A stretch of DNA of 64,000 nucleotides from a virus, in IMG/VR virus record IMGVR_UViG_3300042934_000619, positions 1 through 64,000 of that record. One strand, given 5' to 3'. This document shows, one piece after another, positions 1-64,000 of this stretch. Under the pieces are notes generated by a model, which saw nothing but the letters and a program-made list of their open reading frames with translations, was not told the origin of the DNA and searched no databases. The translations under genes and the position numbers were made by a program. Within the stretch, counting starts at the first letter, position 1. Each line of letters begins with the position of its first letter.

Positions 1-68
1 CCGTCACCTCAAGCCGAGCACCCCGCCACCTCTCCCCGGCGGGGTGTTCCCTTGACCTGACGGCGCAA

Positions 69-84
69 TGTTCCACGTGAAACA
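69..84. repeat. parS-type palindrome 1 (TGTTCCACGTGAAACA)
   Basis: Matches chromosomal parS consensus TGTTNCACGTGAAACA; lies directly before the RBS of 103..312. Confidence 0.85.
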
Positions 85-102
85 TCGACGAAAGGACACC
101 GC

Positions 103-312
103 ATGCCGGTGAAGGAATGGATCATCGAAGGCAAGTACACCAGCGGTCTCGGATCGGAGTGGGAGGAGATCGAAACCGTCACGGAGGAGGACACCGGCGG
201 ACCGGGCGACACCCTGAAGGGACACGAGTACGGCAAGTGGCTGGTCAACGAGTACCGCGTGGCGCACGTCCCTCACCCGGTGCGCATTCGCCCGAAGCGC
301 AGCACCGACTGA
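103..312 (+). CDS. hypothetical protein
   Basis: RBS AAAGGA, high-GC3 codon usage. Confidence 0.75.
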   Translation: MPVKEWIIEGKYTSGLGSEWEEIETVTEEDTGGPGDTLKGHEYGKWLVNEYRVAHVPHPVRIRPKRSTD

Positions 313-326
313 CCAAGATCACGGAA

Positions 327-342
327 TGTTCCACGTGAAACA
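327..342. repeat. parS-type palindrome 2
   Basis: TGTTCCACGTGAAACA, intergenic, before RBS GAAGGAG. Confidence 0.85.
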
Positions 343-363
343 TCGACCGAAGGAGACACACGC

Positions 364-849
364 ATGACCACACTGACCGAGCTGATCAAGCACGACAACG
401 TGCAGGCGCACTGGTTCTGGACGCACAGCGTCAGCACCGGACCGTACGACCAGTACGAGGTGTACGACGTCGTGTTCGTGCGGAACACCGACGAGACCGC
501 CCTCAACGGCGGCAACACCCGAACCACCCTGCACCTGCGAGGCATCAGCGATTGCACCGCCAACGGCATGAACAAGCACGGCGGGAAGCTGATCTACCCC
601 GACCCCGTCGAAACGCTGGCCCACGTGGTGGCCGACGCGCACATCGCGAACATGTACCGCACGTTCGCCGGATGGGCGGACGACCAGCGCGACATGAGCC
701 TCAGCTACCGGGAAGCGCTGGCTGACTTCGAGGACTGGGAGATCCATCGTGCCCGGCACGCGGAGATCTCACGCTGGCTCGGGCAGGAGGACAGCGACGC
801 TTACGACGAGTACGTGAAGGCGGCGCAGAAGTACGCCGCCGAGCACTGA
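364..849 (+). CDS. hypothetical protein
   Basis: RBS GAAGGAG, high GC3. Confidence 0.85.
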   Translation: MTTLTELIKHDNVQAHWFWTHSVSTGPYDQYEVYDVVFVRNTDETALNGGNTRTTLHLRGISDCTANGMNKHGGKLIYPDPVETLAHVVADAHIANMYRTFAGWADDQRDMSLSYREALADFEDWEIHRARHAEISRWLGQEDSDAYDEYVKAAQKYAAEH

Positions 850-850
850 A

Positions 851-866
851 TGTTCCACGTGAAACA
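851..866. repeat. parS-type palindrome 3
   Basis: TGTTCCACGTGAAACA just after the stop codon ending at 849. Confidence 0.85.
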
Positions 867-924
867 TCGACGTGCCGTCGGCATCGCACCCCGCTCGCCG
901 GGGTGTGGTGCCGGAGCCATGCAT

Positions 925-940
925 GGTTCCACGTGAAACA
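925..940. repeat. parS-type palindrome 4
   Basis: GGTTCCACGTGAAACA upstream of GTG at 960. Confidence 0.8.
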
Positions 941-959
941 TCGAGACAGGGGAGAGACC

Positions 960-1226
960 GTGAACAACCGTGTGCGCACCTACCTGATGGACGCCGACGG
1001 GCCGCCTGTCCTGCGAGTGATCCTGCCCGGCGGAGTCGGCACCGTGGAGATCGAGACCGGCCTGACCACCGCCGACGGCAGGCCGCGCGTGCGGGTCGAC
1101 GTCACCTCCGACACCACCCGCTACGGACCGGCCACCGACGGCAACTCCTACGCCGTGACCAACGGCGACCCCGGACCGGGCGTCGTGTTCGTGACGGGGG
1201 AGCAGCCGGGGCAGGAGCAGCCATGA
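960..1226 (+). CDS. hypothetical protein, paralogue of 11993..12304
   Basis: GTG start after GGGGAG; shares LP.G.G.V.I.TG...G.P.V.V.V.S.T...PA.DG..Y. Confidence 0.8.
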   Translation: MNNRVRTYLMDADGPPVLRVILPGGVGTVEIETGLTTADGRPRVRVDVTSDTTRYGPATDGNSYAVTNGDPGPGVVFVTGEQPGQEQP

Positions 1227-1402
1227 GCTACCGATGGTGCCGACGCTGCGCACAGGGCAAGTGCAGCAGACTGCGCCACTGGCGCATGCGCTGCCGCCTG
1301 TGCGATCGGTTCAAGGTGTTCAGGGGTCCGGCGTGTGCACCCTGCCGCATCGACGCCCGACGCCTGGTCGCTGATCTCTTCAGCGACCGTTGTTCCACGT
1401 GA
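1223..1402 (+). CDS. small Cys-rich protein
   Basis: ATGA overlap with upstream gene, three CxxC motifs. Confidence 0.55.
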   Translation: MSYRWCRRCAQGKCSRLRHWRMRCRLCDRFKVFRGPACAPCRIDARRLVADLFSDRCST

Positions 1403-1406
1403 AACA
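1391..1406. repeat. parS-type palindrome 5
   Basis: TGTTCCACGTGAAACA; supplies the TGA stop of 1223..1402. Confidence 0.85.
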
Positions 1407-1424
1407 TCGAGACAGGAGACACGC

Positions 1425-1697
1425 ATGCCGAAGTTCGACGTGACCGACCACTCAATCAGCTACCGGCCGACCACCCTGCGCCCCTACGTGAGCGGGTACA
1501 ACGCCACGTGGGGCCTGAGCGTCAACGGCAAGCCGATCGGCACCGTGTGGGAGACCGAGGACGACAAGTACGCCGGGCAGATCCAGGGCACGACCTCCGA
1601 CGGCCAGCACCGGGGGTACACCTGCCCGCGCCTGCCGTCCCGCGAGTCCGTGATCGAGCGGCTTGAGGAGATGGCCGAGCGCATCGGCATCGCCTGA
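1425..1697 (+). CDS. hypothetical protein
   Basis: RBS CAGGAG, high GC3. Confidence 0.8.
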   Translation: MPKFDVTDHSISYRPTTLRPYVSGYNATWGLSVNGKPIGTVWETEDDKYAGQIQGTTSDGQHRGYTCPRLPSRESVIERLEEMAERIGIA

Positions 1698-1698
1698 C

Positions 1699-1714
1699 TG
1701 TTTCACGTGAAACA
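1699..1714. repeat. parS-type palindrome 6 (perfect TGTTTCACGTGAAACA)
   Basis: Perfect 16-bp palindrome containing the Streptomyces parS core GTTTCACGTGAAAC. Confidence 0.9.
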
Positions 1715-1725
1715 TTGAGAGGAGC

Positions 1726-2007
1726 ATGACAATGCCGACCTACGGTGGCACCCCCGTCCTCACCCCTGACCAGGCCGAACACGCACAACGCGTGGCCAAC
1801 GACTGGTTCAAGGCGCAGGGGTTCGAAGACACCGAACTGCCCGCCATGTACCAGCCCGGACACGAGGGCCCCATGTGGGTGCTCTCCCTCGAAGGCGGGC
1901 CCGAAGACTGGCCGATCCTCCTGTCCCACGACGACACCGTGACGTGGCCCGACGGCATGTACGTCGAACCGGTCACCCACTGGTGCCTCGGCCTGTACCC
2001 GGCCTGA
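1726..2007 (+). CDS. hypothetical protein
   Basis: RBS GAGGAG, high GC3. Confidence 0.8.
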   Translation: MTMPTYGGTPVLTPDQAEHAQRVANDWFKAQGFEDTELPAMYQPGHEGPMWVLSLEGGPEDWPILLSHDDTVTWPDGMYVEPVTHWCLGLYPA

Positions 2008-2010
2008 CCG

Positions 2011-2232
2011 ATGACGTTCGCATTCGGCCAGCGCATCCGCACAACCATTGACGCAGGCGGCGTCATCACCCCGTTCGTGCCGGTCGGATCGTTCGGCACC
2101 GTCATCTACCCGATCGACGACGCGGGTGACATCGGCGTACTCATGGACGGCGACTCATCCGGTGCAACACACGCCTACGGAGAGGACGAAATCACCGTGA
2201 TCGCCGACGCCCCCGACTGGCTCCGCGACTGA
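2011..2232 (+). CDS. hypothetical protein
   Basis: Tight spacing to upstream stop. Confidence 0.65.
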   Translation: MTFAFGQRIRTTIDAGGVITPFVPVGSFGTVIYPIDDAGDIGVLMDGDSSGATHAYGEDEITVIADAPDWLRD

Positions 2233-2233
2233 A

Positions 2234-2249
2234 CGTTCCACGTGAAACA
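2234..2249. repeat. parS-type palindrome 7
   Basis: CGTTCCACGTGAAACA after the stop ending at 2232. Confidence 0.8.
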
Positions 2250-2305
2250 TCGAGGACACCGGCCACTAAGGTCGGTGCCCTCACCCGACAAGAAAGGACA
2301 CGACA

Positions 2306-2563
2306 GTGCGCAGCATCCGCATCGAGACCCGCACCCTGCCCCCGACCGAAACGAAGGACAAGCGCGTCCGCGTCCGCTCGCAGGACGGCACCGTGGCCGA
2401 CTACCCGTGGGACCACAGGTACGACGCCCACGAGGTGCACTACTTCGCCGCCCGCAAGGTCGCCGTCATGGAGAACCCCAACCAGGAGATCACCGTGGTC
2501 AAGTCCGCCGACGCGGACATGGGCTACGTCTTCCTCGCCGTCATCGGGCGGGTCGCACAGTGA
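2306..2563 (+). CDS. hypothetical protein
   Basis: RBS AAAGGA, GTG start. Confidence 0.75.
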   Translation: MRSIRIETRTLPPTETKDKRVRVRSQDGTVADYPWDHRYDAHEVHYFAARKVAVMENPNQEITVVKSADADMGYVFLAVIGRVAQ

Positions 2564-2856
2564 CCGACCACGAGATCCAGGTCGACTACGTCGTCAACTA
2601 CCAGAAGGTGGGCGACCTCACCTGGTACGGGTTCACCAACACCAGCGACGTGTTCGAGCACGCCCGGGAGTACGGCCCGTGGAACTCGACCACCGACCTG
2701 GCCGAGGCGCAGGCCGCAGCGCAGGGGCTGATCGAACGGACCGTGTTCACCGACTCCCGGCCCAAGTACCAGTACCAGATCGCCGCCGCACAGGTCGTAC
2801 AGGTGATCTCGTCCGGCGGCGTGATCATCACCTTCGGCAAGCCGCAGGAGGGGTGA
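2560..2856 (+). CDS. hypothetical protein
   Basis: GTGA overlap, high GC3. Confidence 0.75.
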   Translation: MTDHEIQVDYVVNYQKVGDLTWYGFTNTSDVFEHAREYGPWNSTTDLAEAQAAAQGLIERTVFTDSRPKYQYQIAAAQVVQVISSGGVIITFGKPQEG

Positions 2857-2907
2857 CGAACCGGCCCGAGGGTGGGGACCCGACAACGACAACCGAAGGA
2901 GACAACC

Positions 2908-3126
2908 ATGAACCAGGGACCGTACGAGTACGGCGGAACGTGGAAGCACAAGACCACCCAGCGCACAGTGCGCATCCTGACCTCCATCGAGGACACGTCG
3001 GGACTGGTGGTCGGCTTCCCCGAAGGGACCGCGTTCGTCGTCACCGCCTGCCCCCTGTTCGGCATCGACACCATCGAGGTCAGCACCTTCACGGAGTGGT
3101 TCGAGAAGGTCGAGGCGACGTCGTGA
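2908..3126 (+). CDS. hypothetical protein
   Basis: RBS GAAGGAG. Confidence 0.75.
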   Translation: MNQGPYEYGGTWKHKTTQRTVRILTSIEDTSGLVVGFPEGTAFVVTACPLFGIDTIEVSTFTEWFEKVEATS

Positions 3127-3344
3127 CGCAGCAGATCATGGACACCTGCGAGGGCGCAGCCTGGCGCGTGCAGCTCGATGGCATGCTCCGCACCCTCGAA
3201 CCGCTGGAACAGGCCGCCATCGAGGCACGGGACGACAGCGTGATTGTCCTCCTCAACCACCTGCGCCTGGCACGGGAGGCTGCCGTGTCCATCGAGGACC
3301 GGGCCCCGTTGCAGTACAAGGGGGTGAAGCTGACCCGAGACTGA
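3123..3344 (+). CDS. hypothetical protein
   Basis: GTGA overlap. Confidence 0.7.
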   Translation: MTQQIMDTCEGAAWRVQLDGMLRTLEPLEQAAIEARDDSVIVLLNHLRLAREAAVSIEDRAPLQYKGVKLTRD

Positions 3345-3376
3345 CGCACGACAGCACGACAACCGAAGGAGACAGC

Positions 3377-3505
3377 ATGGCCGACAAGCGGCGACCGGCG
3401 AACCGTCCGAAGGGACGCCGGGCAGCGATCACGGACGGGTTCTACCGTCGCATGATCGCCAACCCTGACCGCCGGATCCCGTTCGTTCTGGTCGAGCGGG
3501 CCTAG
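3377..3505 (+). CDS. 42-aa basic micro-protein
   Basis: Strong RBS GAAGGAGACAGC-ATG; MADKRRPANRPKGRR... Confidence 0.6.
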   Translation: MADKRRPANRPKGRRAAITDGFYRRMIANPDRRIPFVLVERA

Positions 3506-3813
3506 TCGGAGGCGGACGTGTCCCTGGTGATCTGCTTGATCAGTGGGGGCACGCCCGGACCACGCCGCACCTCGATATACCCGATGGTGTGCGCCTTGAT
3601 CGGCTTGCGTGTCCGGCCATCCTGTGCCACGCCCGCATGCGGGTCGTCCTCCAACCACCACACGGTGAGCTTGAGGTTGCCCCTGTTGTTGCGCCTGGCC
3701 CGAGTCACTGCCGCCCGTGTCCACCTGTCGACCGGGTTGCGGCGGGCCAGAACGATCTCCCCTATGTCCGGAGAGAAGGTGAGAGGAACTCCGCTGTATC
3801 CCTTGATGATCAT
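3502..3813 (-). CDS. hypothetical protein (only minus-strand gene in the left cluster)
   Basis: RBS AGGAGGT upstream of ATG at 3813; MIIKGYSGVP... Confidence 0.7.
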   Translation of the reverse strand: MIIKGYSGVPLTFSPDIGEIVLARRNPVDRWTRAAVTRARRNNRGNLKLTVWWLEDDPHAGVAQDGRTRKPIKAHTIGYIEVRRGPGVPPLIKQITRDTSASD

Positions 3814-4000
3814 GGTCCCACCTCCTATATAGACGTGCCGGAAGCATCGCACATCGTGCGCCCTGCCTCTAGAAGCGGGGACTGTCTCCGGATTTCCATG
3901 ATCATTTTTGCTATAACCGTGATGCTTAGTATCCCAAATACGAACAATGTCTTTTGTTCCGAACGGGAACAAAGTCCCCGCCTGAATGAGAGGTCCGTCC

Positions 4001-4609
4001 ATGTACGTCCTGGTTTTCACCCTGCCTCCGGTCAACGGTGCCGCCTTCGGCAAGGCGGCGGTGTTCGACCCGTGCCCTGAGCGAAGGAACCTGCACACTC
4101 TGGCGTACCGGGCACTGCGCAAGCACAACCCTCACATGGACATGGGTACGGCCAGCCGGTACGCCGAGCAGATCACGCGGAAGGACACGGGGACCGAGTG
4201 CGTCGAGACGAGCACGGGGATCACCTTCCGCATCGACACCGAGGACAAGGCACCGAACGCCTGCCCCTGCTGCGGTCGGCTGGTCAAGTGGGGTGATCAC
4301 GCCTTCGCCGGTAGCGACGACGCCTACTGCGACGGCTGCTACACCTGGGGCGACGACGCCAAGATCAGCTGCGACCCGAACCACACGGCGCACGCCAACC
4401 CGTGGACCACCGACACCGCCGATGCCCGCTTCTGCATGGAGGTGATCATCGACCGGGGTGACGAGACGGACAGCGATTACCGCTACGCCATCACCGACGA
4501 CCACGAGATGTGGGACGACGACGAGGACAACGCGCTGATCGCCTGGCCCGGCCTGACCCGTGACCAGATCATCGAGGTCACCATCACCGAGATCGACAAG
4601 GAGAGCTGA
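4001..4609 (+). CDS. hypothetical Cys-containing protein
   Basis: CPCC and CDGC motifs, high GC3. Confidence 0.8.
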   Translation: MYVLVFTLPPVNGAAFGKAAVFDPCPERRNLHTLAYRALRKHNPHMDMGTASRYAEQITRKDTGTECVETSTGITFRIDTEDKAPNACPCCGRLVKWGDHAFAGSDDAYCDGCYTWGDDAKISCDPNHTAHANPWTTDTADARFCMEVIIDRGDETDSDYRYAITDDHEMWDDDEDNALIAWPGLTRDQIIEVTITEIDKES

Positions 4610-4611
4610 TC

Positions 4612-4833
4612 ATGGCCACCACGACGGACGAGATGGCTCGTTCCCTTCTGGAGCACATCAAGAACGAACACGCTGCTGAACTCGCACTCACGCAGCACAG
4701 GGTGGCGGCGGTACTCGGCTACCTGGAAGGCATCACCAACCCCACGCCTCCGGCGATCGACGCTGTCCGGTCGATCCTGACCGGCAAGTGGGACTCCGTT
4801 CTCGACTCGTTCACCCTGCCCAAGGAGAACTGA
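4612..4833 (+). CDS. hypothetical protein
   Basis: Coupled to upstream gene, RBS AAGGAG. Confidence 0.75.
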   Translation: MATTTDEMARSLLEHIKNEHAAELALTQHRVAAVLGYLEGITNPTPPAIDAVRSILTGKWDSVLDSFTLPKEN

Positions 4834-4835
4834 CC

Positions 4836-5297
4836 ATGAGCATGCAGCCCGGCGAACTGATCAACGGCGACGACGTGGCGCCCTACCCGATCCGGCACTT
4901 CCTCGACCGTGAGGAGGGCTACCCCAACACGCGTCTGCTGATCACTCCCGACACTCCGTACGCCTGGGCGATCGTCGCCCGGCAGGTGAGCGGGTGGCGG
5001 TGTCTGGCCACGGGCGAGATGCCCGACGCCCCGAACACGAACACGGTGGCGGCCACCCTGACCGTGTACTTCGGGACCGGCCACGACTACCTGCCCCGTG
5101 ACCAGTTCGCCCTGACGGGACCGGACAATCTGGACATCCACCTGCTCCGCACGGTCGGCGAACCCGCCACCTACTGCGACACGAACGCCCCCAACCCGTA
5201 CGTGTACGAGCGTGGCCGGTACTTCCAGCACTGCACGACGTGCACCACCAACTACCGCGCCGAGCACTTCGGCCGTCACCCCTTCGAGGAGCACTGA
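4836..5297 (+). CDS. hypothetical protein
   Basis: RBS AAGGAG, high GC3. Confidence 0.8.
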   Translation: MSMQPGELINGDDVAPYPIRHFLDREEGYPNTRLLITPDTPYAWAIVARQVSGWRCLATGEMPDAPNTNTVAATLTVYFGTGHDYLPRDQFALTGPDNLDIHLLRTVGEPATYCDTNAPNPYVYERGRYFQHCTTCTTNYRAEHFGRHPFEEH

Positions 5298-5299
5298 TC

Positions 5300-5608
5300 A
5301 TGACCGACACCACGATCACCACGCACACCGCCACGGACGGCTCGGTCTACCTGCGCACGCAGCACGGTCGGACGCCGGAGGAGATCGCCGAGTCCCTGCG
5401 TCCGTACATCGGCCGCTTCGCCCGGTTCTACCCGCCCAACATGTACGGGCACATCAACCCGCACCGGTCCACCCGTGGGTGGATCCGGTCCATCGACGGC
5501 ACCCGCGTGACCGTCTACGTGCCCGCCCTCGGCTACACCGGAGAGGTCGACGCGGGCGAGGCGTTCGGTTCCTACTGCACGGTGATCGACCCGAAGAAGG
5601 AGAACTGA
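5300..5608 (+). CDS. hypothetical protein
   Basis: RBS GAGGAG. Confidence 0.8.
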   Translation: MTDTTITTHTATDGSVYLRTQHGRTPEEIAESLRPYIGRFARFYPPNMYGHINPHRSTRGWIRSIDGTRVTVYVPALGYTGEVDAGEAFGSYCTVIDPKKEN

Positions 5609-5610
5609 TC

Positions 5611-6048
5611 ATGACCATCAGCTACAGCATCGAGCTGCACGAGATCACCGACCTGACCTGGCCGATGTGGGAGTCGTGCGGCATCGAGTGCCCCGCCATG
5701 ATCGGCGGCACCTGCCCCCGTGAGATCCGAGACCAGCGCACGGGCGGGTTCCTGACCTGCCCCGGCAACTCCTCCAAGTTCACGAACGCCGCTTCCGAGG
5801 TGGTCCACTCCTGGACGCTCGACTCGGGGCAGTCCGACGAGTGCGGCAACTCGGTCGACGGGGACTGCTGGTTCGCCCTGTTCAGGAACCCCGACGCCGG
5901 TACGTTCGACGGTCCGATGGGGGCGGGCGTGATCCTGTGCGAGACCTCGATGGGGTTCGTGCAGGCGACCCGCTTCACCACCATGGAGGAGCTGACGCGG
6001 GACTGGGCCAAGATCCAGGCCGAGTACGAGGACGACGAGGAGATCTGA
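5611..6048 (+). CDS. hypothetical protein
   Basis: RBS AAGGAG. Confidence 0.8.
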   Translation: MTISYSIELHEITDLTWPMWESCGIECPAMIGGTCPREIRDQRTGGFLTCPGNSSKFTNAASEVVHSWTLDSGQSDECGNSVDGDCWFALFRNPDAGTFDGPMGAGVILCETSMGFVQATRFTTMEELTRDWAKIQAEYEDDEEI

Positions 6049-6050
6049 TC

Positions 6051-6647
6051 ATGAACGAGATCATCGAGGCGCACGGCAGGTACCGGGTGTACTTGAAGAT
6101 GGAGCCGGACTCCTACGACTTCAACCCTCGCACGTGGGACGACACCCCCCTGGCCAACGTCATCACCCCCACGCAGCAGCGGTACATCGACATCGACGAG
6201 GACGGCGGCCCGCTCCAGTACGGGTGGGACTACTACTCCACGCGCGCACTGGACTGCATCCGACGGACGGGCGCCGAGGACTTGTTCGTCCGCTGGGCGA
6301 AGATCTTCCACGGCGTGACGGTGATCGAGGACCGCCCGTACGACGGGGCCTGGGCCTTCTGGTACCTGATGCCGGACAAGGCGGCGGAGACCACGTGGTC
6401 GCCGGAGAAGCTGATCAACTTCGAGATCAAGCGCTACCGGGACTGGGCGCAGGGTGAGGTGTACGCCTACGTCATCGAGCGGTCGGTGAAGTGGGTCCCG
6501 GAGGAGGGGCAGGAGTTCGACGACGACGAGTCGACGCCGGAAACCATGATCACGTGGGAGACGGCCGACTCGTGCGGCGGATACATCGGCTACGACGAGG
6601 CCGAGAAGGCGGCGCTCGAAGCGTTCGCTGACTACAAGGAGGACTGA
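6051..6647 (+). CDS. hypothetical phage protein
   Basis: RBS GAGGAG; W..GEVY and DSCGGYIG motifs. Confidence 0.85.
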   Translation: MNEIIEAHGRYRVYLKMEPDSYDFNPRTWDDTPLANVITPTQQRYIDIDEDGGPLQYGWDYYSTRALDCIRRTGAEDLFVRWAKIFHGVTVIEDRPYDGAWAFWYLMPDKAAETTWSPEKLINFEIKRYRDWAQGEVYAYVIERSVKWVPEEGQEFDDDESTPETMITWETADSCGGYIGYDEAEKAALEAFADYKED

Positions 6648-6649
6648 GC

Positions 6650-6859
6650 ATGCGGGACACCGGACCGACCAAGTGCCAGAGCAAGGTGCACGACAACAAC
6701 CCGCCCGCCGCAGAGGGGACGTTCGATCTGTCCTGGCCGGTACTCGACGCCGACGCCGACGTGAAGCGGACTGCCTCAACGGTGAAGCGCCTGTGCCACG
6801 CCTGCCTGGACACCTTCCGATCGCACGGCGGGACCGCCTTCTACCACCGCTTCAACTGA
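6650..6859 (+). CDS. hypothetical protein
   Basis: RBS AAGGAGG. Confidence 0.7.
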   Translation: MRDTGPTKCQSKVHDNNPPAAEGTFDLSWPVLDADADVKRTASTVKRLCHACLDTFRSHGGTAFYHRFN

Positions 6860-6879
6860 CCGAGACAGGAGGGCTGATC

Positions 6880-7683
6880 ATGCGCACCTACCGCAACCCG
6901 ATGATGGACCGGCCGATCACCGACCTGATGGGGTTCGACCACGTGGTCGCCGTCATGCCGGACGGCCGGGTGATCGACACCGACGAGGGCTTCAACCACC
7001 TGGACGTGCACGCCCCGGAGGTGGTGATCGACTACGACGGGCCGTTTGCCGAGGCGCAGATCTCCAAGGAGCACGACGACGCCATGGTGGAGAACCTGCG
7101 GGAGCAGGGGTGGGAAGTGCTGTCCGGCTACTCGGGGCAGTACCAGTACGCCGGTCCGATCATGCACGCTTCGGAGTTCATCGGCGGCGGGCTGGAGGAA
7201 CGCATCCGTGAGGAGCCGGGCTACTGGGTGGCGCTGACGGTGGACATCCACCCGAGCGAGGACGACCCGGAGCACGAGGAGAACGGCGGAAGCGGGGAGT
7301 CGGACTACGTCGGGTGGATCGTGGCCCGCAAGATCGGCAGCGAGGACGAGATCGACGCGCGTACGGGATGGATCGCCGAGGATCTGGCGACCTGGCACTT
7401 CGACCCGGAGTGCACCCGCCGTCCGATGCGGGACGAGGACGCCGCCATGAGTGATGTGCAGGTGTTCTACAAGGGTGACAGCGAGGACGCCGCCCGCCTG
7501 CGCCTGTCCACGTACTGGATCGAGTGCGCGCACATGAACCACGTCAGGATGGGCGGTGAGGACGCCGTCTACCTGGACGCCGCCGACAAGATCGTGCAGG
7601 ACGGTGAGGTCTACAGCATCAAGCCCACCTACCGCACCGGACGGGTGCGGGCGTTCCTCAAGCCGAAGGAGACCAGCAAGTGA
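6880..7683 (+). CDS. hypothetical acidic protein
   Basis: RBS AGGAGG, high GC3. Confidence 0.85.
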   Translation: MRTYRNPMMDRPITDLMGFDHVVAVMPDGRVIDTDEGFNHLDVHAPEVVIDYDGPFAEAQISKEHDDAMVENLREQGWEVLSGYSGQYQYAGPIMHASEFIGGGLEERIREEPGYWVALTVDIHPSEDDPEHEENGGSGESDYVGWIVARKIGSEDEIDARTGWIAEDLATWHFDPECTRRPMRDEDAAMSDVQVFYKGDSEDAARLRLSTYWIECAHMNHVRMGGEDAVYLDAADKIVQDGEVYSIKPTYRTGRVRAFLKPKETSK

Positions 7684-7868
7684 TCGTCAACATCATCCGC
7701 AACGCACACCCGGACCAGATCGTGCACGCCATCGTCTGGACGGCCGACAACCTGCACGTCCCGCCCAGCCTGGTCAGCTACGAGGTGGCCGTGGCGTACG
7801 TGTGCAAGCACTTCGCCGCCGGTCAGCTCACCGGCTGGGACGGGTTCATCGAGGACATCGGGCTCTGA
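7680..7868 (+). CDS. hypothetical protein
   Basis: GTGA overlap. Confidence 0.7.
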   Translation: MIVNIIRNAHPDQIVHAIVWTADNLHVPPSLVSYEVAVAYVCKHFAAGQLTGWDGFIEDIGL

Positions 7869-7889
7869 CAACCGAAGGAGACGGACGAC

Positions 7890-9011
7890 ATGACTGAGAC
7901 GGTCTGGAAGGACGACGGCCTCGGCATCATCGAGGCGGGCGACGTGGGCGGTGACATCCAGATCGGGCGGGCGTTCTCCCGCCGGTTCGTGCACTCCCGT
8001 CTGGCGGGTCGTGCGATCACGGTGGATGCGTGCCCCGTGGCCAACAACCAGCCGGACCCCGGGGCGGAGCCGACCATCTCCCTGGATGTGCGCACCGAGC
8101 TGATGGTGGCGACCGACCCGGAGGACCTGGGGGGCACGGAGGTGTGGTCGGACCTGGAGTACAGCGACCTGCCCGAGGCGTTCGACCGGCCCTTCGCCAC
8201 TGTGGAGAAGGCGGAGCTGGCCGCCATGCTGTACCTCAAGCAGCTCGACCCGGCCTTGCACTTCAGCTGGGACGGCAAACCGGAGATGGGACCGGTCTCC
8301 GTCCTGAAGTATGGCGAGATGGTCGGCAAGCTGTCCCATGAGTTCACCCCCGAGCTGTTGGGTGAGCACCACAGCGTGACCGCCTACGCCCTGAACCTGG
8401 CGCGCAGGAACAACAGCTTCGAGCACCACGCCATCGAGCTGGACTACTGGTACGAGACGGTGGTCGATCCGGTGGGCAACGCCTGGCGGGTGTCCTGGCT
8501 GATGGACACCACCCGCTGCCTCAAGGCCGAGGACGAGGGGGGTGGTTGGGTGTTCGGCGTGTACTGGGAGCCCATCGCTCCGACGCACACGCACTACAAC
8601 CCGTACGGTCCGCCGTTCCAGGCACCGGGCACGTTGGTGGGGTGCGCCAACGAGGCGGCGCACAACCCGAAGGACTCGGAGTTGTGGGCGGACTACCGCT
8701 ACAGCCCCCGGCTGGAGAGGTCGGGGGTGACGGGCCTGCCTGCTCACATGGAACGGGATGTGCTGTCCGCCTACGGGAAGAACCGGCAGGAGGGTGTTCA
8801 GTACGCGATCACGGATGTGCTGCCGGACGCGGACTTCACCTTCCGGGTGCGCATCACGAACCGGACCGGCTACGCCTTGGGTGAGGCGGGTCCGGTCTAC
8901 CACACGGAGGAGTGGGGGCTGTACCCGGACGGGTTCTGGCACGTCATCCCCATGAACCCTCACCCGCCGTACGAGCACTGGCCCGCCTTCTGCCCGAACT
9001 GCGGCTACTGA
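7890..9011 (+). CDS. hypothetical protein (373 aa)
   Basis: RBS GAAGGAG, long high-GC3 ORF, terminal CPNC. Confidence 0.88.
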   Translation: MTETVWKDDGLGIIEAGDVGGDIQIGRAFSRRFVHSRLAGRAITVDACPVANNQPDPGAEPTISLDVRTELMVATDPEDLGGTEVWSDLEYSDLPEAFDRPFATVEKAELAAMLYLKQLDPALHFSWDGKPEMGPVSVLKYGEMVGKLSHEFTPELLGEHHSVTAYALNLARRNNSFEHHAIELDYWYETVVDPVGNAWRVSWLMDTTRCLKAEDEGGGWVFGVYWEPIAPTHTHYNPYGPPFQAPGTLVGCANEAAHNPKDSELWADYRYSPRLERSGVTGLPAHMERDVLSAYGKNRQEGVQYAITDVLPDADFTFRVRITNRTGYALGEAGPVYHTEEWGLYPDGFWHVIPMNPHPPYEHWPAFCPNCGY

Positions 9012-9230
9012 CCAGGCGTGGACGACATGGACAAGGTGCTGAGCGCGGCGGCTGTGGCCGTCGTGCTCGGCGCCTTGCTGTCGTGGGAGCGGATGCTGTC
9101 CGGGCCGGACCGTCTCCTCACGGCAGGGGTGGTGGTGTGTGCGGTGGTCGCCATCGTGGCAGTCGGCATCGCCACCGTCTGCGCCCTGTACGAGCAGGGC
9201 TCGGGCAACGAAAAGTGAAGGAGACATGAC

Positions 9231-9449
9231 ATGAACGACCGGCAGGCGGTCTTCACCTATCTGATGAACTGCCGTTCGCAGATGAAGGTGTCGACGTTTC
9301 TGGTGATGCAGTCCGGGGTGGTCAACCACAATTATGTGGTGGTGCACGACGCCCCTCCCGCCGTGGTTCAGGAGATCGTCGGCAACTTCAAAATGGTGGG
9401 GCTGAAGGAAGGCAAGGGCCTGCTGATCCCGCTCACCCCTGAGCAGTAG
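9231..9449 (+). CDS. hypothetical protein
   Basis: RBS AAGGAG. Confidence 0.7.
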   Translation: MNDRQAVFTYLMNCRSQMKVSTFLVMQSGVVNHNYVVVHDAPPAVVQEIVGNFKMVGLKEGKGLLIPLTPEQ

Positions 9450-9528
9450 CGGTTGGCCGCCGACCGAACAGGCTGGGCATCTGCGGGTGCCTGGCCTCTT
9501 CGGTTTACGGACAGTGAAGGAGAAAAGC

Positions 9529-9744
9529 ATGAGTACCTGGCGACCGGGCAAGGGGTACGACTTCACCGGGACCCCTCCCCTTTACCAGTCCAGGCCGAAG
9601 CTCACCCCTGCGCAGCGTGACTTGATACGGCAACGCTGGGAGCAGGCGCAGGAGGGGGATGTCCCGCCTGTCCGGTGGGACTTCTGCAAGGCGCTGGCAC
9701 TGGAGTTCAAGGTGTCGGTGCACACGATCAACGGACTGCTCTGA
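9529..9744 (+). CDS. putative HTH-containing protein
   Basis: KLTPAQRDLIR...KALALEFKVSVHTI resembles an HTH. Confidence 0.55.
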   Translation: MSTWRPGKGYDFTGTPPLYQSRPKLTPAQRDLIRQRWEQAQEGDVPPVRWDFCKALALEFKVSVHTINGLL

Positions 9745-9907
9745 GAAGGGTGACATGAACACGAAGAAAGCTCTGAGCGCCCGCCTGATCGACGTTCAGA
9801 CCCCCACCTAGGCAACCACACCAGACCACCACTCACAGGGCCCGAGACGGGCACACAGCCACGTCTCGGGCCCTTCCCGCATCACACCACCGAAGGAGAC
9901 AGCGGAC

Positions 9908-10618
9908 ATGACCGACAACGACAGCACCAACGAGACGGTGTTCGGCTCCGACACCGCCAGCATCGTCACCACCTACGACAAGGAGAGCGCCGAGGCACAG
10001 CGGGCGTTCGACCTCGTCATCGACACCCACGAAGCGAACAGGCGCGCTGCCGAATCCGCCATCTACAAGGCGGCGGGCAGCACCCCCATGGCCCGACACC
10101 TGGCCAGCATGCTGAGCACCCTGGCCGCCGAGAGCGATCTGATCGTCAGGGCGAGGGAGGCCCGGCGCACCGCCGAGGCCGAGGCCGTGCAGAAGCGGGA
10201 CCTGGCCCTGTCCGAGCTGGACGACCCGTTCACCACGTACGTTCACGGCGCCTTCGCCGAGGACCAGGGCATCTACCGCGCCAACACCCTGCTGGAGAAC
10301 GCCCCCTTCACCTTCACCTCGCTGCGCAAGCTGGCCGACGACGAGGGATGGTGCGACGACTTCGAGTACCTCGCCCTCAAGGCGCTCAAGGAGGGAGCCC
10401 TGCCGGACGACACGATCGAGGTCCGCACCCGTGTTCCGTACCACGCCGTGCCTTCCTCGTACGGCGCCGAGGCGGGCGAGGAGTGGGCGGAGGTCTTCCA
10501 GGTTCACGCCTTCGTCCGTACGCACGACCAGTCTGGCAACCAGCACAGCCGTTACGCGCTGGAGCGCTACCGGGTGGGCTGCAGCACCTACGTGAAGGTC
10601 AGCGACGGCGAGGGCTGA
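9908..10618 (+). CDS. hypothetical protein
   Basis: RBS GAAGGAG, high GC3. Confidence 0.85.
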   Translation: MTDNDSTNETVFGSDTASIVTTYDKESAEAQRAFDLVIDTHEANRRAAESAIYKAAGSTPMARHLASMLSTLAAESDLIVRAREARRTAEAEAVQKRDLALSELDDPFTTYVHGAFAEDQGIYRANTLLENAPFTFTSLRKLADDEGWCDDFEYLALKALKEGALPDDTIEVRTRVPYHAVPSSYGAEAGEEWAEVFQVHAFVRTHDQSGNQHSRYALERYRVGCSTYVKVSDGEG

Positions 10619-10686
10619 CCTCTCGTTGCACCACCGGGAGGCGGGCATCCGGCCCGCCTCCCTTTCCATCAGCCCTGGAGTGTCCG

Positions 10687-10869
10687 GTGATCCACTTCTT
10701 CATCGGCCTGCTGCTCGGCCTGCTGGCCGCCGAACTCACCTTCGCCGTCACCGGCGACCGCACCCTCTACCTGATCGCGGGCATCGCCACCCCTGTCCTG
10801 TACTGGCTGATCGTCGCTGTGGCCAAGGGCAAGATCCGGTTCGACTTCGACTTCGACTTCTTCGACTGA
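10687..10869 (+). CDS. small two-TM membrane protein
   Basis: Two hydrophobic segments, FDFDFDFFD tail. Confidence 0.65.
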   Translation: MIHFFIGLLLGLLAAELTFAVTGDRTLYLIAGIATPVLYWLIVAVAKGKIRFDFDFDFFD

Positions 10870-10879
10870 GAGGCACGCC

Positions 10880-11461
10880 ATGAACCAGCCCATCCCCACC
10901 GGACCGGACCGCTTCGGTTTCGCCGAGGCCGACCACGACAAGGCCCGGCAGTACGAGTACGGCGACCCGGAGGAGGCGTACCACCGGCAGGCGGCGCAGT
11001 ACCACGCCACGCAGGCACAGACGGCGGTCTTGGTCATGCTGGTTGAGGTGATCGCCAATGCCACGGGCACCGACCACGACGACCTCGACGCCTGGCGGGA
11101 GAAGATCGGCCTGACGTGGCTGAAGGAGTGCCGCTCCTTCACGCAGCGCCGCCCGCAGTGCGCCGAGCAGCACACCGATGACTGCGACTACGCCAACAAC
11201 CGGGTACAGCCCCACCCCGAGCAGCCGCCCGCCGAAGAGCCCATCTCCGAGCCGGACCCCGCCCTGACCAGTCTGCTGGCCCGCTTCGAGCGCAAGTGGT
11301 CGTGCGAGGTGTTCCGCACCGGCTACCACAACGGCGACGAGTGCGGTCCGTCGGACCCGCACGGCGGGTGGAACTGCGGCTACGTCTGGGCGTTCCCGCT
11401 GCTGACCGACAAGGGCGCACGGGAGATCGGCCTGATCACCGACTCCACGAAGGAGGACTGA
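10880..11461 (+). CDS. hypothetical protein
   Basis: High GC3, coupled to downstream gene. Confidence 0.8.
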   Translation: MNQPIPTGPDRFGFAEADHDKARQYEYGDPEEAYHRQAAQYHATQAQTAVLVMLVEVIANATGTDHDDLDAWREKIGLTWLKECRSFTQRRPQCAEQHTDDCDYANNRVQPHPEQPPAEEPISEPDPALTSLLARFERKWSCEVFRTGYHNGDECGPSDPHGGWNCGYVWAFPLLTDKGAREIGLITDSTKED

Positions 11462-11748
11462 TGCCCGCCTGGTCCTGGACCCCTGTCCGGCTGCGCGTCC
11501 TGGCCGCACTGGTGGAGGCCGACTCCCTTGTGTGGCCGCAGGACCTGGCCCGCAGCCTCGACATCCCGTACGGCACCGTGTACGACACGCTGCGCCGGGC
11601 CTACGACGTGGGGTGGGCGGTCGGCATCACCCGGAAGGTGAGCCCCAGCCGCCCGGCCCGGGTTCTGTACCGCCTGACCGAGCAGGGCCGCGCCGAGGCT
11701 CCGGCTCTGCTGCGTCAGGCCGACACCGACACATCGAAGGAGACCTGA
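11461..11748 (+). CDS. winged-HTH (PadR-like) regulator
   Basis: GTVYDTLRR...GW...RVLYRLTEQGR pattern. Confidence 0.75.
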   Translation: MPAWSWTPVRLRVLAALVEADSLVWPQDLARSLDIPYGTVYDTLRRAYDVGWAVGITRKVSPSRPARVLYRLTEQGRAEAPALLRQADTDTSKET

Positions 11749-11996
11749 TGAAGACCACCATGCCCCGCTTCCACGCCCACTTCGCCGACGCCATCTCCAA
11801 GGGGGATACGTTCTCCCTGCGCCGGGACGGTGACAGTCCGGTGAAGGTGTACGCCCCGCCCATCAACATCAAGAACCTGGTGGGGGAGCGCCGCCACGTC
11901 ATCCTGCATGTCCATCTGCTCGACGACGACCGCAAGACGGGGCGGATGATCTTCTCCCCGTCGAACGTGGTGTACGTCCTGACCGAGGAGTCGTGA
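11748..11996 (+). CDS. hypothetical protein
   Basis: TGATG coupling. Confidence 0.7.
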   Translation: MKTTMPRFHAHFADAISKGDTFSLRRDGDSPVKVYAPPINIKNLVGERRHVILHVHLLDDDRKTGRMIFSPSNVVYVLTEES

Positions 11997-12304
11997 TGCC
12001 CCGCACCTACCGTTACGAGACGATCGGCCCGAAGGAGGTGCTGTCGGTCGCACTGCCGAACGGTATCGGCGTGGTGCACATCCGCACCGGCAGCGTCGAG
12101 GGCCGCACCGGTGACCCGGTGGTCGCCGTCGAGGTGGTGTCCGAAACGCTCGACACCCCCGCTGCCGACGGCCGGTACTACGAGTCCCGCTTCGACTCCA
12201 TGACCTACACCATCCGCCTGACCGGCCGCTTGCCGGACGCCGACTCGACCCGCTCCTGCGGATGCGGCGGCACCGGCATCCACGGCGTCGACCACGAGGA
12301 CTGA
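11993..12304 (+). CDS. hypothetical protein, paralogue of 960..1226
   Basis: Shared motif pattern. Confidence 0.8.
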   Translation: MMPRTYRYETIGPKEVLSVALPNGIGVVHIRTGSVEGRTGDPVVAVEVVSETLDTPAADGRYYESRFDSMTYTIRLTGRLPDADSTRSCGCGGTGIHGVDHED

Positions 12305-12305
12305 C

Positions 12306-12590
12306 ATGAAGTTCCGCTACCATCTCCCACTCACCACCCGCATCGAGGATGCCGAGCACGCGCACCTCCCCCGTTGCCAGGAGCCCACGGGCGTGATCGA
12401 ACGCGCCTGTCTGGGGTTCGCCGAGTTCACTCTGGCCTGGACGGTCAACGAGTCCGGTCTGCCTGGGCTCGGCGAGGACCGCATCGCTTACGTCTGCGGT
12501 CCGCACGTCCTCAAGCGCATCGACAAAATCCCGTTCGAGTACGCGGGGTCTGTCACCGTCACTCCCCTGAAGGAGATCCATGAGCAGTGA
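12306..12590 (+). CDS. hypothetical protein
   Basis: RBS GAGGA. Confidence 0.7.
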   Translation: MKFRYHLPLTTRIEDAEHAHLPRCQEPTGVIERACLGFAEFTLAWTVNESGLPGLGEDRIAYVCGPHVLKRIDKIPFEYAGSVTVTPLKEIHEQ

Positions 12591-12843
12591 CATCGAGCTG
12601 GCCGTCATGCAGTCCACCGCCCGCCCCACCGCCGAACGCCGGGCTGCCTTCCGTGCCCGGAACAAGCGGCTGCTGGCCGCCGGTCATCCACCGCAGGCCA
12701 GCTTCTACTACGGGGTGCCCGGCGAGGGCATCGCCATCGACTGCGGGATGTGCTCGTACTCGACGGGCACGTGGCCGGACGACGGCTCGGCGGAGGAGAA
12801 CTTCCACCGCCACTCCAAGACACACGACACGAAGGAGATCTGA
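12580..12843 (+). CDS. hypothetical Zn-finger-like protein
   Basis: CGMC...H...H. Confidence 0.65.
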   Translation: MSSDIELAVMQSTARPTAERRAAFRARNKRLLAAGHPPQASFYYGVPGEGIAIDCGMCSYSTGTWPDDGSAEENFHRHSKTHDTKEI

Positions 12844-13157
12844 TGCCCACCTACCTGAAGCTCCAGGAGTCCTCCCTGCCCAACGGCGTGCTGCCGTGGG
12901 CGGTGATCGGCGATGAGGAGGGAACCGTCGTCGTCCCGTCGTCCCTGCTGGGGATGGAGCGGGTGGTCGGCTTCCAGCGTGACGCCGACGTTCAGCAGGT
13001 GGACCTGTGGTGGAGGGACGCGCTCGCCGACCCGGCGCAGGCCGTCGGGATGTACGTGGTGACGACCACCACCGACGGCAGGATGCAGCACGGCATGTCG
13101 CCGGTCTCCACGGTCACGCTCTCCGACTACGAGCAGCCACTGCCGGTGGAGCGCTGA
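12843..13157 (+). CDS. hypothetical protein
   Basis: TGATG coupling, RBS AAGGAG. Confidence 0.75.
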   Translation: MPTYLKLQESSLPNGVLPWAVIGDEEGTVVVPSSLLGMERVVGFQRDADVQQVDLWWRDALADPAQAVGMYVVTTTTDGRMQHGMSPVSTVTLSDYEQPLPVER

Positions 13158-13383
13158 CCATGACCATGATCGAGGGCTTCCCTCTCCCCGCCACCGCCCG
13201 TCACGACGCCAACGGCAACCACATCCCGCCGCACATCCCGGCATGGCACAGGACCCCCGGCGCTCACACAGTTAAGGGCTCGGAGGTGGAGGCGGACCAG
13301 CGCATGAAGGCGCAGTTCGCCGCCCACCTGGCGGAGCACCGCCGCCGTGGCGAGTCCGCCGTTGTGGTCGAGAGGATCTGACC

Positions 13384-13671
13384 ATGACGTACATCGACCG
13401 CTTCGCGTCCGAGTGCGGCGCCGAGAACGTCTACCAGATGCTGAGCCGGGCACGGCAGGAGCTGGAACACCGCTTCCCCGATGACGAGCGCCGCGAGATC
13501 CCCCGGGTGCTGGCCGCCTTTGAGGCGATCGACGAGGCGATGCGGGCAACCCGCCGCCTCCGTGACATCTTCAAGGGCAACGGCACTCAGACGGTGGCCG
13601 ACTTCATGCCGGACGACACCGGCTTCTCGGTCAACGACCGGCAGATGAACCCGAACTGCGACAAGTTCTGA
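13384..13671 (+). CDS. hypothetical protein
   Basis: RBS GAGGA. Confidence 0.7.
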   Translation: MTYIDRFASECGAENVYQMLSRARQELEHRFPDDERREIPRVLAAFEAIDEAMRATRRLRDIFKGNGTQTVADFMPDDTGFSVNDRQMNPNCDKF

Positions 13672-13686
13672 TCCACCACCCCATCG

Positions 13687-13713
13687 GCCCGGCACCGCAT
13701 GGTGCCGGGCTTT
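13687..13713 (+). terminator. hairpin, putative terminator
   Basis: GCCCGGCACC-GCAT-GGTGCCGGGC-TTT. Confidence 0.55.
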
Positions 13714-13732
13714 CCGCTGAAGGAGACATGAC

Positions 13733-14173
13733 ATGCCCGTCAACCGGGAGATGTTCGCCGAGATCGACAAGCTCATCACCGCCTTCCCCGAGCTGCACCG
13801 CCAGAACTACTGGCAGGAGGACGACACGGAGGCGACCGGCTCGTGCGGTACGACCCGCTGCGTGGCGGGCTGGGCCGTGTGGTTGAAGGCCAAGGAGATG
13901 GGGCTGGTCACCCGCAAGCGGGACTACGTCGCCCTGGACGTGCTGTACGCGGTGGCCGAACACCTGGGCATCAACACGAAGGACGGGTACGGCGCCAGGT
14001 ACGGCCAGGACCGCATGTACATGACGGTCGGCGCTCGCCTGCTGGGTCTGAACAAGGACAAGGCGCACGCCCTGTTCATGAACATGAGCGACGACCTGGT
14101 CGCCGCGCGGGTGAAGTCGTACGCCGAGGCCGGTGAGGGCAACCCCGACAAGGAGATCGCCGCGCTGCGCTAG
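13733..14173 (+). CDS. conserved phage hypothetical protein
   Basis: H.Q..W...CGT..C.AGWA motif. Confidence 0.8.
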   Translation: MPVNREMFAEIDKLITAFPELHRQNYWQEDDTEATGSCGTTRCVAGWAVWLKAKEMGLVTRKRDYVALDVLYAVAEHLGINTKDGYGARYGQDRMYMTVGARLLGLNKDKAHALFMNMSDDLVAARVKSYAEAGEGNPDKEIAALR

Positions 14174-14303
14174 GCCGCCGCGCCGAAGCAGCCGCCCAGG
14201 GACGTGGCTCCTCGGACGGCTGCGCACCACCCGGCCGGGCGCGGTGAGGTGATGCTTCGCCAGCCTGGCATGGCGTGGCCCCTGTTCAGGGAGCCACGCC
14301 GTT

Positions 14304-14879
14304 TCAGATCCTGACCCGCTTGAATCCCCGCCACGACCGGGAGGCGGTGGGTCCGCTCTGCCCGTGGTACCGGGAGCCGTGTTCCGCGCTCCCGTATCCG
14401 GCGACGGCGGGTGTCTGCATGCGGAAGAAGCACAGCTGCCCGATCTTCATCCCGGACCACAGCTTGATCGGCAGGTTGGCGAGGTTGCTCAGCTCCAGCG
14501 TGACGGTTCCCCCGAAACCGGGGTCGATGAATCCCGCTGTCGAGTGGGTGATGAGCCCGAGCCTGCCGAGTGAGGACTTCCCTTCGAGCCGGGCCGCGAT
14601 GTCCAGCGGCAGCTCGATGCATTCGTACGTCGAGGCGAGAACGAACTCGCCGGGGTGCAGGATGAACGGCTGCTCGTGCGACACGGTGACGAGGCTGGTC
14701 ATCCCGTTCTGCTCGATGGCCGGGTCGATGCAGGTGTACCGGTGGTTCTCGAAGACCCGGAAGTCGGCGTCGAGCCGGACGTCGAGGCTGGACGGCTGGA
14801 TCATCTCGTCGTCGAACGGATCGACCGTGATGTGCCCGGCCTCGATCTCGTTGCGGATGTCCCTGTCACTGAGAAGCAC
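14304..14879 (-). CDS. dcd: dCTP deaminase
   Basis: [50 protein letters not shown] motifs. Confidence 0.97.
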
Positions 14880-15330
14880 GCTGCCATCCTATCGACGGAA
14901 CCCGGGCCACTGGTCACGGAGGCCCGGGTCCACCTCGTCGTCCCCTGACTGTGTGGTCAGATGACTCGTTCATCCTATCGCTCAAAGGTTCGGTTGCGCC
15001 CCGTGGATCACGCGCCGGTGTTCGGCGACGGCCTGGTTCCCGCCTTGGATGATGAGCCAGCACCCCTCTTCGGGGCATTCCCTGGTGAACTCGCCCTGTG
15101 CCTGGTCTACGAGTTCTTGTGACTTGATGACGCCGTACCGGAACCCGGTGCGGGTCTGCTTGCTCTCGCTCATTCGCCTGTCGCCTTCCTCCACACGTGC
15201 CGTCCGAGCCGCATCCAGAGGTTCCGGTACATCCGGTGCCGCACGTACCTGTGCATGTTGTCGCTGTGCTCAAGCCAGACCCCGCCCCAGCGGATGCGGG
15301 GCTGTCCGCATTCGTCGCACGGAAGCACGC

Positions 15331-15627
15331 CTACCGCCTGACGATGATCTCGCGTGCGCGCTGGGCTGCGGTCCGCAGCGCCTCGTCGGAGTCGTCGGCC
15401 AGTTCCCAGTCCTCGGCGAGCAGGTGGTCGCTCAGCAGGTGGAAGTGGCCGCGCTGCCCGTTGTGCCGCTGGTGCATCAGCTCGGGTTCGTGACCGTCCC
15501 GGTACTCCAGGTACACGAACTTGTAGAGGGTGGGCTCGGCTCCGTTCGGCCTCGTCTCGGGGGCCCAGCGCTCACGCCGGACCTCTTCGCCGTTCTTCAT
15601 GGCACGCAGCGCCCATCCGAAGTCCAT
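15331..15627 (-). CDS. DUF2829 / Tad2-like protein
   Basis: MDFGWALRAMKNG..V.R..W N-terminus and LLAEDW C-terminal motif. Confidence 0.7.
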   Translation of the reverse strand: MDFGWALRAMKNGEEVRRERWAPETRPNGAEPTLYKFVYLEYRDGHEPELMHQRHNGQRGHFHLLSDHLLAEDWELADDSDEALRTAAQRAREIIVRR

Positions 15628-15697
15628 GCGCTCCACCTTCCCACAGTCCGGCGCCGGGCTTCCCGTGTTTTGCCCGGGTGGCTCGGCGCCCATCACG

Positions 15698-16009
15698 TCA
15701 GTTGTCGCGCATCGCCTTCCCACGGGCGTAGTTGATGTGGAGGGTCTTTCCGCACACGAGTGTGCCCTTGATCATCGTGACAGCACGCAGATCGATCATC
15801 TGTCCGTTGACGACCACCCGGGCCGACACGCGTCCACCGGTGACGTCGGCCAGGTGAGCTGCCACATCTGCTACACGATCCTCATCCGTGTCGTAAATCG
15901 GTGACCTCTCCTGCACAAGATCCAGTACACATTCGGCACACAGGTGCGGGGAGGGGCGGGGTCGGGAGCGTTCAGCCTCAAGGGCTTCGTTATACGTCTT
16001 GTACGTCAT
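15698..16009 (-). CDS. hypothetical protein
   Basis: ORF coupled within the minus-strand block. Confidence 0.65.
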   Translation of the reverse strand: MTYKTYNEALEAERSRPRPSPHLCAECVLDLVQERSPIYDTDEDRVADVAAHLADVTGGRVSARVVVNGQMIDLRAVTMIKGTLVCGKTLHINYARGKAMRDN

Positions 16010-16044
16010 TGTTCCATTTTCTCACATCTTCCGCTCATGCAGGG

Positions 16045-16491
16045 CTAGTTGAGGAACGACGTCACCGTGCCGTCCCTCCGCAGCCGGAAGTGACGACGGT
16101 TGATCTCCCCGCCCTGTACCAGCGTGGTCTCGCCGACCTCGACCCAGTGTTCGGTGCTGGCGACGAGCCCTCCGTGGTTACGTCCGTTGCACTGGCACTC
16201 GCACTCACTGCCCACCGCCTCGATGCACCGGGCGTCGCACCGGTTCAGCGGTCGGCTGTCGATGAAGATGTCCACCTCCCCAAACCGGTCGGCCATGGCC
16301 TCGGCCAGCGTCATCAGGTGGGGTCGGCTGATCTTCCAGACCTTCTCCACTCCGTCCCAGTCCGGACGGACCCTGTCTCCGAGCACCTCCCGTATCCAGC
16401 GCCGGTTGCCCGGTGCGTACGGCATCCGTGCTCTCAACCTTCCCTTGCCTGCGGGCCGGTGTACGGCGGCAGGCAGCACTGTCACTGTCAC
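16045..16491 (-). CDS. Cys-rich hypothetical protein
   Basis: CDARC..A....C.C.C.G.NHG motif. Confidence 0.75.
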   Translation of the reverse strand: MTVTVLPAAVHRPAGKGRLRARMPYAPGNRRWIREVLGDRVRPDWDGVEKVWKISRPHLMTLAEAMADRFGEVDIFIDSRPLNRCDARCIEAVGSECECQCNGRNHGGLVASTEHWVEVGETTLVQGGEINRRHFRLRRDGTVTSFLN

Positions 16492-16609
16492 ACCCCCGAC
16501 ACTACTGCACCGGTGCGTTACCTGGCAGTAACTTGTGGTGCCGGAGGTCGGTTTTCCTTCTCCGGGCCGTCCTCCGGAGCACATCAGTGCAGGTCAAGGC
16601 AGCTTTTCC

Positions 16610-17060
16610 CTGCCGTTCCGGAGGTACGGGGGTGATAGTGACCCCCCTCCGCCCTACATGCGTAAAACAAAAAAACATTTCCCCTCTCTCTGAGAAATTT
16701 TTTTCTTCCACATACACGAGGGGTTCTATATCTATCTCCGTATCTCCGGATAGAAGAGAGTAGAGAGTAGTAGTAGGTAGTTGACCTGCGAAAACGTGTC
16801 ACGGAGGTAGAGCCGGAGGTGGCCCGGAGGTGGGATCGCCGGGGATCCATCTCCCCCGGATGTCGAGGACATGACACCCGGAAAACAGCACCTGAGACAC
16901 CCTCCGGGGATGGTGTTCTCATCTCCGGAGGTAGAGAAACCGCAGGTCAGAGGGCATACGGGGAGGGAAAGAGCCATCTCCGGGGATGGGATCGCCGCTA
17001 TCTCCGGGGATGGGCATGCCGGACGAACCCCGGAGCTGGTCATCCTGTGCTCCGGGGGGT
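16610..17060. repeat. putative replication origin (iteron-like CTCCGG(G/A)G(A/G)T(G/A)G repeats plus AT-rich tract)
   Basis: Non-coding; repeated (AT)CTCCGGGGATGG / CCGGAGGT; A/T runs at 16664-16710; immediately downstream of the primase gene. Confidence 0.65.
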
Positions 17061-17071
17061 GTGCACCCCGA

Positions 17072-20000
17072 CTACGTCCGGTGCGGCTCGAAGAATCCCT
17101 GCTGCTCCGGTGCAGATTCGCCAGCCTGTTCGAGGCGTTCGGCTCTCCACTCGGAGCTGTTGGTCGTGGGGTTCTTCCGCCATCTCAGGACGAACCCGTG
17201 ACGGGGAGTGTCCTTGCGGGCCCCGAGCCACTTGCCGAACCCGACGGCGCTGTACGGCCTGCCGTTCTGGCGGACGGGGAACGACCCCTGCCACTGGTCC
17301 ATGCCGATACCGCCGGTGAACGTCGTGTACCGGGCCTGGTCCATGGTCTGGTACTTGGTGATCAGGTCCGAGGCTGACAGCCACTCGTCGCCGACCAGCT
17401 CGGTCCACTTCTGGAGGAAGAGCGCGTCCTGCTGCTTGTCCTCGTCGGTGTCCTTGACCGCCTCGCGGTTGCCGAGGAAGTCGTGGATGCCGTGGTGTGC
17501 GAGCAGCCCGCCGACGGCCTGCGCCCAGGGGGTGAAGGTCCGCATGGTCTGGTTGCCCTTCGGCATTCCGGCCGCCGCCCAGGACCGGATGAGGATGAGC
17601 AGGGAGCGCACGAGGGCCGCCCGGTTCTCTGCTTCTCCGATCCACTGGAGCATGTCGCCCAGGCAGAACGACTCGACCGGCCGTTCGTCGGGGTTCTCGG
17701 TCCCGGCGTCGAGCTGGATCAGCACGGTGCGGGTGGAGATGTCCGTGTTGACCTTGAGGTTGTTGCCGGTGGCGATCCACATCTTGTCGTTGGGCAGCGT
17801 GACGGTGGTGTTGCCGCCGAGCACGCGGTCCTTCCATACCTCCATCGTCAGCAGTGCGGCCAGAGCCGGGGAGTCGATGGTGGATCCGGTGGCGATGTTG
17901 TCGAAGTTCACGACCGGCGACGCCTGGTCCATGAGGATGGACGTGACGGTCTTGCGAAGTTCCTCGTCGCTGTTGCGGGGGAAGGTGTAGTCGCCGCCGC
18001 CGTGTGCTGCGGTGGCGAGCTGCGCGAGCAGGGTCTTGCCGGTTCCGGCGGTGTGTGCGCTGATGAGCTGGAGCGGCACCGGGCAGTTGGTGATGTTGCG
18101 GATCATCGGCGTGAACAGCATGCCGACAGCGTTGGCCCGGTCTGCGGTGGAGGCGAACGGGAAGTCGCGCAGCACCTGGTTCATCAGGAGGTCGAGTGCA
18201 CTCTTGACGTCCTCGCCGGTGGGGTTGTCGGGTACCGGGACGTAGCCGGACGGGAGTGCCAGCCACATGCCGGTGGCCCGGTCGAACCCGTGGTCCTGGC
18301 AGATGGTGCCGTCGGCGCGGACGAACGGTGCGTCGATGAGCCCGTGCAGGGTATCGACGCCGTCCCATTCCGGGTTGTCGAGGATGGATTCGCACAGGGC
18401 GCGGGTCGGAAGCGGGCTGTCGGTGCCCTTCTCCGTCTGCCGGTAGGGGATGGTGTAGGTGGCGACCAGGCGGCGCAGGGTGGGGGGCGTGATGTCCTTG
18501 GCCTGGTAGGTCGAGGTGTTGATTTTCCCCTTGGCGACGCGGACACCGCTGACCGGCTGGACGTGGACGAGCTTGCCGTCCCGGACGTAGGTCTCGGGGA
18601 AGACGCCGTTCTCGATCAGCTCGACGAGGTTGCTGTACTCCCGCAGTTCGTCACCCATGACGTAGACCGGGCGGCCGTCGCTGCCGTCCGGCGTGGCACG
18701 CGTGGCGTCTCTGTGTGCCGTGGCGTACAGGGACTTGAAGTCCCCGGCGGTCAGCTTGCAGGTGGCCTTGAGGAAGTCGCGCTCTTCCTGGCGTTCCTCT
18801 TCCCCGGCCCCCTTGTGGGCGAGCTGCTTGACGCGCCTGCGGGCCTCGTTCTTGCGGACGTTCGGATCATCGATCCGGTTCATCCGCTCGGCGAACGCAT
18901 CCCGGCTCTCGAACTCCTCTTCGACTTCCTGTTCCGGCTCAGGCGTGGGTCGCGCATCCTGCTCGACTTGCTCAACCTGCACGTCCGGGGCAGGTCGGGG
19001 TGCGGGGACGTTCTTCCACTGGTCGTACTGTGCCTGTGCCTGCTCGGGCTTGATGCGGGCGGCCCAGGCGCGCGGCTTGCCGGTGGCGTAGTTGCGCGCG
19101 TTGGTGATGGTGCGGGGGATCTCGGAGTCGTCGAGTCCGCAGACGCGGGATGCCTGCTCGAAGATGAACTCGACCTCACGGTGCGGGATCTGTCCGGCCT
19201 CGGCGTACTGGAACGCCATGCGGGCGTTGCGCAGGAGGGTCTCGTTGCGTCCGCCCTGTCCGGCGCTGGCGACCTCGTCGGCCAGTTCGTTGACGCGGGT
19301 GAGGACTTCGTCCCGGTCGGCGTCGGGCCGGGGCCCGAAGGGCAGGGCGACCGAGGGGGCAGGCTTCGGCCGGGCTTCCCGCTTCTCGATCTCGCCGACG
19401 ACCCAGGTGGGGAGGTCGGGGATGGTCTGCCCTCCGGTGGGGTCCCACTGGTACTGGCCGGTGACTTCGCCCTTGGTGTCGTCGTACACGAGGGAGGGGG
19501 TGGCGACCATGAGTCCGCCGACGGCCTTGATGTCGACGTGGTCGGCGAGTCCGTGCTTGCGTCCCTTGGCGTCGGTCGAGCCGGTGGAGGAGCGCAGCTC
19601 GTGTCCGTCGGGCAGGGCGAAGATCCAGTGCCAGCCGCCGGATGCGGTGACGGCTCGGGGTCCGAGGGGGAAGGGTTCGTATGTGGCTTCGAGGGACTGG
19701 ATTGACCGGTCGCCGTACTTGCCCTGGTGGTGTTTGATGTCGACGTCGACGCAGGCGATGCCGGACATTCCGCAGTTGATGCCGATGTTCGCGTGCGGGT
19801 TGTCGGTCCACCACTGGCGGATGACGTCGGGGTTGCGGGTTGCGGACCACAGGCCGTGGCATTTGCCGTAGCCCTCGGGGTGTGCGGTGCAGCTGTCTTT
19901 GCCGCTGGTGTGGGCGTCGGCTTCGTACCGGTCGCCGCCTTCTCGGCAGCGGGGGCAGTTCGCGAAGAAGCCCTTGGTGCCGGGCCGCATCTGGAAGACG

Positions 20001-20278
20001 TGCCAGCCGCGCTCTGCGTAGGCGAGTGCCCAGTCGACCATCCGGGTGCCCTGGTAGGGGCCGAGGAGGAAGGTGCCATCGCCGTCGAGCCAGCCGGTTG
20101 CACCGGGGGCGGCCGAACGGGTCAGCGGGATGCGCGGGTTGACGGATTCCTGGGTGAGGTTGACACGCTCTCCCGGCTCCGTGCTAACGTCATCCTGCGA
20201 GTTGACAGAAGTCGACTCCGCACCTGAAGCTGGCGGGTTTACCTCGTCAGAAGAAGAGAACGAGTCAACATCCGTCAT
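17072..20278 (-). CDS. bifunctional primase-polymerase (Prim-Pol) fused to a C-terminal P-loop helicase
   Basis: ALAYAERGWHVF, NIGI, VDVD, TASGGWHWIF (Prim-Pol); GGRNETL (PriCT-like); GTGKT Walker A and FDN; RBS GGAGG before ATG at 20278. Confidence 0.9.
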   Translation of the reverse strand: MTDVDSFSSSDEVNPPASGAESTSVNSQDDVSTEPGERVNLTQESVNPRIPLTRSAAPGATGWLDGDGTFLLGPYQGTRMVDWALAYAERGWHVFQMRPGTKGFFANCPRCREGGDRYEADAHTSGKDSCTAHPEGYGKCHGLWSATRNPDVIRQWWTDNPHANIGINCGMSGIACVDVDIKHHQGKYGDRSIQSLEATYEPFPLGPRAVTASGGWHWIFALPDGHELRSSTGSTDAKGRKHGLADHVDIKAVGGLMVATPSLVYDDTKGEVTGQYQWDPTGGQTIPDLPTWVVGEIEKREARPKPAPSVALPFGPRPDADRDEVLTRVNELADEVASAGQGGRNETLLRNARMAFQYAEAGQIPHREVEFIFEQASRVCGLDDSEIPRTITNARNYATGKPRAWAARIKPEQAQAQYDQWKNVPAPRPAPDVQVEQVEQDARPTPEPEQEVEEEFESRDAFAERMNRIDDPNVRKNEARRRVKQLAHKGAGEEERQEERDFLKATCKLTAGDFKSLYATAHRDATRATPDGSDGRPVYVMGDELREYSNLVELIENGVFPETYVRDGKLVHVQPVSGVRVAKGKINTSTYQAKDITPPTLRRLVATYTIPYRQTEKGTDSPLPTRALCESILDNPEWDGVDTLHGLIDAPFVRADGTICQDHGFDRATGMWLALPSGYVPVPDNPTGEDVKSALDLLMNQVLRDFPFASTADRANAVGMLFTPMIRNITNCPVPLQLISAHTAGTGKTLLAQLATAAHGGGDYTFPRNSDEELRKTVTSILMDQASPVVNFDNIATGSTIDSPALAALLTMEVWKDRVLGGNTTVTLPNDKMWIATGNNLKVNTDISTRTVLIQLDAGTENPDERPVESFCLGDMLQWIGEAENRAALVRSLLILIRSWAAAGMPKGNQTMRTFTPWAQAVGGLLAHHGIHDFLGNREAVKDTDEDKQQDALFLQKWTELVGDEWLSASDLITKYQTMDQARYTTFTGGIGMDQWQGSFPVRQNGRPYSAVGFGKWLGARKDTPRHGFVLRWRKNPTTNSSEWRAERLEQAGESAPEQQGFFEPHRT

Positions 20279-20549
20279 CGCGCGACCTCCACGGTCGTAG
20301 TGGTGGTGCACGAACCCGTCACTGAGGTGGCGACAGTGGAGGTGGAGCAGTAAGGGCGATACCGTAGACGCATCAGCGCAATTCCCGCTTCTGTTCGGGA
20401 GTGAGGATCCGAGCCGCAAACTCGGAGTCTCGATCATAGCTCCTGATGGGGTTGCGCTTTCAAGGGGCGGCCATGAGACCTTCGGGCAGGCCGCCCCTTT
20501 CGCATGGGCGGGGGAGGGTCCCCGCCCTGGGGTACCGGAAAGGGTGGAC

Positions 20550-20807
20550 ATGGCAGTTGATCTGAAGTATGGGCGCGTCAGCCTGGAGAACGCGGACATC
20601 GGCGAGGACGAGCCGGTGGTGGTGTTCCGTGCGAAGGACGAGCTGGCGGTGAAGGTGCTGGAGTTCTACGGGGAGCTGTGCCGGGAGTCCGGTTCGCCGG
20701 AGCGGCACCTGAACCGGCTGGACGAGAACGTCCGCCGGTTCGTCGCCTGGCAGGCGGAGAACGACACGCAGACTCCGGGGACGTCGCCGTTCTCGCAGTC
20801 CGTGTGA
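20550..20807 (+). CDS. conserved phage hypothetical protein
   Basis: DEPVVVFRAKD..A...L..Y motif. Confidence 0.75.
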   Translation: MAVDLKYGRVSLENADIGEDEPVVVFRAKDELAVKVLEFYGELCRESGSPERHLNRLDENVRRFVAWQAENDTQTPGTSPFSQSV

Positions 20808-20910
20808 TGTGAGGGGCGGCCGTGAATCCCGAGTCGGGTGGGCCGCCCCTTCTGTTTGTCCTAACACCGGGCATTTTGTCCGTATATGAGAGGAAGAAGA
20901 AGGAGGCAAG

Positions 20911-21122
20911 ATGTTCGAGAGCTTTGGGTTCTGGGTGATCGCTGCCTACCTGTTCGGTGCGGTCGTGATGACGGTGGGGCTGATGCACTGGATTCGGACG
21001 AACCCGTGGATGCGGACGACCTCGGCTTCTACAAGGCGCTCTGCGTGCTGATCGTGGTGTTCTGGCCCGCCGTGCCGGTAGCGCTGCCGGTGTTCCGTGC
21101 GATCACCCGCCGGGTCAGCTGA
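20911..21122 (+). pseudogene. two-TM membrane protein gene with apparent frameshift near 21003
   Basis: RBS AAGGAGG; N-terminal TM in one frame, second TM ending ..VFWP.. in another. Confidence 0.55.
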
Positions 21123-21264
21123 GTGACGAGGCGCGGTACCGTCATGAGCTGGCGTTCCTGACGGAGTTGACCGAGCAGCGACGCCGCTGACAAGCAGGGC
21201 GAACAGACTTCCCGGCCCGGAAGGGGTCGGGGATGGAGAAAGATGAACGAGAAGGAGAAGAGAC

Positions 21265-21482
21265 ATGTCCGAAGAGCTGCCTCCGCAGGGTCCGCAGCAG
21301 CAGCCTCAGCCCACCCCTCCGCAGGGACCGCAGTCCCCTCCGCAGGGACCGCAGGGGCCCCAGCAGCAGCCCGGTCAGCGATGACTGAACTGCCTCCGCA
21401 GGGACCGCAGTTCCGGGAGGATCAGCAGTGCCAGAGTGAAGAGGATCCGGCGCCGGTCGAGGAGACCGGGCAGGACGACTGA
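21265..21482 (+). CDS. two coupled PPQGPQ-repeat micro-ORFs (21265..21384 and 21381..21482)
   Basis: RBS GAAGGAG; CCTCCGCAGGG(T/A)CCGCAG x4; ATGA overlap. Confidence 0.55.
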
Positions 21483-21537
21483 CTGACGGTGTGGGGCATC
21501 GGCTTCGGCCGGTGCCCCACGGGAAGGGGTGGTGCGG

Positions 21538-21852
21538 ATGAGCGGCGGGAACGCGTGCAAGGTCAAGGCGCACCGTCCGTTCTGGGTGGTGCTTCAGCGC
21601 AACCACAACACATCCGCTTTCAACGGGTACCGGCGGACCCCGTCCGAGTACTCGGAGGTGTGGTGCACGGTCGGCGGATGCTCTTCGGTGTGGCGTACGA
21701 AGGCGGCGTACGTGGGCGAGCTGCCCGACGTGTGCCGGGGGTGCGGTGTGACTTCCGGTACGGGGTGCCGGATCTGCCGACGTGCGCTGTGTGCGTCGTG
21801 CATGACGGACCATCACCACGAGGGCTATGGCACACCGGCCGAGTCCTGGTAG
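21538..21852 (+). CDS. Cys-rich Zn-finger protein
   Basis: SAFNG....S.YS...C...C...WRTKA plus several CxxC. Confidence 0.7.
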   Translation: MSGGNACKVKAHRPFWVVLQRNHNTSAFNGYRRTPSEYSEVWCTVGGCSSVWRTKAAYVGELPDVCRGCGVTSGTGCRICRRALCASCMTDHHHEGYGTPAESW

Positions 21853-22075
21853 AGGGAGGCAGCAATGCCGAAGGATGGCAGCAATGACGAGCAGGCGCGG
21901 GCGGCGATCGGTCAAGCCGTGATCAAGATCGTCGAGGCGGAGAGATGGCTGGAGGACGCAGCCGCCCTGTCCCCGGCGGCCGAGGATGAACTGCTGCGCT
22001 TGCGGTGCGCTCTGCACCAGACCCGCATCGACGTGCTCGATGCGAGGGATCTGCTGGAGAAGGGGGAGAGCTGAC

Positions 22076-22324
22076 ATGCCGAAGGTGGAGATCGAGGTCC
22101 GGCGTACCGTCGAGACCACGCGCGAGGAGTCCATCATCGTCGAGGTGGACGTGCCGTCGCACATCCTGGACCTGGCGGACGACGAGGAGCTGCACGACTG
22201 GGTCGTGCAGCAGTCGAAGTACAAGAGCAGCGAGGTGACCCGGGCGTTCACCGGCGCGTGGGACGTGCTCGACAACCGGGACGACGTGACGTACGACGAG
22301 GTCATGCTGCTCGACGAGAGCTGA
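22076..22324 (+). CDS. hypothetical acidic protein
   Basis: High GC3, RBS GGGGAG. Confidence 0.75.
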   Translation: MPKVEIEVRRTVETTREESIIVEVDVPSHILDLADDEELHDWVVQQSKYKSSEVTRAFTGAWDVLDNRDDVTYDEVMLLDES

Positions 22325-22350
22325 CAAGACACTGGAAGGAGACGGCAGAC

Positions 22351-22653
22351 ATGAAGCTGACCGACAAGGACTGGGATCTGTCCATGTTCCTGAGCAGGCG
22401 CGGCAAGGCGGACGGGGAGGGGCGCACGCTGCGCAGTCTGCTGGTCCACCGGCTCCGGCTCGGTGAGAAGGCGGTGCTGCGAGTGCCGCTGTCCGAGAAC
22501 GTCAAGCGGATCAACAAGCGGCAGAGCATCTACTGCGAGCCGTGCGGGCAGTGGTTCCCCGTTGACCGGGGCGGCGAGCAGTTCGACTGCCCGGAGTGCG
22601 AGCGGATGTACGTGATGGAGTTCGCCGTGTTCGCCGAGGTGACCGGCGAGTAG
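22351..22653 (+). CDS. Zn-ribbon protein
   Basis: CEPC and CPEC. Confidence 0.75.
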   Translation: MKLTDKDWDLSMFLSRRGKADGEGRTLRSLLVHRLRLGEKAVLRVPLSENVKRINKRQSIYCEPCGQWFPVDRGGEQFDCPECERMYVMEFAVFAEVTGE

Positions 22654-23084
22654 AGAAGGAGACAGGTACATGACAGACCCGCGCATGGATGTGCTGGAGA
22701 TCCTGAAGCGGATCGCCATCCTCCTGGAGATCCCGGTCCGGGAGGGCCGGGACACCTTCGGTCAGAAGTTCCTGGACATCGACACCAGGGGGCTTCAGTA
22801 CCTGCACGAAGTGTCCGTGGACAGGGGGCACGTGGAGGTGGCGGAGTACATCCGTCAGATGCTGGCCCGTGGTGAGCAGAGGGAGATGGAGACATGAAGA
22901 GTTACGTGACGATCCGGCCGAACAGTCTGACCAACCCGTCGGACGACTACCTGGTGGTGGAGTACGGCCACTGGTCGGCCTTCCGCAACGGTGAGGTGTC
23001 CCGGCTGGTCCCGAAGTCCACGCACGCCGATGCGGCCGACGCGCACAACGCTGCGGTCGAGCTGAACCGGGACGTGGTGCTGGG

Positions 23085-23429
23085 GTGAGCGACGGCCGGG
23101 TGCAGTGGAAGAGGGAGCTGTCCGCCGATGACGTCCGGCTCCTCGTGAAGTGGTTCGTTGAGACGTATGCGCAGGGGAGCACCCCCATCATCTGGACGCC
23201 CAGCGCGGCCGAGGAGCTGTACCAGAAGATCGAGGGCTGGAAGAGGAGCGTGGACGCCGCCGACCCGGAGCCCGAGGTGGGTGATGAGGTGATCTTCCCG
23301 GACTGGGTCGCGGTGATCGACAGTGCCGACGATGACGGGATTCATCTGGCCAGCGGCGGGTGGGTCTCCCAGGGGCGGCTGAATCCGGCCGGTCCGGGGC
23401 GCTGGCGCTTCGTTGGAGGTGGTAGGTGA
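23085..23429 (+). CDS. hypothetical protein
   Basis: GTGA overlap. Confidence 0.7.
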   Translation: MSDGRVQWKRELSADDVRLLVKWFVETYAQGSTPIIWTPSAAEELYQKIEGWKRSVDAADPEPEVGDEVIFPDWVAVIDSADDDGIHLASGGWVSQGRLNPAGPGRWRFVGGGR

Positions 23430-23833
23430 TGGGTACCAACTACTACATCAGGACCCCGGGGTGTGAGAACGGCTGTTCGCACTGTACCGAGGCGGAGCTG
23501 ATCCATCTCGGCAAGTCGTCGGCAGGGTGGAGGTTCGGGTTCTACATCCCTCCGGACTGTCCTCGGGAGGCGGCGTACGAGGCGTGGACCGTCCGGCTCG
23601 AAGCGCATCTGCGGCTTGGTGGTCACATCGAGGACGAGTACGGGGTGCGGGTCACCAAGGAGGAGCTGCTCGACCTGATCGAGTCCAAGCAGCACCTGCG
23701 CAGTCACCTCAACCCGCTCCCGGATGAGCGCCGGTCGTGGAGGGAGCGAGGCATGTCGGATCTGTACCGCAGCCTGATGAAGTCGCACTTCCTCAGCGAC
23801 GGCTACGACTTCAGCGACAGGGAGTTCAGCTGA
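23429..23833 (+). CDS. conserved phage hypothetical protein
   Basis: MGTNYY...HLGKSS.GW.F...DEYG...FS motif. Confidence 0.85.
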   Translation: MGTNYYIRTPGCENGCSHCTEAELIHLGKSSAGWRFGFYIPPDCPREAAYEAWTVRLEAHLRLGGHIEDEYGVRVTKEELLDLIESKQHLRSHLNPLPDERRSWRERGMSDLYRSLMKSHFLSDGYDFSDREFS

Positions 23834-24120
23834 TGGCCAGGCGTAAGCAGGCCGACGGCGAGCGGTACATCGAGGCGGACAACGGCTTCGGATGGACCCG
23901 CTGCTCGGACAACGGGAACTACCAGACCACAGTCTTCGGTGTCACCTACGAGCTGGAGAGGCGTGGCGGCACGCAGGAGGACTTCGGCTGGTACCTGTAC
24001 ACGATCAAGGGCAGCACGTACTTCTTCGGGGAGTACTGCGCCCGCAACCTGTTGCCCGCTATCGACGAGGCCAGTGAGCTGATCGCGAAGACGGACCTGC
24101 GGGGCAAGGGCTACGAGTAG
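23833..24120 (+). CDS. hypothetical protein
   Basis: TGATG coupling. Confidence 0.7.
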   Translation: MARRKQADGERYIEADNGFGWTRCSDNGNYQTTVFGVTYELERRGGTQEDFGWYLYTIKGSTYFFGEYCARNLLPAIDEASELIAKTDLRGKGYE

Positions 24121-24124
24121 CAAC

Positions 24125-24168
24125 TACACAACGTACCGGCGTCCTTCGGGGCGCCGGTACGTTGTGTA
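24125..24168. terminator. 20-bp hairpin with TTCG loop
   Basis: TACACAACGTACCGGCGTCC-TTCG-GGGCGCCGGTACGTTGTGTA. Confidence 0.65.
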
Positions 24169-24188
24169 TTGCAGACACGTGGAAGGAG

Positions 24189-24680
24189 ATGAGTGTGCCC
24201 AAGGGAACCCCGCTGGACCTGGTCGGGCAGCGGTTCGGTGCGTGGACCGTGCTTGAGCGGTCCGGGAGGAAAGGCAACCAGACGACCTGGCGGTGCCGGT
24301 GCGACTGCGGAACGGAGCGCCCGGTTCTGGCAGGCAACCTGCGATCCGGAAGGTCGACTCGCTGCATAGGGTGCTCCAACCGAGCCCGTGCCGTAGAGAA
24401 GGCCGCCGGACGCCCTGTTGTTCGACCCAAGCCGGTGAAGCCGCCGATGCCCAAGGGCCCTGTGCCGGAGGATCTGAACGGCCGGAAGTTCGGCGAGTGG
24501 ACGGTGCTGTACTACGTCGGCCCGACGCCGTCGCGGCAGCATCTGTGGAAGTGCGAGTGCTCCTGCGGGAGCAAGGTCACGGTGCAGGCAGGCAACCTGC
24601 GCTCGGGTCGTTCGACGCGCTGCAAGTCCTGCGGTGCGAGGCGACGGAGCGAAACGCGATGGAGAGCGAAGGAGACATGA
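24189..24680 (+). CDS. tandem Zn-binding domains of the type found N-terminally in HNH/AP2 homing endonucleases
   Basis: Two copies of DL.G..FG.WTVL...W.C.C.CG....V.AGNLRSGRSTRC..C. Confidence 0.8.
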   Translation: MSVPKGTPLDLVGQRFGAWTVLERSGRKGNQTTWRCRCDCGTERPVLAGNLRSGRSTRCIGCSNRARAVEKAAGRPVVRPKPVKPPMPKGPVPEDLNGRKFGEWTVLYYVGPTPSRQHLWKCECSCGSKVTVQAGNLRSGRSTRCKSCGARRRSETRWRAKET

Positions 24681-24681
24681 T

Positions 24682-24930
24682 ATGAGGGAGGGTGTCGAAC
24701 CCCTGTACCTGGTTCTCGGACAGGCCATGGCCGAGCTGAGGCGGCAGAGGGGAATGACGCAGAGGGAAGTGGCGCAACGGATGGGCGTGCATTACACCAC
24801 CGTCGCGCACTACGAGATGGCCAACAACCGCATGCTCCTGCACTCCTTCATCGAGTGGTGTCGCATCGTCGATGTGGATCCCCTGCACGTGCTGCACTGG
24901 GTCATGGCGGAGGAGGAGGGCGCAGAGTGA
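24682..24930 (+). CDS. XRE-family HTH regulator
   Basis: LRRQRGMTQREVAQRMGV...V..YE. Confidence 0.9.
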   Translation: MREGVEPLYLVLGQAMAELRRQRGMTQREVAQRMGVHYTTVAHYEMANNRMLLHSFIEWCRIVDVDPLHVLHWVMAEEEGAE

Positions 24931-25601
24931 AGGTCCTGTTGTCCGGGGTCGTGGGGTCCACGGCCTACGGTCTGGCGCACGAGGGTTCGGACATTGACCG
25001 GCTCGGCGTGTTCGCCGCCCGGACCCGTGCGTTCCACGGGCTGAGCAAGCCGCAGGAGTCCATCGTCGAGACGGACCCCGACATCACGGTGCATGAGGCG
25101 GGCAAGTTCTGCCGCCTCGCGCTGAACGGCAACCCCACGGTGATGGAGCTGCTGTGGCTGGAAGGGTACGAGACGCTCACCCCGCTGGGGCAGGAGCTGA
25201 TCGACATTCGGTCGGCGTTCCTGTCGGCAACTCGGGTGCGCAATGCTTACCTCGGCTATGCCACCCAGCAGCTGACCCGGCTGGAGGATCTGAGCGACGT
25301 GCATCTGTCGAGTCGCAAGGCGAAGCACGCCCGGCACATGTACCGGCTGCTGATGCAGGGGCTGTGCCTGTGGACCAGGGGTGAGCTGCCGATCAAGCTG
25401 GAGAACCCGGATGTCGTGTTCTCGTTCGGTTCGAGGGTGGCTCTCGGCGACCTGAACCACGCCCGGCTGCTCCTCCTTCAGTTCGAGCACACCTTCAACA
25501 GCGTTCCCACAGTGCTGCCCGACCGGCCCGACGAGAGGGTGGTGGAGGAGTGGCTGCACCGGGTGCGTGACGAGTTCTACGAACGGAAGGAGACGAGGTG
25601 A
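24927..25601 (+). CDS. RlaP-like Pol-beta nucleotidyltransferase
   Basis: GS.AYGL....SD.D..GVF, HE..KF..L...NP...E.L, K.A.H..RLL. Confidence 0.85.
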   Translation: MKVLLSGVVGSTAYGLAHEGSDIDRLGVFAARTRAFHGLSKPQESIVETDPDITVHEAGKFCRLALNGNPTVMELLWLEGYETLTPLGQELIDIRSAFLSATRVRNAYLGYATQQLTRLEDLSDVHLSSRKAKHARHMYRLLMQGLCLWTRGELPIKLENPDVVFSFGSRVALGDLNHARLLLLQFEHTFNSVPTVLPDRPDERVVEEWLHRVRDEFYERKETR

Positions 25602-25602
25602 C

Positions 25603-25866
25603 ATGGAAGAGTTGTCCGGCCCGAAGCAGAAGGAAGTGATCGGGCGAATACTGAGGGTCGCGCATCCGGAGATCAAGTCGATGCTTCGGGCAGCCCATGA
25701 TCAGGGGTTCGTGGTGTCGAAGACACGGAACGGCCACTACAAGATCGAGACTCCTCCGCACTGGCGGGAGAAGGACTCGCGGTTCGCGCCGGGCACGCCG
25801 AGCGATACGCGCGGGTTGCACCGGGTGCGGGCGAAGCTGAGGCGGCTCGGGGTCGAGTTGCCCTGA
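25603..25866 (+). CDS. HicA-like protein
   Basis: QGF.V..TRNGHYK...TPSD.R.......LRRLG. Confidence 0.65.
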   Translation: MEELSGPKQKEVIGRILRVAHPEIKSMLRAAHDQGFVVSKTRNGHYKIETPPHWREKDSRFAPGTPSDTRGLHRVRAKLRRLGVELP

Positions 25867-25938
25867 CGGTGCGGTAGTTTGGCGGGGTGTCACTTCGGTG
25901 GCGCCCCGGGCTTATGTTCGGTGCAGGGAAGGAGACAG

Positions 25939-26205
25939 GTGACAAGAACGACGGAGTCGGACGTGTTGTACGCGGGGGCCCGCGCCTATCTGAAGGGTGC
26001 GCGGCTCAACCGGAATCTGACGCAGCTGGCGGTGGCCCGGCGCCTCGGTGTCAGGCAGCACACGGTCACGTACTACGAGCGTGGGGGTACCCGGCTGTCG
26101 CTGGATCTGTTCACTCGCTGGTGTGAGGTGCTGGGTCTGGTGCCGGGTGAGGTGCTGAGCGCGGTCGTCGCCAGCACGGCGCGGCAGCGCGAGAGGGAGA
26201 AATGA
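25939..26205 (+). CDS. XRE-family HTH regulator
   Basis: ARLNRNLTQLAVARRLGV.Q.TV..YERG. Confidence 0.88.
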   Translation: MTRTTESDVLYAGARAYLKGARLNRNLTQLAVARRLGVRQHTVTYYERGGTRLSLDLFTRWCEVLGLVPGEVLSAVVASTARQREREK

Positions 26206-26549
26206 GCAGGCGACAGTACGGTACCCGCTTCACGGCAGGGTGCGGGCACTCGTGGCGCAGGCGGTATCCGAAGTGGCACGTCCACAGCCTGGCGGATGTC
26301 GACACCGACTGTCCGTTCGTCGTGGACAAGGCGACAGGGGAGCGGTGCAACGCGCTGCTGTTCATCCCGGCCGAGCAATTCGAGGGCCTGGACCCGTGCG
26401 TCTACCCGGTTGAGGTGCACGCCCCGCTGTTCCACAAGTACCTGCACCAGCAGGACGAGAGCTGCCCCGAGGACGGCGCCGGGACCGGGTTCGTCGAGTT
26501 CGGCCTGGACGGCGACATGTACGTGATGCACGGGCGGCGGTTGAGCTGA
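26202..26549 (+). CDS. hypothetical protein
   Basis: ATGA overlap. Confidence 0.7.
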   Translation: MSRRQYGTRFTAGCGHSWRRRYPKWHVHSLADVDTDCPFVVDKATGERCNALLFIPAEQFEGLDPCVYPVEVHAPLFHKYLHQQDESCPEDGAGTGFVEFGLDGDMYVMHGRRLS

Positions 26550-26842
26550 TGAATCACCCCTCGGAGCGGAAGGACATCGCGCCGCTGACGGTGGCCGAGC
26601 TGTGGCTGGGCGGGAAGTCTCTTCTGGTCATCGCCACGCAGTTCGATGCCGCCCCGGAGACGATCCGTAAGCGTCTGCGCAAGGCGCGGGAGCTGTACCC
26701 GGATCTGCCGTGGGGCGAGCGGAAGGTGCGCCCGACGCGCAGCGCTGTCGCGGGGTACGTCAACATGAACGACGGTGTGCTGGGCCATCCCGGGTACCAG
26801 GCCGGATCGATCGTCGACGGCCGTGCCCGTCGGCGCTACTGA
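26549..26842 (+). CDS. putative HTH protein
   Basis: GKSLLVIATQFDAAPETIRKRLRKAR. Confidence 0.6.
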   Translation: MNHPSERKDIAPLTVAELWLGGKSLLVIATQFDAAPETIRKRLRKARELYPDLPWGERKVRPTRSAVAGYVNMNDGVLGHPGYQAGSIVDGRARRRY

Positions 26843-26977
26843 CCGAAGGGGCCGGGCAGCCGGGTAAGGGGGAGCGGCACGGCATCGGGCTGATTGGGTG
26901 CCGTCGCCAAAGGTGCCGCTCCCCGCCCCTCACCTGATAGATATACCGACAGTAGGCAACGAAGGAGAAGGCAAGAG

Positions 26978-27496
26978 ATGAGCTACACCTACCCCGGACA
27001 CCAGGCGCCGCAGCCGGAGCCGCAGCACCGGCGGGGCATGAGCACCGGCAAGAAGATCGCGCTGTTCGGGTGCCTGCCCGCCACGCTGCTGGGGCTGCTG
27101 GTCGCCGGTGGCTGCGCCGTCGTGGGTGGTGCCGTGGTCGACAAGGCGGTGAAGGCGGACGAGTCCGACGACAAGCGTGCCGCCAAGGAGGACGTCACGC
27201 TGCTGTCCTGCAAGCTGGTGGACGAAGAGTTCGTCGGCAAGGACGTCAAGGCCAAGGTGAAGATCACCAACAACGGCAAGAAGCGGGCGAACTACCTGGT
27301 CGAGGGCGAGTTCCTCGACGACAAGGGCAACAAGGTCGACGCGCTGCTGGCCACGGTCGAGAACCTGGAGCCGGGCAAGTCCAGCACGCAGAACTTCGGC
27401 AATCTGTTCACCTCCGACCAGCTCGACGGCGTCGACAAGGGCGAGTGCAAGATCCTGGACGTCAGCCGCGACGAGTGGCTGGCCTCGAACAACTGA
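26978..27496 (+). CDS. membrane-anchored FxLYD-like Ig-fold protein
   Basis: N-terminal TM/lipobox-like GGC; ITN....ANY....EFLD..G......A....LEPG. Confidence 0.75.
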   Translation: MSYTYPGHQAPQPEPQHRRGMSTGKKIALFGCLPATLLGLLVAGGCAVVGGAVVDKAVKADESDDKRAAKEDVTLLSCKLVDEEFVGKDVKAKVKITNNGKKRANYLVEGEFLDDKGNKVDALLATVENLEPGKSSTQNFGNLFTSDQLDGVDKGECKILDVSRDEWLASNN

Positions 27497-27562
27497 CCTG
27501 CACAGACTGAGGGCATCCCCGCCCCCACGGGGGTGCCCTCTTCTCGTACCAGAAGGAGAGGC

Positions 27563-27967
27563 ATGCAGAACCTGAATGATGTTCCGTACTTCGAAGGGCG
27601 GGGCTTCCAGCGTGTGCCCGAGTTTTTCTTCGGTGAGGCCGTGAGGATGGTCATCGCCGAGGCCGGGCCGATGGGGAACGAGGAGGCGATGCGCATCGTC
27701 GAGGCGGTGTTCGGACCGCTGCGTCTGCTGTCGCCAGTCAACGAGGTGAGTGAGGAGTACTACAGCTCCACGTGCGGGCACCGGTACTTCCGCTACGAGG
27801 GTGGCTGGCGTCACTGCGTCAAGGAACATGACGCTCAGGACGGCGATCCCCATGCGCACCGGAACTACAGCGATGACGACGAGTGCGATGACGCTGTCGA
27901 GTACACGGAGTGGATGAGCAACAGCAACGACGACCGCGCGTTCGCTCCGAAGGAGTCCCGGCGATGA
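27563..27967 (+). CDS. hypothetical protein
   Basis: RBS AAGGAG. Confidence 0.75.
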   Translation: MQNLNDVPYFEGRGFQRVPEFFFGEAVRMVIAEAGPMGNEEAMRIVEAVFGPLRLLSPVNEVSEEYYSSTCGHRYFRYEGGWRHCVKEHDAQDGDPHAHRNYSDDDECDDAVEYTEWMSNSNDDRAFAPKESRR

Positions 27968-28154
27968 GTGACGACTACAAGTTCATCTGGGGCCTGATCC
28001 CGGTGTGCGGCCTGTTCCTGCTGATCCAGCAGGGCATGCACCTGACAAAGGCGCCCAGCCTGTGGCTGGCGGGTGCCATGTTCGCGGTGTACACCGCTGG
28101 CTTTCATGTGTGGACGGACCTGATCCGTCCCATCAGAGAGGGCGGCAAGGGGAC

Positions 28155-28520
28155 ATGAGAACGTTCAACGATTCCGGTCCCAAGCAGGCGGCGTTCCGGT
28201 TGGGCGGCTTGTACGATGTGGCACGCCGGATCAAGCGTCTGGGTGTGTCGAAGATTCGTGTTCGCCCCGAGCTGTTGGCAGTTCAGTTCTATGACCCGCG
28301 CATCGCTGCGGAGGTCACGCTGACGATCGAGCCGTGGTTCGATGGCCAGCCTGGTTGGTTCTGGTACAGCCACATCGATCTTCCTGGCGGCTTCATCATG
28401 GGGGCGATGGAGGTGGACCGGACGATCCTGGCGAGCCCGCGCGCGTGCTGGGTGGTGCGCGCGTATCAGGAGGATGCGCGGTGGCAACTGGGGCCGCTGC
28501 GCATCAAGCGACGTTCGTGA
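28155..28520 (+). CDS. hypothetical protein
   Basis: ATGA overlap. Confidence 0.65.
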   Translation: MRTFNDSGPKQAAFRLGGLYDVARRIKRLGVSKIRVRPELLAVQFYDPRIAAEVTLTIEPWFDGQPGWFWYSHIDLPGGFIMGAMEVDRTILASPRACWVVRAYQEDARWQLGPLRIKRRS

Positions 28521-28527
28521 TACAAAC

Positions 28528-29064
28528 ATGAGTGTGCGGAGACGGGATGCCGACGCTGTGTACACAGCGGTCGGCGAGGAGCTGCGAACTGCGCGTGTCA
28601 TCAGGTGGAAGACGCAAGACGACGTGGCGGAAGCGCTGGGGATCAGCCGGACCACGGTGACCAACCTCGAAGCGTCACGGCACCGGCTGCGTATGGACCG
28701 GTTCCTCGACTGGTGCGACTACCTGAACGTGGACCCGGCGGACATCATCACCAGGATTGCGGAGCAGACGCGCCCAGCCCTGGTGACAGAAGGAAACAAC
28801 ATGGACAAGCAACCCACGGCTGTCGACGTACTGGCGGCGAAGGTCAACCTTGACCCTGACGCGCTGGCTGTGATGCGCAACTGCCAGGACCGGCTGACGG
28901 CTCTGGTGGGGGATCTGGACCGGGCGATGGCCGATCAGCAGGGATACCCGGACGAGACCGGCCAGCGGATCGTCCGTGCGCTGCTGCTGCGCGGCACCCT
29001 GGAGAACCTGGTGCACAACGCCATCCTCGCCCAGTCGCAGAAAGAGAAGGAGACACAGGAATGA
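28528..29064 (+). CDS. XRE-family HTH regulator, possibly fused to a second ORF starting at 28801
   Basis: KTQDDVAEALGISRTTVTNLE; internal RBS AGAAGGA before ATG at 28801. Confidence 0.75.
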   Translation: MSVRRRDADAVYTAVGEELRTARVIRWKTQDDVAEALGISRTTVTNLEASRHRLRMDRFLDWCDYLNVDPADIITRIAEQTRPALVTEGNNMDKQPTAVDVLAAKVNLDPDALAVMRNCQDRLTALVGDLDRAMADQQGYPDETGQRIVRALLLRGTLENLVHNAILAQSQKEKETQE

Positions 29065-29702
29065 GCGACTACAGGGGCCCGCGTGCCCGCATGACCCTGA
29101 CCGTACCCGAAGGGGAGGTCGACGGCCTGAAGGTGGAACGCTTCGAGGTCAAGCCGTTCGACCGGCACAACCTCCGGCAGGAGATCAAGCACGGACGAGG
29201 CACCAGGCCCGGCATGTACACCCGTCTCATCGACTACAAGTCGGACGAGTTCTGGATGTCGGACACCGACGCCGAGAAGGAGGACCACGTCGAGCCGGTC
29301 AACGCCATCGAGTTCGAGAAGGCGGAGCGGGTCCTGATCAACGGCCTCGGCCTCGGCATGGTGCTGACGGCGGCACTGTCCTACGACCACGTCAAGCATG
29401 TGGACGTCGTCGAGTCCGACGAGCGGGTCATCAAGCTGGTCGGCCCTCACTACACCAAGGACCCACGGGTCAACATCATCCACGGCGACGCCTACAAGAC
29501 GGCGTCCCCGAAGGTGTGGGCTCGTGGTACCCGGTGGGACGTGGTCTGGTCGGACATCTGGCCCGCGATCAGCACCGCCAATCTGCCCGGAATGGATCAG
29601 CTGCACAAGTTCTATCGGCGCCGGTCCGTCTACCACGGCATGCGGGCACGCAAGATGTGCCTGCGCCTGCGCCGTGAGGAGAAGGCGTACGGCCTGGTGT
29701 GA
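29061..29702 (+). CDS. SAM-dependent methyltransferase-fold (spermidine-synthase-like) protein
   Basis: WMSDT..E, VLINGLGLG, VDVVE....VI.LV, IIHGDA, WD..W.DIW. Confidence 0.8.
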   Translation: MSDYRGPRARMTLTVPEGEVDGLKVERFEVKPFDRHNLRQEIKHGRGTRPGMYTRLIDYKSDEFWMSDTDAEKEDHVEPVNAIEFEKAERVLINGLGLGMVLTAALSYDHVKHVDVVESDERVIKLVGPHYTKDPRVNIIHGDAYKTASPKVWARGTRWDVVWSDIWPAISTANLPGMDQLHKFYRRRSVYHGMRARKMCLRLRREEKAYGLV

Positions 29703-29733
29703 CACCCACCGATACAGCGAAGGAGAAGGAGAC

Positions 29734-30051
29734 ATGACAGCCGAAACGCAAGAGCCGACGGAGCCGACCGAGTTGACGACCGGGATGTTCGAGCTGCTGC
29801 TGAACATGACCGGCGGCGACGTCGAGTGCCAGCAGCCGAACACCCGGACGCTGGTGCGACGGCTGCACGGGGCGAAGTACGTCAACAGTTCCCGGTGGAG
29901 GGTCGAGCTGTCCGACGAGGACATGCGGACCATCGACTACATCTTCCAGGTGTACACCCTGAACCACCGGGCGATGGGGATCCGGTTCCACCGCTACCTG
30001 TACCACCGCTCCGAGCGGTACCGCCAGGTTGTCGGGCGGTGGGATGCGTGA
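29734..30051 (+). CDS. hypothetical protein
   Basis: RBS GAAGGAG. Confidence 0.75.
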   Translation: MTAETQEPTEPTELTTGMFELLLNMTGGDVECQQPNTRTLVRRLHGAKYVNSSRWRVELSDEDMRTIDYIFQVYTLNHRAMGIRFHRYLYHRSERYRQVVGRWDA

Positions 30052-30079
30052 GCGAGCGTGAGAAAAGGAAGGAAGTCTG

Positions 30080-30316
30080 ATGGAAGAGAACAAGATTGAG
30101 GTGGCCTTCTTCTCGATGGGCCAGACCCTTTACCTGGACGTTCCGCGTGCGGAGATCCCCCGGATCGGCGAGACGGTCCGGTTCTGGGGCGAGTCCGTGG
30201 AGGGATCCATCTGGGCGGACATCGAGTTCATCATCACCGGCGTGACCCGCTCCTACGACAAGGATACCCAGGAGCTGACGTTCGTGGGTGTCCAGCTCAC
30301 CCGTGATGACATCTAG
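30080..30316 (+). CDS. hypothetical protein
   Basis: RBS AAGGAAG. Confidence 0.7.
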   Translation: MEENKIEVAFFSMGQTLYLDVPRAEIPRIGETVRFWGESVEGSIWADIEFIITGVTRSYDKDTQELTFVGVQLTRDDI

Positions 30317-30821
30317 TCTCATCGCCCACCTGCGCCTGCTCGGTCGACATGACCGGTCGGTGTGGGTGGGCGGGTTCATGTGGCGGTACTGCCTGCACCG
30401 GTCACACCGTCACGGGCTCCCATGCTTCCGGTGGTTCGTCTACGACAGCTACTGCACCCATCACAACGGGCGCTGCTACGTTGGCTGTTCGACGGACAAC
30501 TGATGGTTGTTTGGTGGAGGATCTGTGGATGTGATCGCTGAAATCCTGATCGGCTGGTGCACGATCCACGGCCTTATCTACTTTTCACTGGCCGTGCTGA
30601 TCGTCTCCATCGTGCTGTACATCTCCCACGTGAGATGGGAGAGGCGGGCGTGGTCCCCGAGGCGGGGTCCGCTGCATGCCCGGACACAACACAAGTGAGA
30701 GAAGGAGAAGGAAGAGTGAAGACAAAGCGTATGCTCGCCGCGCTGGCAGGTGTGGCCCTGACCGGAGCCCTGCTGACGGGATGCAACGGCGGGGACGACG
30801 ACTGCGACGACGACGGCTGAC

Positions 30822-31064
30822 GTGTCCCTCGTCGACCTGGTCTACGGAATCGTGATGGTCGGCTGGCTGGTTGGCGTGGGCCTGTTGACCCACGCCGTAC
30901 CGCTCGCACTGAACGACAACGAGGACATCCCGGACTACATTCAGACGGCGATTTTCCTGTATCCCGAGCGGGCTTCCATGGTGCTGTCCATCGTCATCGT
31001 GGTGTGGCCGCTGACCGTTCCGGCACTCCTTGGCATGGCCTACTACAGGAAGGAGGAGAGATGA
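30822..31064 (+). CDS. small two-TM membrane protein
   Basis: Two hydrophobic helices, ..VVWP.. Confidence 0.65.
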   Translation: MSLVDLVYGIVMVGWLVGVGLLTHAVPLALNDNEDIPDYIQTAIFLYPERASMVLSIVIVVWPLTVPALLGMAYYRKEER

Positions 31065-31446
31065 CTGAGCGACCGCCGATGCTCGATGACCTGCTGAACT
31101 ACGTCAGCGAGCGACTCGACGAAGAGATCGTCGATGAGCGTGTTCGTGTGATCCGTGAGCTGCGGGCAACGATTCCGGAGGAGGAGTTCCGGAAGCTGAT
31201 GTTCTCCGGCGACACGGTGCTGTACCTGCTGGACCGCCTCGGTGTGCGGGTGTCCGTCAGGCGGATGAGGACGGCCTGTTCAACTGTCAGCAGCCGTACC
31301 TTCTGGAGAAGGCGGGCGCGGAGCTGCGCGCCTCTCACGTCGCGGCGGCCTGTGAGTTCGTCAAGGACAAGCTCCGCCCTGCGGTCAGCGCGATGCAGGA
31401 CGACGCCAAGACGGAGCCGGGAGAGTGTGATGAGGAGGACGGATGA
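31061..31446 (+). pseudogene. hypothetical gene with apparent 1-nt frameshift at about 31259
   Basis: Coding-like sequence continues in another frame whose TGA overlaps the next ATG at 31443. Confidence 0.6.
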
Positions 31447-31680
31447 TCAACAGCTGGGATGACTACCTCGATGTCGCTTTCGCGGAGAACGAAGACGGAA
31501 CGCTCGGCGTCAACCGGGACCTGCGGCTGGAGATGACGCCGAAGTTCCGGCGCATCTACGACCGCACGGTCCGGCGCATCGTCAACGAGAACACGGTCTA
31601 CCCCTACACCCGACGGTATGTGGAGGTGACGGCCCGCAAACACCGGGCCCGTCGCCGCAGGAAGAGGGGGTGAGGCGGAC

Positions 31681-31989
31681 GTGAGCTGGGCCAGGAATCG
31701 GCTGCACGACGAGTTCGGGTGCGACGGCACGTTCGAGTGCTGCCGTGTCGGTGACCTGCTTCAGCAGGTGGCTGACGACCGTGCGCACAGGGATGCCGAG
31801 GTGCTGCGGGCGCAGGCCCGTAGGATCGAGGTCGAGTACGGCGACAAGCACGGCGAGGTGTACAAGCTGTACCTGTACGGCGCGAAGGAACTGCGCCGCG
31901 CGGCCAGCAACCTCGACCCGTACGACAACGTGCCAGGCACGAACATCCTGGTGCGGAAGTCGGACGGCAGGCACGTGATGAGAGAGTAG
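31681..31989 (+). CDS. hypothetical protein
   Basis: High GC3. Confidence 0.7.
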   Translation: MSWARNRLHDEFGCDGTFECCRVGDLLQQVADDRAHRDAEVLRAQARRIEVEYGDKHGEVYKLYLYGAKELRRAASNLDPYDNVPGTNILVRKSDGRHVMRE

Positions 31990-31999
31990 AAGGAGACAC

Positions 32000-33400
32000 G
32001 TGACAACGCTCAGCCCGGAGCAGGATAAGGCGCTCGATCAGATACTCGACTGGTACGAGCGCCAGCCTCGCAACTGGATCCACTGCAACGGGGCCACCGA
32101 CTGCCCCAGCTTCCCGCATACGCACGGCACCGGCGCGCTGGCTCCGGTGTTCGCCGTCGGCGGGTGGGCCGGGTCCGGCAAGACGACCCTGATGCGGGTG
32201 CTCGACGAGACCATCGGCGGCGAGGTGATGTTCGGTACGCCCACCCACAAGGCGGCGGGCGTGCTGCGCAAAAAGCTCTCGTCGGCGCAGGCGGAACGGG
32301 TGCGCACCTACCACTCGGTGGTCTACCAGATGACGCCGACATACCGGTGCTCGGCGACGAACCGGCTCGTCATGAAGGTCAACACCAAGTGCACCTGCGG
32401 GAAGGAGGACGCGTGCGAGTGCCCGGTGTCCTTCCTGCCCTGCGGATCCGGCGGCACGCACGAGTGCAAGGTGACGCAGGAGCTTCGCGCCGAACGGCGG
32501 CAGCATCTCGGCGGGCACCGTGACGTGATTGTGATCGACGAGTCGTCGATGCTGTCCAAGCAGCACGTCGAGGATGTGCGCCGCTTTGGTGTGCCGGTCA
32601 TCCTGGTCGGGGACAGCGGCCAGCTGCCGCCGATCAAGGAGCCGATGAATCCGTGGATCATGAACCCGGACGTGGAGCTGAAGGAGATTCACCGGCAGGG
32701 TGCCGACTCCGGCATTCTGCTGGCGGCTCACGATGTCCGTATCAAGGGGTTCATGTCGCAGTCGTCGTACGGCAAGGGCGACACGGTCCGGATGGTTCGC
32801 CCGGATCCTCGGGTCGGTGAGCTGTTGAACCGCTTCACCCCTGGTGAGGATGGTGCGCTGATCACCTACACCAACAAGATGCGGGCCATGTTCAACCGGG
32901 TTTACCACGACTCCCGGACCGGCGGTGGCCCTGTTGCCGAAGGTGATCGAGTGGTGTCCCTCGGAGGCCAGCCCTACGAGGCGGACCTGGTGGAGATGGA
33001 CGGCGGGACGCCGCGCCTGAAGGCGCAGATGACCCGGGTCCACAACGGGATGACCGGCACGGTGGTCAAGGTGTCGGTCCGCAGCGTCATGGCGGAGCTG
33101 TACATCCAACTCGACGATCATCCGCTGGCCACGAAGGACGAGCCGGTGATCATCTACACCGGCGCTGTGCCTGTCGCCCAGTTCGGAGCGGAGAAGGAAC
33201 TTCCGTTCAACTCCCCTGATCGCCCCAAGGGTTCGCGTCTGTGGGACTACGCGTATGCTCTGACCGCGCACAAGGCGCAGGGTTCGGAGTTCCCGAAGGT
33301 GATCGTGGTGGATCAGGGTCCCCGCGAGTACCGGCAGTGGATGTACACGGCACTGACGCGGGCTCAGGAAGCTGCGGTCGTCATCGACTGGACCAAGTGA
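32000..33400 (+). CDS. RecD/Dda-like SF1B helicase
   Basis: GWAGSGKTT, PTHKAA, IDESSM, GDSGQLPP, YALTAHKAQGSE, YTALTRA. Confidence 0.95.
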   Translation: MTTLSPEQDKALDQILDWYERQPRNWIHCNGATDCPSFPHTHGTGALAPVFAVGGWAGSGKTTLMRVLDETIGGEVMFGTPTHKAAGVLRKKLSSAQAERVRTYHSVVYQMTPTYRCSATNRLVMKVNTKCTCGKEDACECPVSFLPCGSGGTHECKVTQELRAERRQHLGGHRDVIVIDESSMLSKQHVEDVRRFGVPVILVGDSGQLPPIKEPMNPWIMNPDVELKEIHRQGADSGILLAAHDVRIKGFMSQSSYGKGDTVRMVRPDPRVGELLNRFTPGEDGALITYTNKMRAMFNRVYHDSRTGGGPVAEGDRVVSLGGQPYEADLVEMDGGTPRLKAQMTRVHNGMTGTVVKVSVRSVMAELYIQLDDHPLATKDEPVIIYTGAVPVAQFGAEKELPFNSPDRPKGSRLWDYAYALTAHKAQGSEFPKVIVVDQGPREYRQWMYTALTRAQEAAVVIDWTK

Positions 33401-33601
33401 CAACGGAAGCGAAGGTGACAGGAACGTGACAGGTATACGTTACGTGCTGGTGGTGCTGGCGGTGACGGTGATCATCGTCGGTTTCAGTGTGGCGCTGTCC
33501 GGCAGCGGTGTGTAGATAGTTGCGCGGTTGTCGGTAGACTGCGCAACAACGGCGCAGGGGTGGTCAGTTCGCTGGCCACCCTTTTGCCTTGAGAAGGAGA
33601 C

Positions 33602-33880
33602 ATGACATACAAGCCAGCGCTGGCGATAGCGGATGAGCTGACGGACGATCTTCGCTTGATCTTGGCAGAGATCGCCAACGGAAAGTCTGTCGCCCAGATC
33701 GGCAGGAACATGGACCTGACAGTCGGTCAGGTGGCGTATCGAGTGCATCAGCTCTTCTGCCTCTTCGGTGTCAACAACAGGCATCACCTGGTGGGGGTGG
33801 CGTTCCGGTTCGGCTACCTCAAGCCGGATCAGGTGCTGAATGTGCACGAACAGAAGGAAGCGAAGGAGACAGAGACGTGA
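33602..33880 (+). CDS. LuxR-type HTH protein
   Basis: LT.....IL..IANG.S..QIG......TV......LF..FGV.NR..LV..A...G. Confidence 0.8.
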   Translation: MTYKPALAIADELTDDLRLILAEIANGKSVAQIGRNMDLTVGQVAYRVHQLFCLFGVNNRHHLVGVAFRFGYLKPDQVLNVHEQKEAKETET

Positions 33881-34348
33881 TCGATGGAGAAGGGGAGCCG
33901 GAGCGCTACGCCTTCAAGGTGGAGGGCGCCCTGGTCTCCGGGACGCTGGACGACTACGCGCAGGCGTGCAAGTGGGCCCACTACGGGGATCTGTCGGTGT
34001 CCGCCACGGTGCTGACCTGGTCCGGCACCCACCACAAGGTGAGCACCAAGCGGTCCAGTGACGACGGCGACATGATCCGTTACGAGATCTCCGCCAACGG
34101 TGAGCGGGCCTGGTACAGCATCGACGGGAGGGCCTGACCATGAACGAGATGCTTCCCATGGGTGTCACGGTCACCGTGACGCCGACCAGTTCGGTGCGCG
34201 GCCCTGCGTACCGTGCGCGGATCGTCGGCTACAACCCGGAACGGACCAAGTACCACCTCGGTGCCGAGGTGGCCCCCGGGCAGTTCGCCAAGGGCGGGTC
34301 GTGGGCTCTGCCCGGCGAGGTCCAGCCCACGCAGAAGCGGAGGAAGGC

Positions 34349-35239
34349 ATGAAGGAGACGGTGAAGCGGCGCGTGATGGCCGCTGTAGAGCAGGCCAAGG
34401 AGATCCTCGGGGAGAAGGAGCCCGCCATCGTGCGGGTGACGGACGTCGCCGATCGTGTCGCTGGACGCCTTGGCATCTCGCAGGTGACGGCGAAGAAGTA
34501 CCTGCGCATCGGCTGCGACGAGGGTGAGCTGGTCGAGCTGGAGCCGAACAGCAGGTTCTACGTGGATCTGCCCGAGGCGACCGAAGCAGGTATCCGCGAC
34601 CTGCGGATCGTCCAGCAGCACGCGTACAAGGACGGACGCTACGCCGCGTCGTACCTGATCCTGTCGACGGACGAGGAGAAGAATCCGCCGAGCAGCTACG
34701 GGCCCGGCAACACCACGTACCTGGTCACCACCGGGTACGTGACCCGTCTTGTCGCGCAGATCGCCGCCGAGAGGAAGGCGAAGGAGGAGCAGGAGAAGGC
34801 GGAGCGCGAGGAGCGGAAGAAGGCGGAGCGCGCGGAGATCCGGCGCCGTAACCCCGATCTGCTCACGACGGCGCGACGCCTGTCCCTGATCCTGGGAGCC
34901 GCCGACGGCTATGACGGGCGTGTGCGGGCGTGGCTGCACGAGCCCGCGCTGTCGGGCTACAAGGGACGCCCCAAGGAACCGATCGAGGAGTGGGACCTGC
35001 ACTTCGACGTGGGCAGCAGTGGCGGCGTGGTCCCGGTCCTCATGGAGATCCTGGATCACGGGCTGGGCATGTACCTCGTCGGCCAGCCGAAGGTGCACTG
35101 CGTGCACTGTGGCGAACGCATCATGCGCTTCGAGCGTCAGGGCGGCTGGTGGTGGCACCTGAACTCCACCAACGCCAAGTGCAAGGACGCCGACACCAAG
35201 GCTATGCCGCCGGAGGGTGAACGGAATCCGGAAGCGTGA
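34349..35239 (+). CDS. hypothetical protein (N-terminal wHTH-like, coiled coil, CxxC)
   Basis: VAGRLGISQVTAKKYL; EK-rich helix; CVHC. Confidence 0.8.
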   Translation: MKETVKRRVMAAVEQAKEILGEKEPAIVRVTDVADRVAGRLGISQVTAKKYLRIGCDEGELVELEPNSRFYVDLPEATEAGIRDLRIVQQHAYKDGRYAASYLILSTDEEKNPPSSYGPGNTTYLVTTGYVTRLVAQIAAERKAKEEQEKAEREERKKAERAEIRRRNPDLLTTARRLSLILGAADGYDGRVRAWLHEPALSGYKGRPKEPIEEWDLHFDVGSSGGVVPVLMEILDHGLGMYLVGQPKVHCVHCGERIMRFERQGGWWWHLNSTNAKCKDADTKAMPPEGERNPEA

Positions 35240-35637
35240 TCTTCAGGTTCCTGGACCCGGTGCTGCGATGGCGGCGCCGGGTCCTCTGGCAGGTGGACAA
35301 AGACACTGCTCTGGAGATAGAGAAAGGCTGGGCGATGGTGCCGGACGAGAAGCTGAACCATCACAACCGGCTGTCCAGGCGCATGTTGCAGGATCCCCGC
35401 GTGCGTCTGACACTGCTCCCGTGCATTCTGACCGATCGGGAGCTTGAGGTGCTGATCGGGGCGGCACGGGGTGAGACTGCGGGGAAGACGGCACGTCGTC
35501 TGGGGATCCAGCTGGACACGGTCAAGAGGCACCGGTTTCGTCTGATTCACCGGATGGCCGCCGACAACATCGCGCATGCTGTAGCCCTGGCGGTGCTGGC
35601 GAGGTGGATAACGGAGAAGGATCTGAGAGGGGAGTGA
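35236..35637 (+). CDS. LuxR-type HTH protein
   Basis: LTDRELEVL..AARG.T....A.RLGI..DTVK.H. Confidence 0.85.
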   Translation: MIFRFLDPVLRWRRRVLWQVDKDTALEIEKGWAMVPDEKLNHHNRLSRRMLQDPRVRLTLLPCILTDRELEVLIGAARGETAGKTARRLGIQLDTVKRHRFRLIHRMAADNIAHAVALAVLARWITEKDLRGE

Positions 35638-35644
35638 GGGGCGC

Positions 35645-36118
35645 ATGACGCGGTGGAAGTTCGACGCGGACCGTAAGGATCCGCTGACGGCGCGCAGGAT
35701 CCCGGTCACTCCGCCGTGGCCGATGTGGGGGTACTTCGCGGCGTTCGACAAGGACAGTCCGCAGCGGCCGACCGAGGTCGAGGTGCGGATGATCCAGTCG
35801 TACATCGCCATGGTGCGGCAGGGGTGGGAGGCAGCCATCAAGGGTGCGGAGATGGACCAGGAGCCTCTCGACTGGTTCCCCGGGTACAACACGCTTGTGT
35901 TGCACAAGTACGCCCGCGACGACTGGGCGCACCGTCGACCGTCGTGGGTCACGCCCCCTGTGTATCCGCCCTCTCCGAGGGGTCGCCGTCCGCAGCAGAA
36001 GGCGATGACGCTGGTGCAGGTCATGGATTACGTGTGTGTCGACCCGCGCACCGGCGAGGTCGGTGAGGGCTGGCAGAAGTGGAAGGCCGAGCGCCCGGAG
36101 ATCTTTGACCAGGGATAG
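35645..36118 (+). CDS. hypothetical protein
   Basis: High GC3. Confidence 0.8.
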   Translation: MTRWKFDADRKDPLTARRIPVTPPWPMWGYFAAFDKDSPQRPTEVEVRMIQSYIAMVRQGWEAAIKGAEMDQEPLDWFPGYNTLVLHKYARDDWAHRRPSWVTPPVYPPSPRGRRPQQKAMTLVQVMDYVCVDPRTGEVGEGWQKWKAERPEIFDQG

Positions 36119-36135
36119 ACGAGGATGAAGGTGAC

Positions 36136-36810
36136 ATGACAGAAGGTAACGGGGCGCTGTGCCCGACTCCGCGAAAATCCAGGTACGCCACGATGGAGGC
36201 GGCGATTCCCGCCGCCCGTCGTGCCAGCAACGCGTTGAACAAGAGCCTCGCGCCGTACGAAAACTGTCCGTGCGGGTGGATCCATCTCACCAGCCGGAAA
36301 GGGCCGAAGGTCAATGAACCTGCGCTCGGCGACGGGCCGGTGGACGATGTGACGTTCGCGCTGGTTGTCCGGGATGAGGTGGTGGGACGCGCTGCTGAGG
36401 AAGATGCCGAGAAGTTGCGCTCCCCTGTGTATCTGTTGCGGTGGGCGGATGCGCTGAAGACGTTCCAGATTGATCTCGGGGCGCAGATGGCGGAGAAGCG
36501 GGGGCTCCAGGACGCGGCGACCAGGGAGTGGCGCAAGCGAATCCGGAAGGTGGAGAGCGGGCTGGCGGAGCGGCGTGCCGAAGCCAAGAACCTCACCCGC
36601 GAGAACCACATATGCCTCCGTAACGACAAGGGAAGGGGCAGATCCCCTGATGTTGTTGAACGGCGCAGGGTGGCAGGGGAGCGGGCGATCCGTCGACTGA
36701 AGGACGCGCATCCCGACGAGTTCATGACGTACCTGGCCGAGGAGTACGCGGCCGAGGGGCTTCCCCTGGGCGGGAAGCTCGCAGAGTACGCACCGAAAGG
36801 AGACGAGTGA
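36136..36810 (+). CDS. hypothetical protein with CP...K.RY...Y.C.CG..HLT motif
   Basis: N-terminal Cys/His motif, helical C-terminus. Confidence 0.8.
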   Translation: MTEGNGALCPTPRKSRYATMEAAIPAARRASNALNKSLAPYENCPCGWIHLTSRKGPKVNEPALGDGPVDDVTFALVVRDEVVGRAAEEDAEKLRSPVYLLRWADALKTFQIDLGAQMAEKRGLQDAATREWRKRIRKVESGLAERRAEAKNLTRENHICLRNDKGRGRSPDVVERRRVAGERAIRRLKDAHPDEFMTYLAEEYAAEGLPLGGKLAEYAPKGDE

Positions 36811-37265
36811 CCGACGATCAGGTGTACTGGCTCTACGATCACAGAGACGTCGATCCGCTCTGGGATCAGATGGCACCTGGCGAGCAGCCTGCGATGGCTG
36901 AGCTGCTGGGAACGATCGATATCCCCATGGTGCACCGGGAACTGTTGCGTGCGGCGTTGCCCGGTCTTCAGATTCTCGTAGATGTCAAGGGCAAGGGTAC
37001 GCAGCGGCTGGAGACTGCGCGGCTGCGGCAGCGGCTGTTCTTCCGGGAGAAAAACGGCCTGGTCACCCGGTGTGGTGACGACTTGCTCCGCATCCTTGAT
37101 CCGGCGGGGCTGCGTGACTTCGCCCTGAAGCACGACCTGTACATGCCGCTCGACGGACTCCGTCGCGCGCATGCCTGGGCGATTGCCGGTCATACCATGC
37201 TGCACCACCAGGAGGCAGAGGCTCTGATGGAGCTGATGCAGATGAGAGAAGGGATGGAGACGTGA
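36807..37265 (+). CDS. hypothetical protein
   Basis: GTGA overlap, RBS AAGGAG. Confidence 0.75.
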   Translation: MTDDQVYWLYDHRDVDPLWDQMAPGEQPAMAELLGTIDIPMVHRELLRAALPGLQILVDVKGKGTQRLETARLRQRLFFREKNGLVTRCGDDLLRILDPAGLRDFALKHDLYMPLDGLRRAHAWAIAGHTMLHHQEAEALMELMQMREGMET

Positions 37266-37600
37266 AGAAAGTACTGACCCGAGACACCCTGGAAGAGATC
37301 CTCGACGATGCCGGGCTCGACCCGGAGGACGTCGTCTACGACTGGCCGTCGGGGATGTACGGCGGCTATGGCGGCCACATGAGCTTCGCGATGAGGTTGA
37401 CCGACGAGCAGATGGCGCAGTTCTTCATGGCACTCGGTGCCCTGATCTCCTACGCCACGTACTCCAGCGACAAACGAACGTACCCCGAAGGCTTCGCCAA
37501 CCTGGCAAGCCTGCTCCCCAGTGGAACGGATTCTCTCGGCAAGGGAACCGTCACCTACTTCAGGGGCTGGGAGCTGGAGTCGGAGGACGGCGATGAGTGA
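37262..37600 (+). CDS. hypothetical protein
   Basis: GTGA overlap. Confidence 0.75.
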   Translation: MKKVLTRDTLEEILDDAGLDPEDVVYDWPSGMYGGYGGHMSFAMRLTDEQMAQFFMALGALISYATYSSDKRTYPEGFANLASLLPSGTDSLGKGTVTYFRGWELESEDGDE

Positions 37601-37885
37601 GACCGACTACACCGAAGGCGACGGGCCGGTGCCCATCGGTGCGCTGATCGAGTACTTCGGCAGCGAGGGGCATGGTCGATACAGGATCACCAAGCACGAC
37701 AGCCCCGACGACCACCCGTACCGGCAGTTCATGCCGGAGGACATCGCGGAGTTCTACCCCGACGGCGTGGCCTACGAGCTGTGGCCGGTGGGCGTGCCTC
37801 GGAAGTTCGGCAACAGGGACCGGGCTGTGTACTACGTGCGGCGCAAGTCGTTCCGTGTGCTGAGGAAGGAGAAGGAGAAGTAGAC

Positions 37886-38248
37886 ATGACGTTGTTGACG
37901 AAGGAGAAAAGCCACACCGGTGAGGAGTGGTTCCGCCTGCTCCTGAAGTACGAGCCGGAGGACATGACTTCCGTTCGGAGGGTGACCGGGGCGGGGCAGA
38001 TCGTCCCCGACACCTTCACGCTGGTGTGGAAGCGGTCTCTCGGCGAGCCGTGGAAGCGGGTGACCGGCGGTACGTACGGGTGTCTGGCCACCGGCCACGT
38101 CAAGGTTGAAGGACTGGCGGGCGCGCGTGGTCCCCGTCAGAACCGGGAGATCTTCACCCGGAATCTCGGTGAACTGAGGGGGTGGGCGGAGCGTCTGCCC
38201 GGCCTGCGACCGGCGATCGAGGAGGCGGAATCCCGGCTCCCGAAGTAG
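37886..38248 (+). CDS. hypothetical protein
   Basis: RBS AAGGAG. Confidence 0.7.
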   Translation: MTLLTKEKSHTGEEWFRLLLKYEPEDMTSVRRVTGAGQIVPDTFTLVWKRSLGEPWKRVTGGTYGCLATGHVKVEGLAGARGPRQNREIFTRNLGELRGWAERLPGLRPAIEEAESRLPK

Positions 38249-38269
38249 TACGACAAGACGAGGAGTTGA

Positions 38270-38300
38270 TTGACACAAGCTGTCGATTCGCTGCTAGTCT
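38270..38300 (+). promoter_or_regulatory. possible sigma70/HrdB promoter for the non-coding locus
   Basis: TTGACA-N19-TAGTCT (spacer slightly long). Confidence 0.45.
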
Positions 38301-38404
38301 GTCGGCATCTCGTCGGGGGACGAGAGTGCGGTAAACCTGCACAAGGAATCAACGCCTAGTGCAGAACTTCCCCACCCGGGCGCCGATCCGGGTGGGGATC
38401 TCAT

Positions 38405-38533
38405 CGGAGCGTGCGTCGGGTGACAACGGCGCGCAGTTGGACAGTTGAGGCATAAGACGACAGGGATAGCGCTCTGGTGCTAGCTGCTCCGTAGCGGGTC
38501 TCAGCGAGGGTGGTTCGAGTCCATCCGCTCCGG
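38405..38533 (+). ncRNA. tRNA-like RNA with enlarged anticodon domain
   Basis: Acceptor CGGAGCG/CGCTCCG, D-stem CGTC/GGCG, T-arm GGTGG-TTCGAGT-CCATC, 8-bp stem GCAGTTGG/CTAGCTGC enclosing 39 nt. Confidence 0.65.
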
Positions 38534-38727
38534 CTGCTTCTTCGTCTGTGGGGATGGGCGAGGGGGTCAGCACCACCTCTGCGAGTGGCTGAGGTCATTG
38601 AGGGTCGGCTCCGCCCAAGAAGTGCGCAAGGAGTCTCACCGTGTCCGCTGCTTGGCGGTGCCGGGCACGATGGAACGCGCACCCATTCATCCGGTGGGTG
38701 CGCGTTCCACGTACAGAAGGAGACAGT

Positions 38728-38973
38728 GTGAGTAATTCACACGCAGCAGAAGGTCTTATCGGTTCACTCGACACAACGCCATGGCTTTACCCTCTGGTTA
38801 TCGGGCTTGTCCTTATCTTCGTGTCCGCCCTTTTGTTTCGTGCGGCCGATCGTTTCACCAAGGGTGGCGCCAGTTCGGACGGATGCATCAACGTGCTGCT
38901 CGTCATGGTCGGGCTTGTACTGGGGGCCACGGGATTCATCTGCCTGTGCCTCGGACTCTTCGGGTGGTTCTGA
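38728..38973 (+). CDS. small two-TM membrane protein
   Basis: RBS AGAAGGAG, two hydrophobic helices. Confidence 0.7.
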   Translation: MSNSHAAEGLIGSLDTTPWLYPLVIGLVLIFVSALLFRAADRFTKGGASSDGCINVLLVMVGLVLGATGFICLCLGLFGWF

Positions 38974-39047
38974 ACACACCCGAAGGGCGTGCTTTACCCG
39001 GCCCTGGATGAAAAAATTCAAGGCCGACAGACAGGCGAAGGAGAAGC

Positions 39048-40166
39048 GTGAAGGATCAGCAGAACTTCATCAACCACATAGCTCTGGTGCTCGACGCCTC
39101 CGGATCGATGGGGCGGCACAAGCGCAGCCTGATCAAGGTGGCCGACGAGCAGATCGCCTACCTCGCCCGGCGCTCCGAAGAGCTGAACCAGGAAACCCGG
39201 GTCACCATCTACACCTTCGACGACCAGGTGAAGTGCCTGGTCTACGACAAGGACGTGCTCCGCCTCCCCAGCATCAAGGATCTGTATGTGGTCGGCGGTA
39301 TGACCGCTCTGATCGACGCCACGATGCAGTCGCAGGACGACCTCGCGCACACCTGGGAAGGGTACGGCGACCACTCGTTCCTGACCTTCGTCCTCACCGA
39401 CGGCCTGGAGAACGCCAGCGGTACTACCGGCGGCTACTACCGAGAGTCCCGGGATGTCCTGGCCGAGCGCCTGACCAGCCGCCTGGAGGCAATGCCGGAC
39501 CACTGGACCGTGGCCGTGCTCGTGCCCGACCAGATGGCCAAGCGGGAGGCGATGGGCTTCGGGTTCCCGAAGGACAACATCGCCATCTGGGACACCAACT
39601 CCTCGGACGGCGTGGAGGAGGCGGTCAGCACCATCCGAACCGCCACTGACACGTACATGACCAACCGCACCAAGGGTGTGCGCGGGACCAAGACCCTGTT
39701 CGTCGGCGAGAACGTGGACGCCAGCGCGATCAAGAACGCCAAGCTCACGCCGCTGTCGAACAGCGACCGGAAGATCGTCGTCGTCGCCAAGACGAGGGAC
39801 ACCGAGTCCCTGTTCTTCGAGAAGCCGATCAACCGGGCCACGAAGACACGTCCTGTCCCGGACAAGGCGCTGCACGTGGAGATCAAGCCGTTCGTGGACG
39901 CCGCCTTCCCTCCCTACCGGGTGGGCATGGCGTACTACGAGCTGATCAAGTCCGAGCGTGTCACCGGCGACAAGCAGATCGCGGTGGTCGACGTGGACAC
40001 CAATCAGGTGTACGTCGGGGACGGTGCCCGGCAGCTCCTTGGGCTGCCTGCCGGTCAGTGCCGGGTGAAGCCGACGCTCAACCCGAACTACAAGGTCTTC
40101 GTCGAGTCGACGTCGCTGAACCGGCACCTGCGTGTCGGCTCGCAGCTTCTGCTGCTGACGAAGTGA
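39048..40166 (+). CDS. vWA-domain protein
   Basis: MIDAS LVLDASGSM, GGMTALIDA, LTDG.EN. Confidence 0.9.
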   Translation: MKDQQNFINHIALVLDASGSMGRHKRSLIKVADEQIAYLARRSEELNQETRVTIYTFDDQVKCLVYDKDVLRLPSIKDLYVVGGMTALIDATMQSQDDLAHTWEGYGDHSFLTFVLTDGLENASGTTGGYYRESRDVLAERLTSRLEAMPDHWTVAVLVPDQMAKREAMGFGFPKDNIAIWDTNSSDGVEEAVSTIRTATDTYMTNRTKGVRGTKTLFVGENVDASAIKNAKLTPLSNSDRKIVVVAKTRDTESLFFEKPINRATKTRPVPDKALHVEIKPFVDAAFPPYRVGMAYYELIKSERVTGDKQIAVVDVDTNQVYVGDGARQLLGLPAGQCRVKPTLNPNYKVFVESTSLNRHLRVGSQLLLLTK

Positions 40167-40649
40167 CATGGCGGAGCCGGGGCCGAACAAGGCCCGGCTC
40201 CTTCATCGAAGGAGACATGACAACCAATGAGACGGCGGAGTCGTCCTCTCCCTGCGTACCGTGCCCTCCTTGAGTGTGGGCGTGAGATCTGGCTGGCGGA
40301 CTCACCAATCACGAGTGCGGTGAAGTACGGCTGCAACATGGGGCTCGGCTGTGGATACCGACTGAACTGGATCTCTTGGTGGCACGTCGATGATCCCGAT
40401 AGCAAGAGGCCGAATCGAGGGAGTGAGGGCGCTGAGTAGTCCACGCGTCTACAAGAAAGTGATCAGAGGTCGCCTGGTCGTCGCTCGCCCGCGCCGAGGC
40501 TTCTGCGAGGTGCTGGTGTACGCCGGTGAGACCCCGGACACCGAGCTGGTCGGCGACTGGGAAATGCCCAGGGAGATGAACAGCGTGCTGTATCTGGCAG
40601 CTCAGCAGGCGGAGCTTCAGACTCCGCGCAACTACGAAGGAGACAGCGC

Positions 40650-41261
40650 ATGACCACGAACACCGTCCCGTCCCTGAGCAAGGACCAGGTCGCCACGCTC
40701 AACGGCAAGATCCGTGTCGGGGCCGCCTGGGACACCTCCACGCGCGGACACGGCGGGTTCCTCGGCCGCATCTCGAAGAGGGCGGGCGCCGACCTCGACG
40801 CTGTGGCCGTGCTGTTCGAGGATGGCGTGCCCGTCCGTATGGCCGGGCTCGACAACAACGACCCGCTCAAGAACGGCTCCGTCCTGCACTCCGGCGACAA
40901 CCAGACCGGCAAGGGTGAGGGCGACGACGAGTCCATCGACTTCGACCTCGGGCGGATCGACGAGGAGATCGACAAGATCGTCGTCATGGTGGCCGCCTTC
41001 AAGGAGGCCAACAAGCGCATGGGAGACCAGGGGTTCCAGGGCGCCGACAACGTCGAGTTCACCGTCTACGACATGGATGGGGGTCGCCCGGAGAAGGCGT
41101 TCCGCATCCGCCCGTCGCTCATGGGCCGGGAGAACTGTGTCATCGTCGCCACGCTTGAGCGCGTGGGCCAGGGGTGGCTCATGAAGAAGGCCAACGCCAA
41201 GGTCCACGTCGAGCACGGCAACCGCGACAAGCTCCTCATGGCGGCCGTCAACGCCGACTGA
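40650..41261 (+). CDS. terD: TerD-family stress protein
   Basis: VGAAWD, DLDA, HSGDNQTGKGEGDDESI, ..W. Confidence 0.88.
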   Translation: MTTNTVPSLSKDQVATLNGKIRVGAAWDTSTRGHGGFLGRISKRAGADLDAVAVLFEDGVPVRMAGLDNNDPLKNGSVLHSGDNQTGKGEGDDESIDFDLGRIDEEIDKIVVMVAAFKEANKRMGDQGFQGADNVEFTVYDMDGGRPEKAFRIRPSLMGRENCVIVATLERVGQGWLMKKANAKVHVEHGNRDKLLMAAVNAD

Positions 41262-41269
41262 GTATGTTG

Positions 41270-41300
41270 AGGGCCCGGACGCTTCGGCGTCCGGGCCCTT
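41270..41300 (+). terminator. hairpin after terD
   Basis: AGGGCCCGGACG-CTTCGG-CGTCCGGGCCCTT. Confidence 0.6.
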
Positions 41301-41324
41301 GTTCAACGGAAGGAGACAACTGAC

Positions 41325-41912
41325 ATGGGACTGACCGCATCCGCGCAGCGGATGGACGAGCACCTGCTGCCGTTCGTCGACAGCTTGCTGGCGGTGCACC
41401 CGGACAAGCTGGTTGCCCGAAGCCACCTGTGCGCAGCGGCTGCCTCGTTCCTGACGGTGACCCGGCAGGCGGTGTCTGGCCGTATCGCCGACGCCGTGGC
41501 GGACGGGAAGTTGATCGAGATCTTTCCCCGCTCGGACTGGCTGGTCATGCTGCTCGGCGGCACGGATCTGCCGAATCTGTACGCCGTGCAGAGCGGCAAG
41601 AACAGCGGCCTCTACGGACTGGTCAGGGATCGGCCGGTCTCTCGGGGTTCCGGCGGGGTCAGCTTCATCACCACCGGCGCCGCGCTGAGAGAACTCGTGA
41701 CCGGGCTGCGGAAGGAGTACGGTCTTCCGGACCCCGGAGAGGCGTTTTACTACGTGCCCGCCATCGAGCGGCATGTGCGCGCCGACGCCTATATGCAAAT
41801 GCTGGAGGTTCTGTCCCGTTACCGCGCACATAGCCCCGGTGATGCGTCAAATGCACTCGTCGTCAACGAACTGCTGGCGGTTGTCAATCTGAAGCCGCCG
41901 CAAGGGCACTGA
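41325..41912 (+). CDS. hypothetical protein
   Basis: RBS GAAGGAG. Confidence 0.75.
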   Translation: MGLTASAQRMDEHLLPFVDSLLAVHPDKLVARSHLCAAAASFLTVTRQAVSGRIADAVADGKLIEIFPRSDWLVMLLGGTDLPNLYAVQSGKNSGLYGLVRDRPVSRGSGGVSFITTGAALRELVTGLRKEYGLPDPGEAFYYVPAIERHVRADAYMQMLEVLSRYRAHSPGDASNALVVNELLAVVNLKPPQGH

Positions 41913-42488
41913 AGCCGTCACGATGGGCAGCGATATGAAGACGCGAAGGACGTGGCACGACCGTCCTGTGATTGCCCCGCTGGTGTACGGAGTCTCGACC
42001 GTGGCGATAGGCGGTGTCGGGTATGCATCCGGCTTCCTGGCCACGGATTCCGTTATCCACGCAATCTACGCATCTCTATTCATAGAGGCGTTGCTCGTGC
42101 TGTACTTGCGAGCAAGTCACAAAGAGGCGAGGAGGAAAAGCGCATGAACCATGCGATGAGTACCGTCCCGTTCGGTGAACGATTCAGTGCGTCCTGTGAG
42201 TGGGCGCAGAGCCGGGCCGCCAAGTCCGTCAGTCCGGAGCGGTACATGGAACTGTTCCACAACGCGATGGCGGAGGCTCGACGGAACGGGGAGAACGCGA
42301 TCGTCGACCAGTCCCCTGACTGGGGCGACCCCACACACCTGGCCGCCGAGGTCGAGGCACTGGCCGCACGCCGGGCGATGAGGCACTGGGGTACCACGTG
42401 GGGGATCTGCCTGAGACGCCGCGTGAGCAAGCAGGATCTGGCAGCATAGGTCCAACGAGACAGACGGAAAGAGCGGAAGGAGACGGTC

Positions 42489-42749
42489 ATGTCGTGCGCA
42501 GAGGCGGACGAGGAGCCGACGCACCACATCTCGAAGGAGCTGGAACAGAAGCTGGTCGAGGCCAAGGAGTGGTACGACCGGCGTGCGAGGCTTGAGTTCG
42601 TCATCCGGACCTACGGCGGCAGTGCTCAGCGCAACCAGGAAGACCGAGACGAGAGCGACCGTGAGGGCGCGTCCCTGCTGACCGAGATCGCCGAGATCGT
42701 CGACGAGACGTGGGGCTTCGAGAAGCCGCTGCGGGAGGCGGGGGAGTGA
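42489..42749 (+). CDS. hypothetical protein
   Basis: RBS GAAGGAG. Confidence 0.7.
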   Translation: MSCAEADEEPTHHISKELEQKLVEAKEWYDRRARLEFVIRTYGGSAQRNQEDRDESDREGASLLTEIAEIVDETWGFEKPLREAGE

Positions 42750-42967
42750 CTCACTTCAAGGACGTCGGGCGTATGGTCCTGGAGATCACGATCGAGGACC
42801 GGCTCGGGGACACGGCTGCGCTGTACGACCTCTTGGCGCTGGTCGAGGGGTACGTGGAGCGCTTCGGCTTCGTGGATCTCGATGAGGTGGACACCGCCGA
42901 GTTCGAGGCGCTGGCCAAGCGGTACCTTCGCAGCTGACACAGGGCTCCGGCCGAGTGTGTAGAACAC

Positions 42968-43822
42968 ATGACCGGCGCCCTTCAGCGTGTGGTAGGTTTC
43001 GACCCGTCAGGCGGTGCGTCTGAGGAAAGAGACAACGTGGAACGAGACAGCGCCTCCGAGGTAGAAGGTTGTCGGAGGCAGAACGAGCGTCTGCGTGAGC
43101 GTCTGCGTCAGGAGCAGAAGCAGACGGAAGCCCTGCGTGCGAAAGCCGACCGTTGGTATCAGTCGGCAGCGAATCTCACCTGGGCGCTGGTCGACGCCAA
43201 CGCGAGGCTGAACGAAGCGCAGAACGACCTGGCGGAGCTGAGCAAGTTCAACGGTGTGCAATGGCTGCGCGACGAACTGGCTTGCGAACGCGGCAAGGTC
43301 GCGACACTCAAGGCGCGGAGACAGGGATGGAACGACCTGGCCCGTCGAGCCACCACCGCCAAGGCGGAGGAAGCGCAACGGGCCCGTGACCTCGACGCGG
43401 TGGTCGAAGAGCTGCGAGGCAAGCTCGTAAAGAACGAGCAGAAGCTGGAAGGCGTTATCAGCCGAGCTGAGGGGATGGTCTGGGAGCGCGACAAACGTGA
43501 GCGCCGTTTTTTGCAATGGTGTGAGCGTTGGCAGCGGGGCGAGGTGGGAGCCCATGAGGTAGTCGCGGGCATCACCGCCGAACTGGGCGGCCACCAGATG
43601 GAGGAGACCTCCGTACTGGACCGGCGCCGCGCGATCGAGCATGCCAAGACGGTGTCGATCATGAACGAGGCGACCGATCAACTCTCCGCTATCGTGCGGC
43701 TGTTGGCTGCTGAGGGTGTCCCGTTCAAGGGGACGGCGGTCGAGCTGGTAGGGGACTACATCGCCCGGGTCAACGGGCGAGTGGCAGCGTCGGAGGGTGA
43801 CGCTGAGAAGAAGCGGCAGTAG
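42968..43822 (+). CDS. coiled-coil protein (start uncertain)
   Basis: Heptad-like E/R/L-rich sequence. Confidence 0.75.
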   Translation: MTGALQRVVGFDPSGGASEERDNVERDSASEVEGCRRQNERLRERLRQEQKQTEALRAKADRWYQSAANLTWALVDANARLNEAQNDLAELSKFNGVQWLRDELACERGKVATLKARRQGWNDLARRATTAKAEEAQRARDLDAVVEELRGKLVKNEQKLEGVISRAEGMVWERDKRERRFLQWCERWQRGEVGAHEVVAGITAELGGHQMEETSVLDRRRAIEHAKTVSIMNEATDQLSAIVRLLAAEGVPFKGTAVELVGDYIARVNGRVAASEGDAEKKRQ

Positions 43823-43844
43823 CCGCACAAGGGAGGGGAAAGTA

Positions 43845-44015
43845 ATGTCCGACAACGGACAGCTCGCACAAACCGGTCTGGGCACGGTCGTGGTGGGCGG
43901 TACCGCCTACTACGTGGGTGGGTGGATGATCACCGCCGCCGCCGTGCTCGTCGTCGCCGGTGCTCTTCTGGTGCGCATGCGCTTCCGGCGCGGGCGCGGT
44001 GTGGGAGAGGTGTGA
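43845..44015 (+). CDS. 56-aa LAxTG sorting-signal micro-protein
   Basis: LAQTG, then hydrophobic segment and RMRFRR basic tail; RBS GGAGG. Confidence 0.75.
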   Translation: MSDNGQLAQTGLGTVVVGGTAYYVGGWMITAAAVLVVAGALLVRMRFRRGRGVGEV

Positions 44016-45520
44016 CCGGCAAACGCCGTCGGACCACGGTGCTGGCTGCGCGCCAGCACCGTTCCGGCACGGTACTGATAGGTATCGCTGTCCTTGGTCT
44101 GGCGGCCCTGTGGTCTGCTCATCACGCCATCGCGGCGGCCGACTGGGACGAGCGTACGGCCAGTCGCCTCACCGTGGTCTGGCTTGCTCTGTTCTTCGTG
44201 TTCATGGCGCAGACCCTCATGTATCACTTCGAACGTCCGTACCGTCCGACGCCCCGTCAGAAGCGGCAGCTCGACAGTCTCCACGTAGCGATCCTCGTAC
44301 CGGCGTACAACGAGGACCCCGGGTATTTCGAGCTGTGCCTGAAGTCCTTTCTTCGTCAGACGCGTCTCCCTGACTCCGTCCACATTGTCGACGACGGTTC
44401 GACGAACGGGGATTACGCGGATATACGGGCGTGGTGGGAACGCGAGGCGGGGAAGGCGGGGGTTGCCACTACCTGGCAACGCGTTCCGAACGGCGGAAAG
44501 CGCCACGCGCAGGCGCGGGGGGTGGATGTCAGCCCTGACGCGGACGTTTACATAACCTGCGACTCCGACAGCTGCTTTGCCCCTACCGCAGTGGCAGAAG
44601 TCATCGCCCCGTTCGTACGTCCTCGGGTTCAGTCGGTGGCAGGAATCGTGGTCGCCACCAACAACCGAGCCAATCTGCTGGCGCGGATCACGGACCTTTG
44701 GTTCACCACCACGCAGCTTGTCGACCGGTCCGGGCAGTCCGCCGTCGGAGCTGTCATGGTCAACTCCGGCCCGCTCGCTGCATACAGGGCGGAGGTGGTT
44801 CGCGACAACCTGGGATCCTACCTCAACGAGACATTCATGGGTCGCCCCGTCATGTTCTCGGACGACAGCCTCCTCACCCTCTATGCGCAGGAGCGTGGGC
44901 TCACCGTTCAGCAGCCATCGGCTGTTGTCTTCACGGCGATGCCGGAGAAGTGGTCACACTTCTGCCGCATGTACCTCCGGTGGATGCGCGGGTCGACGAT
45001 CCGGTCTGTGTGGCGGATGAAGTATCTGAGCCTTGCGCGCCCCGCGTTCTGGCTGCATCTGCTGCGCTGGTTCCAGATGTTCCTCGTCCAGATGGTCACC
45101 GTCTGGCTGCTCCTGGTCGAGCCGATTGCGTACAGCAATCTCCCTCCTGCGAGCATGCTGTGGGTGCCCTTCTTCATCGGATGGGCACAGGGCCTGCGCT
45201 ACATCAGCATCATCCGGAGCGACGAGCGAATTCGTTCTCGCGCGGTGACGTGGCTGCTGATGCCGCTGGCCATCGTGTTCGCCTGGACGGTACTCCGCTG
45301 GCTCCGCTGGTATGGCATCGCCACCTGCTACGTAACGGGTTGGGGTACCAGGCAAAACGGCGCGGAAGTATCCCTCGGGACGCCGAGCATTCCAAAGCAA
45401 CGCACCGGTGAGACGGAGCAAGGGCATGAGGACACTGTCCCGCTCAAAGTGCTCCTCGACCCGTATGCGGAGATCACCACGGAGCTGGAGATCGAACAGC
45501 TCCGCAACACCAACCAGTAG
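44012..45520 (+). CDS. GT2 processive glycosyltransferase (hyaluronan synthase/NodC-like)
   Basis: VPAYNED, VDDGS, GKRHA, DSD, SGPLAAYR, SDDSLLT, YLRW (QxxRW position), TM helices at both ends. Confidence 0.9.
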   Translation: MTGKRRRTTVLAARQHRSGTVLIGIAVLGLAALWSAHHAIAAADWDERTASRLTVVWLALFFVFMAQTLMYHFERPYRPTPRQKRQLDSLHVAILVPAYNEDPGYFELCLKSFLRQTRLPDSVHIVDDGSTNGDYADIRAWWEREAGKAGVATTWQRVPNGGKRHAQARGVDVSPDADVYITCDSDSCFAPTAVAEVIAPFVRPRVQSVAGIVVATNNRANLLARITDLWFTTTQLVDRSGQSAVGAVMVNSGPLAAYRAEVVRDNLGSYLNETFMGRPVMFSDDSLLTLYAQERGLTVQQPSAVVFTAMPEKWSHFCRMYLRWMRGSTIRSVWRMKYLSLARPAFWLHLLRWFQMFLVQMVTVWLLLVEPIAYSNLPPASMLWVPFFIGWAQGLRYISIIRSDERIRSRAVTWLLMPLAIVFAWTVLRWLRWYGIATCYVTGWGTRQNGAEVSLGTPSIPKQRTGETEQGHEDTVPLKVLLDPYAEITTELEIEQLRNTNQ

Positions 45521-45945
45521 TGAAGGAGGGAGACGTGGACGAAGACAGCACCATCGAGGTGCAGGTAACGATGAAGCCTTACCAGGCGCTTCGATTCGCC
45601 TGCGCCATGCGGCGCCTCGCCGAAATGTCCACGGCGAAAGAAGACAGGGAATTCTGGCGGTCCATCTATCACGAGGTGGGCGACCAGTGTGCAGGGGTGT
45701 ACATCACCTCCCGTCGTCACGTCTGGCGGCCCGCCTACGACGATGAAGTGGCTCTGAAGCGCGTGGTCGACGGGGACGAACCGTTCCCTGTTCTGTCGCG
45801 CATGGATGCCCGTCGAGCGCTTGTCGCGCTCAAAGACAAGCTGAGTGCTCGGCAGTTGGGGGAGCGCCTGTACATGGACCGCCGCACGGCATCCATGTGG
45901 CGTGCGGCATACAACCGGGGGGAGTGGAAGAAGTATGGGTTCTAG
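45520..45945 (+). CDS. hypothetical protein with C-terminal HTH
   Basis: LSARQLGERLYMDRRTA..WR. Confidence 0.7.
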   Translation: MKEGDVDEDSTIEVQVTMKPYQALRFACAMRRLAEMSTAKEDREFWRSIYHEVGDQCAGVYITSRRHVWRPAYDDEVALKRVVDGDEPFPVLSRMDARRALVALKDKLSARQLGERLYMDRRTASMWRAAYNRGEWKKYGF

Positions 45946-46315
45946 GAGCAAGCCACTCAGCAGTGCCGAACAGGCTGTTCTCAGGAAGCTCATCGCGCGA
46001 GGCGGCACGTGGGCGAACGGGGACACTCCCCTGTGGGAGAGCAGGTACTGGACCCTGCATCTGCTGAACCGCCTGGCCAGCCAAGGACTGGTCAGCGAGG
46101 TGGAGCAGGACAGGAAATACCAGGCGACCCGCGACGGCCTGGCCGTCAACCGCTGGTGACTCTGGCCTTCCAGTGGCACTGCCGTTAGAGTTCAATCACC
46201 GCCTGCGTACCCTGTGTAGAACCAAGGGACGTAACTGAACGTCTTGCAGACAAAGGGCCCGGCTGACAGATGATGCGTAAGGGCATCACGAGGGGCCCGC
46301 TAGGAAGGAGACAGC

Positions 46316-47338
46316 ATGGAAAACGTCGAGATCGAGGTCGACGGTTGGATGTACCCGGTGGCGCCGCTCGACCCGGAGATGCACGACCGCCCCAGCCCCG
46401 CGTTCCCGATCGTCATCACTCCGGCGGTCGCCCAGTCGTGGCTGCGGTACAACTGGCGTAACCGCAACAAGCGCGGCAAGGGCATCAACGACTACAGCGC
46501 CGACATGACCAATGACCGCTTCGACCTCAACGGCACGACCATCACCTTCTCCCGTCCGCTCGGACAGGGAGAGGACCCGGACGTCCCCGGCGGCAAGCCG
46601 GTCCTGATCGATGGTCAGCACCGGCTGGAGTCCTGCGTCAAGAGTGGGAAGCCGTTCCTCACCTACGTCATCTACGGACTCGACCCCACCGCCCGGCGTA
46701 CCGTGGACGGCGGCATAAAGCGTCGCTTCCAGGACATCCTCCAGATGGATGGCGAGGTCAAGACGGACGTCCTCTCGTCGGTCACGGCGCGCTGTTTCGC
46801 CTGGACCATCGGCGACCGTCACCTCACCCTCAAGCGGGCGGGCATGACCAAGGCGGCGCTGGAGGGATTCCTCAAGGAGCACCCCGAGCTCCGGCGCAGT
46901 GTGGACGTGGCGGTCCAGGTTCACGGGGATTTCATCGGATCGGGCATCCGTAAGTCGGTGGTCGGCACGGCGCACTGGCTGCTCATGCAGGCCGATCCGA
47001 CCGTCGCTCCCGAGTTCTTCATCCGCCTCGGCGACGGAGCGGAGATGCCCAAGGACCACCCGATCATGGTCCTGCGTCGGCGCATCATGAAGGACAAGAC
47101 GGACCGGGAAGCGCGCAGCAAGCGTGACGTCCCGCACGTGCCGGACTGGCAGCAGCTCTGCTACATCATCCGTACGTGGAACGCGCTGATGGAGGACAAG
47201 TCGGACTTCGCGCTGGTGAGCCGGTACGACCACCAGCGTATGCCCGTCCCGATGACGGCCGTCGAGATCGATCCGTCGAAGAATGTCTGCCTCTCTCTGC
47301 TGGTGGACGACGACGACGAGATGCCCAAGGCATCCTGA
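46316..47338 (+). CDS. ParB/Srx-like N-terminal domain protein
   Basis: ITP..A..WL..N..NR...Y..DM...F..NG...LIDGQHRL. Confidence 0.8.
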   Translation: MENVEIEVDGWMYPVAPLDPEMHDRPSPAFPIVITPAVAQSWLRYNWRNRNKRGKGINDYSADMTNDRFDLNGTTITFSRPLGQGEDPDVPGGKPVLIDGQHRLESCVKSGKPFLTYVIYGLDPTARRTVDGGIKRRFQDILQMDGEVKTDVLSSVTARCFAWTIGDRHLTLKRAGMTKAALEGFLKEHPELRRSVDVAVQVHGDFIGSGIRKSVVGTAHWLLMQADPTVAPEFFIRLGDGAEMPKDHPIMVLRRRIMKDKTDREARSKRDVPHVPDWQQLCYIIRTWNALMEDKSDFALVSRYDHQRMPVPMTAVEIDPSKNVCLSLLVDDDDEMPKAS

Positions 47339-47392
47339 CGTAGCGCAGCCGGGGCACATCAGTGCCCCGGCTGTACGTATGAAGGTGATGAG

Positions 47393-47851
47393 ATGACAGC
47401 TGACTACCGTGTATTGGTCACAGCCAGCCGGGACCTGAAGGACCGGCTCCTGGTGCGGCAGCTGCTCGACGACTGCCTGACGATCGCTTTGTACGAAGAG
47501 TACGAGCGCCTCGTCGTGGTGCATGGCGCATGCCCGACCGGTGGTGACGCGTTCGCCGACGAGTGGGCCGTCGAAATGAAGAATGCGGGTATGCCGGTCG
47601 ACTACGAACGGCATCCCGCTCAAGGGCACCCCACGCAGGACTTCGGCCCGTGGCCGGGGTGCGGTCCGCGACGGAACGGCTACATGGTTTCCCTGGGTGC
47701 GCACGAGTGTCTGGCCCTCATCGGCCCGTGCACATCGACCCGCTGTCGACGGATTGATCCTCATGGCAGTCATGGCGCCAGTGGCTGCGCCGCCGCAGCG
47801 CTCAGGGCGGGGATCAAGGTGGATAAGTGGGATCTGTGGAAGGCATCCTGA
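47393..47851 (+). CDS. SLOG-family (DUF2493/YspA-like) protein
   Basis: RVLVT.SR, VVVHGAC.TG.D..A..WA, HPA, GP.RN..MV. Confidence 0.85.
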   Translation: MTADYRVLVTASRDLKDRLLVRQLLDDCLTIALYEEYERLVVVHGACPTGGDAFADEWAVEMKNAGMPVDYERHPAQGHPTQDFGPWPGCGPRRNGYMVSLGAHECLALIGPCTSTRCRRIDPHGSHGASGCAAAALRAGIKVDKWDLWKAS

Positions 47852-48191
47852 CGGCAGCCGGGCAGCTGGCCCACGTATCCGAGTTCCGGTTCGACTACTG
47901 GCACACCGATGTTGAGCACCGGTACTACACGGTGCGTCGTGGCGTAAATCGCTATGACGGCCGATGGGGTGTCAATGAAGGTGGCGTCATGGGTGTGTAC
48001 TGGGACGGTGAGGGCTGGGCCCACGTGCGTGGCTCGGGCGCGTATCGCTATGAGCTGGAAGAGGCGTTGCCGATTGCTCAGCGTCTTGCGTTCGAAGAGA
48101 ACCAACACGTCATCATGGTCATGGAGAACCGGTTCCCTGGAGAGTTCCGGGGTGGACCATATGACATGTCCGCAGGAAGGTAGGGAGAGGC

Positions 48192-48593
48192 ATGGCTGAG
48201 GAAAAGTACCCCAAGGGATTCACTGTCTGCGTCTACCTGCCGAACGGGGTGACCGACGAGCAGATCAACCGCGTTGCGGATCACATCTCGGAGGGGGTGT
48301 ACGGTGACCTGCTCGCCGATCGCGGGCAGTGGGCTCCGTTCGTGGTCGGGCATAAGGGCGACCTGCTTCAGATCGACCACGAGGGACACGACTGCTGTCC
48401 TCCGCACATCTACCTCTCGACGTCGTGCTTTCACGGCAACCACAATTACTGTCAGGCTGAGCGTGGCCTGATCGGGAACAAGACGCCCGCTGTTTGCAAA
48501 TTCTGTGATGCTCCGTGTACGTGCGTCTGTCATGCGCAGATGCAGGGTAAGAGGCAGGCGGAAGGAGAAGGGCCCCATGTGGATACTCCGTGA
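48192..48593 (+). CDS. Cys/His-rich protein
   Basis: HIYLSTSC.H..H.YC...CKFC...C.C.CH. Confidence 0.8.
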   Translation: MAEEKYPKGFTVCVYLPNGVTDEQINRVADHISEGVYGDLLADRGQWAPFVVGHKGDLLQIDHEGHDCCPPHIYLSTSCFHGNHNYCQAERGLIGNKTPAVCKFCDAPCTCVCHAQMQGKRQAEGEGPHVDTP

Positions 48594-48605
48594 AGGAGAG
48601 AGGTA

Positions 48606-48977
48606 ATGACCGGAATCCTGGCGGTATCCGTCTTCCTCAACGCGCTCCTGATCATCGCGCTCCTGATCAAGCGCGAGTCGCGGAACTGGATGGACGGAAT
48701 CAAGGAAGCGGATGTTCCGCTTCCGCAGGGGATTCATCGTCCCGCGTTCCGGCGGTTCGTCTTCGATCGAAAGGTCGACGTGACCGGCATCTCGGGTACG
48801 GGCATCCGCGTCGAGGGTGTCGTGTTCAGCGACGGATGGGGCGTGTCGCACTGGCTTGACATGCCCCCGATGAACGAGCCGAAGACCGAGGTGTGGCACA
48901 ACCCCGGTGTCGCACCACTCGTCAAGATCAGCGGACACAACGGGGCCAGCGAGGTAGTCTGGCTCGACAGGCCGTGA
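48606..48977 (+). CDS. conserved phage protein with N-terminal TM
   Basis: R..DVTGISGTG...EGV.FSDG. Confidence 0.75.
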   Translation: MTGILAVSVFLNALLIIALLIKRESRNWMDGIKEADVPLPQGIHRPAFRRFVFDRKVDVTGISGTGIRVEGVVFSDGWGVSHWLDMPPMNEPKTEVWHNPGVAPLVKISGHNGASEVVWLDRP

Positions 48978-49421
48978 TACCTTCAACTCGAAGGCGACAA
49001 GGGAGAGATGACATGACGGACAACCAGAAGGACAAGACGGTGCAGGAGATTCGAGAGGAAGAGCGCAAGCGCCTTGAGCGGTTCACTCGCGGCGCCGCGA
49101 GCGAGAGCGCCGCGACCGTGGTCGCGATTACCGTGGCTTCGGTCAGCTCCTCGTCTTCGTCGAGCTGCGACACCTCGTCCTCGTCGGACGGCGGATGCGC
49201 CGCCTGAAAAACCCCCGCCTTCCCTGAATGAGGGCGGGTCAGGGCAGCACCCGTCCGAGCCCCCAGCTCCTGCGGGTTGTGGTGAAACCGGCTGACGTCC
49301 CGGTGCCCGACGGCGTCATGCGTCACTGGTGGCCGTGCGTAGGTTTTCTTCCATTTCCTTACGTACGGGCCCGGGGCAACTCGGCTGACATGCCCGAGGG
49401 CGCATGCATGTCACCGTACAT

Positions 49422-49522
49422 GGGCGGGTAGCTCAATGGGCGCATGAGGAGGTGGCCACCTTCGATTGCATATGCCGATGGTAGAGCGCCGGAGGTTGCG
49501 GGTTCGAGTCCCGTCCCGTCCA
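49422..49522 (+). ncRNA. tRNA-like RNA: Ala-identity acceptor, 49-nt D-loop, no anticodon arm
   Basis: GGGCGGG/CCCGTCC-A (G3-U70, A73), TAGCTC...GAGC, GCGGG-TTCGAGT-CCCGT; only 10 nt between D and T stems. Confidence 0.75.
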
Positions 49523-49582
49523 CGCAGGGTGCGCCAGAGATGTCTGCCGTCGGGTGGACGCGCACGGAGACCCGACACCGCG

Positions 49583-49618
49583 AAGCGTCCGAACGTGTGA
49601 TCCAGTTCGGACGCTTTT
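49583..49618 (+). terminator. intrinsic terminator
   Basis: AAGCGTCCGAAC...GTTCGGACGCTTTT. Confidence 0.7.
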
Positions 49619-49661
49619 GCTGTATCATTCTGCATAGGCAGGCGAATGGAAAACCGGGGAA

Positions 49662-49907
49662 ATGAAGAAGATGGTTCAAGGCGCCACTATTGCTGGCGCC
49701 TTTTTCGTTCTCACTGGGTGTGTTTCCGGGGCGGTTGACGACAAGCGCGCCCCTGGAATGCCGGGGGAGAAGCAGTACGAGATACTGGTCGAGAACGACC
49801 AGCCGTACGGACCGGACAGATTCTGGCTTAAAGTCACCGAAAGAACGTGGGATAACTGCCATCTCGGTGACCAGATAGAGGACTGCCAGGTTGACGGAGC
49901 TTCTTGA
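49662..49907 (+). CDS. small lipoprotein
   Basis: MKK.. hydrophobic stretch, LTGC lipobox. Confidence 0.65.
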   Translation: MKKMVQGATIAGAFFVLTGCVSGAVDDKRAPGMPGEKQYEILVENDQPYGPDRFWLKVTERTWDNCHLGDQIEDCQVDGAS

Positions 49908-50627
49908 TCCCGAGTAGCCTCGGGATCAAGAAGGTGAAAGTGGAAGGTGACAATGACGATGGATGGTCTTTTCGGTGTGTTCGATGGTGTCGATCGTGTG
50001 GCGCAGTTCAGCGACGACGAGGCGGCCGAGGAGTTCCGGCGCGAAGCGCTCGAACTCGATGTCCCCGAGTTCTTCCGCCGACCGGCGTACGATGACCTCC
50101 AGGTCTACGAGGTCCCACAGGGTTACGATGTGCTGCACCGCCTGCTCCTGGGACTCCGACGGTCGCGGAACCAGGATCTCGCGGTGACGGCGGCCCTGAC
50201 CAGGCTGAACCGGGAGCGGAGGGCGGCGGACCGTGACGCGTGAGTGTGACAACGATGACTGTGACTACGAGACGTACGTCAACGACGACGGACGCCCCCG
50301 AGTCCGGTGGATTCACGTGGAGGGATGTGAGGGTCCTGTGCCCTTCGATGAACTTCGTGAAGAGAATGCGCCAAGGGACAGCTTCCTCGCCTACTTGGAG
50401 GCGCGCATGCCGGGAATCCGTAGCGTCAAGGGACCTGAGTTGACGGAAAGTTGACGGCGCTGTTCGTTGAACAGTGTTCCACAGGTGATCGTTTGTAAGG
50501 TGCAACCTGTCTGTTACTGTTCGGTCAGAAGGAGAAAAGAAGCGCCAGGAACTCACCGTTCGCCCCGCATCGTGTCGGGTAATCGGGAGGAAGCCGGAAA
50601 GCGCCTGGAGAAGGAGAAGGAAGACTG

Positions 50628-51185
50628 ATGACAGTGACCAATGAGAACGAACCGGGCGCAGCGCGGAAGATCGTTGTGAGAGACCAGGTGGGTCCCCTTG
50701 AGTTCTACGGGGAACTCGTCGCCGACCTCTCCTGGACCAACGTCGAAGCGGAACAGTACGGACACCATCGGTGGACGAACCTCACGCTGTACCGCGTCCT
50801 GCAAGACGGCTCGGCGTACGCGTACGCACTCCAGGTCGTAGGCCGGAGCGTGATGTACCACCGGGCCGGTGGGGATTGCAAGAGCGGCCAGCCACGCACG
50901 GTGGCGTCGCTGAAGGGTGACAGCAGGCGGTGGGACGAGCTTAAGGTCTGCCCGAAATGCTACCCGGAGGATCTTGAGGACATGACGCCGACCACCGTGG
51001 TCTTCGTGGAGGAAGACATCCCGACCCTCTTCCGGTGCGTCGATGCCTCGGAGGTGGTCAAGGTTCTGCATGGCCGGAGCAGGAGGGAGCGAGGCAGCAA
51101 CGGGCTCAGTCTGAAGCTGCTCCAGATCTCCTCGGAGCGTGACGAGGAGATCGCGAAGGTACTTCGTCAGGCGCGGAGTCTCTGA
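50628..51185 (+). CDS. hypothetical protein
   Basis: RBS AAGGAAG; L.F.G..VA...RW..L.LYR, CPKC. Confidence 0.8.
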   Translation: MTVTNENEPGAARKIVVRDQVGPLEFYGELVADLSWTNVEAEQYGHHRWTNLTLYRVLQDGSAYAYALQVVGRSVMYHRAGGDCKSGQPRTVASLKGDSRRWDELKVCPKCYPEDLEDMTPTTVVFVEEDIPTLFRCVDASEVVKVLHGRSRRERGSNGLSLKLLQISSERDEEIAKVLRQARSL

Positions 51186-51290
51186 GGGGTTACATCCTCG
51201 GACTCCGGGAACCCGTGCAGTAGCCCATCCCGAAGCGCCGCCCGTCGAGCATCCCCCCGCTCGACGGGCGGTCCTCATTTCCGGCCCAGG

Positions 51291-51319
51291 TTGACAGGTC
51301 GGGTTGACGAACGTATAAT
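51291..51319 (+). promoter_or_regulatory. consensus sigma70 promoter for the replication operon
   Basis: TTGACA-N17-TATAAT exact. Confidence 0.85.
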
Positions 51320-51376
51320 CTCCCATCCGGCGAGATCCGGTGTTATCTTCCTGCTCTGAGGCAGGAAGGCAGACAT

Positions 51377-53158
51377 GTGACATCACCACTCGCTGACGTA
51401 AGCCTTCACCTCGTCGAGAGCATCGACGACGCGATGGCGCTCAAGCGGTGGCTTGGTGAACGACACGACGGCATCGTTGCGTTCGACACCGAGTCCGGAG
51501 GGCTTTCGCCCTGGAAGACTGAACTGCGCATGGTTCAGTTCGGAGACAAGCGGACCGGCTGGGCTGTCCCCTGGGAGCGATGGGGCGGTGTCGCCCTGGA
51601 GATCTTCCAGTCCTACGAGGGTGAGTGGGCCGCCCACAACGGCATCCATGACTGGAAGTTCCTCTCCGTCAAGGCCGGGTACGACGTGCCGTGGGAGCGG
51701 ATGCACGACACGCTCACCATGGCCCGAATAGATGACCCCTCCCGGGCCAACGGCCTGAAGCCGCTGGGCAGTTCGCTGATCGACCGGCGTGCCGTCGCCG
51801 GGCAGAAGGCCCTCGACGAGGGCATGGCGGCGAACAAGTGGAACTGGGCTACGGTGCCCATCAACTACCCGCCGTACTGGATCTACAGTGCGCTCGATCC
51901 CGTGATCACGTCGCACCTGCATGACCACCTGGCCCCACGGGTCCTCGCCTCCGCGCCGGAGGCGTACGACCTGGAGCGCGCGGCCAACCGGATCTGCACC
52001 AAGATGATGATGAAGGGGATGCAGCTCGACGTCCCCTACGTCGAGCGGGCCATCGCGACGTACGAGGAGACCAGCGGCAAGATCCGGGACTGGCTGATCA
52101 AGGCTCATCAGATCACGAGCCCCGTGTCCGCCGGGCAGATCCGCCGGGCCTTCGAACGTCTCGGGCAGGACGTCCTGTTCTGGACGAGGACCGGCCAGCC
52201 GCAGTTCACCAAGGCGACCCTCGGCTTCTACGTGGAGCAGGGGCAGAACGATGCCGTCAAGCAGCTGGCCAAGTACCTGCTCGCCGTCCGCAAGGCCGAC
52301 AAGTTCCCGCGCGACTACCTGCACAAGTTCCTCAACCTGCGGGACGCCGGGGACATCCTGCGGATGAACATCAACGTCATGGGCGCGATCACCAGTCGCA
52401 TGTCCGTGTCGGAACCACCGCTCCAACAGCTCTCCCGTGACGAGGCGATGATCCGGGGGTCGTTCGTTCCGCGCGACGGGCTGGTCCTTCTCTCGTGCGA
52501 CCTCGACCAGATCGAACTGCGGATGATCGCCGACGCCTCGGCCGACGAAGGACTCATCCGGGCGATCCATGAGGCCGACGCCACCGGCACCAACGTGTTC
52601 CTCGTCATCGGCCGTGAGATGTACGGCGAGAAGATCACGAAGAAGGATCCGCGCTATACCTCACTGAAGGCGTTTGTGTACGCCCGTGCGTATGGCGCCG
52701 GGCCGGAGGAACTCGCGGAGACGGCTGGCATCCCTATCGAGACCGTGGTCCACATCGAGACCCTGTTCAACGAGAACTTCCCCGGCATGCGCCGGATCTC
52801 GGACGAGCTGATCAGCGCGGCCAGGCAGATGCGCGCACGAGGTGAACGAGCCGGTGTCCGGCTGAAGTCGGGCCGCTTCATCCCGCTCAAGCAGGGCAAG
52901 GACTACACCGCCCTGAACTACAAGACGCAGGGACCGGCCGCCGAGTACATGAAGCGCTCGCTCGTGAACCTCGACGCGTCCGGCCTCGGGGACAACCTGC
53001 TCCTCCCGATCCACGACGAAGTCCTCCTCGAAGCTCCGGCGTCGGAAGCCGAGGAAGTCCTGAAGGTCGTTGAGGAGTGCATGACAGACCGCGAGAACTA
53101 CGCGGTTCCTCTGACGGCGGGCGGTTCGATCCTGCCGGAACGGTGGGTGAAGACGTGA
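51377..53158 (+). CDS. polA: family A DNA polymerase (3'-5' exonuclease plus polymerase, no 5'-3' exonuclease)
   Basis: AFDTE, HN..HD, HDT, YSALD (exo); T.R.S...PPLQQ, D..QIELR, K...Y...YG, N...QG.AA, IHDEV. Confidence 0.95.
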   Translation: MTSPLADVSLHLVESIDDAMALKRWLGERHDGIVAFDTESGGLSPWKTELRMVQFGDKRTGWAVPWERWGGVALEIFQSYEGEWAAHNGIHDWKFLSVKAGYDVPWERMHDTLTMARIDDPSRANGLKPLGSSLIDRRAVAGQKALDEGMAANKWNWATVPINYPPYWIYSALDPVITSHLHDHLAPRVLASAPEAYDLERAANRICTKMMMKGMQLDVPYVERAIATYEETSGKIRDWLIKAHQITSPVSAGQIRRAFERLGQDVLFWTRTGQPQFTKATLGFYVEQGQNDAVKQLAKYLLAVRKADKFPRDYLHKFLNLRDAGDILRMNINVMGAITSRMSVSEPPLQQLSRDEAMIRGSFVPRDGLVLLSCDLDQIELRMIADASADEGLIRAIHEADATGTNVFLVIGREMYGEKITKKDPRYTSLKAFVYARAYGAGPEELAETAGIPIETVVHIETLFNENFPGMRRISDELISAARQMRARGERAGVRLKSGRFIPLKQGKDYTALNYKTQGPAAEYMKRSLVNLDASGLGDNLLLPIHDEVLLEAPASEAEEVLKVVEECMTDRENYAVPLTAGGSILPERWVKT

Positions 53159-53424
53159 CCCGGATCCTCAGGTACATCGTCCCGGTCGATGACGAGTGGC
53201 ACACCGTCTACACCGCCGGGCGCCCACTTCATGTCGCCTGCCGATCCGCCGACGTGGTGGAGTTCTGGGCATGGGAGTCAGCAACGGAACTCCCCACGGA
53301 GTACCGGGTCTACGGCACCGGACACCCGGTCGAGCCCGGCGCAACGTATGTTGGTACAGCACTTACTCCCGGAGGTCACCTGGTCTGGCACCTGGTGACG
53401 CGCGTGGCAGGAGGATCGTCGTGA
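53155..53424 (+). CDS. conserved phage hypothetical protein
   Basis: GTGA overlap; VYGTGH...YVGT...LVWHL. Confidence 0.75.
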   Translation: MTRILRYIVPVDDEWHTVYTAGRPLHVACRSADVVEFWAWESATELPTEYRVYGTGHPVEPGATYVGTALTPGGHLVWHLVTRVAGGSS

Positions 53425-53906
53425 GCGAAGAGCGGAACCTCGTCGTCTGGGCTGACCCCGGTCTCATGACCGGCCTGGCCTGGTATGACGTCGCGGCGGG
53501 AGACTTCCAGTCGGGCCAGTACGGACCCGACGACCTCGTGCGCAAGCTCGACCAGCTTGGCGCCGTCCATGCCGCTCGCATGGTGCTGGGGTATGAGAAG
53601 TTCATCGCCACGTCCGGTGGCGCGAGGACCAGTTCGTCTTCGCACTCGCAGCGAGCGATCAGGGTTCTCGACGACTGGGCGTACGGATCCCAGGTGCCGG
53701 TGCTCCGGTCGCAACCGTCGTCAGCTCGCAACCTCGGACAGGTCGTGTGGCTTCGTCGGCTCGGCTGGTACAAGCCCGGCAAGGGGCACGCAAATGACGC
53801 CGCTCAGCACCTTCTTGCGGATCTGCTCAAGCGTCAGCCCATGCCACACGCGATACGAGCGAAGCTCTTCCCGGGATACACAGCGCGTGGTAACCTCGCC
53901 ACCTGA
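53421..53906 (+). CDS. RuvC-like Holliday junction resolvase
   Basis: ADPG..TG.A, .E.F, H..DA..H. Confidence 0.75.
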   Translation: MSEERNLVVWADPGLMTGLAWYDVAAGDFQSGQYGPDDLVRKLDQLGAVHAARMVLGYEKFIATSGGARTSSSSHSQRAIRVLDDWAYGSQVPVLRSQPSSARNLGQVVWLRRLGWYKPGKGHANDAAQHLLADLLKRQPMPHAIRAKLFPGYTARGNLAT

Positions 53907-53957
53907 GCAAACAAGCAGCTCAGAGCGCTCTTCAAGCGCAGCACACAGGGAGATGGT

Positions 53958-54287
53958 GTGCCTGTCGCTGAGATAGTTGACGGAAGAGTCGCAATCCGTA
54001 CGCAGTACCACGAACGTCACCTGGTTCAACAGGTCCCCGGAGCACGCTATGACAAGCGCGGGGGATACTGGACGGCGCCGCTCAGTTGGCCGACATGTGT
54101 GGTCCTTCGTGGTCTCTTCGGAGAGCGACTAGAAATCGGTACCGACCTCGCCGAGTGGTCTTGGCGGATTTACAGGGCGAGGATCGGTCCCGCACTCCAA
54201 CTCAGACACGCAATGGAGTTGTCCCCGGACGACCCCGTGGCAAAGATCATCGACCTCGTGGAATCACGCATGGAAGGCGGCGGATGA
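53958..54287 (+). CDS. helicase-associated N-terminal (HARP-like) domain
   Basis: VPGARYD....W..P; ATGA-coupled to SNF2. Confidence 0.65.
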   Translation: MPVAEIVDGRVAIRTQYHERHLVQQVPGARYDKRGGYWTAPLSWPTCVVLRGLFGERLEIGTDLAEWSWRIYRARIGPALQLRHAMELSPDDPVAKIIDLVESRMEGGG

Positions 54288-55795
54288 AGCTCCTCGGCTA
54301 CCAGCGTTCTGGTGTCGCATTCCTTGTCAAGAGTCGACGGGCTCTGCTCGCCGATCCTCCGGGTACCGGCAAGACGGCACAACTGATCCGCACCTTGCAG
54401 GTGTTGCAGGAACTGGGCGAGAACCCCTTTCCGGCTCTCGTAGTCTGTCCGAACAGCCTGAAGCTGTCAACCTGGGCTCGCGAACTGTCAACCTGGGCTC
54501 CGGAAGTCACGTACCAGGTGGTGGATGGCAACGCGACCCAGCGTCGGAAGCAACTCGCCTCCGAAGCGCAGGTGTTCATCCTGAACTGGGAAGCCGTCAG
54601 GCTCCACTCCCGGCTCGCCGGGTACGGAACCATCGCGCTCAAGGACAAGGAGAAGGAGCCCAAGGAGCTGAACAAGCTCGGGCTCCGGACCGTCATCCTC
54701 GACGAGGCGCACAAGGCCAAGGACCCGAACGCCTCGCAGACCCGCGCAGTATGGGCGGTCCTGCACGACGCCGAGTTCCGGTACCTCGCGTCCGGTACGC
54801 CGGTGGCTCAGCACGTCGGAGACCTGTGGTCCCTGCTTCACGGCATCGACCCCGTGTGGTTCCCGGCCAAGACGAAATACCTCGACTACTTCGCCGACAT
54901 TTCCCTCAATCACTTCGGCGCCCTCGAAGTTCACGGCCTCAAGCCGGAACATCGCGACGAGTTCTTCCGCATCGTCGACCCGTTGATGCGACGGATCCCG
55001 AAGGAAGCAGCTCTCCCCCAGCTGCCCCCCGTCCTTCCGGTACAGATCCGGCATACGGTCATGTCGGCGAAGCAGAAGAAGTCGTACGACGAGATGGAGC
55101 GCGACATGGTCGCGCAGCTTGACGATCTCGTCGTGGCGCCGAACCCCCTCAGTCAGCTGATCCGGCTGAAGCAGTTCGCAGCCGCGTGCGGGGAGACGTC
55201 GCCGGGGGTCCGGCGGGAGAAGCAGCAGTTCTGGGAGAACGGCGAACTGGTCGAGAGGATCGTCGAGGTTCCGACGATCAACGTGAAGCTGCTCGCCCCC
55301 TCGGGGAAGGTGGACGACCTCGTCGACCTGCTCGACGAGATGGGAGACGACGAGCCCCTCGTCGTGGCCGCCGTCTCCCGGCAGCTGATCGAGCTGGCGG
55401 CCGAGAAGCTGACCAAGCTCAAGATCTCCCACGGCCTGATCACCGGCGCGCAGTCGCAGTACGAGCGCGACCAGGCGGTACAGCGGTTCCAGAACGGACA
55501 GATCCGCGTGGTCCTGCTGACGCTCGGAGCCGGAGCCGAAGGGATCACCCTCACCCGGTCCCGGACGATGCTCTTCATGCAGGAGAGCGACTCCGAGATC
55601 CAGAACCAGCAGGCCCGTGATCGGGTCCACCGCATCGGATCCGAGCGGCACGACGCGATCCGGATCATCAAGCAGGTCGCCCCCGGCACCGTCGAGGAAC
55701 GCCAGGAAGAACTGCTGGCCACCAAGAAGATCCGCATGGAAGAGGTCGTTCGCGACCGCGAGACGTTGGCGAAGCTCCTGGGAGTCGCAGCATGA
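54284..55795 (+). CDS. SNF2-family helicase
   Basis: L..YQ, ADPPGTGKT, LDEAH, SGTP, GAEGITLT, QARDRVHRIG. Confidence 0.95.
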   Translation: MKLLGYQRSGVAFLVKSRRALLADPPGTGKTAQLIRTLQVLQELGENPFPALVVCPNSLKLSTWARELSTWAPEVTYQVVDGNATQRRKQLASEAQVFILNWEAVRLHSRLAGYGTIALKDKEKEPKELNKLGLRTVILDEAHKAKDPNASQTRAVWAVLHDAEFRYLASGTPVAQHVGDLWSLLHGIDPVWFPAKTKYLDYFADISLNHFGALEVHGLKPEHRDEFFRIVDPLMRRIPKEAALPQLPPVLPVQIRHTVMSAKQKKSYDEMERDMVAQLDDLVVAPNPLSQLIRLKQFAAACGETSPGVRREKQQFWENGELVERIVEVPTINVKLLAPSGKVDDLVDLLDEMGDDEPLVVAAVSRQLIELAAEKLTKLKISHGLITGAQSQYERDQAVQRFQNGQIRVVLLTLGAGAEGITLTRSRTMLFMQESDSEIQNQQARDRVHRIGSERHDAIRIIKQVAPGTVEERQEELLATKKIRMEEVVRDRETLAKLLGVAA

Positions 55796-56022
55796 ATGCA
55801 CTGAATGAGGTCGAGCGGCTCCTGTACACCACGGAGGAAGCCGCCGCCGCGCTCGGGATCGGGGTCACCAAGGCCAAGGAGCTGATCCGCGAAGGTGACC
55901 TGCGCAGCGTGAAGATCGGTACGCTCCGCCGGATCCCGGTCAGCGCCCTCAAGGAGTACGTGAGCCTGCTGCACCTTGAGCAGGCGGTCGGTGCCCCTGT
56001 GCTGAAGGCGGAAGCCGCATGA
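55792..56022 (+). CDS. excisionase-like HTH_17 DNA-binding protein
   Basis: LLYT.EEAA..LGIG.....LI..G.L.SVKIG..RRIP. Confidence 0.85.
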   Translation: MNALNEVERLLYTTEEAAAALGIGVTKAKELIREGDLRSVKIGTLRRIPVSALKEYVSLLHLEQAVGAPVLKAEAA

Positions 56023-56387
56023 CGGCGCAAGGTATGCACCCTCCGGCGACCAGGCGGTGCCAGATCTACGTGGACGCCAGCGGTGACGGATCCGATCTGC
56101 ATCGGTGCATCAACGAAGGCACGCACTGGGAGGAGTGGCCGGGTTGTGGCTGCGCCGACGAGGACGAGGGCATGTGCGCCGAAGATTTCTTCACCTGGGA
56201 GTGCGGCGGCCCTCATCGCCTCCACGGAGGAACGGTATGAGCGAGTCGGGCGACCCCCTGGTCGGCATGGACGAAGGCGCCGTCACCCAGCACGAGCTGT
56301 ACATGTCGTGGGTACGTGCGGGATTCACCCCGGACCAGGCGCTGGACCTGGTGAAGACGGTGATCAGCGAGATCTTCCGGAGGAACG

Positions 56388-56723
56388 ATGAGGAATGAGC
56401 CCTACGAGGTGTCGGAGCGGGCGGCGATCCGTATCCGTGCCTTCCGGAAGACGCGCCGCATCAGTGCCGAACTGCTGGCGGAGAAGCTGACCAAGGCCGG
56501 ATACCCGATCACCCGCAGTGCGCTGGCGAACTTCGAGAACGGGCGGTTCCGTACTGTCCCGCTCGATCTGGTCGTGGCCGCGATGAAGGTCTTCGAGGTC
56601 GGCTTCGGGACGTTCATGCAGGGCCCGCTGTGCGGTACCTGCGCGGACAAGCCGCCGCTCGGCTTCGGCTGCCAGACGTGCAAGCGCACCATGACGGAAC
56701 GCGGGGAGCTGGTGGCGTGCTGA
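56388..56723 (+). CDS. XRE HTH protein with C-terminal Zn ribbon
   Basis: IRAFRK.R.IS...LA...ITRSALANFENGR; CGTC, CQTC. Confidence 0.8.
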   Translation: MRNEPYEVSERAAIRIRAFRKTRRISAELLAEKLTKAGYPITRSALANFENGRFRTVPLDLVVAAMKVFEVGFGTFMQGPLCGTCADKPPLGFGCQTCKRTMTERGELVAC

Positions 56724-57688
56724 AGGTCAGCCCGTCGGAGATCGCCAAGTTCAGGCGGTGCCGCCGGAGTTGGGCCCTCACGTACCACTACCGGTGGGGG
56801 CTGAACCCGCTGACGGCACCGGTGACCGGAGCCGCGCAGTTGGGAACGCGTATCCATGCCGCGCTGGAGGCGTACTACGGGTACGACATCGACCCGTGCT
56901 CGGCGATCGGGATCATCTACGACTTCGAGCGGGACCGGCGACCGGACGCGGCAGCGGAGCTGACGGCCGAACAGGACTGGGCCATGATCATGGTCTCCGG
57001 GTACCTGGACTGGGCCGCCGAGACAGGTATCGACGAGGAGTACGACGCGGTCACCGTCGAGCGTGCCGTCGAGGTGCCGATCCTGCTGTCCAGCGGCGAG
57101 ATGGCCATCGTCACCGGCAAGCTCGACCAGATCGTCAGGCGGCGGATGGACGGCGCACTGTGCGTACGCGACTGGAAGACCGTCGCATCCCTGCACAAGG
57201 CCGACCTCCTCGTGCTCGACGAGCAGATGCGTATCTACTCGGCCCTGTTGTCGATCGCCTCCGACGGGATGCGGGTGGACGGCGCCATCTACGCCATGCT
57301 GCTCCGCTCCAAGCGGACGGCGCGAGCCAACGGACCGTTCTACGAGCAGGTGCACATCGGCTACAACGGGGCCGACCACAACAGCATGATGATGCGTCTG
57401 CGCGGTGTCCTCGATGACATGGACCGGGTGACCCGACAGCTGAATCAGGGAGTCGTCGACCACAGGGTGGCGGCGTATCCGAACCCGATGACGGACCGCT
57501 GCAAGTGGGACTGCTCCTTCACTCACGTCTGTCCGCTGTTCGACGACGGCTCCCGTGCCGACGCGGCGATGCGTGCGAACTACATACAGCTCGACCCCTA
57601 CCACTACCGCAACAACGACCTGATCGACACGGTGAAGGCGGCGTTCGGCGTGACCTCTCCCGTGATCGGGGAGGGCTCCGATGGCTGA
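56717..57688 (+). CDS. PD-(D/E)XK Cas4/RecB-like exonuclease
   Basis: SPS....F..C...W, GT.IH.ALE, GKLD, DWKT, Q..IY, C.W.C.F..VC. Confidence 0.9.
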   Translation: MLKVSPSEIAKFRRCRRSWALTYHYRWGLNPLTAPVTGAAQLGTRIHAALEAYYGYDIDPCSAIGIIYDFERDRRPDAAAELTAEQDWAMIMVSGYLDWAAETGIDEEYDAVTVERAVEVPILLSSGEMAIVTGKLDQIVRRRMDGALCVRDWKTVASLHKADLLVLDEQMRIYSALLSIASDGMRVDGAIYAMLLRSKRTARANGPFYEQVHIGYNGADHNSMMMRLRGVLDDMDRVTRQLNQGVVDHRVAAYPNPMTDRCKWDCSFTHVCPLFDDGSRADAAMRANYIQLDPYHYRNNDLIDTVKAAFGVTSPVIGEGSDG

Positions 57689-58415
57689 CGACGGCCTCTC
57701 GATGATCGTCTACGGTCCCAGCAAGGGCGGCAAGTCCACGCTCGGCGACACCACTCCAGCTCCGCGCCTGGTGCTTGACGCGGAGATGGGGTCACGCTTC
57801 ACCCCCAGCAAGAAGATCAAGTGGGATCCGATACGTGAGGCTCCTCCGGAGGCCGACGGATCATGGGACACCGCGCTGGTGCCGGTCCACTCCTTCACCG
57901 CAGTGCAGAAGGCGTACGAGTGGCTCAACTCCGGTAAGCACCCCTTCCGTTCGGTCGTCATGGACTCGATCTCCGAGGTCCAGCAGCGGATGGTGGACTC
58001 CCTCGTCGGCACCAACCCGATGCAGCTTCAGGACTGGGGCACCCTGCTACGTCAGGCGTCCGACCTGGTCCGCAAGTTCCGTGACCTGACGACCAACCCC
58101 GTTAGGCCCCTCGACATCGTGCTCTTCATCGCGATGGCGCAGCAGCGGCAGGACGGGACGCAACACCCTTATGTGCAGGGGCAGCTGAAGACGACGCTCC
58201 CCTACTACACGGACCTGCTGGCGTATCTCGCGCCCGTCCCGGCGGAGGACGGCACCATCGTGCGGCGCCTGCTGGTCGGCCCGACTCAGGGCTACGAGAC
58301 CGGTGAGCGAGTCGGAGGGCGACTCGGTCACTTCATCGACAACCCGAACATCACAGACATGCTCAGCAAGGTCCGCGAAGACGCGGTCCCGGCGACGACG
58401 AACGAGGTGGCGTGA
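57681..58415 (+). CDS. AAA_24 (Sak4-like) ATPase
   Basis: YGPSKGGKST, LVLDAE.G, VV.DS.SE, QDWG. Confidence 0.88.
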   Translation: MADDGLSMIVYGPSKGGKSTLGDTTPAPRLVLDAEMGSRFTPSKKIKWDPIREAPPEADGSWDTALVPVHSFTAVQKAYEWLNSGKHPFRSVVMDSISEVQQRMVDSLVGTNPMQLQDWGTLLRQASDLVRKFRDLTTNPVRPLDIVLFIAMAQQRQDGTQHPYVQGQLKTTLPYYTDLLAYLAPVPAEDGTIVRRLLVGPTQGYETGERVGGRLGHFIDNPNITDMLSKVREDAVPATTNEVA

Positions 58416-58924
58416 ACATGGCGAGCGCGAATTTCTCTGACCTGCTCAAGGCAGCCGAGGACGCGGGTTTCAGCAACTGCCCGCCCGGAACCTATGACGT
58501 CCGCATCGTCGAGGGCGTCGCCAAGACGACCAGCGCGGGCAAGGACATGATCGTCGTCAAGTTCGAGATCGTCGGCGGCCCGCACGGTGGGCGCAAGGTC
58601 CCGAACAACTTCGTCATCTCGCCGGAGAACGCCAACGCGCTCGGCTTCTTCTTCCGCCACATGCGGGCCATGGGCCTGGACGGTGCGTACTTCAGCCAGA
58701 ACCCCGCGCCGCAGAAGGTGGCCGCCGACCTGGTCGGTCAGACCTGTCGTATCGAAGTCGGTACGCGAGTCTGGAACGGCGAGGAGCGTGAGGACGTTAA
58801 GAAGATCATGCCGCCTCTCACGGAAGCCGGACCGGCTCCGGCGGCGCCTGCTGTCGCCACCGCGACGACCCCTGCTGCACCCGCTCCGACCGCCGATCCG
58901 ATGGCTCCTCATGTGCCGTTCTAG
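58412..58924 (+). CDS. DUF669 ssDNA-binding protein
   Basis: P.G.Y.V.I, GK.MI...F.I..G...GR, L.G..C.I; follows Sak4-like gene. Confidence 0.8.
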   Translation: MNMASANFSDLLKAAEDAGFSNCPPGTYDVRIVEGVAKTTSAGKDMIVVKFEIVGGPHGGRKVPNNFVISPENANALGFFFRHMRAMGLDGAYFSQNPAPQKVAADLVGQTCRIEVGTRVWNGEEREDVKKIMPPLTEAGPAPAAPAVATATTPAAPAPTADPMAPHVPF

Positions 58925-58982
58925 TCGTTCCCTCGTCAACCTTCCGCACGGGTGCCTCGCCTGTTAGTGTGAGGCACCCTGG

Positions 58983-59450
58983 TTGGAAAACTTGGAAGAA
59001 GTGGAAAAAGGCGTGCTTTTCGACTCATGGTTGCACACGGTGCGCGCCCAGGAGCGGGACGGCGGGGTTGACTACCGGAACCTCGCGTGCTATCCGGACA
59101 AGCTCACGGACTACATACAGGACCACATGTCCACTGCGCTCCAGGGTCTTGAGGAGCTGTATGCCGAGCTTCCGTCCAAGGTTGCGAAGGACGATGAGCA
59201 GCGCGAGGCGTGGATCACGCAGCGCGAGAGCTTCATCATCAGGACGCGGGCTGCTCTTGATCATCTCGCTGCCGCTCTGTCCGCCGTCGGATGCACCGAC
59301 GAGGAGCTGAGCGGATCCACGAAGGGGCGGGAAGAGAGCGACGGGGCTCCTCGTACCGGTACACCGTCCTGGGTTCGCGTGGACATCGAGGGCGCCTCGC
59401 TGTCCCCCTCCGACGTCACGTGCGTCTCCGGCGACGTAATCGAAAAGTGA
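58983..59450 (+). CDS. hypothetical helical protein (possible degenerate MazG/dUTPase-like fold)
   Basis: Helical E-rich pattern only. Confidence 0.4.
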   Translation: MENLEEVEKGVLFDSWLHTVRAQERDGGVDYRNLACYPDKLTDYIQDHMSTALQGLEELYAELPSKVAKDDEQREAWITQRESFIIRTRAALDHLAAALSAVGCTDEELSGSTKGREESDGAPRTGTPSWVRVDIEGASLSPSDVTCVSGDVIEK

Positions 59451-59521
59451 GCAGGTAGAAGGGACCCCCACACCCTTCATTCGAACTGTTCGTCGTATCA
59501 TTCAGGGAGCGGTGGCCGCGT

Positions 59522-59596
59522 AGCGGGATAGCGCAGTTCGGTTAGCGCGCCGGGGCCATGACTCGGAGGTCGCAGGTTCAAATCCTGCTCCCGCAA
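59522..59596 (+). tRNA. tRNA-Met (CAT) with atypical anticodon loop
   Basis: Cloverleaf; A1:A72 mismatch; loop GC-CAT-GA; GCAGG-TTCAAAT-CCTGC. Confidence 0.8.
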
Positions 59597-59621
59597 CACC
59601 GCTCGGTTCGGGGAGGTTGGG

Positions 59622-59972
59622 ATGACGGAATCGGTTGCTGAACGTCCCGCTGAACCGGTTGGAATGGGCACCACGTACGGAGGATTCGCCGACATAGCGC
59701 GTCTCCTCAATGCACGGCACCCGGAACGACCGACACCGTTCAGCCGACAACTGGCAGCGAAGTGGCACAAGCATCGGGACACGAACGGCTTCCCCGAGCG
59801 ATGTCCTGTGGAGCTGGGACCCGGCAAGGTGAAGTATCTCTTCGACCTCGACGCTGTCGAACGGTGGCACACCGGCCGAAAGGTGATCCGCCGTCCCGTG
59901 AACCCCCCGATCGAGACGATCCCTCTGTTCCAGGTGGACAGCCGGGGGTTCTGGACTCCGCTCGCTTCGTAG
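59622..59972 (+). CDS. HTH (AlpA/MerR-like) DNA-binding protein
   Basis: G.ADIA..L...RQ...W...GFP....LFDL..V..W. Confidence 0.65.
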   Translation: MTESVAERPAEPVGMGTTYGGFADIARLLNARHPERPTPFSRQLAAKWHKHRDTNGFPERCPVELGPGKVKYLFDLDAVERWHTGRKVIRRPVNPPIETIPLFQVDSRGFWTPLAS

Positions 59973-59992
59973 CGGGAATTCGGAAAAAGCGT

Positions 59993-60022
59993 TTGACCTT
60001 GAGGGCGGGGACCCGATAGGTT
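59993..60022 (+). promoter_or_regulatory. HrdB-type promoter for the Y-RNA/ro operon
   Basis: TTGACC-N18-TAGGTT. Confidence 0.65.
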
Positions 60023-60080
60023 GAACACATCGAACGACAGGTGCGAAGGGTACAGCTGCTTCTTTCGTTCGGAAGTTTTT

Positions 60081-60217
60081 CTGTCTGGTGCGCAGACGAC
60101 GGATACTTCACTGTTAATGAAGAGGTCCGGGGTTCGAGTCCCCGCCCGCTGGTAAAAAGGTGGGTAGCTCAGTTGGTAGAGCACTTACGTTTCCGTTGTC
60201 GACTTGATCTCAGACAG
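60081..60217 (+). ncRNA. Y-RNA-like element 1 with permuted tRNA-Asn(GTT) domain
   Basis: Terminal stem CTGTCTG/CAGACAG; GTGCGCAG...TGATCT; arm order anticodon, T, acceptor hairpin, D. Confidence 0.85.
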
Positions 60218-60237
60218 TTCAATTCAAAAGTGCGCAA

Positions 60238-60312
60238 GCGTCCGGTGCGAAGGCAACGACGGCTACTTCTTTTGGTGAAATCACGCCGTCACGCCGTACT
60301 GATCTCGGACGC
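60238..60312 (+). ncRNA. Y-RNA-like element 2 (short, no tRNA domain)
   Basis: GCGTCCG/CGGACGC stem; GTGCGAAG, TACTTC, TGATCT. Confidence 0.75.
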
Positions 60313-60321
60313 GTACAACTT

Positions 60322-60461
60322 GTGCCTGGTGCGCAGATGAGGAGTTCTTCGCCTTGGGAGCGGGAGGTCGCGGGTTCAAATCCCGTTCGGTCGGCAGAGC
60401 TGACCGGTAGCTCAGTCTGGAAGAGCGCCTACGATCGCCTCGTCGACTTGATCTCAGGCAC
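60322..60461 (+). ncRNA. Y-RNA-like element 3 with permuted tRNA-Pro(TGG) domain
   Basis: GTGCCTG/CAGGCAC stem; TTCGC-CTTGGGA-GCGGG, T-arm, acceptor hairpin, D-arm. Confidence 0.85.
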
Positions 60462-60471
60462 GAAAATCAGA

Positions 60472-60592
60472 TGTCCGGTGCGCAGGACGACGCGTTCATC
60501 GATGGTTCGACCCCACCCGGGAGTCCCTCGCAAGAGGCTCGCTCCTGTTGCCCACTTGGGGGCAGCTCGCGTTTCCGATCTGATCTCGGACA
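60472..60592 (+). ncRNA. Y-RNA-like element 4 (YrlA-type, T/acceptor/D arms, no anticodon arm)
   Basis: TGTCCG/CGGACA stem; GGTTCGACCC T-loop; conserved flanking motifs. Confidence 0.78.
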
Positions 60593-60598
60593 GTACAA

Positions 60599-60750
60599 GG
60601 GTGCGTAGCTCAGAAGGTAGAGCGGCCCGAAAACGGACGGGCGGCGTGTCGAGACGGTTGCGGATGCACCGAATGGCTCTCGCAGGGTCTGTAGGGAAGC
60701 GCGTTTTCCAAGCTCGGCTCACGGCGCGGGTTCGAGTCCCGTCGCATCCA
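60599..60750 (+). ncRNA. tRNA-like RNA: Ala-identity acceptor, 8-nt anticodon loop, roughly 80-nt variable-arm insert
   Basis: GGGTGCG/CGCATCC-A (G3-U70, A73), TAGCTCAGAAGGTAGAGC, GCGGG-TTCGAGT-CCCGT. Confidence 0.75.
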
Positions 60751-60863
60751 CGGCACATAATCGGCTCCGACGTCCCTACTCGACTTCAGTCGTCGGAGAA
60801 ACGAGGACTCTGGCATTGACGATGGTTATGTCCTCGTTGCCCCGGCGCAAGCCGGGGTTACCC

Positions 60864-60938
60864 GGGAGGCCCTGGCCAGGCACACGGCTAAAACACCGGC
60901 GCACCCGGTGCGAGACGGTTCAAGTCCGTCAACTCCCA
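60864..60938 (+). tRNA. degenerate tRNA-Cys(GCA)-like element
   Basis: CACCG-GCGCACC-CGGTG, GACGG-TTCAAGT-CCGTC; acceptor only 5 bp. Confidence 0.4.
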
Positions 60939-60940
60939 CT

Positions 60941-61027
60941 GGTTCCTGGTGCGAAGCCACCACGGGTACTTCATTTCTCTCTCAAAGAAACCCGAACCCC
61001 GTATCGGCACCCCTGATCTCAGGAACC
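60941..61027 (+). ncRNA. Y-RNA-like element 5 (short, pyrimidine-rich loop)
   Basis: GGTTCCTG/CAGGAACC stem; GTGCGAAG, TACTTC, TGATCT; immediately upstream of ro. Confidence 0.78.
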
Positions 61028-61073
61028 GCATGACCACCGGCACGACCGGTGCGACAGGAAGGAAGATGGAGAC

Positions 61074-62756
61074 ATGGCGCGCTTCAACTCGCGTGGACAC
61101 CGGGCGAAGCCTGCGGTGGCGACGGTAAGCAGTCCGATCGGTACTGCCACGAAGAAGGCGAACACCCGTACGTTCGAAGGCGGCGCGGGATACACGCGTG
61201 ATGCCAAGACGGAGCTGTTCCTGCGTGCGACCGGTGCGTTCCACGGCGGCGAGGGCAGCTTCTACGAGTCCGCCGACAAGCGCGACAACCGGCTTCGTGA
61301 GCTGGTACGTACGATCGCGATCGAAGACCCGGACTGGGGATTCGAGTTCGCGCGCTGGCTCCGGTCCGAGGGTCACATGCGCACGGCATCGCTGATGTTC
61401 GCCGTCGAGTACGTGCACGAGCGACTCGATGCGGAAGCGCAGGAGCCGCGCACCACCAAGTACACCAACCGTCAGATCATCGACGTCGTATGCCAGCGTC
61501 CCGACGAGCCTGGCGAGATCCTCGCGATCTGGACGGCGTGGTACGGGCGGAACATCCCGCAGTCGGTCAAGCGCGGCGTCGCCGACGCGGTTCGGCGTCT
61601 GTACAGCGAGCGCTCGCTGCTCAAGTACGACACGGACTCGAAGGCGTACCGCTTCGCCGACGTGCTGGATCTGACGCACCCGACGCCGTCCCCCGAGAAG
61701 GCCGCATGGCAGGGCCTGCTGTTCTCGTACGCCCTCAACCGGCGGCACGGACGTGGGGATGACATCCCCAGCACGCTGGATATCATCCGCAACAACGCCT
61801 CGTTCCGAGCGCGGGCGGCTGAGACGCACTCGTTGCTGTGCTCGCCGGACGCTCTGCGTGCAGCGGGCATGACGTGGGAGGACGCGCTGTCCCTCGCGGG
61901 CCAAGTAGGCGTCGACAAGCGCAAGGTCTGGGAGGCCATGATCCCCTCCATGGGGATCATGGCGCTGATCCGCAACCTGCGGAACTTCGACCAGGCTGGC
62001 GTCTCCGACGAGGTGGCCATGACGGTCATGGAGCGCCTGGCCAACCCCGAGGAGATCGCCCGGTCCAAGCAGTTCCCGTTCCGGTTCCTCGCCGCGCACC
62101 GCGCGACCAAGGACTCCCTGCGGTGGGCGTGGCCGCTGGAGCAGGCGCTTGGTCACTCGCTGGTCAACGTCCCCCGGCTCGACGGCCGGACGCTGATCCT
62201 CGTCGACCGGTCGCCGTCCATGTTCCCGGAGTACGACCACTGGTTCCCGACGCTGAAGAAGTCGGACATCAGCCGCGCCGACCAGGCTGCGGTGTTCGGC
62301 GCCGCGCTGGCCGTCCGTGCAGAGCAGCCGACGCTCGTGGAGTTCGGCGGCGGCTCGCGGGTGATCACCTTCCAGCGCGGTACGTCCGTGCTGAAGCTGG
62401 TCGACAAGTTCTACCGGGACCCGGGTACGGACATCCCGAGCGCGGTGAAGAAGCATTACGACGGGCACGACCGGGTCGTCATCCTCACCGACGAGCAGAC
62501 CCGCCCCGGGTCCCTTCCGTCGAACATGTGGCGGAGCTACGGTGGCATGCGTGAGACGGAGGTCAACGACCTCGTCCCGAAGCACGTCCCTGTATTCATG
62601 TGGAATTTCGCCGGTTACTCGGCGGCGGCCATGCCGTCCGGGAACGAGGCGCGGTTCCACCTCGGCGGACTCACCGACAAGGCATTCCAACTCATTCCGA
62701 TTCTGGAATCCGGAGTGAATGGCAGCTGGCCCTGGGAACTGGACAGCACACCCTGA
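61074..62756 (+). CDS. rsr: Ro60/Rsr TROVE-vWA RNA-binding protein
   Basis: FYESA..R, WLR....MRT, QRPDEPGE, KRGVADAV, LKYD, L.HP.P, ALIRNLRNF, SKQFPFRF; C-terminal vWA (LVDRS.SM, GTD, LTDEQ). Confidence 0.93.
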   Translation: MARFNSRGHRAKPAVATVSSPIGTATKKANTRTFEGGAGYTRDAKTELFLRATGAFHGGEGSFYESADKRDNRLRELVRTIAIEDPDWGFEFARWLRSEGHMRTASLMFAVEYVHERLDAEAQEPRTTKYTNRQIIDVVCQRPDEPGEILAIWTAWYGRNIPQSVKRGVADAVRRLYSERSLLKYDTDSKAYRFADVLDLTHPTPSPEKAAWQGLLFSYALNRRHGRGDDIPSTLDIIRNNASFRARAAETHSLLCSPDALRAAGMTWEDALSLAGQVGVDKRKVWEAMIPSMGIMALIRNLRNFDQAGVSDEVAMTVMERLANPEEIARSKQFPFRFLAAHRATKDSLRWAWPLEQALGHSLVNVPRLDGRTLILVDRSPSMFPEYDHWFPTLKKSDISRADQAAVFGAALAVRAEQPTLVEFGGGSRVITFQRGTSVLKLVDKFYRDPGTDIPSAVKKHYDGHDRVVILTDEQTRPGSLPSNMWRSYGGMRETEVNDLVPKHVPVFMWNFAGYSAAAMPSGNEARFHLGGLTDKAFQLIPILESGVNGSWPWELDSTP

Positions 62757-62768
62757 ATGCAGTAGATT
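62740..62768 (+). promoter_or_regulatory. HrdB-type promoter for the downstream tRNA cluster
   Basis: TGGACA-N17-TAGATT. Confidence 0.55.
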
Positions 62769-62887
62769 CTTACACAACGGAGAAGGAACTCTAGCGCCAA
62801 CTCCGACACCAATTTACATCCTGCGAGTGAATTGGTGATCTGCCCAGAGTCCGGCTGATGCATGCCCACGCGTCGGCCGGACGGCAG

Positions 62888-62956
62888 GGGGCCGCCGGTA
62901 GCTAAAGGGAGGACTGAGCAGCTCCCCGAAGATAGGTTCAATTCCTACTGGTCCCA
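62888..62956 (+). tRNA. degenerate tRNA-like element
   Basis: GGGGCCG/TGGTCCC-A, TAGG-TTCAATT-CCTA; no proper D-arm, 10-nt anticodon loop. Confidence 0.4.
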
Positions 62957-62960
62957 CGAA

Positions 62961-63034
62961 GACCTCGTAGCTCAGTTGGATAGAGCGGTGGATTCCTAAT
63001 CCGCAGGTCGCAGGTTCGAGTCCTGCCGTGGTCA
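62961..63034 (+). tRNA. tRNA-Arg (CCT)
   Basis: Canonical cloverleaf, loop TT-CCT-AA. Confidence 0.93.
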
Positions 63035-63035
63035 C

Positions 63036-63109
63036 GGACGCGTAGCCCAATTGGTAGAGGCGTCTGGCTCAGGTCCAGAAGGTTGGGGGTTCGAATCCCT
63101 CCGTGTCCA
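63036..63109 (+). tRNA. tRNA-Leu (CAG), short variable loop
   Basis: Cloverleaf, loop CT-CAG-GT, A73. Confidence 0.85.
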
Positions 63110-63145
63110 CTTGCTTCACCGGGACAGTCGAAGGAGATATGGCAA

Positions 63146-63454
63146 ATGCTGGTTGTGACGGTGAGTGTGTGGCCCGGCGGAGACTTCGAACGGGGCACCG
63201 AGGTGGCCCGTGTCGGACTGTTGAACAGGACGCAGCTCGGAGACTTCGCGAACTACGATCTGGTGGCCCTGCTGGCTCGTGACAAGGAGGAGCGGGTCAT
63301 CCGGTCGGAGGTCAACCAGCATGAGCGGGCGCACGGTTGGGTGCCACTCGTCCGGCGGGCCATGACCGAAATTCACCTCAGCGATCCGTGTATGCATGGC
63401 GCCCCGTACGATGACCCCACCGCTGTACTACTTCGGAAGGGGAGCCATGAGTGA
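63146..63454 (+). CDS. hypothetical protein
   Basis: RBS AAGGAG; ML.VTV..WPGG. Confidence 0.7.
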   Translation: MLVVTVSVWPGGDFERGTEVARVGLLNRTQLGDFANYDLVALLARDKEERVIRSEVNQHERAHGWVPLVRRAMTEIHLSDPCMHGAPYDDPTAVLLRKGSHE

Positions 63455-63731
63455 CGAGGTTCTCGACTCAGGTGACGTGATTGATGCGCGGGAGCTGTGG
63501 CTGCCGCAGTTCCGACACGAGGGAGGTGCGTGGACGGACATCGCCACGCATCGCGCGGACCCCGCAGAAGCGCTGCGCATCTACGACTTCTGGGTGGGAA
63601 ATCATGCGGACGTTGAGCTTCGGATGACGAAGACATACGTGACGACTGTAGGCGTATCCCTCGATGTGCTACGTGAAGCGGTCGCGCAGAAGGCTGACGA
63701 AAAGAACGAGACAGCCGTACAATCCGAGTAA
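63447..63731 (+). CDS. hypothetical protein
   Basis: RBS GGGGAG. Confidence 0.65.
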   Translation: MSDEVLDSGDVIDARELWLPQFRHEGGAWTDIATHRADPAEALRIYDFWVGNHADVELRMTKTYVTTVGVSLDVLREAVAQKADEKNETAVQSE

Positions 63732-63944
63732 TCAGCACTGCGCTGAAGCGGGGTGACGGGCATGACACGAGAACAGCAAGTGTACGCCGACACACTGAAC
63801 CTCCTCGGGTCCGACGTGATGGACGACCCCGAGATACAGAGCCTCCTGGATCAGGAGCACGCGAGGGCGGATCGCTCCTTCGCCTTCACCCTCGCCAAGC
63901 GTTACGCGGTGAGGTGCCTGTCCAACCCGAGTTGACTAAAAACG

Positions 63945-63988
63945 AAAGAGCCTCCCCCGGACCAATACGGTCACGGAGGAGGCTCTTT
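63945..63988. terminator. putative bidirectional terminator
   Basis: AAAGAGCCTCC...GGAGGCTCTTT. Confidence 0.6.
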
Positions 63989-64000
63989 GAAGTTTCTGCA

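Follow-up and report, generated by a model that had tools for sequence, protein, structure and literature searches.

A lineage of uncultured actinomycete phages probably borrows ParB, the segregation protein of its bacterial host, as judged from the sequences of four genomes. The phage under study, here termed G000, carries 14 unique, exact copies of the chromosomal parS sequence, all within one block of 6.9 kb, and its three complete relatives carry 20, 24 and 32. We consider it fairly likely that these are true parS sites at which the host ParB is loaded and that, ancestrally, they formed a hybrid partition module together with a ParA encoded by the phage.

An array of parS sequences at gene junctions

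The record of G000 (IMG/VR record IMGVR_UViG_3300042934_000619) is 102.3 kb long, and its two ends overlap exactly over 127 bp, which indicates a circular assembly. The window analyzed comprised the first 64,000 nucleotides of this record. An earlier note on the window had listed seven copies of the motif, situated at gene junctions; all seven were indeed found to be exact 16-mers lying between genes of the plus strand, and the window contains no further full copy, as the note had also held. Shuffled sequences gave 0.12 matches, against 14 strand-hits observed. The features are listed below, in coordinates of the window unless otherwise indicated.

69..84, plus strand: parS site 1 (TGTTCCACGTGAAACA), 18 nt 5' of the ATG of gene 103-312
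327..342, plus strand: parS site 2, flanked by genes 103-312 and 364-849
851..866, plus strand: parS site 3, abutting the TGA of gene 364-849; a hairpin-prone stretch follows
925..940, plus strand: parS site 4, a GGTTCC variant (outer base), preceding gene 960-1226 with its RBS and GTG
1391..1406, plus strand: parS site 5, whose internal TGA (1400-1402) terminates the small Cys-rich frame 1223-1402; gene 1425-1697 follows
1699..1714, no strand assigned: parS site 6, the perfect palindrome TGTTTCACGTGAAACA (1700), 5' of gene 1726/1732-2007
2234..2249, plus strand: parS site 7, with CGTTCC outer base, 3' of the TGA of gene 2011-2232 and 5' of a hairpin and gene 2306-2563
103..2563, plus strand: co-directional small ORFan genes with the sites in between (103-312, 364-849, 960-1226, 1223-1402, 1425-1697, 1732-2007, 2011-2232, 2306-2563)
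97661, 98217, 98984, 99302, 101026, 101534 and 101774 of the record: seven parS sites across the record junction

Six of the seven window sites share the form GTTCCACGTGAAAC, the other being the perfect palindrome, and the 3' flank reads ATCGA at six and ATTGA at one, in agreement with the TCGA that had been described as usual. The stop codon said to be supplied by one site is the TGA of site 5; it closes an open frame of 872..1402, the likely start of which is the ATG at 1223. The description of the sites as a leftmost cluster was, however, an artefact of the point at which the record is cut, since the array continues across the circular junction; the seven sites were real, but the other half of the array, seven more at the far end of the record, had been missed. 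A motif scan of the whole replicon, which the note had proposed as a check, placed the 14 sites in a single block and found none in the remaining 95 kb. The genes within the array matched no Pfam or PHROG family in profile searches, and most of them are absent from the relatives. Junctions with a parS site have gaps of 36-73 nt, and those without have gaps of 1-13 nt. In the relatives, the 1.3 kb of non-coding DNA that precedes the array is not conserved, and GC skew revealed no origin landmark.

Identity with chromosomal parS

The conserved unit is an 18-bp near-palindrome, ATGTTCCACGTGAAACAT, which fits what is expected for a dimeric binder and the core of which equals chromosomal parS. The identification of the motif as parS in the earlier note holds exactly over 16 bases when compared with the published consensus, the 16-bp inverted repeat TGTTNCACGTGAAACA (PMC7022226, PMC4333373). 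The 14-bp core of this consensus is exact in all 14 sites of G000 and in all 90 sites of the four genomes, the outer T being present in 80 and the outer A in 86 of the latter. Degenerate copies are almost nil, as permitting two mismatches adds hardly any to the 90. Identity extends to a 19-mer found in PZA, a phage of the phi29 family (AATGTTCCACGTGAAACAT), and the same 14-mer occurs, in all four T/C forms, in the parAB loci and whole genomes of Streptomyces, whose chromosomes have 12-21 sites. The sites are thus best read, from their sequence, as genuine parS and as candidate ParB-loading sites; when the phage DNA is in an actinomycete cell, the ParB loaded would be that of the host. Since 14 sites in 6.9 kb here, and 20-32 in the relatives, equal or exceed the number on a Streptomyces chromosome, a large ParB complex over the early-gene region is to be expected.

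Many short conserved sites in small intergenic gaps, oriented with transcription, are also known as the stoperators of Cluster A mycobacteriophages, which are asymmetric 13-mers that are bound by the phage repressor and distributed genome-wide. By analogy, the present sites could be operators of a phage regulator, an HTH protein that shuts off early genes, the likeness to parS being coincidence or mimicry. Indeed, the sites are intergenic, co-oriented and limited to an early-type region, and one XRE-type HTH protein, encoded at 87996-88283 of the G000 record, is common to all four genomes, with further XRE proteins scattered; that this common protein could in principle bind the palindrome also counts against the parS reading. 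We nevertheless find operators quite unlikely, as a chance match to parS of 16/16 (19/19 with the phi29 family) is very improbable, the conserved XRE gene lies more than 9 kb from any site in every genome, and no XRE gene is found consistently within the arrays. Unlike stoperators, the present sites are palindromic parS sequences that occur in a single region, and no repressor to match them was identified; nor was a conserved repressor found that regulates itself through such sites. Operators would also leave unexplained the chromosomal-type parA within the arrays described below, and a host with ParB would bind these sites anyway.

Orientation of the sites

The C-bearing half is upstream at 84 of the 90 sites, and the C/C form occurs at none. 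This asymmetry had drawn no remark in the earlier note. When folded as sense RNA, the dominant phage form yields -1.2 kcal/mol, as against -5.2 to -8.1 for the other Streptomyces forms, making it the only one of the four chromosomal forms that stays unfolded. The near-universal orientation may be understood if the sites are transcribed through, because this is the only form compatible with ParB that places no RNA hairpin beside the RBS.

A function at the level of RNA or transcription itself, with the motif as a translational operator 5' of each RBS, as a site of RNA processing or as a promoter read by a modified RNA polymerase, would agree with the tracking of transcription by site orientation and with the gene start located no more than 45 nt downstream at 68 of the 90 sites (median about 20 nt). 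It is nonetheless very improbable. The four genomes contain no match to Sigma70_r2 and none to a single-subunit RNA polymerase, the latter being weaker evidence because the control of that search was silent; the sole ORFs large enough are Prim-Pol and two ORFs of the structural module, which are putative tail proteins outside the scan. The motif has no likeness to -35 or -10 elements, a consensus promoter scan of the junction region was empty, Rfam gave no match there, and terminator-like sites were at the level of shuffled sequence. Moreover, the dominant form does not fold as RNA, the palindrome points to recognition of double-stranded DNA, and in so compact an operon a site has no room other than just before the RBS.

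Relatives and the junctions of the arrays

The portal proteins of the three complete relatives (G001, G002 and G003) are 74-79% identical to that of G000. The earlier note would have abandoned its view if the sites were not conserved in relatives, and they clearly are. In the arrays of the lineage, which extend over 7-25 kb, there is one site per gene junction, and the flanking genes are highly mosaic while the junction sequence is identical. This pattern raises the thought that the sites are recombination linkers, i.e., identical junctions of 18-22 bp for swapping or duplicating gene cassettes, in which the motif sequence is incidental. Co-orientation would be required by recombination without inversion, and 26 of the 29 sites that overlap coding sequence are in one frame, encoding a C-terminal tail of (D/N)VPRETS, which suggests a junction module that spread by copying. 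As the primary function, however, linkage appears distinctly improbable, since it explains neither the exact parS identity, nor the palindromy, nor the parA in the array, and three sites of G000 have flipped asymmetry within flanks that are otherwise direct. It may instead be a by-product, compatible with parS function.

Beyond these relatives, no DNA match to cultured phages was obtained in either near or distant mode, and the nearest cultured phage, Dagobah, is devoid of parS sites. No prophage emerged when bacterial genomes were scanned with a capsid profile; a later genus search retrieved Streptomyces prophages with 61-62% capsid identity, and these had no parS nearby. Motif-pair scans of IMG/VR and metagenomes recovered mostly ordinary bacterial or plasmid centromeres, and dense arrays in low-GC contigs turned out to be tight tandem repeats rather than gene-junction arrays.

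ParA, ParB and the host

Each of the three relatives encodes a full-length ParA of the chromosomal type, linking the sites to a ParA ATPase, and the gene lies inside the array among ORFans of 53-109 aa. The protein matches AAA_31 (E about 1e-61) and the phrog 'ParA-like partition protein', and is 70% identical, end to end, to chromosomal ParA of Streptomyces. All three also possess an integrase-like tyrosine recombinase. Profile searches of G000 found neither ParA nor ParB, consistent with what the earlier note had stated, and the tyrosine recombinase was likewise not found. ParB_N and ParB-type HTH were not detected above threshold in any of the four genomes, and a phage-encoded ParB adjoining ParA, as in a parABS cassette, was not found. 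A faint ParB_N match in G001 maps to a core protein with a VWA domain and unknown function (phrog_26613) and was judged spurious, and weak HTH_ParB matches belonged to ordinary XRE helix-turn-helix proteins.

The candidate host clade, Streptomyces, has an rsmG-parA-parB locus with the same parS. From these sequence comparisons, Streptomyces is the probable host genus; in a quick version of the ParA tree, the phage clade branches as sister to the ParAs of all Actinomycetes and is not nested in Streptomyces.

A proposed hybrid partition module

The preferred reading, that of parS sites loading host ParB, would have as its ancestral state the one kept in the three relatives, in which a chromosomal-type ParA of the phage and parS sites of the phage are presumed to partner with ParB of the host. 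Such a module could position or segregate phage genomes, for example in a carrier or prophage-like state, or could aid entry into spores, as in phi29 with Spo0J. Segregation, tip targeting, a ParB sink and silencing, the purposes listed in the earlier note, are all possible roles. G000 would then have lost parA and the tyrosine recombinase while retaining 14 perfect sites, and their persistence suggests that the sites still matter without a phage ParA. Four observations count against this reading besides the common XRE protein: one site per junction, over 7-25 kb, resembles no known centromere and may point to a further role in regulation or recombination; the ParA clade of the phages falls outside Streptomyces, as sister to all Actinomycetes; G000 itself has no parA; and, the recombinase of the relatives being integrase-like, partition may be unneeded for maintenance. 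A more elaborate version, which we regard as rather doubtful, is that clamps of host ParB-CTP at every early-operon junction silence the takeover genes and hold a dormant, partitioned carrier state, that phage ParA spreads copies along hyphae or into spores, and that replicating phage genomes drain ParB from the 12-21 chromosomal sites, disturbing segregation and sporulation septation.

Comparison with known systems

The closest parallel is offered by the phi29-family phages of Bacillus, which, according to the account of Meijer et al. 2005 given in PMC2731898, have parS sites and use the host Spo0J (ParB) for spore entrapment. Common to both are a phage without parB that bears host-type parS, the 19-base identity, a site at a gene junction and, probably in the present lineage, a spore-forming host group. 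They differ in that the 19 kb of phi29 carry five sites and no parA, whereas the present lineage has 14-32 exact sites, one per early-region junction and in fixed orientation, and the relatives of G000 add a host-derived parA. The hosts are also of different phyla, Bacillota for phi29 and Actinomycetota for the present lineage, which is known from sequence alone.

In parABS actinobacteriophages, both ParA and ParB are phage-encoded, and the phage's own parS repeats lie beside parAB. The present lineage, in contrast, lacks ParB and carries the parS of the host chromosome, dispersed over 7-25 kb. The extrachromosomal mycobacterial prophages with parABS (see PMC7157519) do share with it the status of actinophages and, putatively, the use of a Par system for genome maintenance. 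The genomic island SGI1 is reported to hijack the ParABS of an IncC plasmid (PMC10954446), and is similarly a mobile element that exploits the partition system of another replicon; that case pairs an island with a helper plasmid in Gammaproteobacteria, while here a phage would exploit ParB of the host chromosome. Lastly, KorB of IncP-1 plasmids and the ParB-dependent repression at intergenic parS3/parS4 of P. aeruginosa (PMC7022226, PMC5521831) illustrate that ParB-family proteins on multiple intergenic sites can repress neighboring genes, a possible second role of the junction sites. KorB, however, is plasmid-encoded with its own operator sequence, whereas the protein here would be that of the host, and silencing is hypothetical.

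Significance

In the literature searched, the experimental record of phages using a host centromere system consists only of phi29 and its relatives in Bacillus, and no description was found of 14-32 perfect sites, one per early-gene junction and in fixed orientation, with a captured parA and no parB. By analogy, the lineage would represent the host-parS trick of phi29 in actinomycete phages, on a larger scale and with a different architecture. The orientation rule makes a prediction for parS in transcribed DNA, namely, that ParB binding is kept while an RNA hairpin is avoided. If host ParB does bind, these phages would offer a natural test bed for the coexistence of ParB-CTP clamps with transcription, for the competition of a foreign replicon with the chromosome over ParB and ParA, and for phage persistence in multicellular, sporulating hosts.

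Exact parS copies in the window and across the record junction

All seven parS copies claimed for the window in an earlier note were found exactly where it had placed them. Over 100 dinucleotide-preserving shuffles of the window, the motif had a mean expectation of 0.12 matches against 14 strand-hits observed, and no shuffle (0/100) reached 14. Six of the seven copies read GTTCCACGTGAAAC, while the one at 1700 is a perfect palindrome. The TCGA said to follow them usually is indeed there, with ATCGA after six copies and ATTGA after one. It had also been claimed that one site supplies a stop codon, and a TGA within the site at 1392 does end an open frame at 1402:

Window 1223-1402: small Cys-rich open frame (~59 aa, CxxC pairs); ATGA overlap with the stop of the gene at 960-1226; closed by the TGA within the parS site at 1392; absent from the gene-caller output.

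The virus record (G000, an uncultured actinomycete phage), of which the window covers the first 64 kb, is 102,442 bp long, and an exact 127-bp overlap between its ends identifies it as a circular assembly with a unique length of 102,315 bp. When the whole record was scanned, seven further sites were located at 97.66-101.79 kb, which join those of the window across the junction, giving 14 unique sites within 6.9 kb and none in the other 95 kb. The block was therefore wrongly described as the leftmost cluster, since this position only reflects the point at which the circle was cut in the record.

Two neighboring stretches were also observed:

G000 record 94,650-95,950 (extracted locus L012:3150-4450), outside the window: 1.3 kb of non-coding DNA immediately upstream of the array, with two tandem -10-like elements (TATACT, TGATAGACT), each followed by an identical GC-rich leader of 32 nt, plus several GCTCAYATGAGC-type palindromes; not conserved in relatives; may be an early promoter region or origin.
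G000 record 95,950-101,000 (L012:4450-9500): genes of atypical codon usage, including a 347-aa ORFan, with G/T-ending codons, low coding score and positive GC skew relative to genes after 101.5 kb, which suggests a module of different origin inside the array.

The phage and its relatives

G000 is a tailed phage with portal, ClpP-type protease and HK97-fold capsid genes, and it also encodes Prim-Pol, family A DNA polymerase, helicases and a Ro60 homologue. No nucleotide match was found among cultured phages; at the protein level, its closest cultured relatives are all actinophages. Streptomyces phage Dagobah, the genome of which has no copy of the motif, is closest in portal (48%) and capsid (52%), whereas the polymerase is closest to those of Gordonia and Arthrobacter phages (38-40%). 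Prophages in three Streptomyces genomes (G027, G022, G036; loci L425-L427) have capsids 61-62% identical to that of G000, closer than any cultured phage, and no parS was found near them.

Three other viral contigs (G001-G003; 104-117 kb, complete or nearly so) have structural and replication modules in common with G000, to which their portals are 74-79% and their capsids 77-83% identical. Extending the motif scan to the whole replicon and its relatives, as the earlier note proposed, gave 14 sites in G000 and 20-32 in the relatives (24, 32 and 20 exact copies); on a 14-kb metagenome fragment from this lineage, 28 were counted. Allowing two mismatches added only 0-3 sites per genome, so that sites occur as perfect copies or not at all. 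In IMG/VR motif-pair scans, gene-scale arrays were confined to this lineage.

Placement of the sites

A profile of the 90 sites pooled over the four genomes defined the conserved unit as a near-palindrome of 18 bp, ATGTTCCACGTGAAACAT, bordered by weaker, symmetric CG. Genes across the arrays are all co-directional, and the sites lie at gene junctions: 61/90 are non-coding, compared to 12.5% non-coding DNA (P about 6e-34), and a gene starts no more than 45 nt downstream of 68/90. The remaining 29 overlap a called gene, and 26 of them are read in a single frame as a C-terminal tail, (D/N)VPRETS, mostly stopping 1-8 codons beyond the motif, although several ORFs continue for 50-125 codons. Junction gaps measure 36-73 nt with a site and 1-13 nt without, indicating that the spot immediately before the ribosome-binding site is the sole free space in this tightly packed operon. 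A conserved, hairpin-prone element of ~45 nt, a possible terminator or small RNA, was seen directly 3' of one parS site in each relative (L193, L195, L196 in G001, G002, G003).

None of the genes in the G000 array belongs to a Pfam or PHROG family, and flanking genes are mostly unshared among relatives, whereas the junction sequence is invariant. Such mosaic gene content and a shared junction module would fit sites that serve as recombination linkers; this may be a by-product, but it leaves the sequence of the motif itself unexplained.

Identity with parS

The motif had been called the chromosomal parS, and its 16-mer is in fact letter-identical to the parS within the B. subtilis parB gene (PMC4333373). 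It fits the Corynebacterium consensus TGTTNCACGTGAAACA and is near-identical to the Mycobacterium and Streptomyces parS as listed (PMC7022226). Short-query BLAST with the motif recovered the phi29 family, in which the PZA site, AATGTTCCACGTGAAACAT, matches the actinophage unit across 19 bases and likewise lies at a gene junction. PMC2731898 reports five parS sites in phi29 and a part played by host Spo0J in the spore entrapment of its genome.

Streptomyces chromosomes served as a benchmark. Their rsmG-parA-parB loci contain 3-4 perfect sites each, and five whole genomes (7.4-9.1 Mb) contain 12-21, grouped around the origin region; thus, one phage genome, at a density of about one site per 0.5 kb, carries at least as many putative ParB-loading sites as the host chromosome. 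At the variable fourth base, either half of a site in these chromosomes can have T or C, and many sites have C on both; ParBs bind GTTCCAC and GTTTCAC halves alike (PMC7022226). Many origin-proximal sites of G022, G027 and G036 are of the C/C form GTTCCACGTGGAAC rather than the textbook GTTTCACGTGAAAC, showing that the usual form varies between Streptomyces species.

Host-type sites were also noticed elsewhere. Cultured actinophages (Gordonia phage Orchid; Microbacterium, Arthrobacter and Clavibacter phages) have one to three, those of Orchid (NC_030915.1; 78,481 and 79,446) being in non-coding DNA close to the right genome end; no mention of these was found in the literature searched. IMG/VR contigs of ~11 kb from sample 3300045988 (L088, L108, L119, L096, L109, L074, L059) carry paired 16-mers ~42 bp apart at both ends, inverted, as if in terminal inverted repeats of small linear elements. 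Unrelated lower-GC metagenome loci (L259, L257, L271, L282, L293, L278, L248) have 11-29 sites each, either packed as tandem repeats with a period of 42, 43 or 87 bp or set 40-230 bp apart in non-coding DNA, and look like oversized conventional centromeres.

Orientation and RNA folding

In 84/90 phage sites, C occurs on the upstream half only; three are of the reverse form, three are perfect palindromes, and none has C on both halves. Folding of each form gave the following values.

Folding energy of the four site forms as sense transcripts
C upstream: -1.2 kcal/mol
Reverse: -5.2 kcal/mol
Perfect palindrome: -5.7 kcal/mol
C on both halves: -8.1 kcal/mol

The dominant form is the sole ParB-compatible one in which RNA next to the ribosome-binding site stays unfolded. 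The three reverse sites, all in G000, lie 31-55 nt before the next start codon and, by our reading, inside longer inverted repeats. We infer that avoidance of RNA hairpins explains the orientation, reconciling a symmetric DNA-binding dimer with strict orientation, and the pattern argues that the sites are recognized as DNA while being transcribed.

ParA and candidate binding proteins

In a metagenome scan, proteins encoded beside parS pairs in many bacteria were matched by one from the three relatives (265-271 aa). With intact Walker motifs and hits to Pfam AAA_31 (E about 1e-61) and the PHROG 'ParA-like partition protein', this protein is a full-length ParA/Soj ATPase; its gene is flanked by sites on both sides in G002 and G003 and lies at the array edge in G001. 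The nearest homologues in bacteria are seven chromosomal ParAs of Streptomyces, which align over the whole length at 69-70% identity. A quick maximum-likelihood tree put the phage ParAs in one clade (SH-aLRT 95). This clade branches as sister to all ParAs of class Actinomycetes together, not from within Streptomyces, which points to an old capture. Judged from these sequences, the host would be an actinomycete, with Streptomyces the likeliest genus by ParA identity and the prophage capsid matches. The same relatives carry an integrase-type tyrosine recombinase. None was found in G000, which also lacks parA, as previously claimed for the window, and yet keeps 14 perfect sites despite both absences.

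The claimed lack of a canonical parB extends to all the phage genomes, in which no ParB N-terminal domain or ParB-type HTH scored above threshold; one faint ParB hit, in a VWA-domain core protein without assigned function, was rejected. Several XRE-type HTH proteins are present, one of them conserved in all four genomes:

G000 record 87,996-88,283, opposite strand: conserved XRE-type HTH gene between the portal and terminase genes; orthologues in G001-G003.

The orthologues in the relatives have a conserved acidic C-terminal tail, absent from the G000 copy. This gene has no parS site closer than 9 kb, and none of the XRE genes recurs consistently in the arrays. It is possible that the sites are operators of a phage regulator, but this is disfavored by the exact match of the motif to parS, the parA embedded in arrays, and the lack of a matching repressor. 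Neither a sigma factor nor a phage RNA polymerase was found in these genomes, the polymerase search being the weaker since its control was silent; a promoter or RNA element lacks any supporting machinery, as well as any supporting structure.

Implications

From their sequence, the sites are probably real parS, predicted to load host ParB, which is directly testable with Streptomyces ParB. The ancestral state would have been a hybrid partition module of parS sites and phage ParA. Exploiting a partition system encoded elsewhere has precedents in phi29 and, among other replicons, in SGI1; neither host-type parS arrays nor a comparable orphan parA in actinophages was found described in the literature searched. 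In the most economical reading, the sites would serve in positioning or segregation of the phage genomes, including spore entry as in phi29; silencing of the early operon through ParB, and titration of the host protein, are possible further effects.

What the first reader, a model, noticed from the sequence alone, without database searches (positions are those of the whole stretch)
38405..38533. tRNA scaffold with an expanded anticodon domain
Seen: intact acceptor, D and T arms, but the anticodon arm is an 8-bp stem enclosing 39 nt, and the 21-nt variable region can form two mini-hairpins. It is too short for a self-splicing intron. Inference: a natural version of the tRNA-scaffold trick, presenting a cargo loop on a stable, RNase P-processed body.
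Basis: partly seen in the sequence, partly recalled or inferred. Interest (0 to 1): 0.7.

Follow-up and report, generated by a model that had tools for sequence, protein, structure and literature searches.

The report
Anticodon-less tRNA-Pro-derived phage RNA
A high-GC soil phage carries a conserved small RNA gene that keeps the top half of a proline tRNA (acceptor stem, T arm, D-loop sequence) but has no anticodon loop, so it is most likely a non-decoding tRNA mimic and not a tRNA, an intron-bearing tRNA or a cargo-presenting scaffold.

Summary
The tRNA-like ends are real. Window 38405-38533(+) has a 7-bp acceptor stem and a 5-bp T arm with a UUCGAGU loop. The same RNA occurs in three other phage contigs (L006, L009, L017), each upstream of a homologous vWA gene. 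Base pairs are kept through compensatory changes (99% paired; 12 of 27 pairs changed on both sides).

The "D arm" is a 7-bp hairpin on a 17-nt insertion. The 8-bp "anticodon stem" is perfect only in this phage. It crosses a central stem (pos 40-47/94-101) that covaries at 7 of 8 pairs. The "variable region" is largely that stem's 3' strand.

The central arm varies from 41 to 68 nt and shares no motif, so no conserved cargo exists. The acceptor (C1-G72, mostly A73) matches tRNA-Pro(UGG).

It is not in Rfam. It lacks the Ro60 handle of this phage's five Y RNAs, and it has no splice or tag features.

Best reading: a processed, non-decoding tRNA mimic whose partner is unknown. It is a new variant of a known kind, of moderate interest. 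The scan has noted tRNA mimics in other Ro60 phages, but not this family.

The parts
38270..38300 (+). Putative promoter: TTGACA (38270-75), 19-nt spacer, TAGTCT (38295-300)
   Evidence: Both hexamers are conserved in the L006 homologue. The strict E. coli-type scan did not call it, so its function is inferred.
38309..38324 (+). Leader hairpin 1 (6-bp stem, GGGG loop)
   Evidence: Identical in L006.
38370..38397 (+). Leader hairpin 2 (10-bp G+C-rich stem), ending 7 nt before the tRNA-like 5' end
   Evidence: Read from the sequence. L006 has a different sequence that can also pair at the same place.
38405..38411 (+). Acceptor stem, 5' strand (CGGAGCG)
   Evidence: Pairs with 38526-38532. Invariant apart from one A-U/G-U change in 4 members. 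Identical to canonical tRNA-Pro(UGG) acceptors.
38412..38433 (+).
   Evidence: 7 pairs, 100% paired in 4 members, 2 pairs changed on both sides. It is a 17-nt insertion relative to tRNA-Pro.
38433..38444 (+). Conserved single strand GCAGUUGGACAG: homologue of the tRNA D-stem 5' strand plus D loop (the GG corresponds to G18 G19)
   Evidence: GCA, UGGA and AG are invariant in 4 members. MAFFT aligns it to the D arm of canonical tRNA-Pro, and to L217, where a real D stem closes it.
38444..38505 (+). Central arm (pos 40-101). The base stem 40-47/94-101 is conserved; the interior is variable.
   Evidence: 8-bp base stem, 7 pairs changed on both sides. Arm length is 62/68/49/41 nt in the four members, with no shared apical motif.
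38509..38525 (+). T arm (GGUGG / UUCGAGU / CCAUC)
   Evidence: 3 of 5 pairs changed on both sides. Loop GGUUCGARUCC is invariant.
38526..38533 (+). Acceptor stem 3' strand plus discriminator (G here, A in the three relatives). No encoded CCA.
38568..38629 (+). Conserved spacer downstream of the tRNA-like RNA (same transcript?)
   Evidence: Blocks are shared with L006 and L005, and weakly with L009. Function unknown.
38672..38708 (+). 14-bp hairpin with a 9-nt UUCAUCCGG loop, 19 nt before the next start codon. It is either a terminator without a U tract or an acceptor/T-arm-like minihelix.
   Evidence: Read from the sequence. In L005, L006 and L009 this position holds a second, different tRNA-like RNA.
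38728..38973 (+). Small ORF (81 aa, hydrophobic) with a GAAGGAG ribosome-binding site
   Evidence: No family match.
39048..40166 (+). vWA-domain protein gene: the conserved neighbour used to find relatives

Best explanation
This is a stand-alone gene for a non-decoding tRNA mimic that descends from tRNA-Pro(UGG).

Proposed life cycle. The RNA is transcribed from its own promoter about 100 nt upstream, with a structured leader. The roughly 129-nt RNA would then be cut out by host RNase P at C1 and by 3' processing after the discriminator, and CCA would be added by the host enzyme.

Fold. It forms a four-way junction made of: the acceptor stem; an inserted hairpin H1; a long, evolutionarily plastic central arm that replaces the anticodon and variable arms; and the T arm. 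The conserved D-loop-like strand (with GG) lies between H1 and the central arm. From there it can dock on the T loop and rebuild the tRNA elbow, much as the unclosed D-loop analogue does in the tRNA-like domain of tmRNA.

Function. It has no anticodon loop, so it cannot decode. The parts under selection are the acceptor sequence and the elbow. I therefore propose that it acts in trans by occupying or recruiting a factor that reads the acceptor/elbow half of tRNA-Pro, as a decoy or an adaptor.

Shown: the conservation, the covariation, the tRNA-Pro ancestry and the absence of decoding features. Inferred: transcription, processing, elbow formation and the trans-acting role.
For: Four members sit in divergent phages (vWA protein only 48-61% identical) and keep all four helices: 99% of cells paired against 33-45% when partners are slid, and 12 of 27 pairs changed on both sides against 5.4 in shuffles.

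The acceptor is almost invariant, with C1-G72 and A73 in 3 of 4 members. Among the deduplicated canonical tRNAs in the fetched loci, the three whose acceptor matched at 13 or more of 15 positions were all tRNA-Pro(UGG). That set is biased, because many of the loci were fetched with this acceptor as the pattern.

The conserved strand aligns to the D arm of tRNA-Pro. L217 shows the same motif closed by a normal D stem.

The promoter hexamers and leader hairpin 1 are conserved in L006.

There is no conserved protein frame across the element.

The phage also encodes Ro60 with five Y RNAs and two further tRNA-like RNAs, so it invests heavily in tRNA mimicry.
Against: There is no expression, processing or binding data.

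Only four members were found, so covariation cannot be given a phylogeny-aware significance.

The family is patchy. The closest vWA relative (L005, 79%) and L007 (61%) lack it in the 0.9-1.7 kb upstream that is held, so it is dispensable.

L009's H1 loop lacks GG, and U8 is paired in H1, so the tertiary tRNA core is not fully tRNA-like.

This phage's copy has G73, not A73.

No candidate protein partner is identified. The adjacent vWA protein has an ordinary vWA fold with no known RNA link.
Confidence: 0.5

Rival explanations
1. It is a cis-acting processing or stability element. The tRNA-like fold serves only as an RNase P/RNase Z 'punctuation' site that trims the long leader and sets the ends of the downstream RNA or of the small-ORF/vWA mRNA. 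The excised RNA itself would have no function.
For: In many relatives the vWA gene lies inside tRNA arrays: 32 of the 83 relatives' loci scanned have tRNAs, up to 17 per locus. The gene is therefore normally made from tRNA-containing precursors. The element is flanked by conserved leader and trailer segments. In L005, L006 and L009 a second tRNA-like RNA lies between it and the gene.
Against: Processing needs only an acceptor/T-arm minihelix. That does not explain the near-invariant acceptor sequence, the conserved D-loop strand or the maintained H1 and central stems. In L017 the element is 2.4 kb from the vWA gene.
Confidence: 0.2
2. One reading: a tRNA scaffold that displays a functional cargo loop in an expanded anticodon arm.
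For: In this phage an 8/8 stem (29-36/76-83) encloses 39 nt. The ends are tRNA-like.
Against: That stem is not kept in the relatives and it crosses the covarying stem. The inserted arm has no conserved sequence or length. The 'D arm' is an insertion.
Confidence: 0.08
3. It is a chargeable tRNA-like RNA: prolylated through its tRNA-Pro acceptor and used off the normal decoding path, in a tmRNA-like or transferase-substrate role.
For: C1-G72 with A73 in 3 of 4 members and a tmRNA-like layout, with an unclosed D-loop analogue and a long helix in place of the anticodon stem.
Against: From general knowledge, bacterial ProRS depends strongly on anticodon G35/G36, which are not presented here. There is no G3-U70, no conserved open frame or stop in the central arm (read from the sequences), no tmRNA hit, and this copy has G73.
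Confidence: 0.07
4. It is a decaying tRNA-Pro pseudogene, or a chance tRNA-like fold.
For: tRNA finders and Rfam reject it. Acceptor plus T arm occurs by chance about 0.3 times per genome. Its distribution is patchy.
Against: Compensatory changes occur in three helices across four divergent phages. The promoter and leader are conserved.
Confidence: 0.08
5. It is a functional tRNA-Pro interrupted by an intron that is spliced out.
For: ARAGORN, with introns allowed and a relaxed threshold, reads tRNA-Pro(tgg) with a 42-nt intron after position 37.
Against: The called anticodon UGG is the G18G19 region of the D-loop homologue. No 5-bp anticodon stem with a 7-nt loop is conserved. The insert is far too short for group I, and Rfam gives no intron hit. 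The host is bacterial, probably an actinomycete, and the phage has no RtcB ligase.
Confidence: 0.02
6. It is a Ro60 partner (Y RNA) in mirror-image layout, with the Ro60 handle placed in the central arm.
For: The phage encodes Ro60 plus five handle-bearing Y RNAs. The scan reported such a layout in another phage (e1-5751013).
Against: Profile HMMs of both handle strands recover all five Y RNAs, but give no hit in 38405-38533 among the 30 best plus-strand hits listed for each half. The partial look-alikes in this copy are not conserved in the relatives. The element lies 22.5 kb from the Ro60 gene.
Confidence: 0.05

Closest known systems
YrlA-type Y RNAs of bacteria and mycobacteriophages (Rfam RF02553; Chen et al. 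2014, PMC4201824)
   Same: A non-decoding RNA with a tRNA-derived T arm, D-loop features and acceptor-like stem. It is found in a phage that also carries Ro60, and its tRNA-binding partner is unknown.
   Different: YrlA is circularly permuted: its acceptor is closed by a loop and its ends sit in the Ro60-binding stem. This RNA has the normal tRNA order with open acceptor ends, no Ro60 handle, no RF02553 hit, and it is not next to Ro60.
tRNA-like domain of tmRNA
   Same: Acceptor stem plus T arm, a D-loop analogue that is not closed by a D stem, and a long helix where the anticodon stem would be. tmRNA is processed by RNase P (PMC3985003 abstract).
   Different: No G3-U70 alanine identity, no pseudoknots, no tag reading frame, only about 130 nt, and an extra hairpin H1. 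No tmRNA call by ARAGORN or Rfam.
Canonical tRNA-Pro(UGG), e.g. L177:6843-6917(-) and L212:4073-4146(-)
   Same: Identical or near-identical acceptor stem. A73 in 3 of 4 members. Similar D-loop sequence, T loop and GAG/GGG junction.
   Different: A 17-nt insertion after position 9, no closed D stem, and the anticodon arm and variable loop replaced by a 41-68-nt arm.
Stable tRNA-like RNAs in phage T4's tRNA cluster (species 1 and 2, rnaC/rnaD). Cited from memory, not checked here.
   Same: Phage-encoded RNAs of about 120-140 nt with unknown function, associated with tRNA genes and tRNA-processing enzymes.
   Different: No sequence relation was tested. Different host phylum.
Engineered tRNA scaffold (insert in the anticodon stem), and natural tRNA-like processing modules (mascRNA, gammaherpesvirus tRNA-miRNA units). 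Cited from general knowledge.
   Same: The tRNA-like ends could give processing and stability.
   Different: Those keep an intact cloverleaf body or serve to release a neighbouring RNA. Here the D arm is remodelled and the insert is not conserved.

Membership tests
Canonical tRNA (Rfam RF00005) | 7-bp acceptor stem and 5-bp T arm with a T-psi-C-type loop | tested here: met
Canonical tRNA (Rfam RF00005) | 3-4-bp D stem closing a loop with G18 G19 | tested here: not met
   The D-loop homologue is present, but its flanks pair elsewhere, in H1 and in the central stem.
Canonical tRNA (Rfam RF00005) | 5-bp anticodon stem with a 7-nt loop | tested here: not met
   None is conserved.
Canonical tRNA (Rfam RF00005) | Reaches the family's gathering score or the default tRNA-finder threshold | tested here: not met
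   No RF00005 hit even at E<=10. ARAGORN's default run misses it. The homologous loci also give no Rfam hit.
YrlA / Y RNA (RF02553) | Ro60-binding handle helix (here GGUGCG[A/C]AG ... UGAUCUC) | tested here: not met
   Motif counts.
YrlA / Y RNA (RF02553) | Permuted order T arm - closed acceptor - D arm; gene next to Ro60 | tested here: not met
   The order is the normal tRNA order, and the element lies 22.5 kb from the TROVE gene.
tmRNA | G3-U70 alanine identity and a tag reading frame with a stop | tested here: not met
   G3-C70. No shared frame or stop in the central arms (sequences). No ARAGORN or Rfam tmRNA call.
tmRNA | tRNA-like domain with an unclosed D-loop analogue and a long helix replacing the anticodon stem | tested here: met
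   This is a resemblance of layout only.
Intron-containing tRNA (group I or bulge-helix-bulge) | A mature cloverleaf is restored after removing a defined insert, and a splicing signal or ribozyme core is present | tested here: not met
   No conserved anticodon arm remains after any excision. The insert is 41-68 nt. No intron family hit. No RtcB.
tRNA-Pro lineage (ancestry, not function) | C1-G72 with A73 and a tRNA-Pro-type acceptor sequence | tested here: met
   This copy has G73.
tRNA-Pro lineage (ancestry, not function) | Aminoacylation by ProRS | not testable with these tools
   Needs a biochemical assay.

The most novel reading that the evidence does not exclude
This would be a previously undescribed class of actinophage RNA: tRNA-Pro-derived 'top-half' mimics that act as decoys or adaptors for a host factor reading the acceptor stem and elbow. 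Such a factor could be an acceptor-end-modifying abortive-infection toxin, a tRNA-Pro-specific editing or elongation factor, or an unknown partner of the neighbouring vWA protein. The plastic central arm would serve only as a spacer.
Probability: 0.15. Interest if true: 0.8.

Novelty: new variant of a known kind. Interest (0 to 1): 0.45.

Why it matters
Phage tRNA genes are increasingly seen as counter-measures to host attacks on tRNA, and Ro60/Y-RNA systems use tRNA mimicry for unknown partners. A conserved mimic that keeps only the acceptor/elbow half of one specific tRNA points to a factor that reads that half. It gives a compact, testable probe of about 130 nt for finding that factor. It also shows how a tRNA gene can be remodelled (D stem opened, anticodon arm replaced) while staying under selection, and why such genes escape tRNA finders and Rfam.

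Tried and rejected
- Nucleotide searches of the locus against 50,697 phage records found no match.
- An exact T-arm/acceptor pattern in IMG/VR found no match. Relaxed patterns returned mostly ordinary tRNA-Pro genes, prophage ends, and a few unrelated expanded tRNA-like RNAs (L205, L209, L210, L217). The only true new copy was L207, which is identical to L006.
- The IMG/VR relatives of the vWA protein (L002-L004, 47-48% identity) have no homologue of the RNA.
The closest protein relatives P0002-P0005 could therefore not be fetched directly.
- The Ro60-handle test was negative.
- No RtcB or CCA-adding enzyme is encoded by the phage.
- A TROVE search of the L207 record found nothing, but that record is only 31% complete. 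The contigs behind L006, L009, L017 and L005 are not held.
- The vWA protein's fold is a generic vWA domain plus a beta-rich domain, with no RNA-binding lead.
- Chromosomal vWA homologues (L266-L269) showed no associated tRNA-like RNA.
- The tmRNA reading was rejected: one frame of this copy's central arm ends ...LAAP-stop, but this is not conserved in L006.
- No paper describing this family was found in three literature searches.

Full report
**Context.** The window is the first 64 kb of a complete 102,442-bp virus record with direct terminal repeats and about 65% G+C. Its proteins resemble those of Streptomyces and Mycobacterium phages only distantly. It encodes a primase-polymerase, a family A DNA polymerase, helicases, a GT2 glycosyltransferase and a TROVE-domain Ro60 protein at 61074-62756. 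Five Y-RNA modules share a GGUGCG...GAUCUC handle and lie just upstream of Ro60. Two of them hit Rfam YrlA below threshold. The candidate lies 22.5 kb away from these, in a 480-nt gap between an ORF ending at 38248 and a small ORF starting at 38728. A vWA-domain gene follows at 39048-40166.

**The observation.** At 38405-38533 the plus strand has a 7-bp acceptor stem, a 5-bp T arm with loop UUCGAGU, and a discriminator G. Default ARAGORN and Rfam do not see a tRNA here. Rfam finds nothing even at E<=10. ARAGORN reports tRNA-Pro(tgg) with a 42-nt 'intron' only when introns are allowed and the threshold is lowered to 95%. A perfect acceptor plus T arm arises by chance about 0.33 times per genome of this composition, against six observed. 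The copy alone is therefore suggestive, not decisive.

**Relatives.**
- Nucleotide searches against phage records and simple IMG/VR patterns found nothing.
- The intergenic region aligns to L006 at 68% identity, and nhmmer finds the tRNA-like part there.
- Covariance models built from the hits recover four members: this window (136-144 bits), L006:2256-2390 (148-160 bits; L207 is the same virus in IMG/VR), L009:2264-2378 (60-109 bits) and L017:498-604 (47 bits).
- All four lie 0.6-2.4 kb upstream of the vWA homologue.
- The family is single-copy in this genome. It is absent from the sequence held upstream of the vWA gene in L005 (79% identical protein) and L007, so it is patchy.
- No homologous locus reaches any Rfam gathering score.
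- No reading frame is conserved across the element.

**Structure from comparison.** On the model-guided alignment of the four members, 99% of base-pair cells are standard pairs, against 33-45% when partners are slid by 1-3 columns. Twelve of 27 pairs have changes on both sides, against 5.4 in shuffles.
- The acceptor stem is almost invariant.
- A hairpin H1 (pos 8-14/23-29) has two pairs changed on both sides.
- The T arm has three such pairs.
- A central stem (pos 40-47/94-101) has seven of eight.
- This central stem is also the minimum-free-energy fold in each member.
- It begins right after a conserved single strand (GCA-N-Y-UGGA-M-AG, pos 29-40) and ends three nucleotides (GAG) before the T arm.

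The alignment was fitted to the model and has only four rows, so these numbers describe consistency, not a formal significance.

- The 8-bp 'anticodon stem' (29-36/76-83) is perfect here, a result that 18 of 500 shuffles also reach. In L006, L009 and L017 the best partner for the same segment is no better than in shuffled sequence. It also crosses the covarying central stem.
- The '21-nt variable region' is largely the 3' strand of that central stem.
- The 'D arm' is H1. An alignment with canonical tRNA-Pro(UGG) genes (L177, L212) shows H1 is a 17-nt insertion after position 9. The conserved single strand aligns with the D-stem 5' strand and the D loop, including G18 G19.
- An unrelated expanded tRNA-like RNA, L217:11159-11272, has the same AGUUGGACAG motif closed by a normal D stem.
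- The UGG that ARAGORN read as a proline anticodon is therefore the D-loop GG region.

**Ancestry.** The acceptor (C1-G72, G2-C71, G3-C70, A4-U69...) is identical to that of canonical tRNA-Pro(UGG) genes. Three of the four members have A73. Among the deduplicated canonical tRNAs in the fetched loci, the three that matched this acceptor at 13 or more of 15 positions were all tRNA-Pro(UGG). That set is biased, because many of the loci were fetched with this acceptor as the pattern. The RNA is best described as a remodelled tRNA-Pro: the D stem is opened by an inserted hairpin, and the anticodon and variable arms are replaced by one long arm.

**Is there a cargo?** The central arms are 62, 68, 49 and 41 nt. 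They fold differently and share no apical motif. Selection acts on the tRNA-like half, not on the insert.

**Tests of specific functions.**
- Ro60 partner: profile HMMs of both strands of this phage's Y-RNA handle recover all five Y RNAs. Neither gives a hit in the candidate among its 30 best plus-strand hits.
- Spliced tRNA: no conserved anticodon arm, an insert far too short for group I, no intron hit, and no RtcB.
- tmRNA-like: no G3-U70, no conserved frame, no tmRNA call.
- The phage has no CCA-adding enzyme of its own, so maturation would depend on the host.
- The neighbouring vWA protein models as an ordinary vWA domain plus a beta-rich domain.
- In many relatives this gene sits inside tRNA arrays of up to 17 genes. 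This explains how a tRNA-Pro gene could have been the raw material, and it keeps a processing role in play.

**Transcription unit.** TTGACA-19 nt-TAGTCT at 38270-38300 and the following hairpin are conserved in L006, although the strict consensus scan finds no promoter or terminator. A conserved spacer (38568-38629) and a 14-bp hairpin (38672-38708) follow. In L005, L006 and L009 the latter position is occupied by a second, different tRNA-like RNA.

**Verdict.** This is a real, conserved, structured RNA gene: an anticodon-less tRNA-Pro derivative that standard tools miss. Its most likely mode of action is as a processed, trans-acting mimic of the acceptor/elbow half of tRNA (confidence about 0.5). 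A purely cis-acting processing role is the main rival. No paper describing the family was found. Earlier notes of this scan describe tRNA mimics in other Ro60 phages, but none matches this sequence.

Noticed in passing
window 60081-61026 and 61074-62756: A Ro60/TROVE gene is preceded by five Y-RNA modules that share a GGUGCG[A/C]AG ... UGAUCUC handle. Two carry permuted tRNA-like domains and hit Rfam YrlA at 41.9 and 35.8 bits, below the gathering score of 69.
   Followed up: partly
window 49422-49523: tRNA-like RNA (Rfam tRNA 39.4 bits) with a G3-U70/A73 acceptor. A roughly 45-nt insert sits inside the D loop and almost nothing sits where the anticodon arm should be. ARAGORN calls it only with introns allowed.
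   Followed up: no
window 60599-60751: tRNA-like RNA (Rfam tRNA 38.9 bits) with normal D and T arms, a G3-U70/A73 acceptor, and 95 nt where the model expects 17. It lies between the Y RNAs and Ro60.
   Followed up: no
L005:638-745, L006:2494-2582, L009:2528-2633, L010:5949-6102, L017:742-898: A second family of expanded tRNA-like RNAs, 89-157 nt long. The acceptor is GGACCNG-like (variants GAGCCGG in L006, GAACCAG in L017) and the T arm is GCGGG/CCCGU (CCCGA in L005). L005 ends in an encoded CCA; L010 ends ...CCA only by counting the last two acceptor bases. It accompanies the vWA gene in relatives. In this window the corresponding place holds only the hairpin at 38672-38708.
   Followed up: partly
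L024, L025, L028, L033, L038, L046, L055, L060, L074, L078, L080, L081 and others: In many relatives the vWA-protein gene is embedded in large tRNA arrays, with 8-17 tRNA genes within 3 kb. This is an unexplained but consistent association between this protein family and tRNA genes.
   Followed up: partly
window 38568-38629: A spacer downstream of the tRNA-like RNA is conserved in L006 and L005, and weakly in L009. It contains a GUCAUUGAGGG block and a GUGCG-type block. Function unknown.
   Followed up: partly
L217:11159-11272, L205:3633-3765(-), L209:6884-7040, L210:4323-4451(-): Other IMG/VR phages of varied G+C carry tRNA-Pro-like acceptors and T arms, with 40-80 nt of extra sequence in the middle and no vWA or Ro60 homologue nearby. 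Expanded tRNA-Pro-like RNAs may be more widespread than this family.
   Followed up: partly
window 6586-6741 (+); L271:15209-15226 (genome 99209-99226): My scan found one more perfect acceptor plus T-arm combination at 6586-6741, and a lone weak match (E 0.06) to the 5' half of the Y-RNA handle near the right end of the genome. Both may be chance.
   Followed up: no

What the first reader, a model, noticed from the sequence alone, without database searches (positions are those of the whole stretch)
49422..49522. Anticodon-less tRNA-like RNA with complete alanine identity and a hairpin cargo in the D-loop
Seen: G1-C72, G2-C71, G3-U70, A73; perfect T-arm; D-stem GCTC/GAGC closing a 49-nt loop that can fold (GGCGCATG/CATATGCC, GGAGGT/ACCTTC); anticodon arm collapsed to CCGG. 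Established: AlaRS recognises G3-U70/A73 and ignores the anticodon, as with tmRNA. Inference: an alanylatable RNA that cannot decode and is immune to anticodon nucleases; possible roles are ribosome rescue or stalling, EF-Tu/AlaRS decoy, stringent-response modulation, or non-ribosomal Ala donor.
Basis: partly seen in the sequence, partly recalled or inferred. Interest (0 to 1): 0.85.

Follow-up and report, generated by a model that had tools for sequence, protein, structure and literature searches.

The report
Alanine-type phage mini-tRNA without anticodon
A soil phage carries a genuine tRNA look-alike that has lost its codon-reading arm but keeps the marks for loading alanine; it belongs to a widespread family of phage 'mini-tRNAs' for which I found no published description, although its extra hairpin and its alanine mark are both absent from its one retrievable sister phage.

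Summary
Window 49422-49522(+) scores 39.4 bits on Rfam tRNA (cut-off 29), with a 44-nt D-loop insert, no anticodon arm, G1-C72/G2-C71/G3-U70/A73 and a perfect T-arm. The window is part of a 102-kb high-GC phage with terminal repeats, which also encodes Ro60 and a Y-RNA array.

New here: without a 42-nt insert flanked by ATGG repeats, the element is a 59-nt "mini-tRNA". This layout occurs in at least 115 IMG/VR phage stretches. Its five nearest neighbours include four of 11 distinct minis that all keep G1G2G3/U70C71C72/A73 while pairs 4-7 covary. That supports alanine identity as a selected trait.

It has G3-C70, no recognisable D-arm and no similar insert. The best-conserved part is a hairpin just downstream (49529-49565, 98% identical), followed by a covarying terminator.

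Best reading (0.4): a non-decoding RNA matured by tRNA-processing enzymes and chargeable by AlaRS; its downstream role is unknown.

Earlier notes of this scan flagged anticodon-less mini-tRNAs in other phages.

The parts
49422..49522 (+). tRNA-like gene (101 nt): an alanine-type mini-tRNA with an inserted hairpin and no anticodon arm
   Evidence: Rfam RF00005 39.4 bits, model 1-71. The mini-tRNA model R1 built here scores 49.7 bits, E 7e-15.
49422..49428 (+). Acceptor 5' strand GGGCGGG. It pairs with 49515-49521 (CCCGUCC), including G3-U70. A73 is at 49522 and no CCA is encoded.
   Evidence: Sequence. Pair probabilities 0.94-0.96. The phage's three true tRNAs also lack an encoded CCA.
49431..49487 (+). 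D-arm: stem GCUC (49431-49434) / GAGC (49484-49487) enclosing a 49-nt loop
   Evidence: Rfam alignment. The constrained fold is -40.5 kcal/mol against a minimum of -42.1.
49440..49481 (+). 42-nt insert in the D-loop. It is flanked by an ATGG direct repeat, so its boundary is ambiguous by 4 nt. It folds as GGAGGU-GGCC-ACCUUC on a 7/8-bp lower stem.
   Evidence: Sequence; folds. Removing it leaves a canonical 59-nt mini-tRNA that is 78-81% identical to four other alanine-type minis. It is unique in the genome, and the D-loop-insert layout has no IMG/VR counterpart.
49488..49497 (+). Linker GCCGGAGGUU: position 26, the CCGG remnant of the anticodon stem, and the variable loop AGGUU
   Evidence: Rfam alignment shows the 13-nt deletion. 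The layout is the same as linker GGCGCAGGUU of L131:1385-1443.
49498..49514 (+). T-arm GCGGG UUCGAGU CCCGU
   Evidence: It is kept in the sister phage through a both-sided change (C50-G64 to U-A) and a one-sided change (G49-U65 to G-C).
49529..49565 (+). Highly conserved trailer hairpin: GUGCGC, a 7-nt bulge CAGAGAU, GUCUGCC, loop, GGUGGAC, GCGCAC
   Evidence: Window 49521-49565 is 97.8% identical to the sister phage in a neighbourhood of 55-70% identity. Consensus fold. A 1-nt indel rules out protein coding.
49580..49620 (+). Intrinsic-terminator-like hairpin (15-bp stem, 10-nt loop) followed by UUUU
   Evidence: Four pairs changed on both sides against the sister phage with pairing kept. The simple terminator scan missed it because its loop is longer than 8 nt.

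Best explanation
This is a functional, tRNA-derived but non-decoding RNA gene. It belongs to the alanine-identity branch of a widespread class of phage 'mini-tRNAs' (acceptor stem, D-arm, short linker, T-arm, no anticodon arm). Here it carries an extra, lineage-specific 42-nt hairpin in the D-loop. Proposed mechanism, step by step. (1) It is transcribed on the + strand as part of a small non-coding unit that ends at the terminator 49580-49620; this is supported by a covarying terminator. (2) Host RNase P cuts before G49422, and RNase Z or exonucleases cut after A49522. These enzymes need only the acceptor/T-arm minihelix, which is exactly the part kept by compensatory changes; the cleavage itself is inferred. 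(3) The host CCA-adding enzyme adds CCA; inferred, and the phage's true tRNAs also lack an encoded CCA. (4) Host AlaRS reads G3-U70/A73 and ignores the anticodon, so it charges the RNA with alanine; inferred from established minihelix-Ala biochemistry and from the invariance of this set in 11 other phage minis. (5) The charged RNA cannot pair with a codon. It acts off the decoding path, most plausibly as a stable, 3'-protected ligand for acceptor-arm binders (EF-Tu, SmpB/ribosome in the manner of a tmRNA tRNA-like domain, or an aminoacyl-transferase). Cleavage also releases the very conserved downstream hairpin RNA (49523-49620) as a second product. The end use is not known.
For: The tRNA-likeness is significant. 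The class is real. At least 115 IMG/VR stretches match a D-arm followed 6-16 nt later by a T-arm. Of 94 unique sequences, 71 have at least 6/7 acceptor pairs, against about 1 expected by chance. They score 38-56 bits on Rfam tRNA. The window element without its insert is 59 nt, and four of its five nearest neighbours are alanine-type minis. The alanine set is invariant in 11 diverse minis while pairs 4-7 covary, and none has G3-C70; the background is 3 of 9. A second alanine-type tRNA-like lies in the same phage (60599-60750, 38.9 bits), with an acceptor identical to the unrelated mini L221. The acceptor and T helices are kept in the sister phage with compensatory changes (4-69 C-G to A-U; 50-64 C-G to U-A), and the terminator has four compensatory pairs. 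The trailer is an island of conservation. M. smegmatis YrlA, a related tRNA mimic, is known to be cut by RNase P and to receive CCA (PMC4201824).
Against: There are no expression, processing or charging data. The only fetched orthologue has G3-C70, an A-C mismatch at 7-66, no Rfam tRNA match and a dissimilar 103-nt middle. The orthologue of the second element also lacks G3-U70 and A73. Whatever these loci share therefore does not need alanylation. The 42-nt insert could disturb the D/T elbow. No partner protein is evident. The 5' acceptor strand of the orthologue was located by complementarity, which carries some ascertainment risk, although the minimum-energy fold picks it. The alanine-mini enrichment rests on small numbers and on a pattern that fixed C71C72A73.
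Confidence: 0.4

Rival explanations
1. Processing handle only. The tRNA-shaped minihelix is a punctuation mark, like plant-mitochondrial t-elements or MALAT1 mascRNA. It tells RNase P and RNase Z where to cut, so as to release or stabilise the conserved downstream hairpin RNA or the variable cargo. Alanine identity in this phage is then an inherited relic with no role.
For: Between the two phages, only the acceptor/T-arm helices, the trailer hairpin and the terminator are conserved or compensated. The D-arm, the insert and G3-U70 are not. RNase P and RNase Z need only the minihelix (established knowledge).
Against: It does not explain why G3-U70/A73 is invariant in 11 diverse minis whose other acceptor pairs covary. 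It also does not explain why two elements in this phage both carry the full set.
Confidence: 0.25
2. A decaying tRNA gene: a pseudogene left in a variable tRNA/ncRNA islet after a 13-nt deletion and a 42-nt insertion. The nearby conservation would belong to an unrelated regulatory element downstream.
For: ARAGORN does not call it. The sister phage has a normal tRNA-Arg and a scrambled element in the same gap. The ATGG repeats look like an insertion scar. Odd or defective tRNA-likes occur in more distant relatives.
Against: All 12 pairs of the acceptor/T minihelix are intact in a region where the flanks are only 55-70% identical, and changes against the sister phage are compensatory. The same anticodon-less layout recurs in many unrelated phages, which is not what random decay gives.
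Confidence: 0.12
3. An uncharged protein ligand or decoy. The RNA would act as a sponge for host factors or defence toxins that act on the tRNA acceptor end or elbow, or as a tRNA-mimic partner of the phage's own Ro60/Y-RNA system.
For: The phage encodes a TROVE/Ro60 protein with an array of YrlA-like tRNA mimics 11 kb downstream, and a sister alanine-type element lies inside that array. An element without an anticodon is invisible to anticodon nucleases (logic only).
Against: The element has no Ro-binding handle motifs (GGUGCG.AG ... UGAUCUC) beside it, and YrlA scores only 17.3 bits against a cut-off of 69. It lies outside the Ro60 locus. No defence or counter-defence gene is adjacent.
Confidence: 0.12
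4. An integration-site remnant (attP-like copy of the 3' part of a host tRNA gene).
For: The conserved block begins in the T-loop and runs past the 3' end of the tRNA-like.
Against: The tRNA part differs at 5 of 23 positions between the phages while the non-tRNA trailer is nearly identical, which is the reverse of an att core. A complete 5' half is present. The genome has direct terminal repeats. No integrase was looked for.
Confidence: 0.02

Closest known systems
tRNA-like domain of tmRNA (SsrA)
   Same: Acceptor stem with G3-U70 and A73, a T-arm and no anticodon arm. tmRNA is charged by AlaRS without any anticodon reading (established knowledge, cited in PMC4201824).
   Different: tmRNA has no D-stem. 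It carries its large insert (pseudoknots plus a tag reading frame) in the anticodon position and works with SmpB. Here there is a canonical D-stem, a 42-nt hairpin in the D-loop, no tag frame, no ARAGORN or Rfam tmRNA match and no phage SmpB.
YrlA, the tRNA-like bacterial and phage Y RNA (Rfam RF02553; Chen et al. 2014, PMC4201824)
   Same: A tRNA mimic with D- and T-arms and no decoding function, encoded by actinophages that carry Ro60. This phage has such RNAs at 60096-60205 and 60363-60429. M. smegmatis YrlA is cut by RNase P and receives CCA.
   Different: YrlA is circularly permuted (T-arm, closed acceptor-like hairpin, D-arm) and sits on a Ro60-binding stem. The finding has the normal tRNA order, open acceptor ends and no Ro handle, and it scores 17.3 bits against a cut-off of 69.
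Canonical tRNA-Ala and the minihelix-Ala substrates of AlaRS (own knowledge: Francklyn and Schimmel; Hou and Schimmel)
   Same: G1-C72, G2-C71, G3-U70 and A73, stacked on a T-arm. This is the minimal substrate AlaRS charges in vitro.
   Different: There is no anticodon arm, pair 4-69 is C-G rather than G-C, the D-loop is enlarged, and the element is encoded by a phage that has no true tRNA-Ala.
Phage anticodon-arm-less mini-tRNAs
   Same: Identical layout once the insert is removed (59 nt), 78-81% identity to four alanine-type members, 49.7 bits on R1.
   Different: It is the only member found with a large D-loop insert. The Cys-rich ~70-aa neighbour gene seen beside 3 of 11 alanine-type minis is absent from this phage.
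t-elements of plant mitochondria and mascRNA of MALAT1 (own knowledge; mascRNA is Rfam RF01684)
   Same: tRNA-shaped modules inside longer transcripts that recruit RNase P and RNase Z to define RNA ends. mascRNA also receives CCA and is not known to decode.
   Different: They belong to other kingdoms and have no alanine identity set. mascRNA scores only 13.2 bits here. Cleavage of the present element is untested.
Non-proteinogenic tRNA-Gly of staphylococci
   Same: tRNA species kept for aminoacyl transfer away from the ribosome.
   Different: Those are full cloverleaves with anticodons, and their partner transferases are known. No candidate transferase is adjacent here.

Membership tests
Canonical tRNA (Rfam RF00005) | Score at or above the family's gathering cut-off over the full model | tested here: met
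   39.4 bits against 29, model 1-71.
Canonical tRNA (Rfam RF00005) | Anticodon arm: 5-bp stem with a 7-nt loop that presents an anticodon | tested here: not met
   13 model positions are deleted and only CCGG remains. ARAGORN makes no call with default settings. A relaxed ARAGORN reading (Arg UCG with an 11-nt intron) appeared among 93 mostly spurious calls.
Canonical tRNA (Rfam RF00005) | 7-bp acceptor stem, 5-bp T-stem with a UUCGANU loop, and a 4-bp D-stem | tested here: met
   All are present. The D-stem closes a 49-nt loop and is 1.6 kcal/mol above the minimum-energy fold.
tRNA-Ala identity (AlaRS substrate) | G3-U70 with A73, G1-C72 and G2-C71 | tested here: met
   Read directly from the sequence.
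tRNA-Ala identity (AlaRS substrate) | Identity set conserved in orthologues | tested here: not met
   The single orthologue, L003:3814-3948, has G3-C70. The orthologue of the second element has G3-C70 and G73.
tRNA-Ala identity (AlaRS substrate) | Actual aminoacylation after CCA addition | not testable with these tools
   Needs an in vitro AlaRS assay or acid-urea Northern blots.
tmRNA | Tag reading frame with a resume codon and pseudoknots, placed between the tRNA-like halves | tested here: not met
   ARAGORN finds no tmRNA. Rfam tmRNA matches only the T-arm, at about 12 bits. The insert is 42 nt.
tmRNA | SmpB partner | tested here: not met
   No SmpB (PF01668) in the complete phage genome. 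A host SmpB cannot be examined.
YrlA / Y RNA | Permuted order (T-arm, closed acceptor hairpin, D-arm) on a Ro60-binding stem | tested here: not met
   17.3 bits against a cut-off of 69, with many non-canonical pairs. The order is the normal tRNA order, and no handle motifs flank the element.
Phage anticodon-arm-less mini-tRNA (A5/R1, defined here) | Acceptor 7 bp, U8 A9, canonical D-arm, 6-16-nt linker, T-arm, acceptor 3' strand | tested here: met
   R1 scores 49.7 bits, E 7e-15, with all model positions matched and the 44-nt insert as the only departure. The 59-nt core is 78-81% identical to four alanine-type members: L200, L223, L131 and L108. R1 also scores true tRNAs, so the absence of an anticodon arm is what assigns the element to the class.
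t-element-like processing signal | Cleavage by RNase P and RNase Z in a longer transcript | not testable with these tools
   Only indirect support: minihelix covariation, a conserved trailer and a terminator.

The most novel reading that the evidence does not exclude
Phages of many lineages encode a family of chargeable but non-decoding alanine mini-tRNAs, in effect free-standing tmRNA-like acceptor domains. These would deliver or sequester activated alanine away from codon reading, for example as tagless mimics or competitors of tmRNA on stalled ribosomes, or as private alanine donors. This phage carries two of them (49422 and 60599). Both have lost G3-U70 in the sister phage, which would fit two parts of one system being lost together.
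Probability: 0.22. Interest if true: 0.85.

Novelty: new variant of a known kind. Interest (0 to 1): 0.6.

Why it matters
tRNA mimics that are charged but do not decode are so far represented essentially by tmRNA. A family of small phage RNAs that keep exactly the one aminoacylation identity that survives loss of the anticodon (G3-U70/A73) would be a new way for viruses to tap the translation apparatus. It is also directly testable with standard enzymes: RNase P, CCA-adding enzyme, AlaRS, EF-Tu and SmpB. Even if charging proves irrelevant, the element adds to evidence that phages use tRNA-shaped modules as RNA-processing or stability handles. Gene finders miss the 101-nt element studied here, although the tested 55-66-nt minis do score above Rfam's tRNA cut-off.

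Tried and rejected
- **More orthologues.** The one metagenome scan returned only the same sister phage. IMG/VR holds only that relative. GTDB genomes hold none. GenBank phages are all below 60% PolA identity.
- **More distant relatives** (PolA 43-57%). They have no tRNA-like element near PolA and no homologue of the element or its trailer.
- **Exact collapsed-anticodon pattern.** No hits in IMG/VR.
- **D-loop-insert pattern.** One unrelated hit.
- **YrlA, tmRNA and mascRNA membership.** All rejected on score.
- **Trailer or insert as a coding region.** Rejected: a 1-nt indel breaks every frame.
- **Trailer or insert as antisense to phage genes.** Only chance-level 11-12-mers were found.
- **Homology of the middle region between the two phages.** Not significant; 166 of 500 shuffles score as high.
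- **Promoter scan.** Nothing found.
- **Phage-encoded RtcB, SmpB and CCA-adding enzyme.** All absent.
- **Link between the Cys-rich neighbour gene of other alanine-type minis and this phage.** None.
- **Cultured-phage counterparts of two alanine-type minis.** None at E <= 1e-3.
- **Literature.** Six searches found no description of phage anticodon-less mini-tRNAs. The library holds open-access papers only.

Full report
**Observation.** The element at 49422-49522(+) is as described.
- Acceptor: GGGCGGG/CCCGUCC, with G3-U70 and A73.
- D-stem: GCUC/GAGC, around a 49-nt loop.
- Anticodon region: only CCGG where the arm should be, followed by the variable loop AGGUU.
- T-arm: perfect, GCGGG-UUCGAGU-CCCGU.

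Rfam's tRNA model matches it end to end at 39.4 bits (cut-off 29; E 8e-5 for the window). The alignment shows a 44-nt D-loop insertion and a 13-nt deletion of the anticodon hairpin. ARAGORN with default settings does not call it. The insert hairpin folds as stated. The canonical D-stem closure is 1.6 kcal/mol above the minimum-energy fold, which uses a local GCUC-AAU-GGGC hairpin instead. The insert is flanked by an ATGG direct repeat; deleting 42 nt restores a textbook D-arm.

**Setting.** The window is the first 64 kb of a complete 102,442-bp virus record with direct terminal repeats. It is high in GC and has only three true tRNA genes (Met, Arg, Leu), none with an encoded CCA. The element lies in a 450-nt non-coding gap in a + strand block, 1.9 kb upstream of DNA polymerase I. 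Its neighbours are of unknown function. Eleven kilobases downstream the phage encodes a TROVE/Ro60 protein (61074-62756). An array of YrlA-like Y RNAs precedes that gene (41.9 and 35.8 bits). Inside the array lies a second tRNA-like element, 60599-60750 (38.9 bits on Rfam tRNA). It also has G1G2G3/U70C71C72/A73, and it carries about 75 extra nucleotides between the D- and T-arms. The phage has no RtcB, SmpB or CCA-adding enzyme.

**The one orthologue.** Only one distinct close relative could be fetched: an IMG/VR contig, which also appears as a longer metagenome contig, with PolA 87% identical. Its syntenic gap holds a normal tRNA-Arg(CCU) and then a 135-nt element (L003:3814-3948).
- What is kept: the ends match the window. 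The acceptor is GGGAGG(A)/CCCUCCC plus A73, and the T-arm is GUGGG-UUCGACU-CCCAC.
- How the helices changed: 4-69 goes from C-G to A-U and 50-64 from C-G to U-A, both changed on both sides. 49-65 and 3-70 go from G-U to G-C. 7-66 is broken.
- What is lost: G3-U70 is not conserved. The middle has no significant similarity and no Rfam tRNA match, and it contains a second T-arm-like hairpin.
- Possible shared layout: a 4-bp helix at the D-stem position closing the large insert is possible in both phages, within 2 kcal/mol of the optimum, but it is not demonstrated.
- Second element: its orthologue likewise reads G3-C70 and G73.

**The conserved parts.** The best-conserved stretch lies just downstream of the tRNA-like element. 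Window 49521-49565 is 97.8% identical in a neighbourhood of 55-70% identity, which ranks with the most conserved parts of PolA. It folds into a bulged 13-bp hairpin. Its only two changes fall in loops, and one of them is a 1-nt indel that excludes coding. A terminator-like hairpin (49580-49620) follows, with four pairs changed on both sides. This supports transcription on the + strand ending there.

- Of 94 unique sequences, 71 have at least 6/7 acceptor pairs and an intact T-stem.
- They are 55-66 nt long and score 38-56 bits on Rfam tRNA.
- Some lie in tRNA arrays and others stand alone.
- In an alignment of 59 non-redundant members, every acceptor pair covaries.
- The model built from that alignment scores the window element at 49.7 bits.
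- The insert-free 59-nt core is 78-81% identical to its nearest members. Four of the five nearest are alanine-type.

**The alanine-type subfamily.** A second scan fixed C71C72A73. All 11 distinct minis with a good acceptor stem have G1G2G3 and U70, come from phages of 38-70% GC, and have freely covarying pairs 4-7. None has G3-C70. Among full-length phage tRNAs with G1-C72/G2-C71/A73, 3 of 9 are G3-U70. One mini (L221) has the same acceptor stem as the window's second element. I found no paper describing such RNAs. Earlier notes of this scan flagged anticodon-less mini-tRNAs in other phages. Those notes are unchecked leads, and the class scan was run before I read them.

**Mechanism.** What the sequence and comparisons show:
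- a tRNA-derived gene that cannot decode;
- an acceptor/T minihelix kept by compensatory change;
- a conserved trailer hairpin and a terminator;
- membership in a recurrent phage class whose alanine branch keeps the AlaRS determinants.

What is inferred: RNase P and RNase Z cleavage, CCA addition, charging by AlaRS, and action off the decoding path, with release of the trailer hairpin RNA as a second product. AlaRS is one of the few synthetases that need no anticodon, so alanine identity is what one would expect to survive if charging (or 3'-end protection by charging) is useful. I put 0.4 on this chain. The end use is open.

**Rivals.**
- Processing handle only (0.25). It fits the two-phage comparison best but does not explain the invariant G3-U70 across the class.
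- Decaying pseudogene (0.12). The compensated helices and the recurrence of the layout argue against it.
- Uncharged decoy or Ro60-linked ligand (0.12). There is no handle, no adjacency and no partner.
- att remnant (0.02).

**Known relatives and novelty.** The element works most like the tRNA-like domain of tmRNA and like minihelix-Ala. It fails membership of tmRNA (no tag frame, D-stem present), of YrlA (not permuted, no Ro handle, 17.3 against 69 bits) and of decoding tRNAs (no anticodon arm). I file it as a new variant of a known kind, tRNA-mimic non-coding RNAs. It is an atypical, insert-bearing member of a mini-tRNA class for which my literature searches found no description.

**Limits.** There are no expression data. 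The alanine-mini statistics are small, and they depend on patterns that fix the D-arm and part of the T-arm.

Noticed in passing
window 60599-60750 (+): A second alanine-identity tRNA-like element (GGGUGCG/CGCAUCC, G3-U70, A73; Rfam tRNA 38.9 bits) inside the Y-RNA array. It has an 8-nt loop on a GCCCG/CGGGC stem and about 75 extra nt before the T-arm. Its orthologue in the sister phage (L007 about 845-996, minus strand) is about 93% identical by eye but reads G3-C70 and G73. Its acceptor stem is identical to that of an unrelated 59-nt mini (L221:6221-6279).
   Followed up: partly
window 60000-62756 (+): A Ro60 (TROVE) gene at 61074-62756, preceded by an array of Y-like RNAs that share GGUGCG[A/C]AG and UGAUCUC[A/G]G handles. 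Two carry YrlA-type permuted tRNA domains (60096-60205 at 41.9 bits; 60363-60429 at 35.8 bits, both below Rfam's cut-off of 69).
   Followed up: partly
loci L099-L224 (IMG/VR contigs); alignment A5, model R1: A widespread class of 55-66-nt anticodon-arm-less mini-tRNAs in phage contigs, with at least 115 stretches from one strict pattern. Several acceptor-sequence families recur, for example AUCCCCU/AGGGGAU, UCCGGUG/CACCGGA and the alanine type GGGNNNN/NNNNUCC-A.
   Followed up: partly
L172:5239-5466(+), L204:1168-1380(-), L222:4532-4747(-): A ~70-aa Cys-rich protein (C-terminal CCxDxGTCxCS, no Pfam match) lies 8-9 nt from the alanine-type mini-tRNA in 3 of 11 loci, upstream in two and downstream in one. 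It has no homologue in the window's phage.
   Followed up: partly
window 49529-49565 and 49580-49620 (+): A bulged hairpin that is 98% identical between two phages whose flanks are 55-70% identical, followed by a terminator with four compensatory pairs. It may be the functional product of the locus. No Rfam family matches it.
   Followed up: partly
window 51317-51361: A 45-nt stretch just upstream of the PolA start that is 100% identical to the sister phage, the joint highest in the 8-kb comparison. Whether it is the end of a gene or a regulatory site was not examined.
   Followed up: no
L003:3543-3614 against window 62961-63034: The sister phage has its tRNA-Arg(CCU) in the gap that holds the finding, whereas the window's tRNA-Arg(CCU) lies beyond the Ro60 gene. 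tRNA genes have therefore moved between these two non-coding islets.
   Followed up: no
L093 1493-1564 (minus strand; G005:63164-63234): A more distant relative (PolA 57% identical over the part recovered) carries, next to a Y-like RNA, a tRNA-like gene with a CCCGG/CCGGG stem and a 6-nt loop. ARAGORN reports 'tRNA-???'. Rfam tRNA scores 42 bits. This is another non-decoding tRNA look-alike in this phage group.
   Followed up: no
Model R1 gives only a 13.7-bit match to its T-arm and acceptor end. Relaxed ARAGORN reads it as tRNA-Pro(UGG) with a 42-nt intron at 37/38, among many spurious calls.
   Followed up: partly
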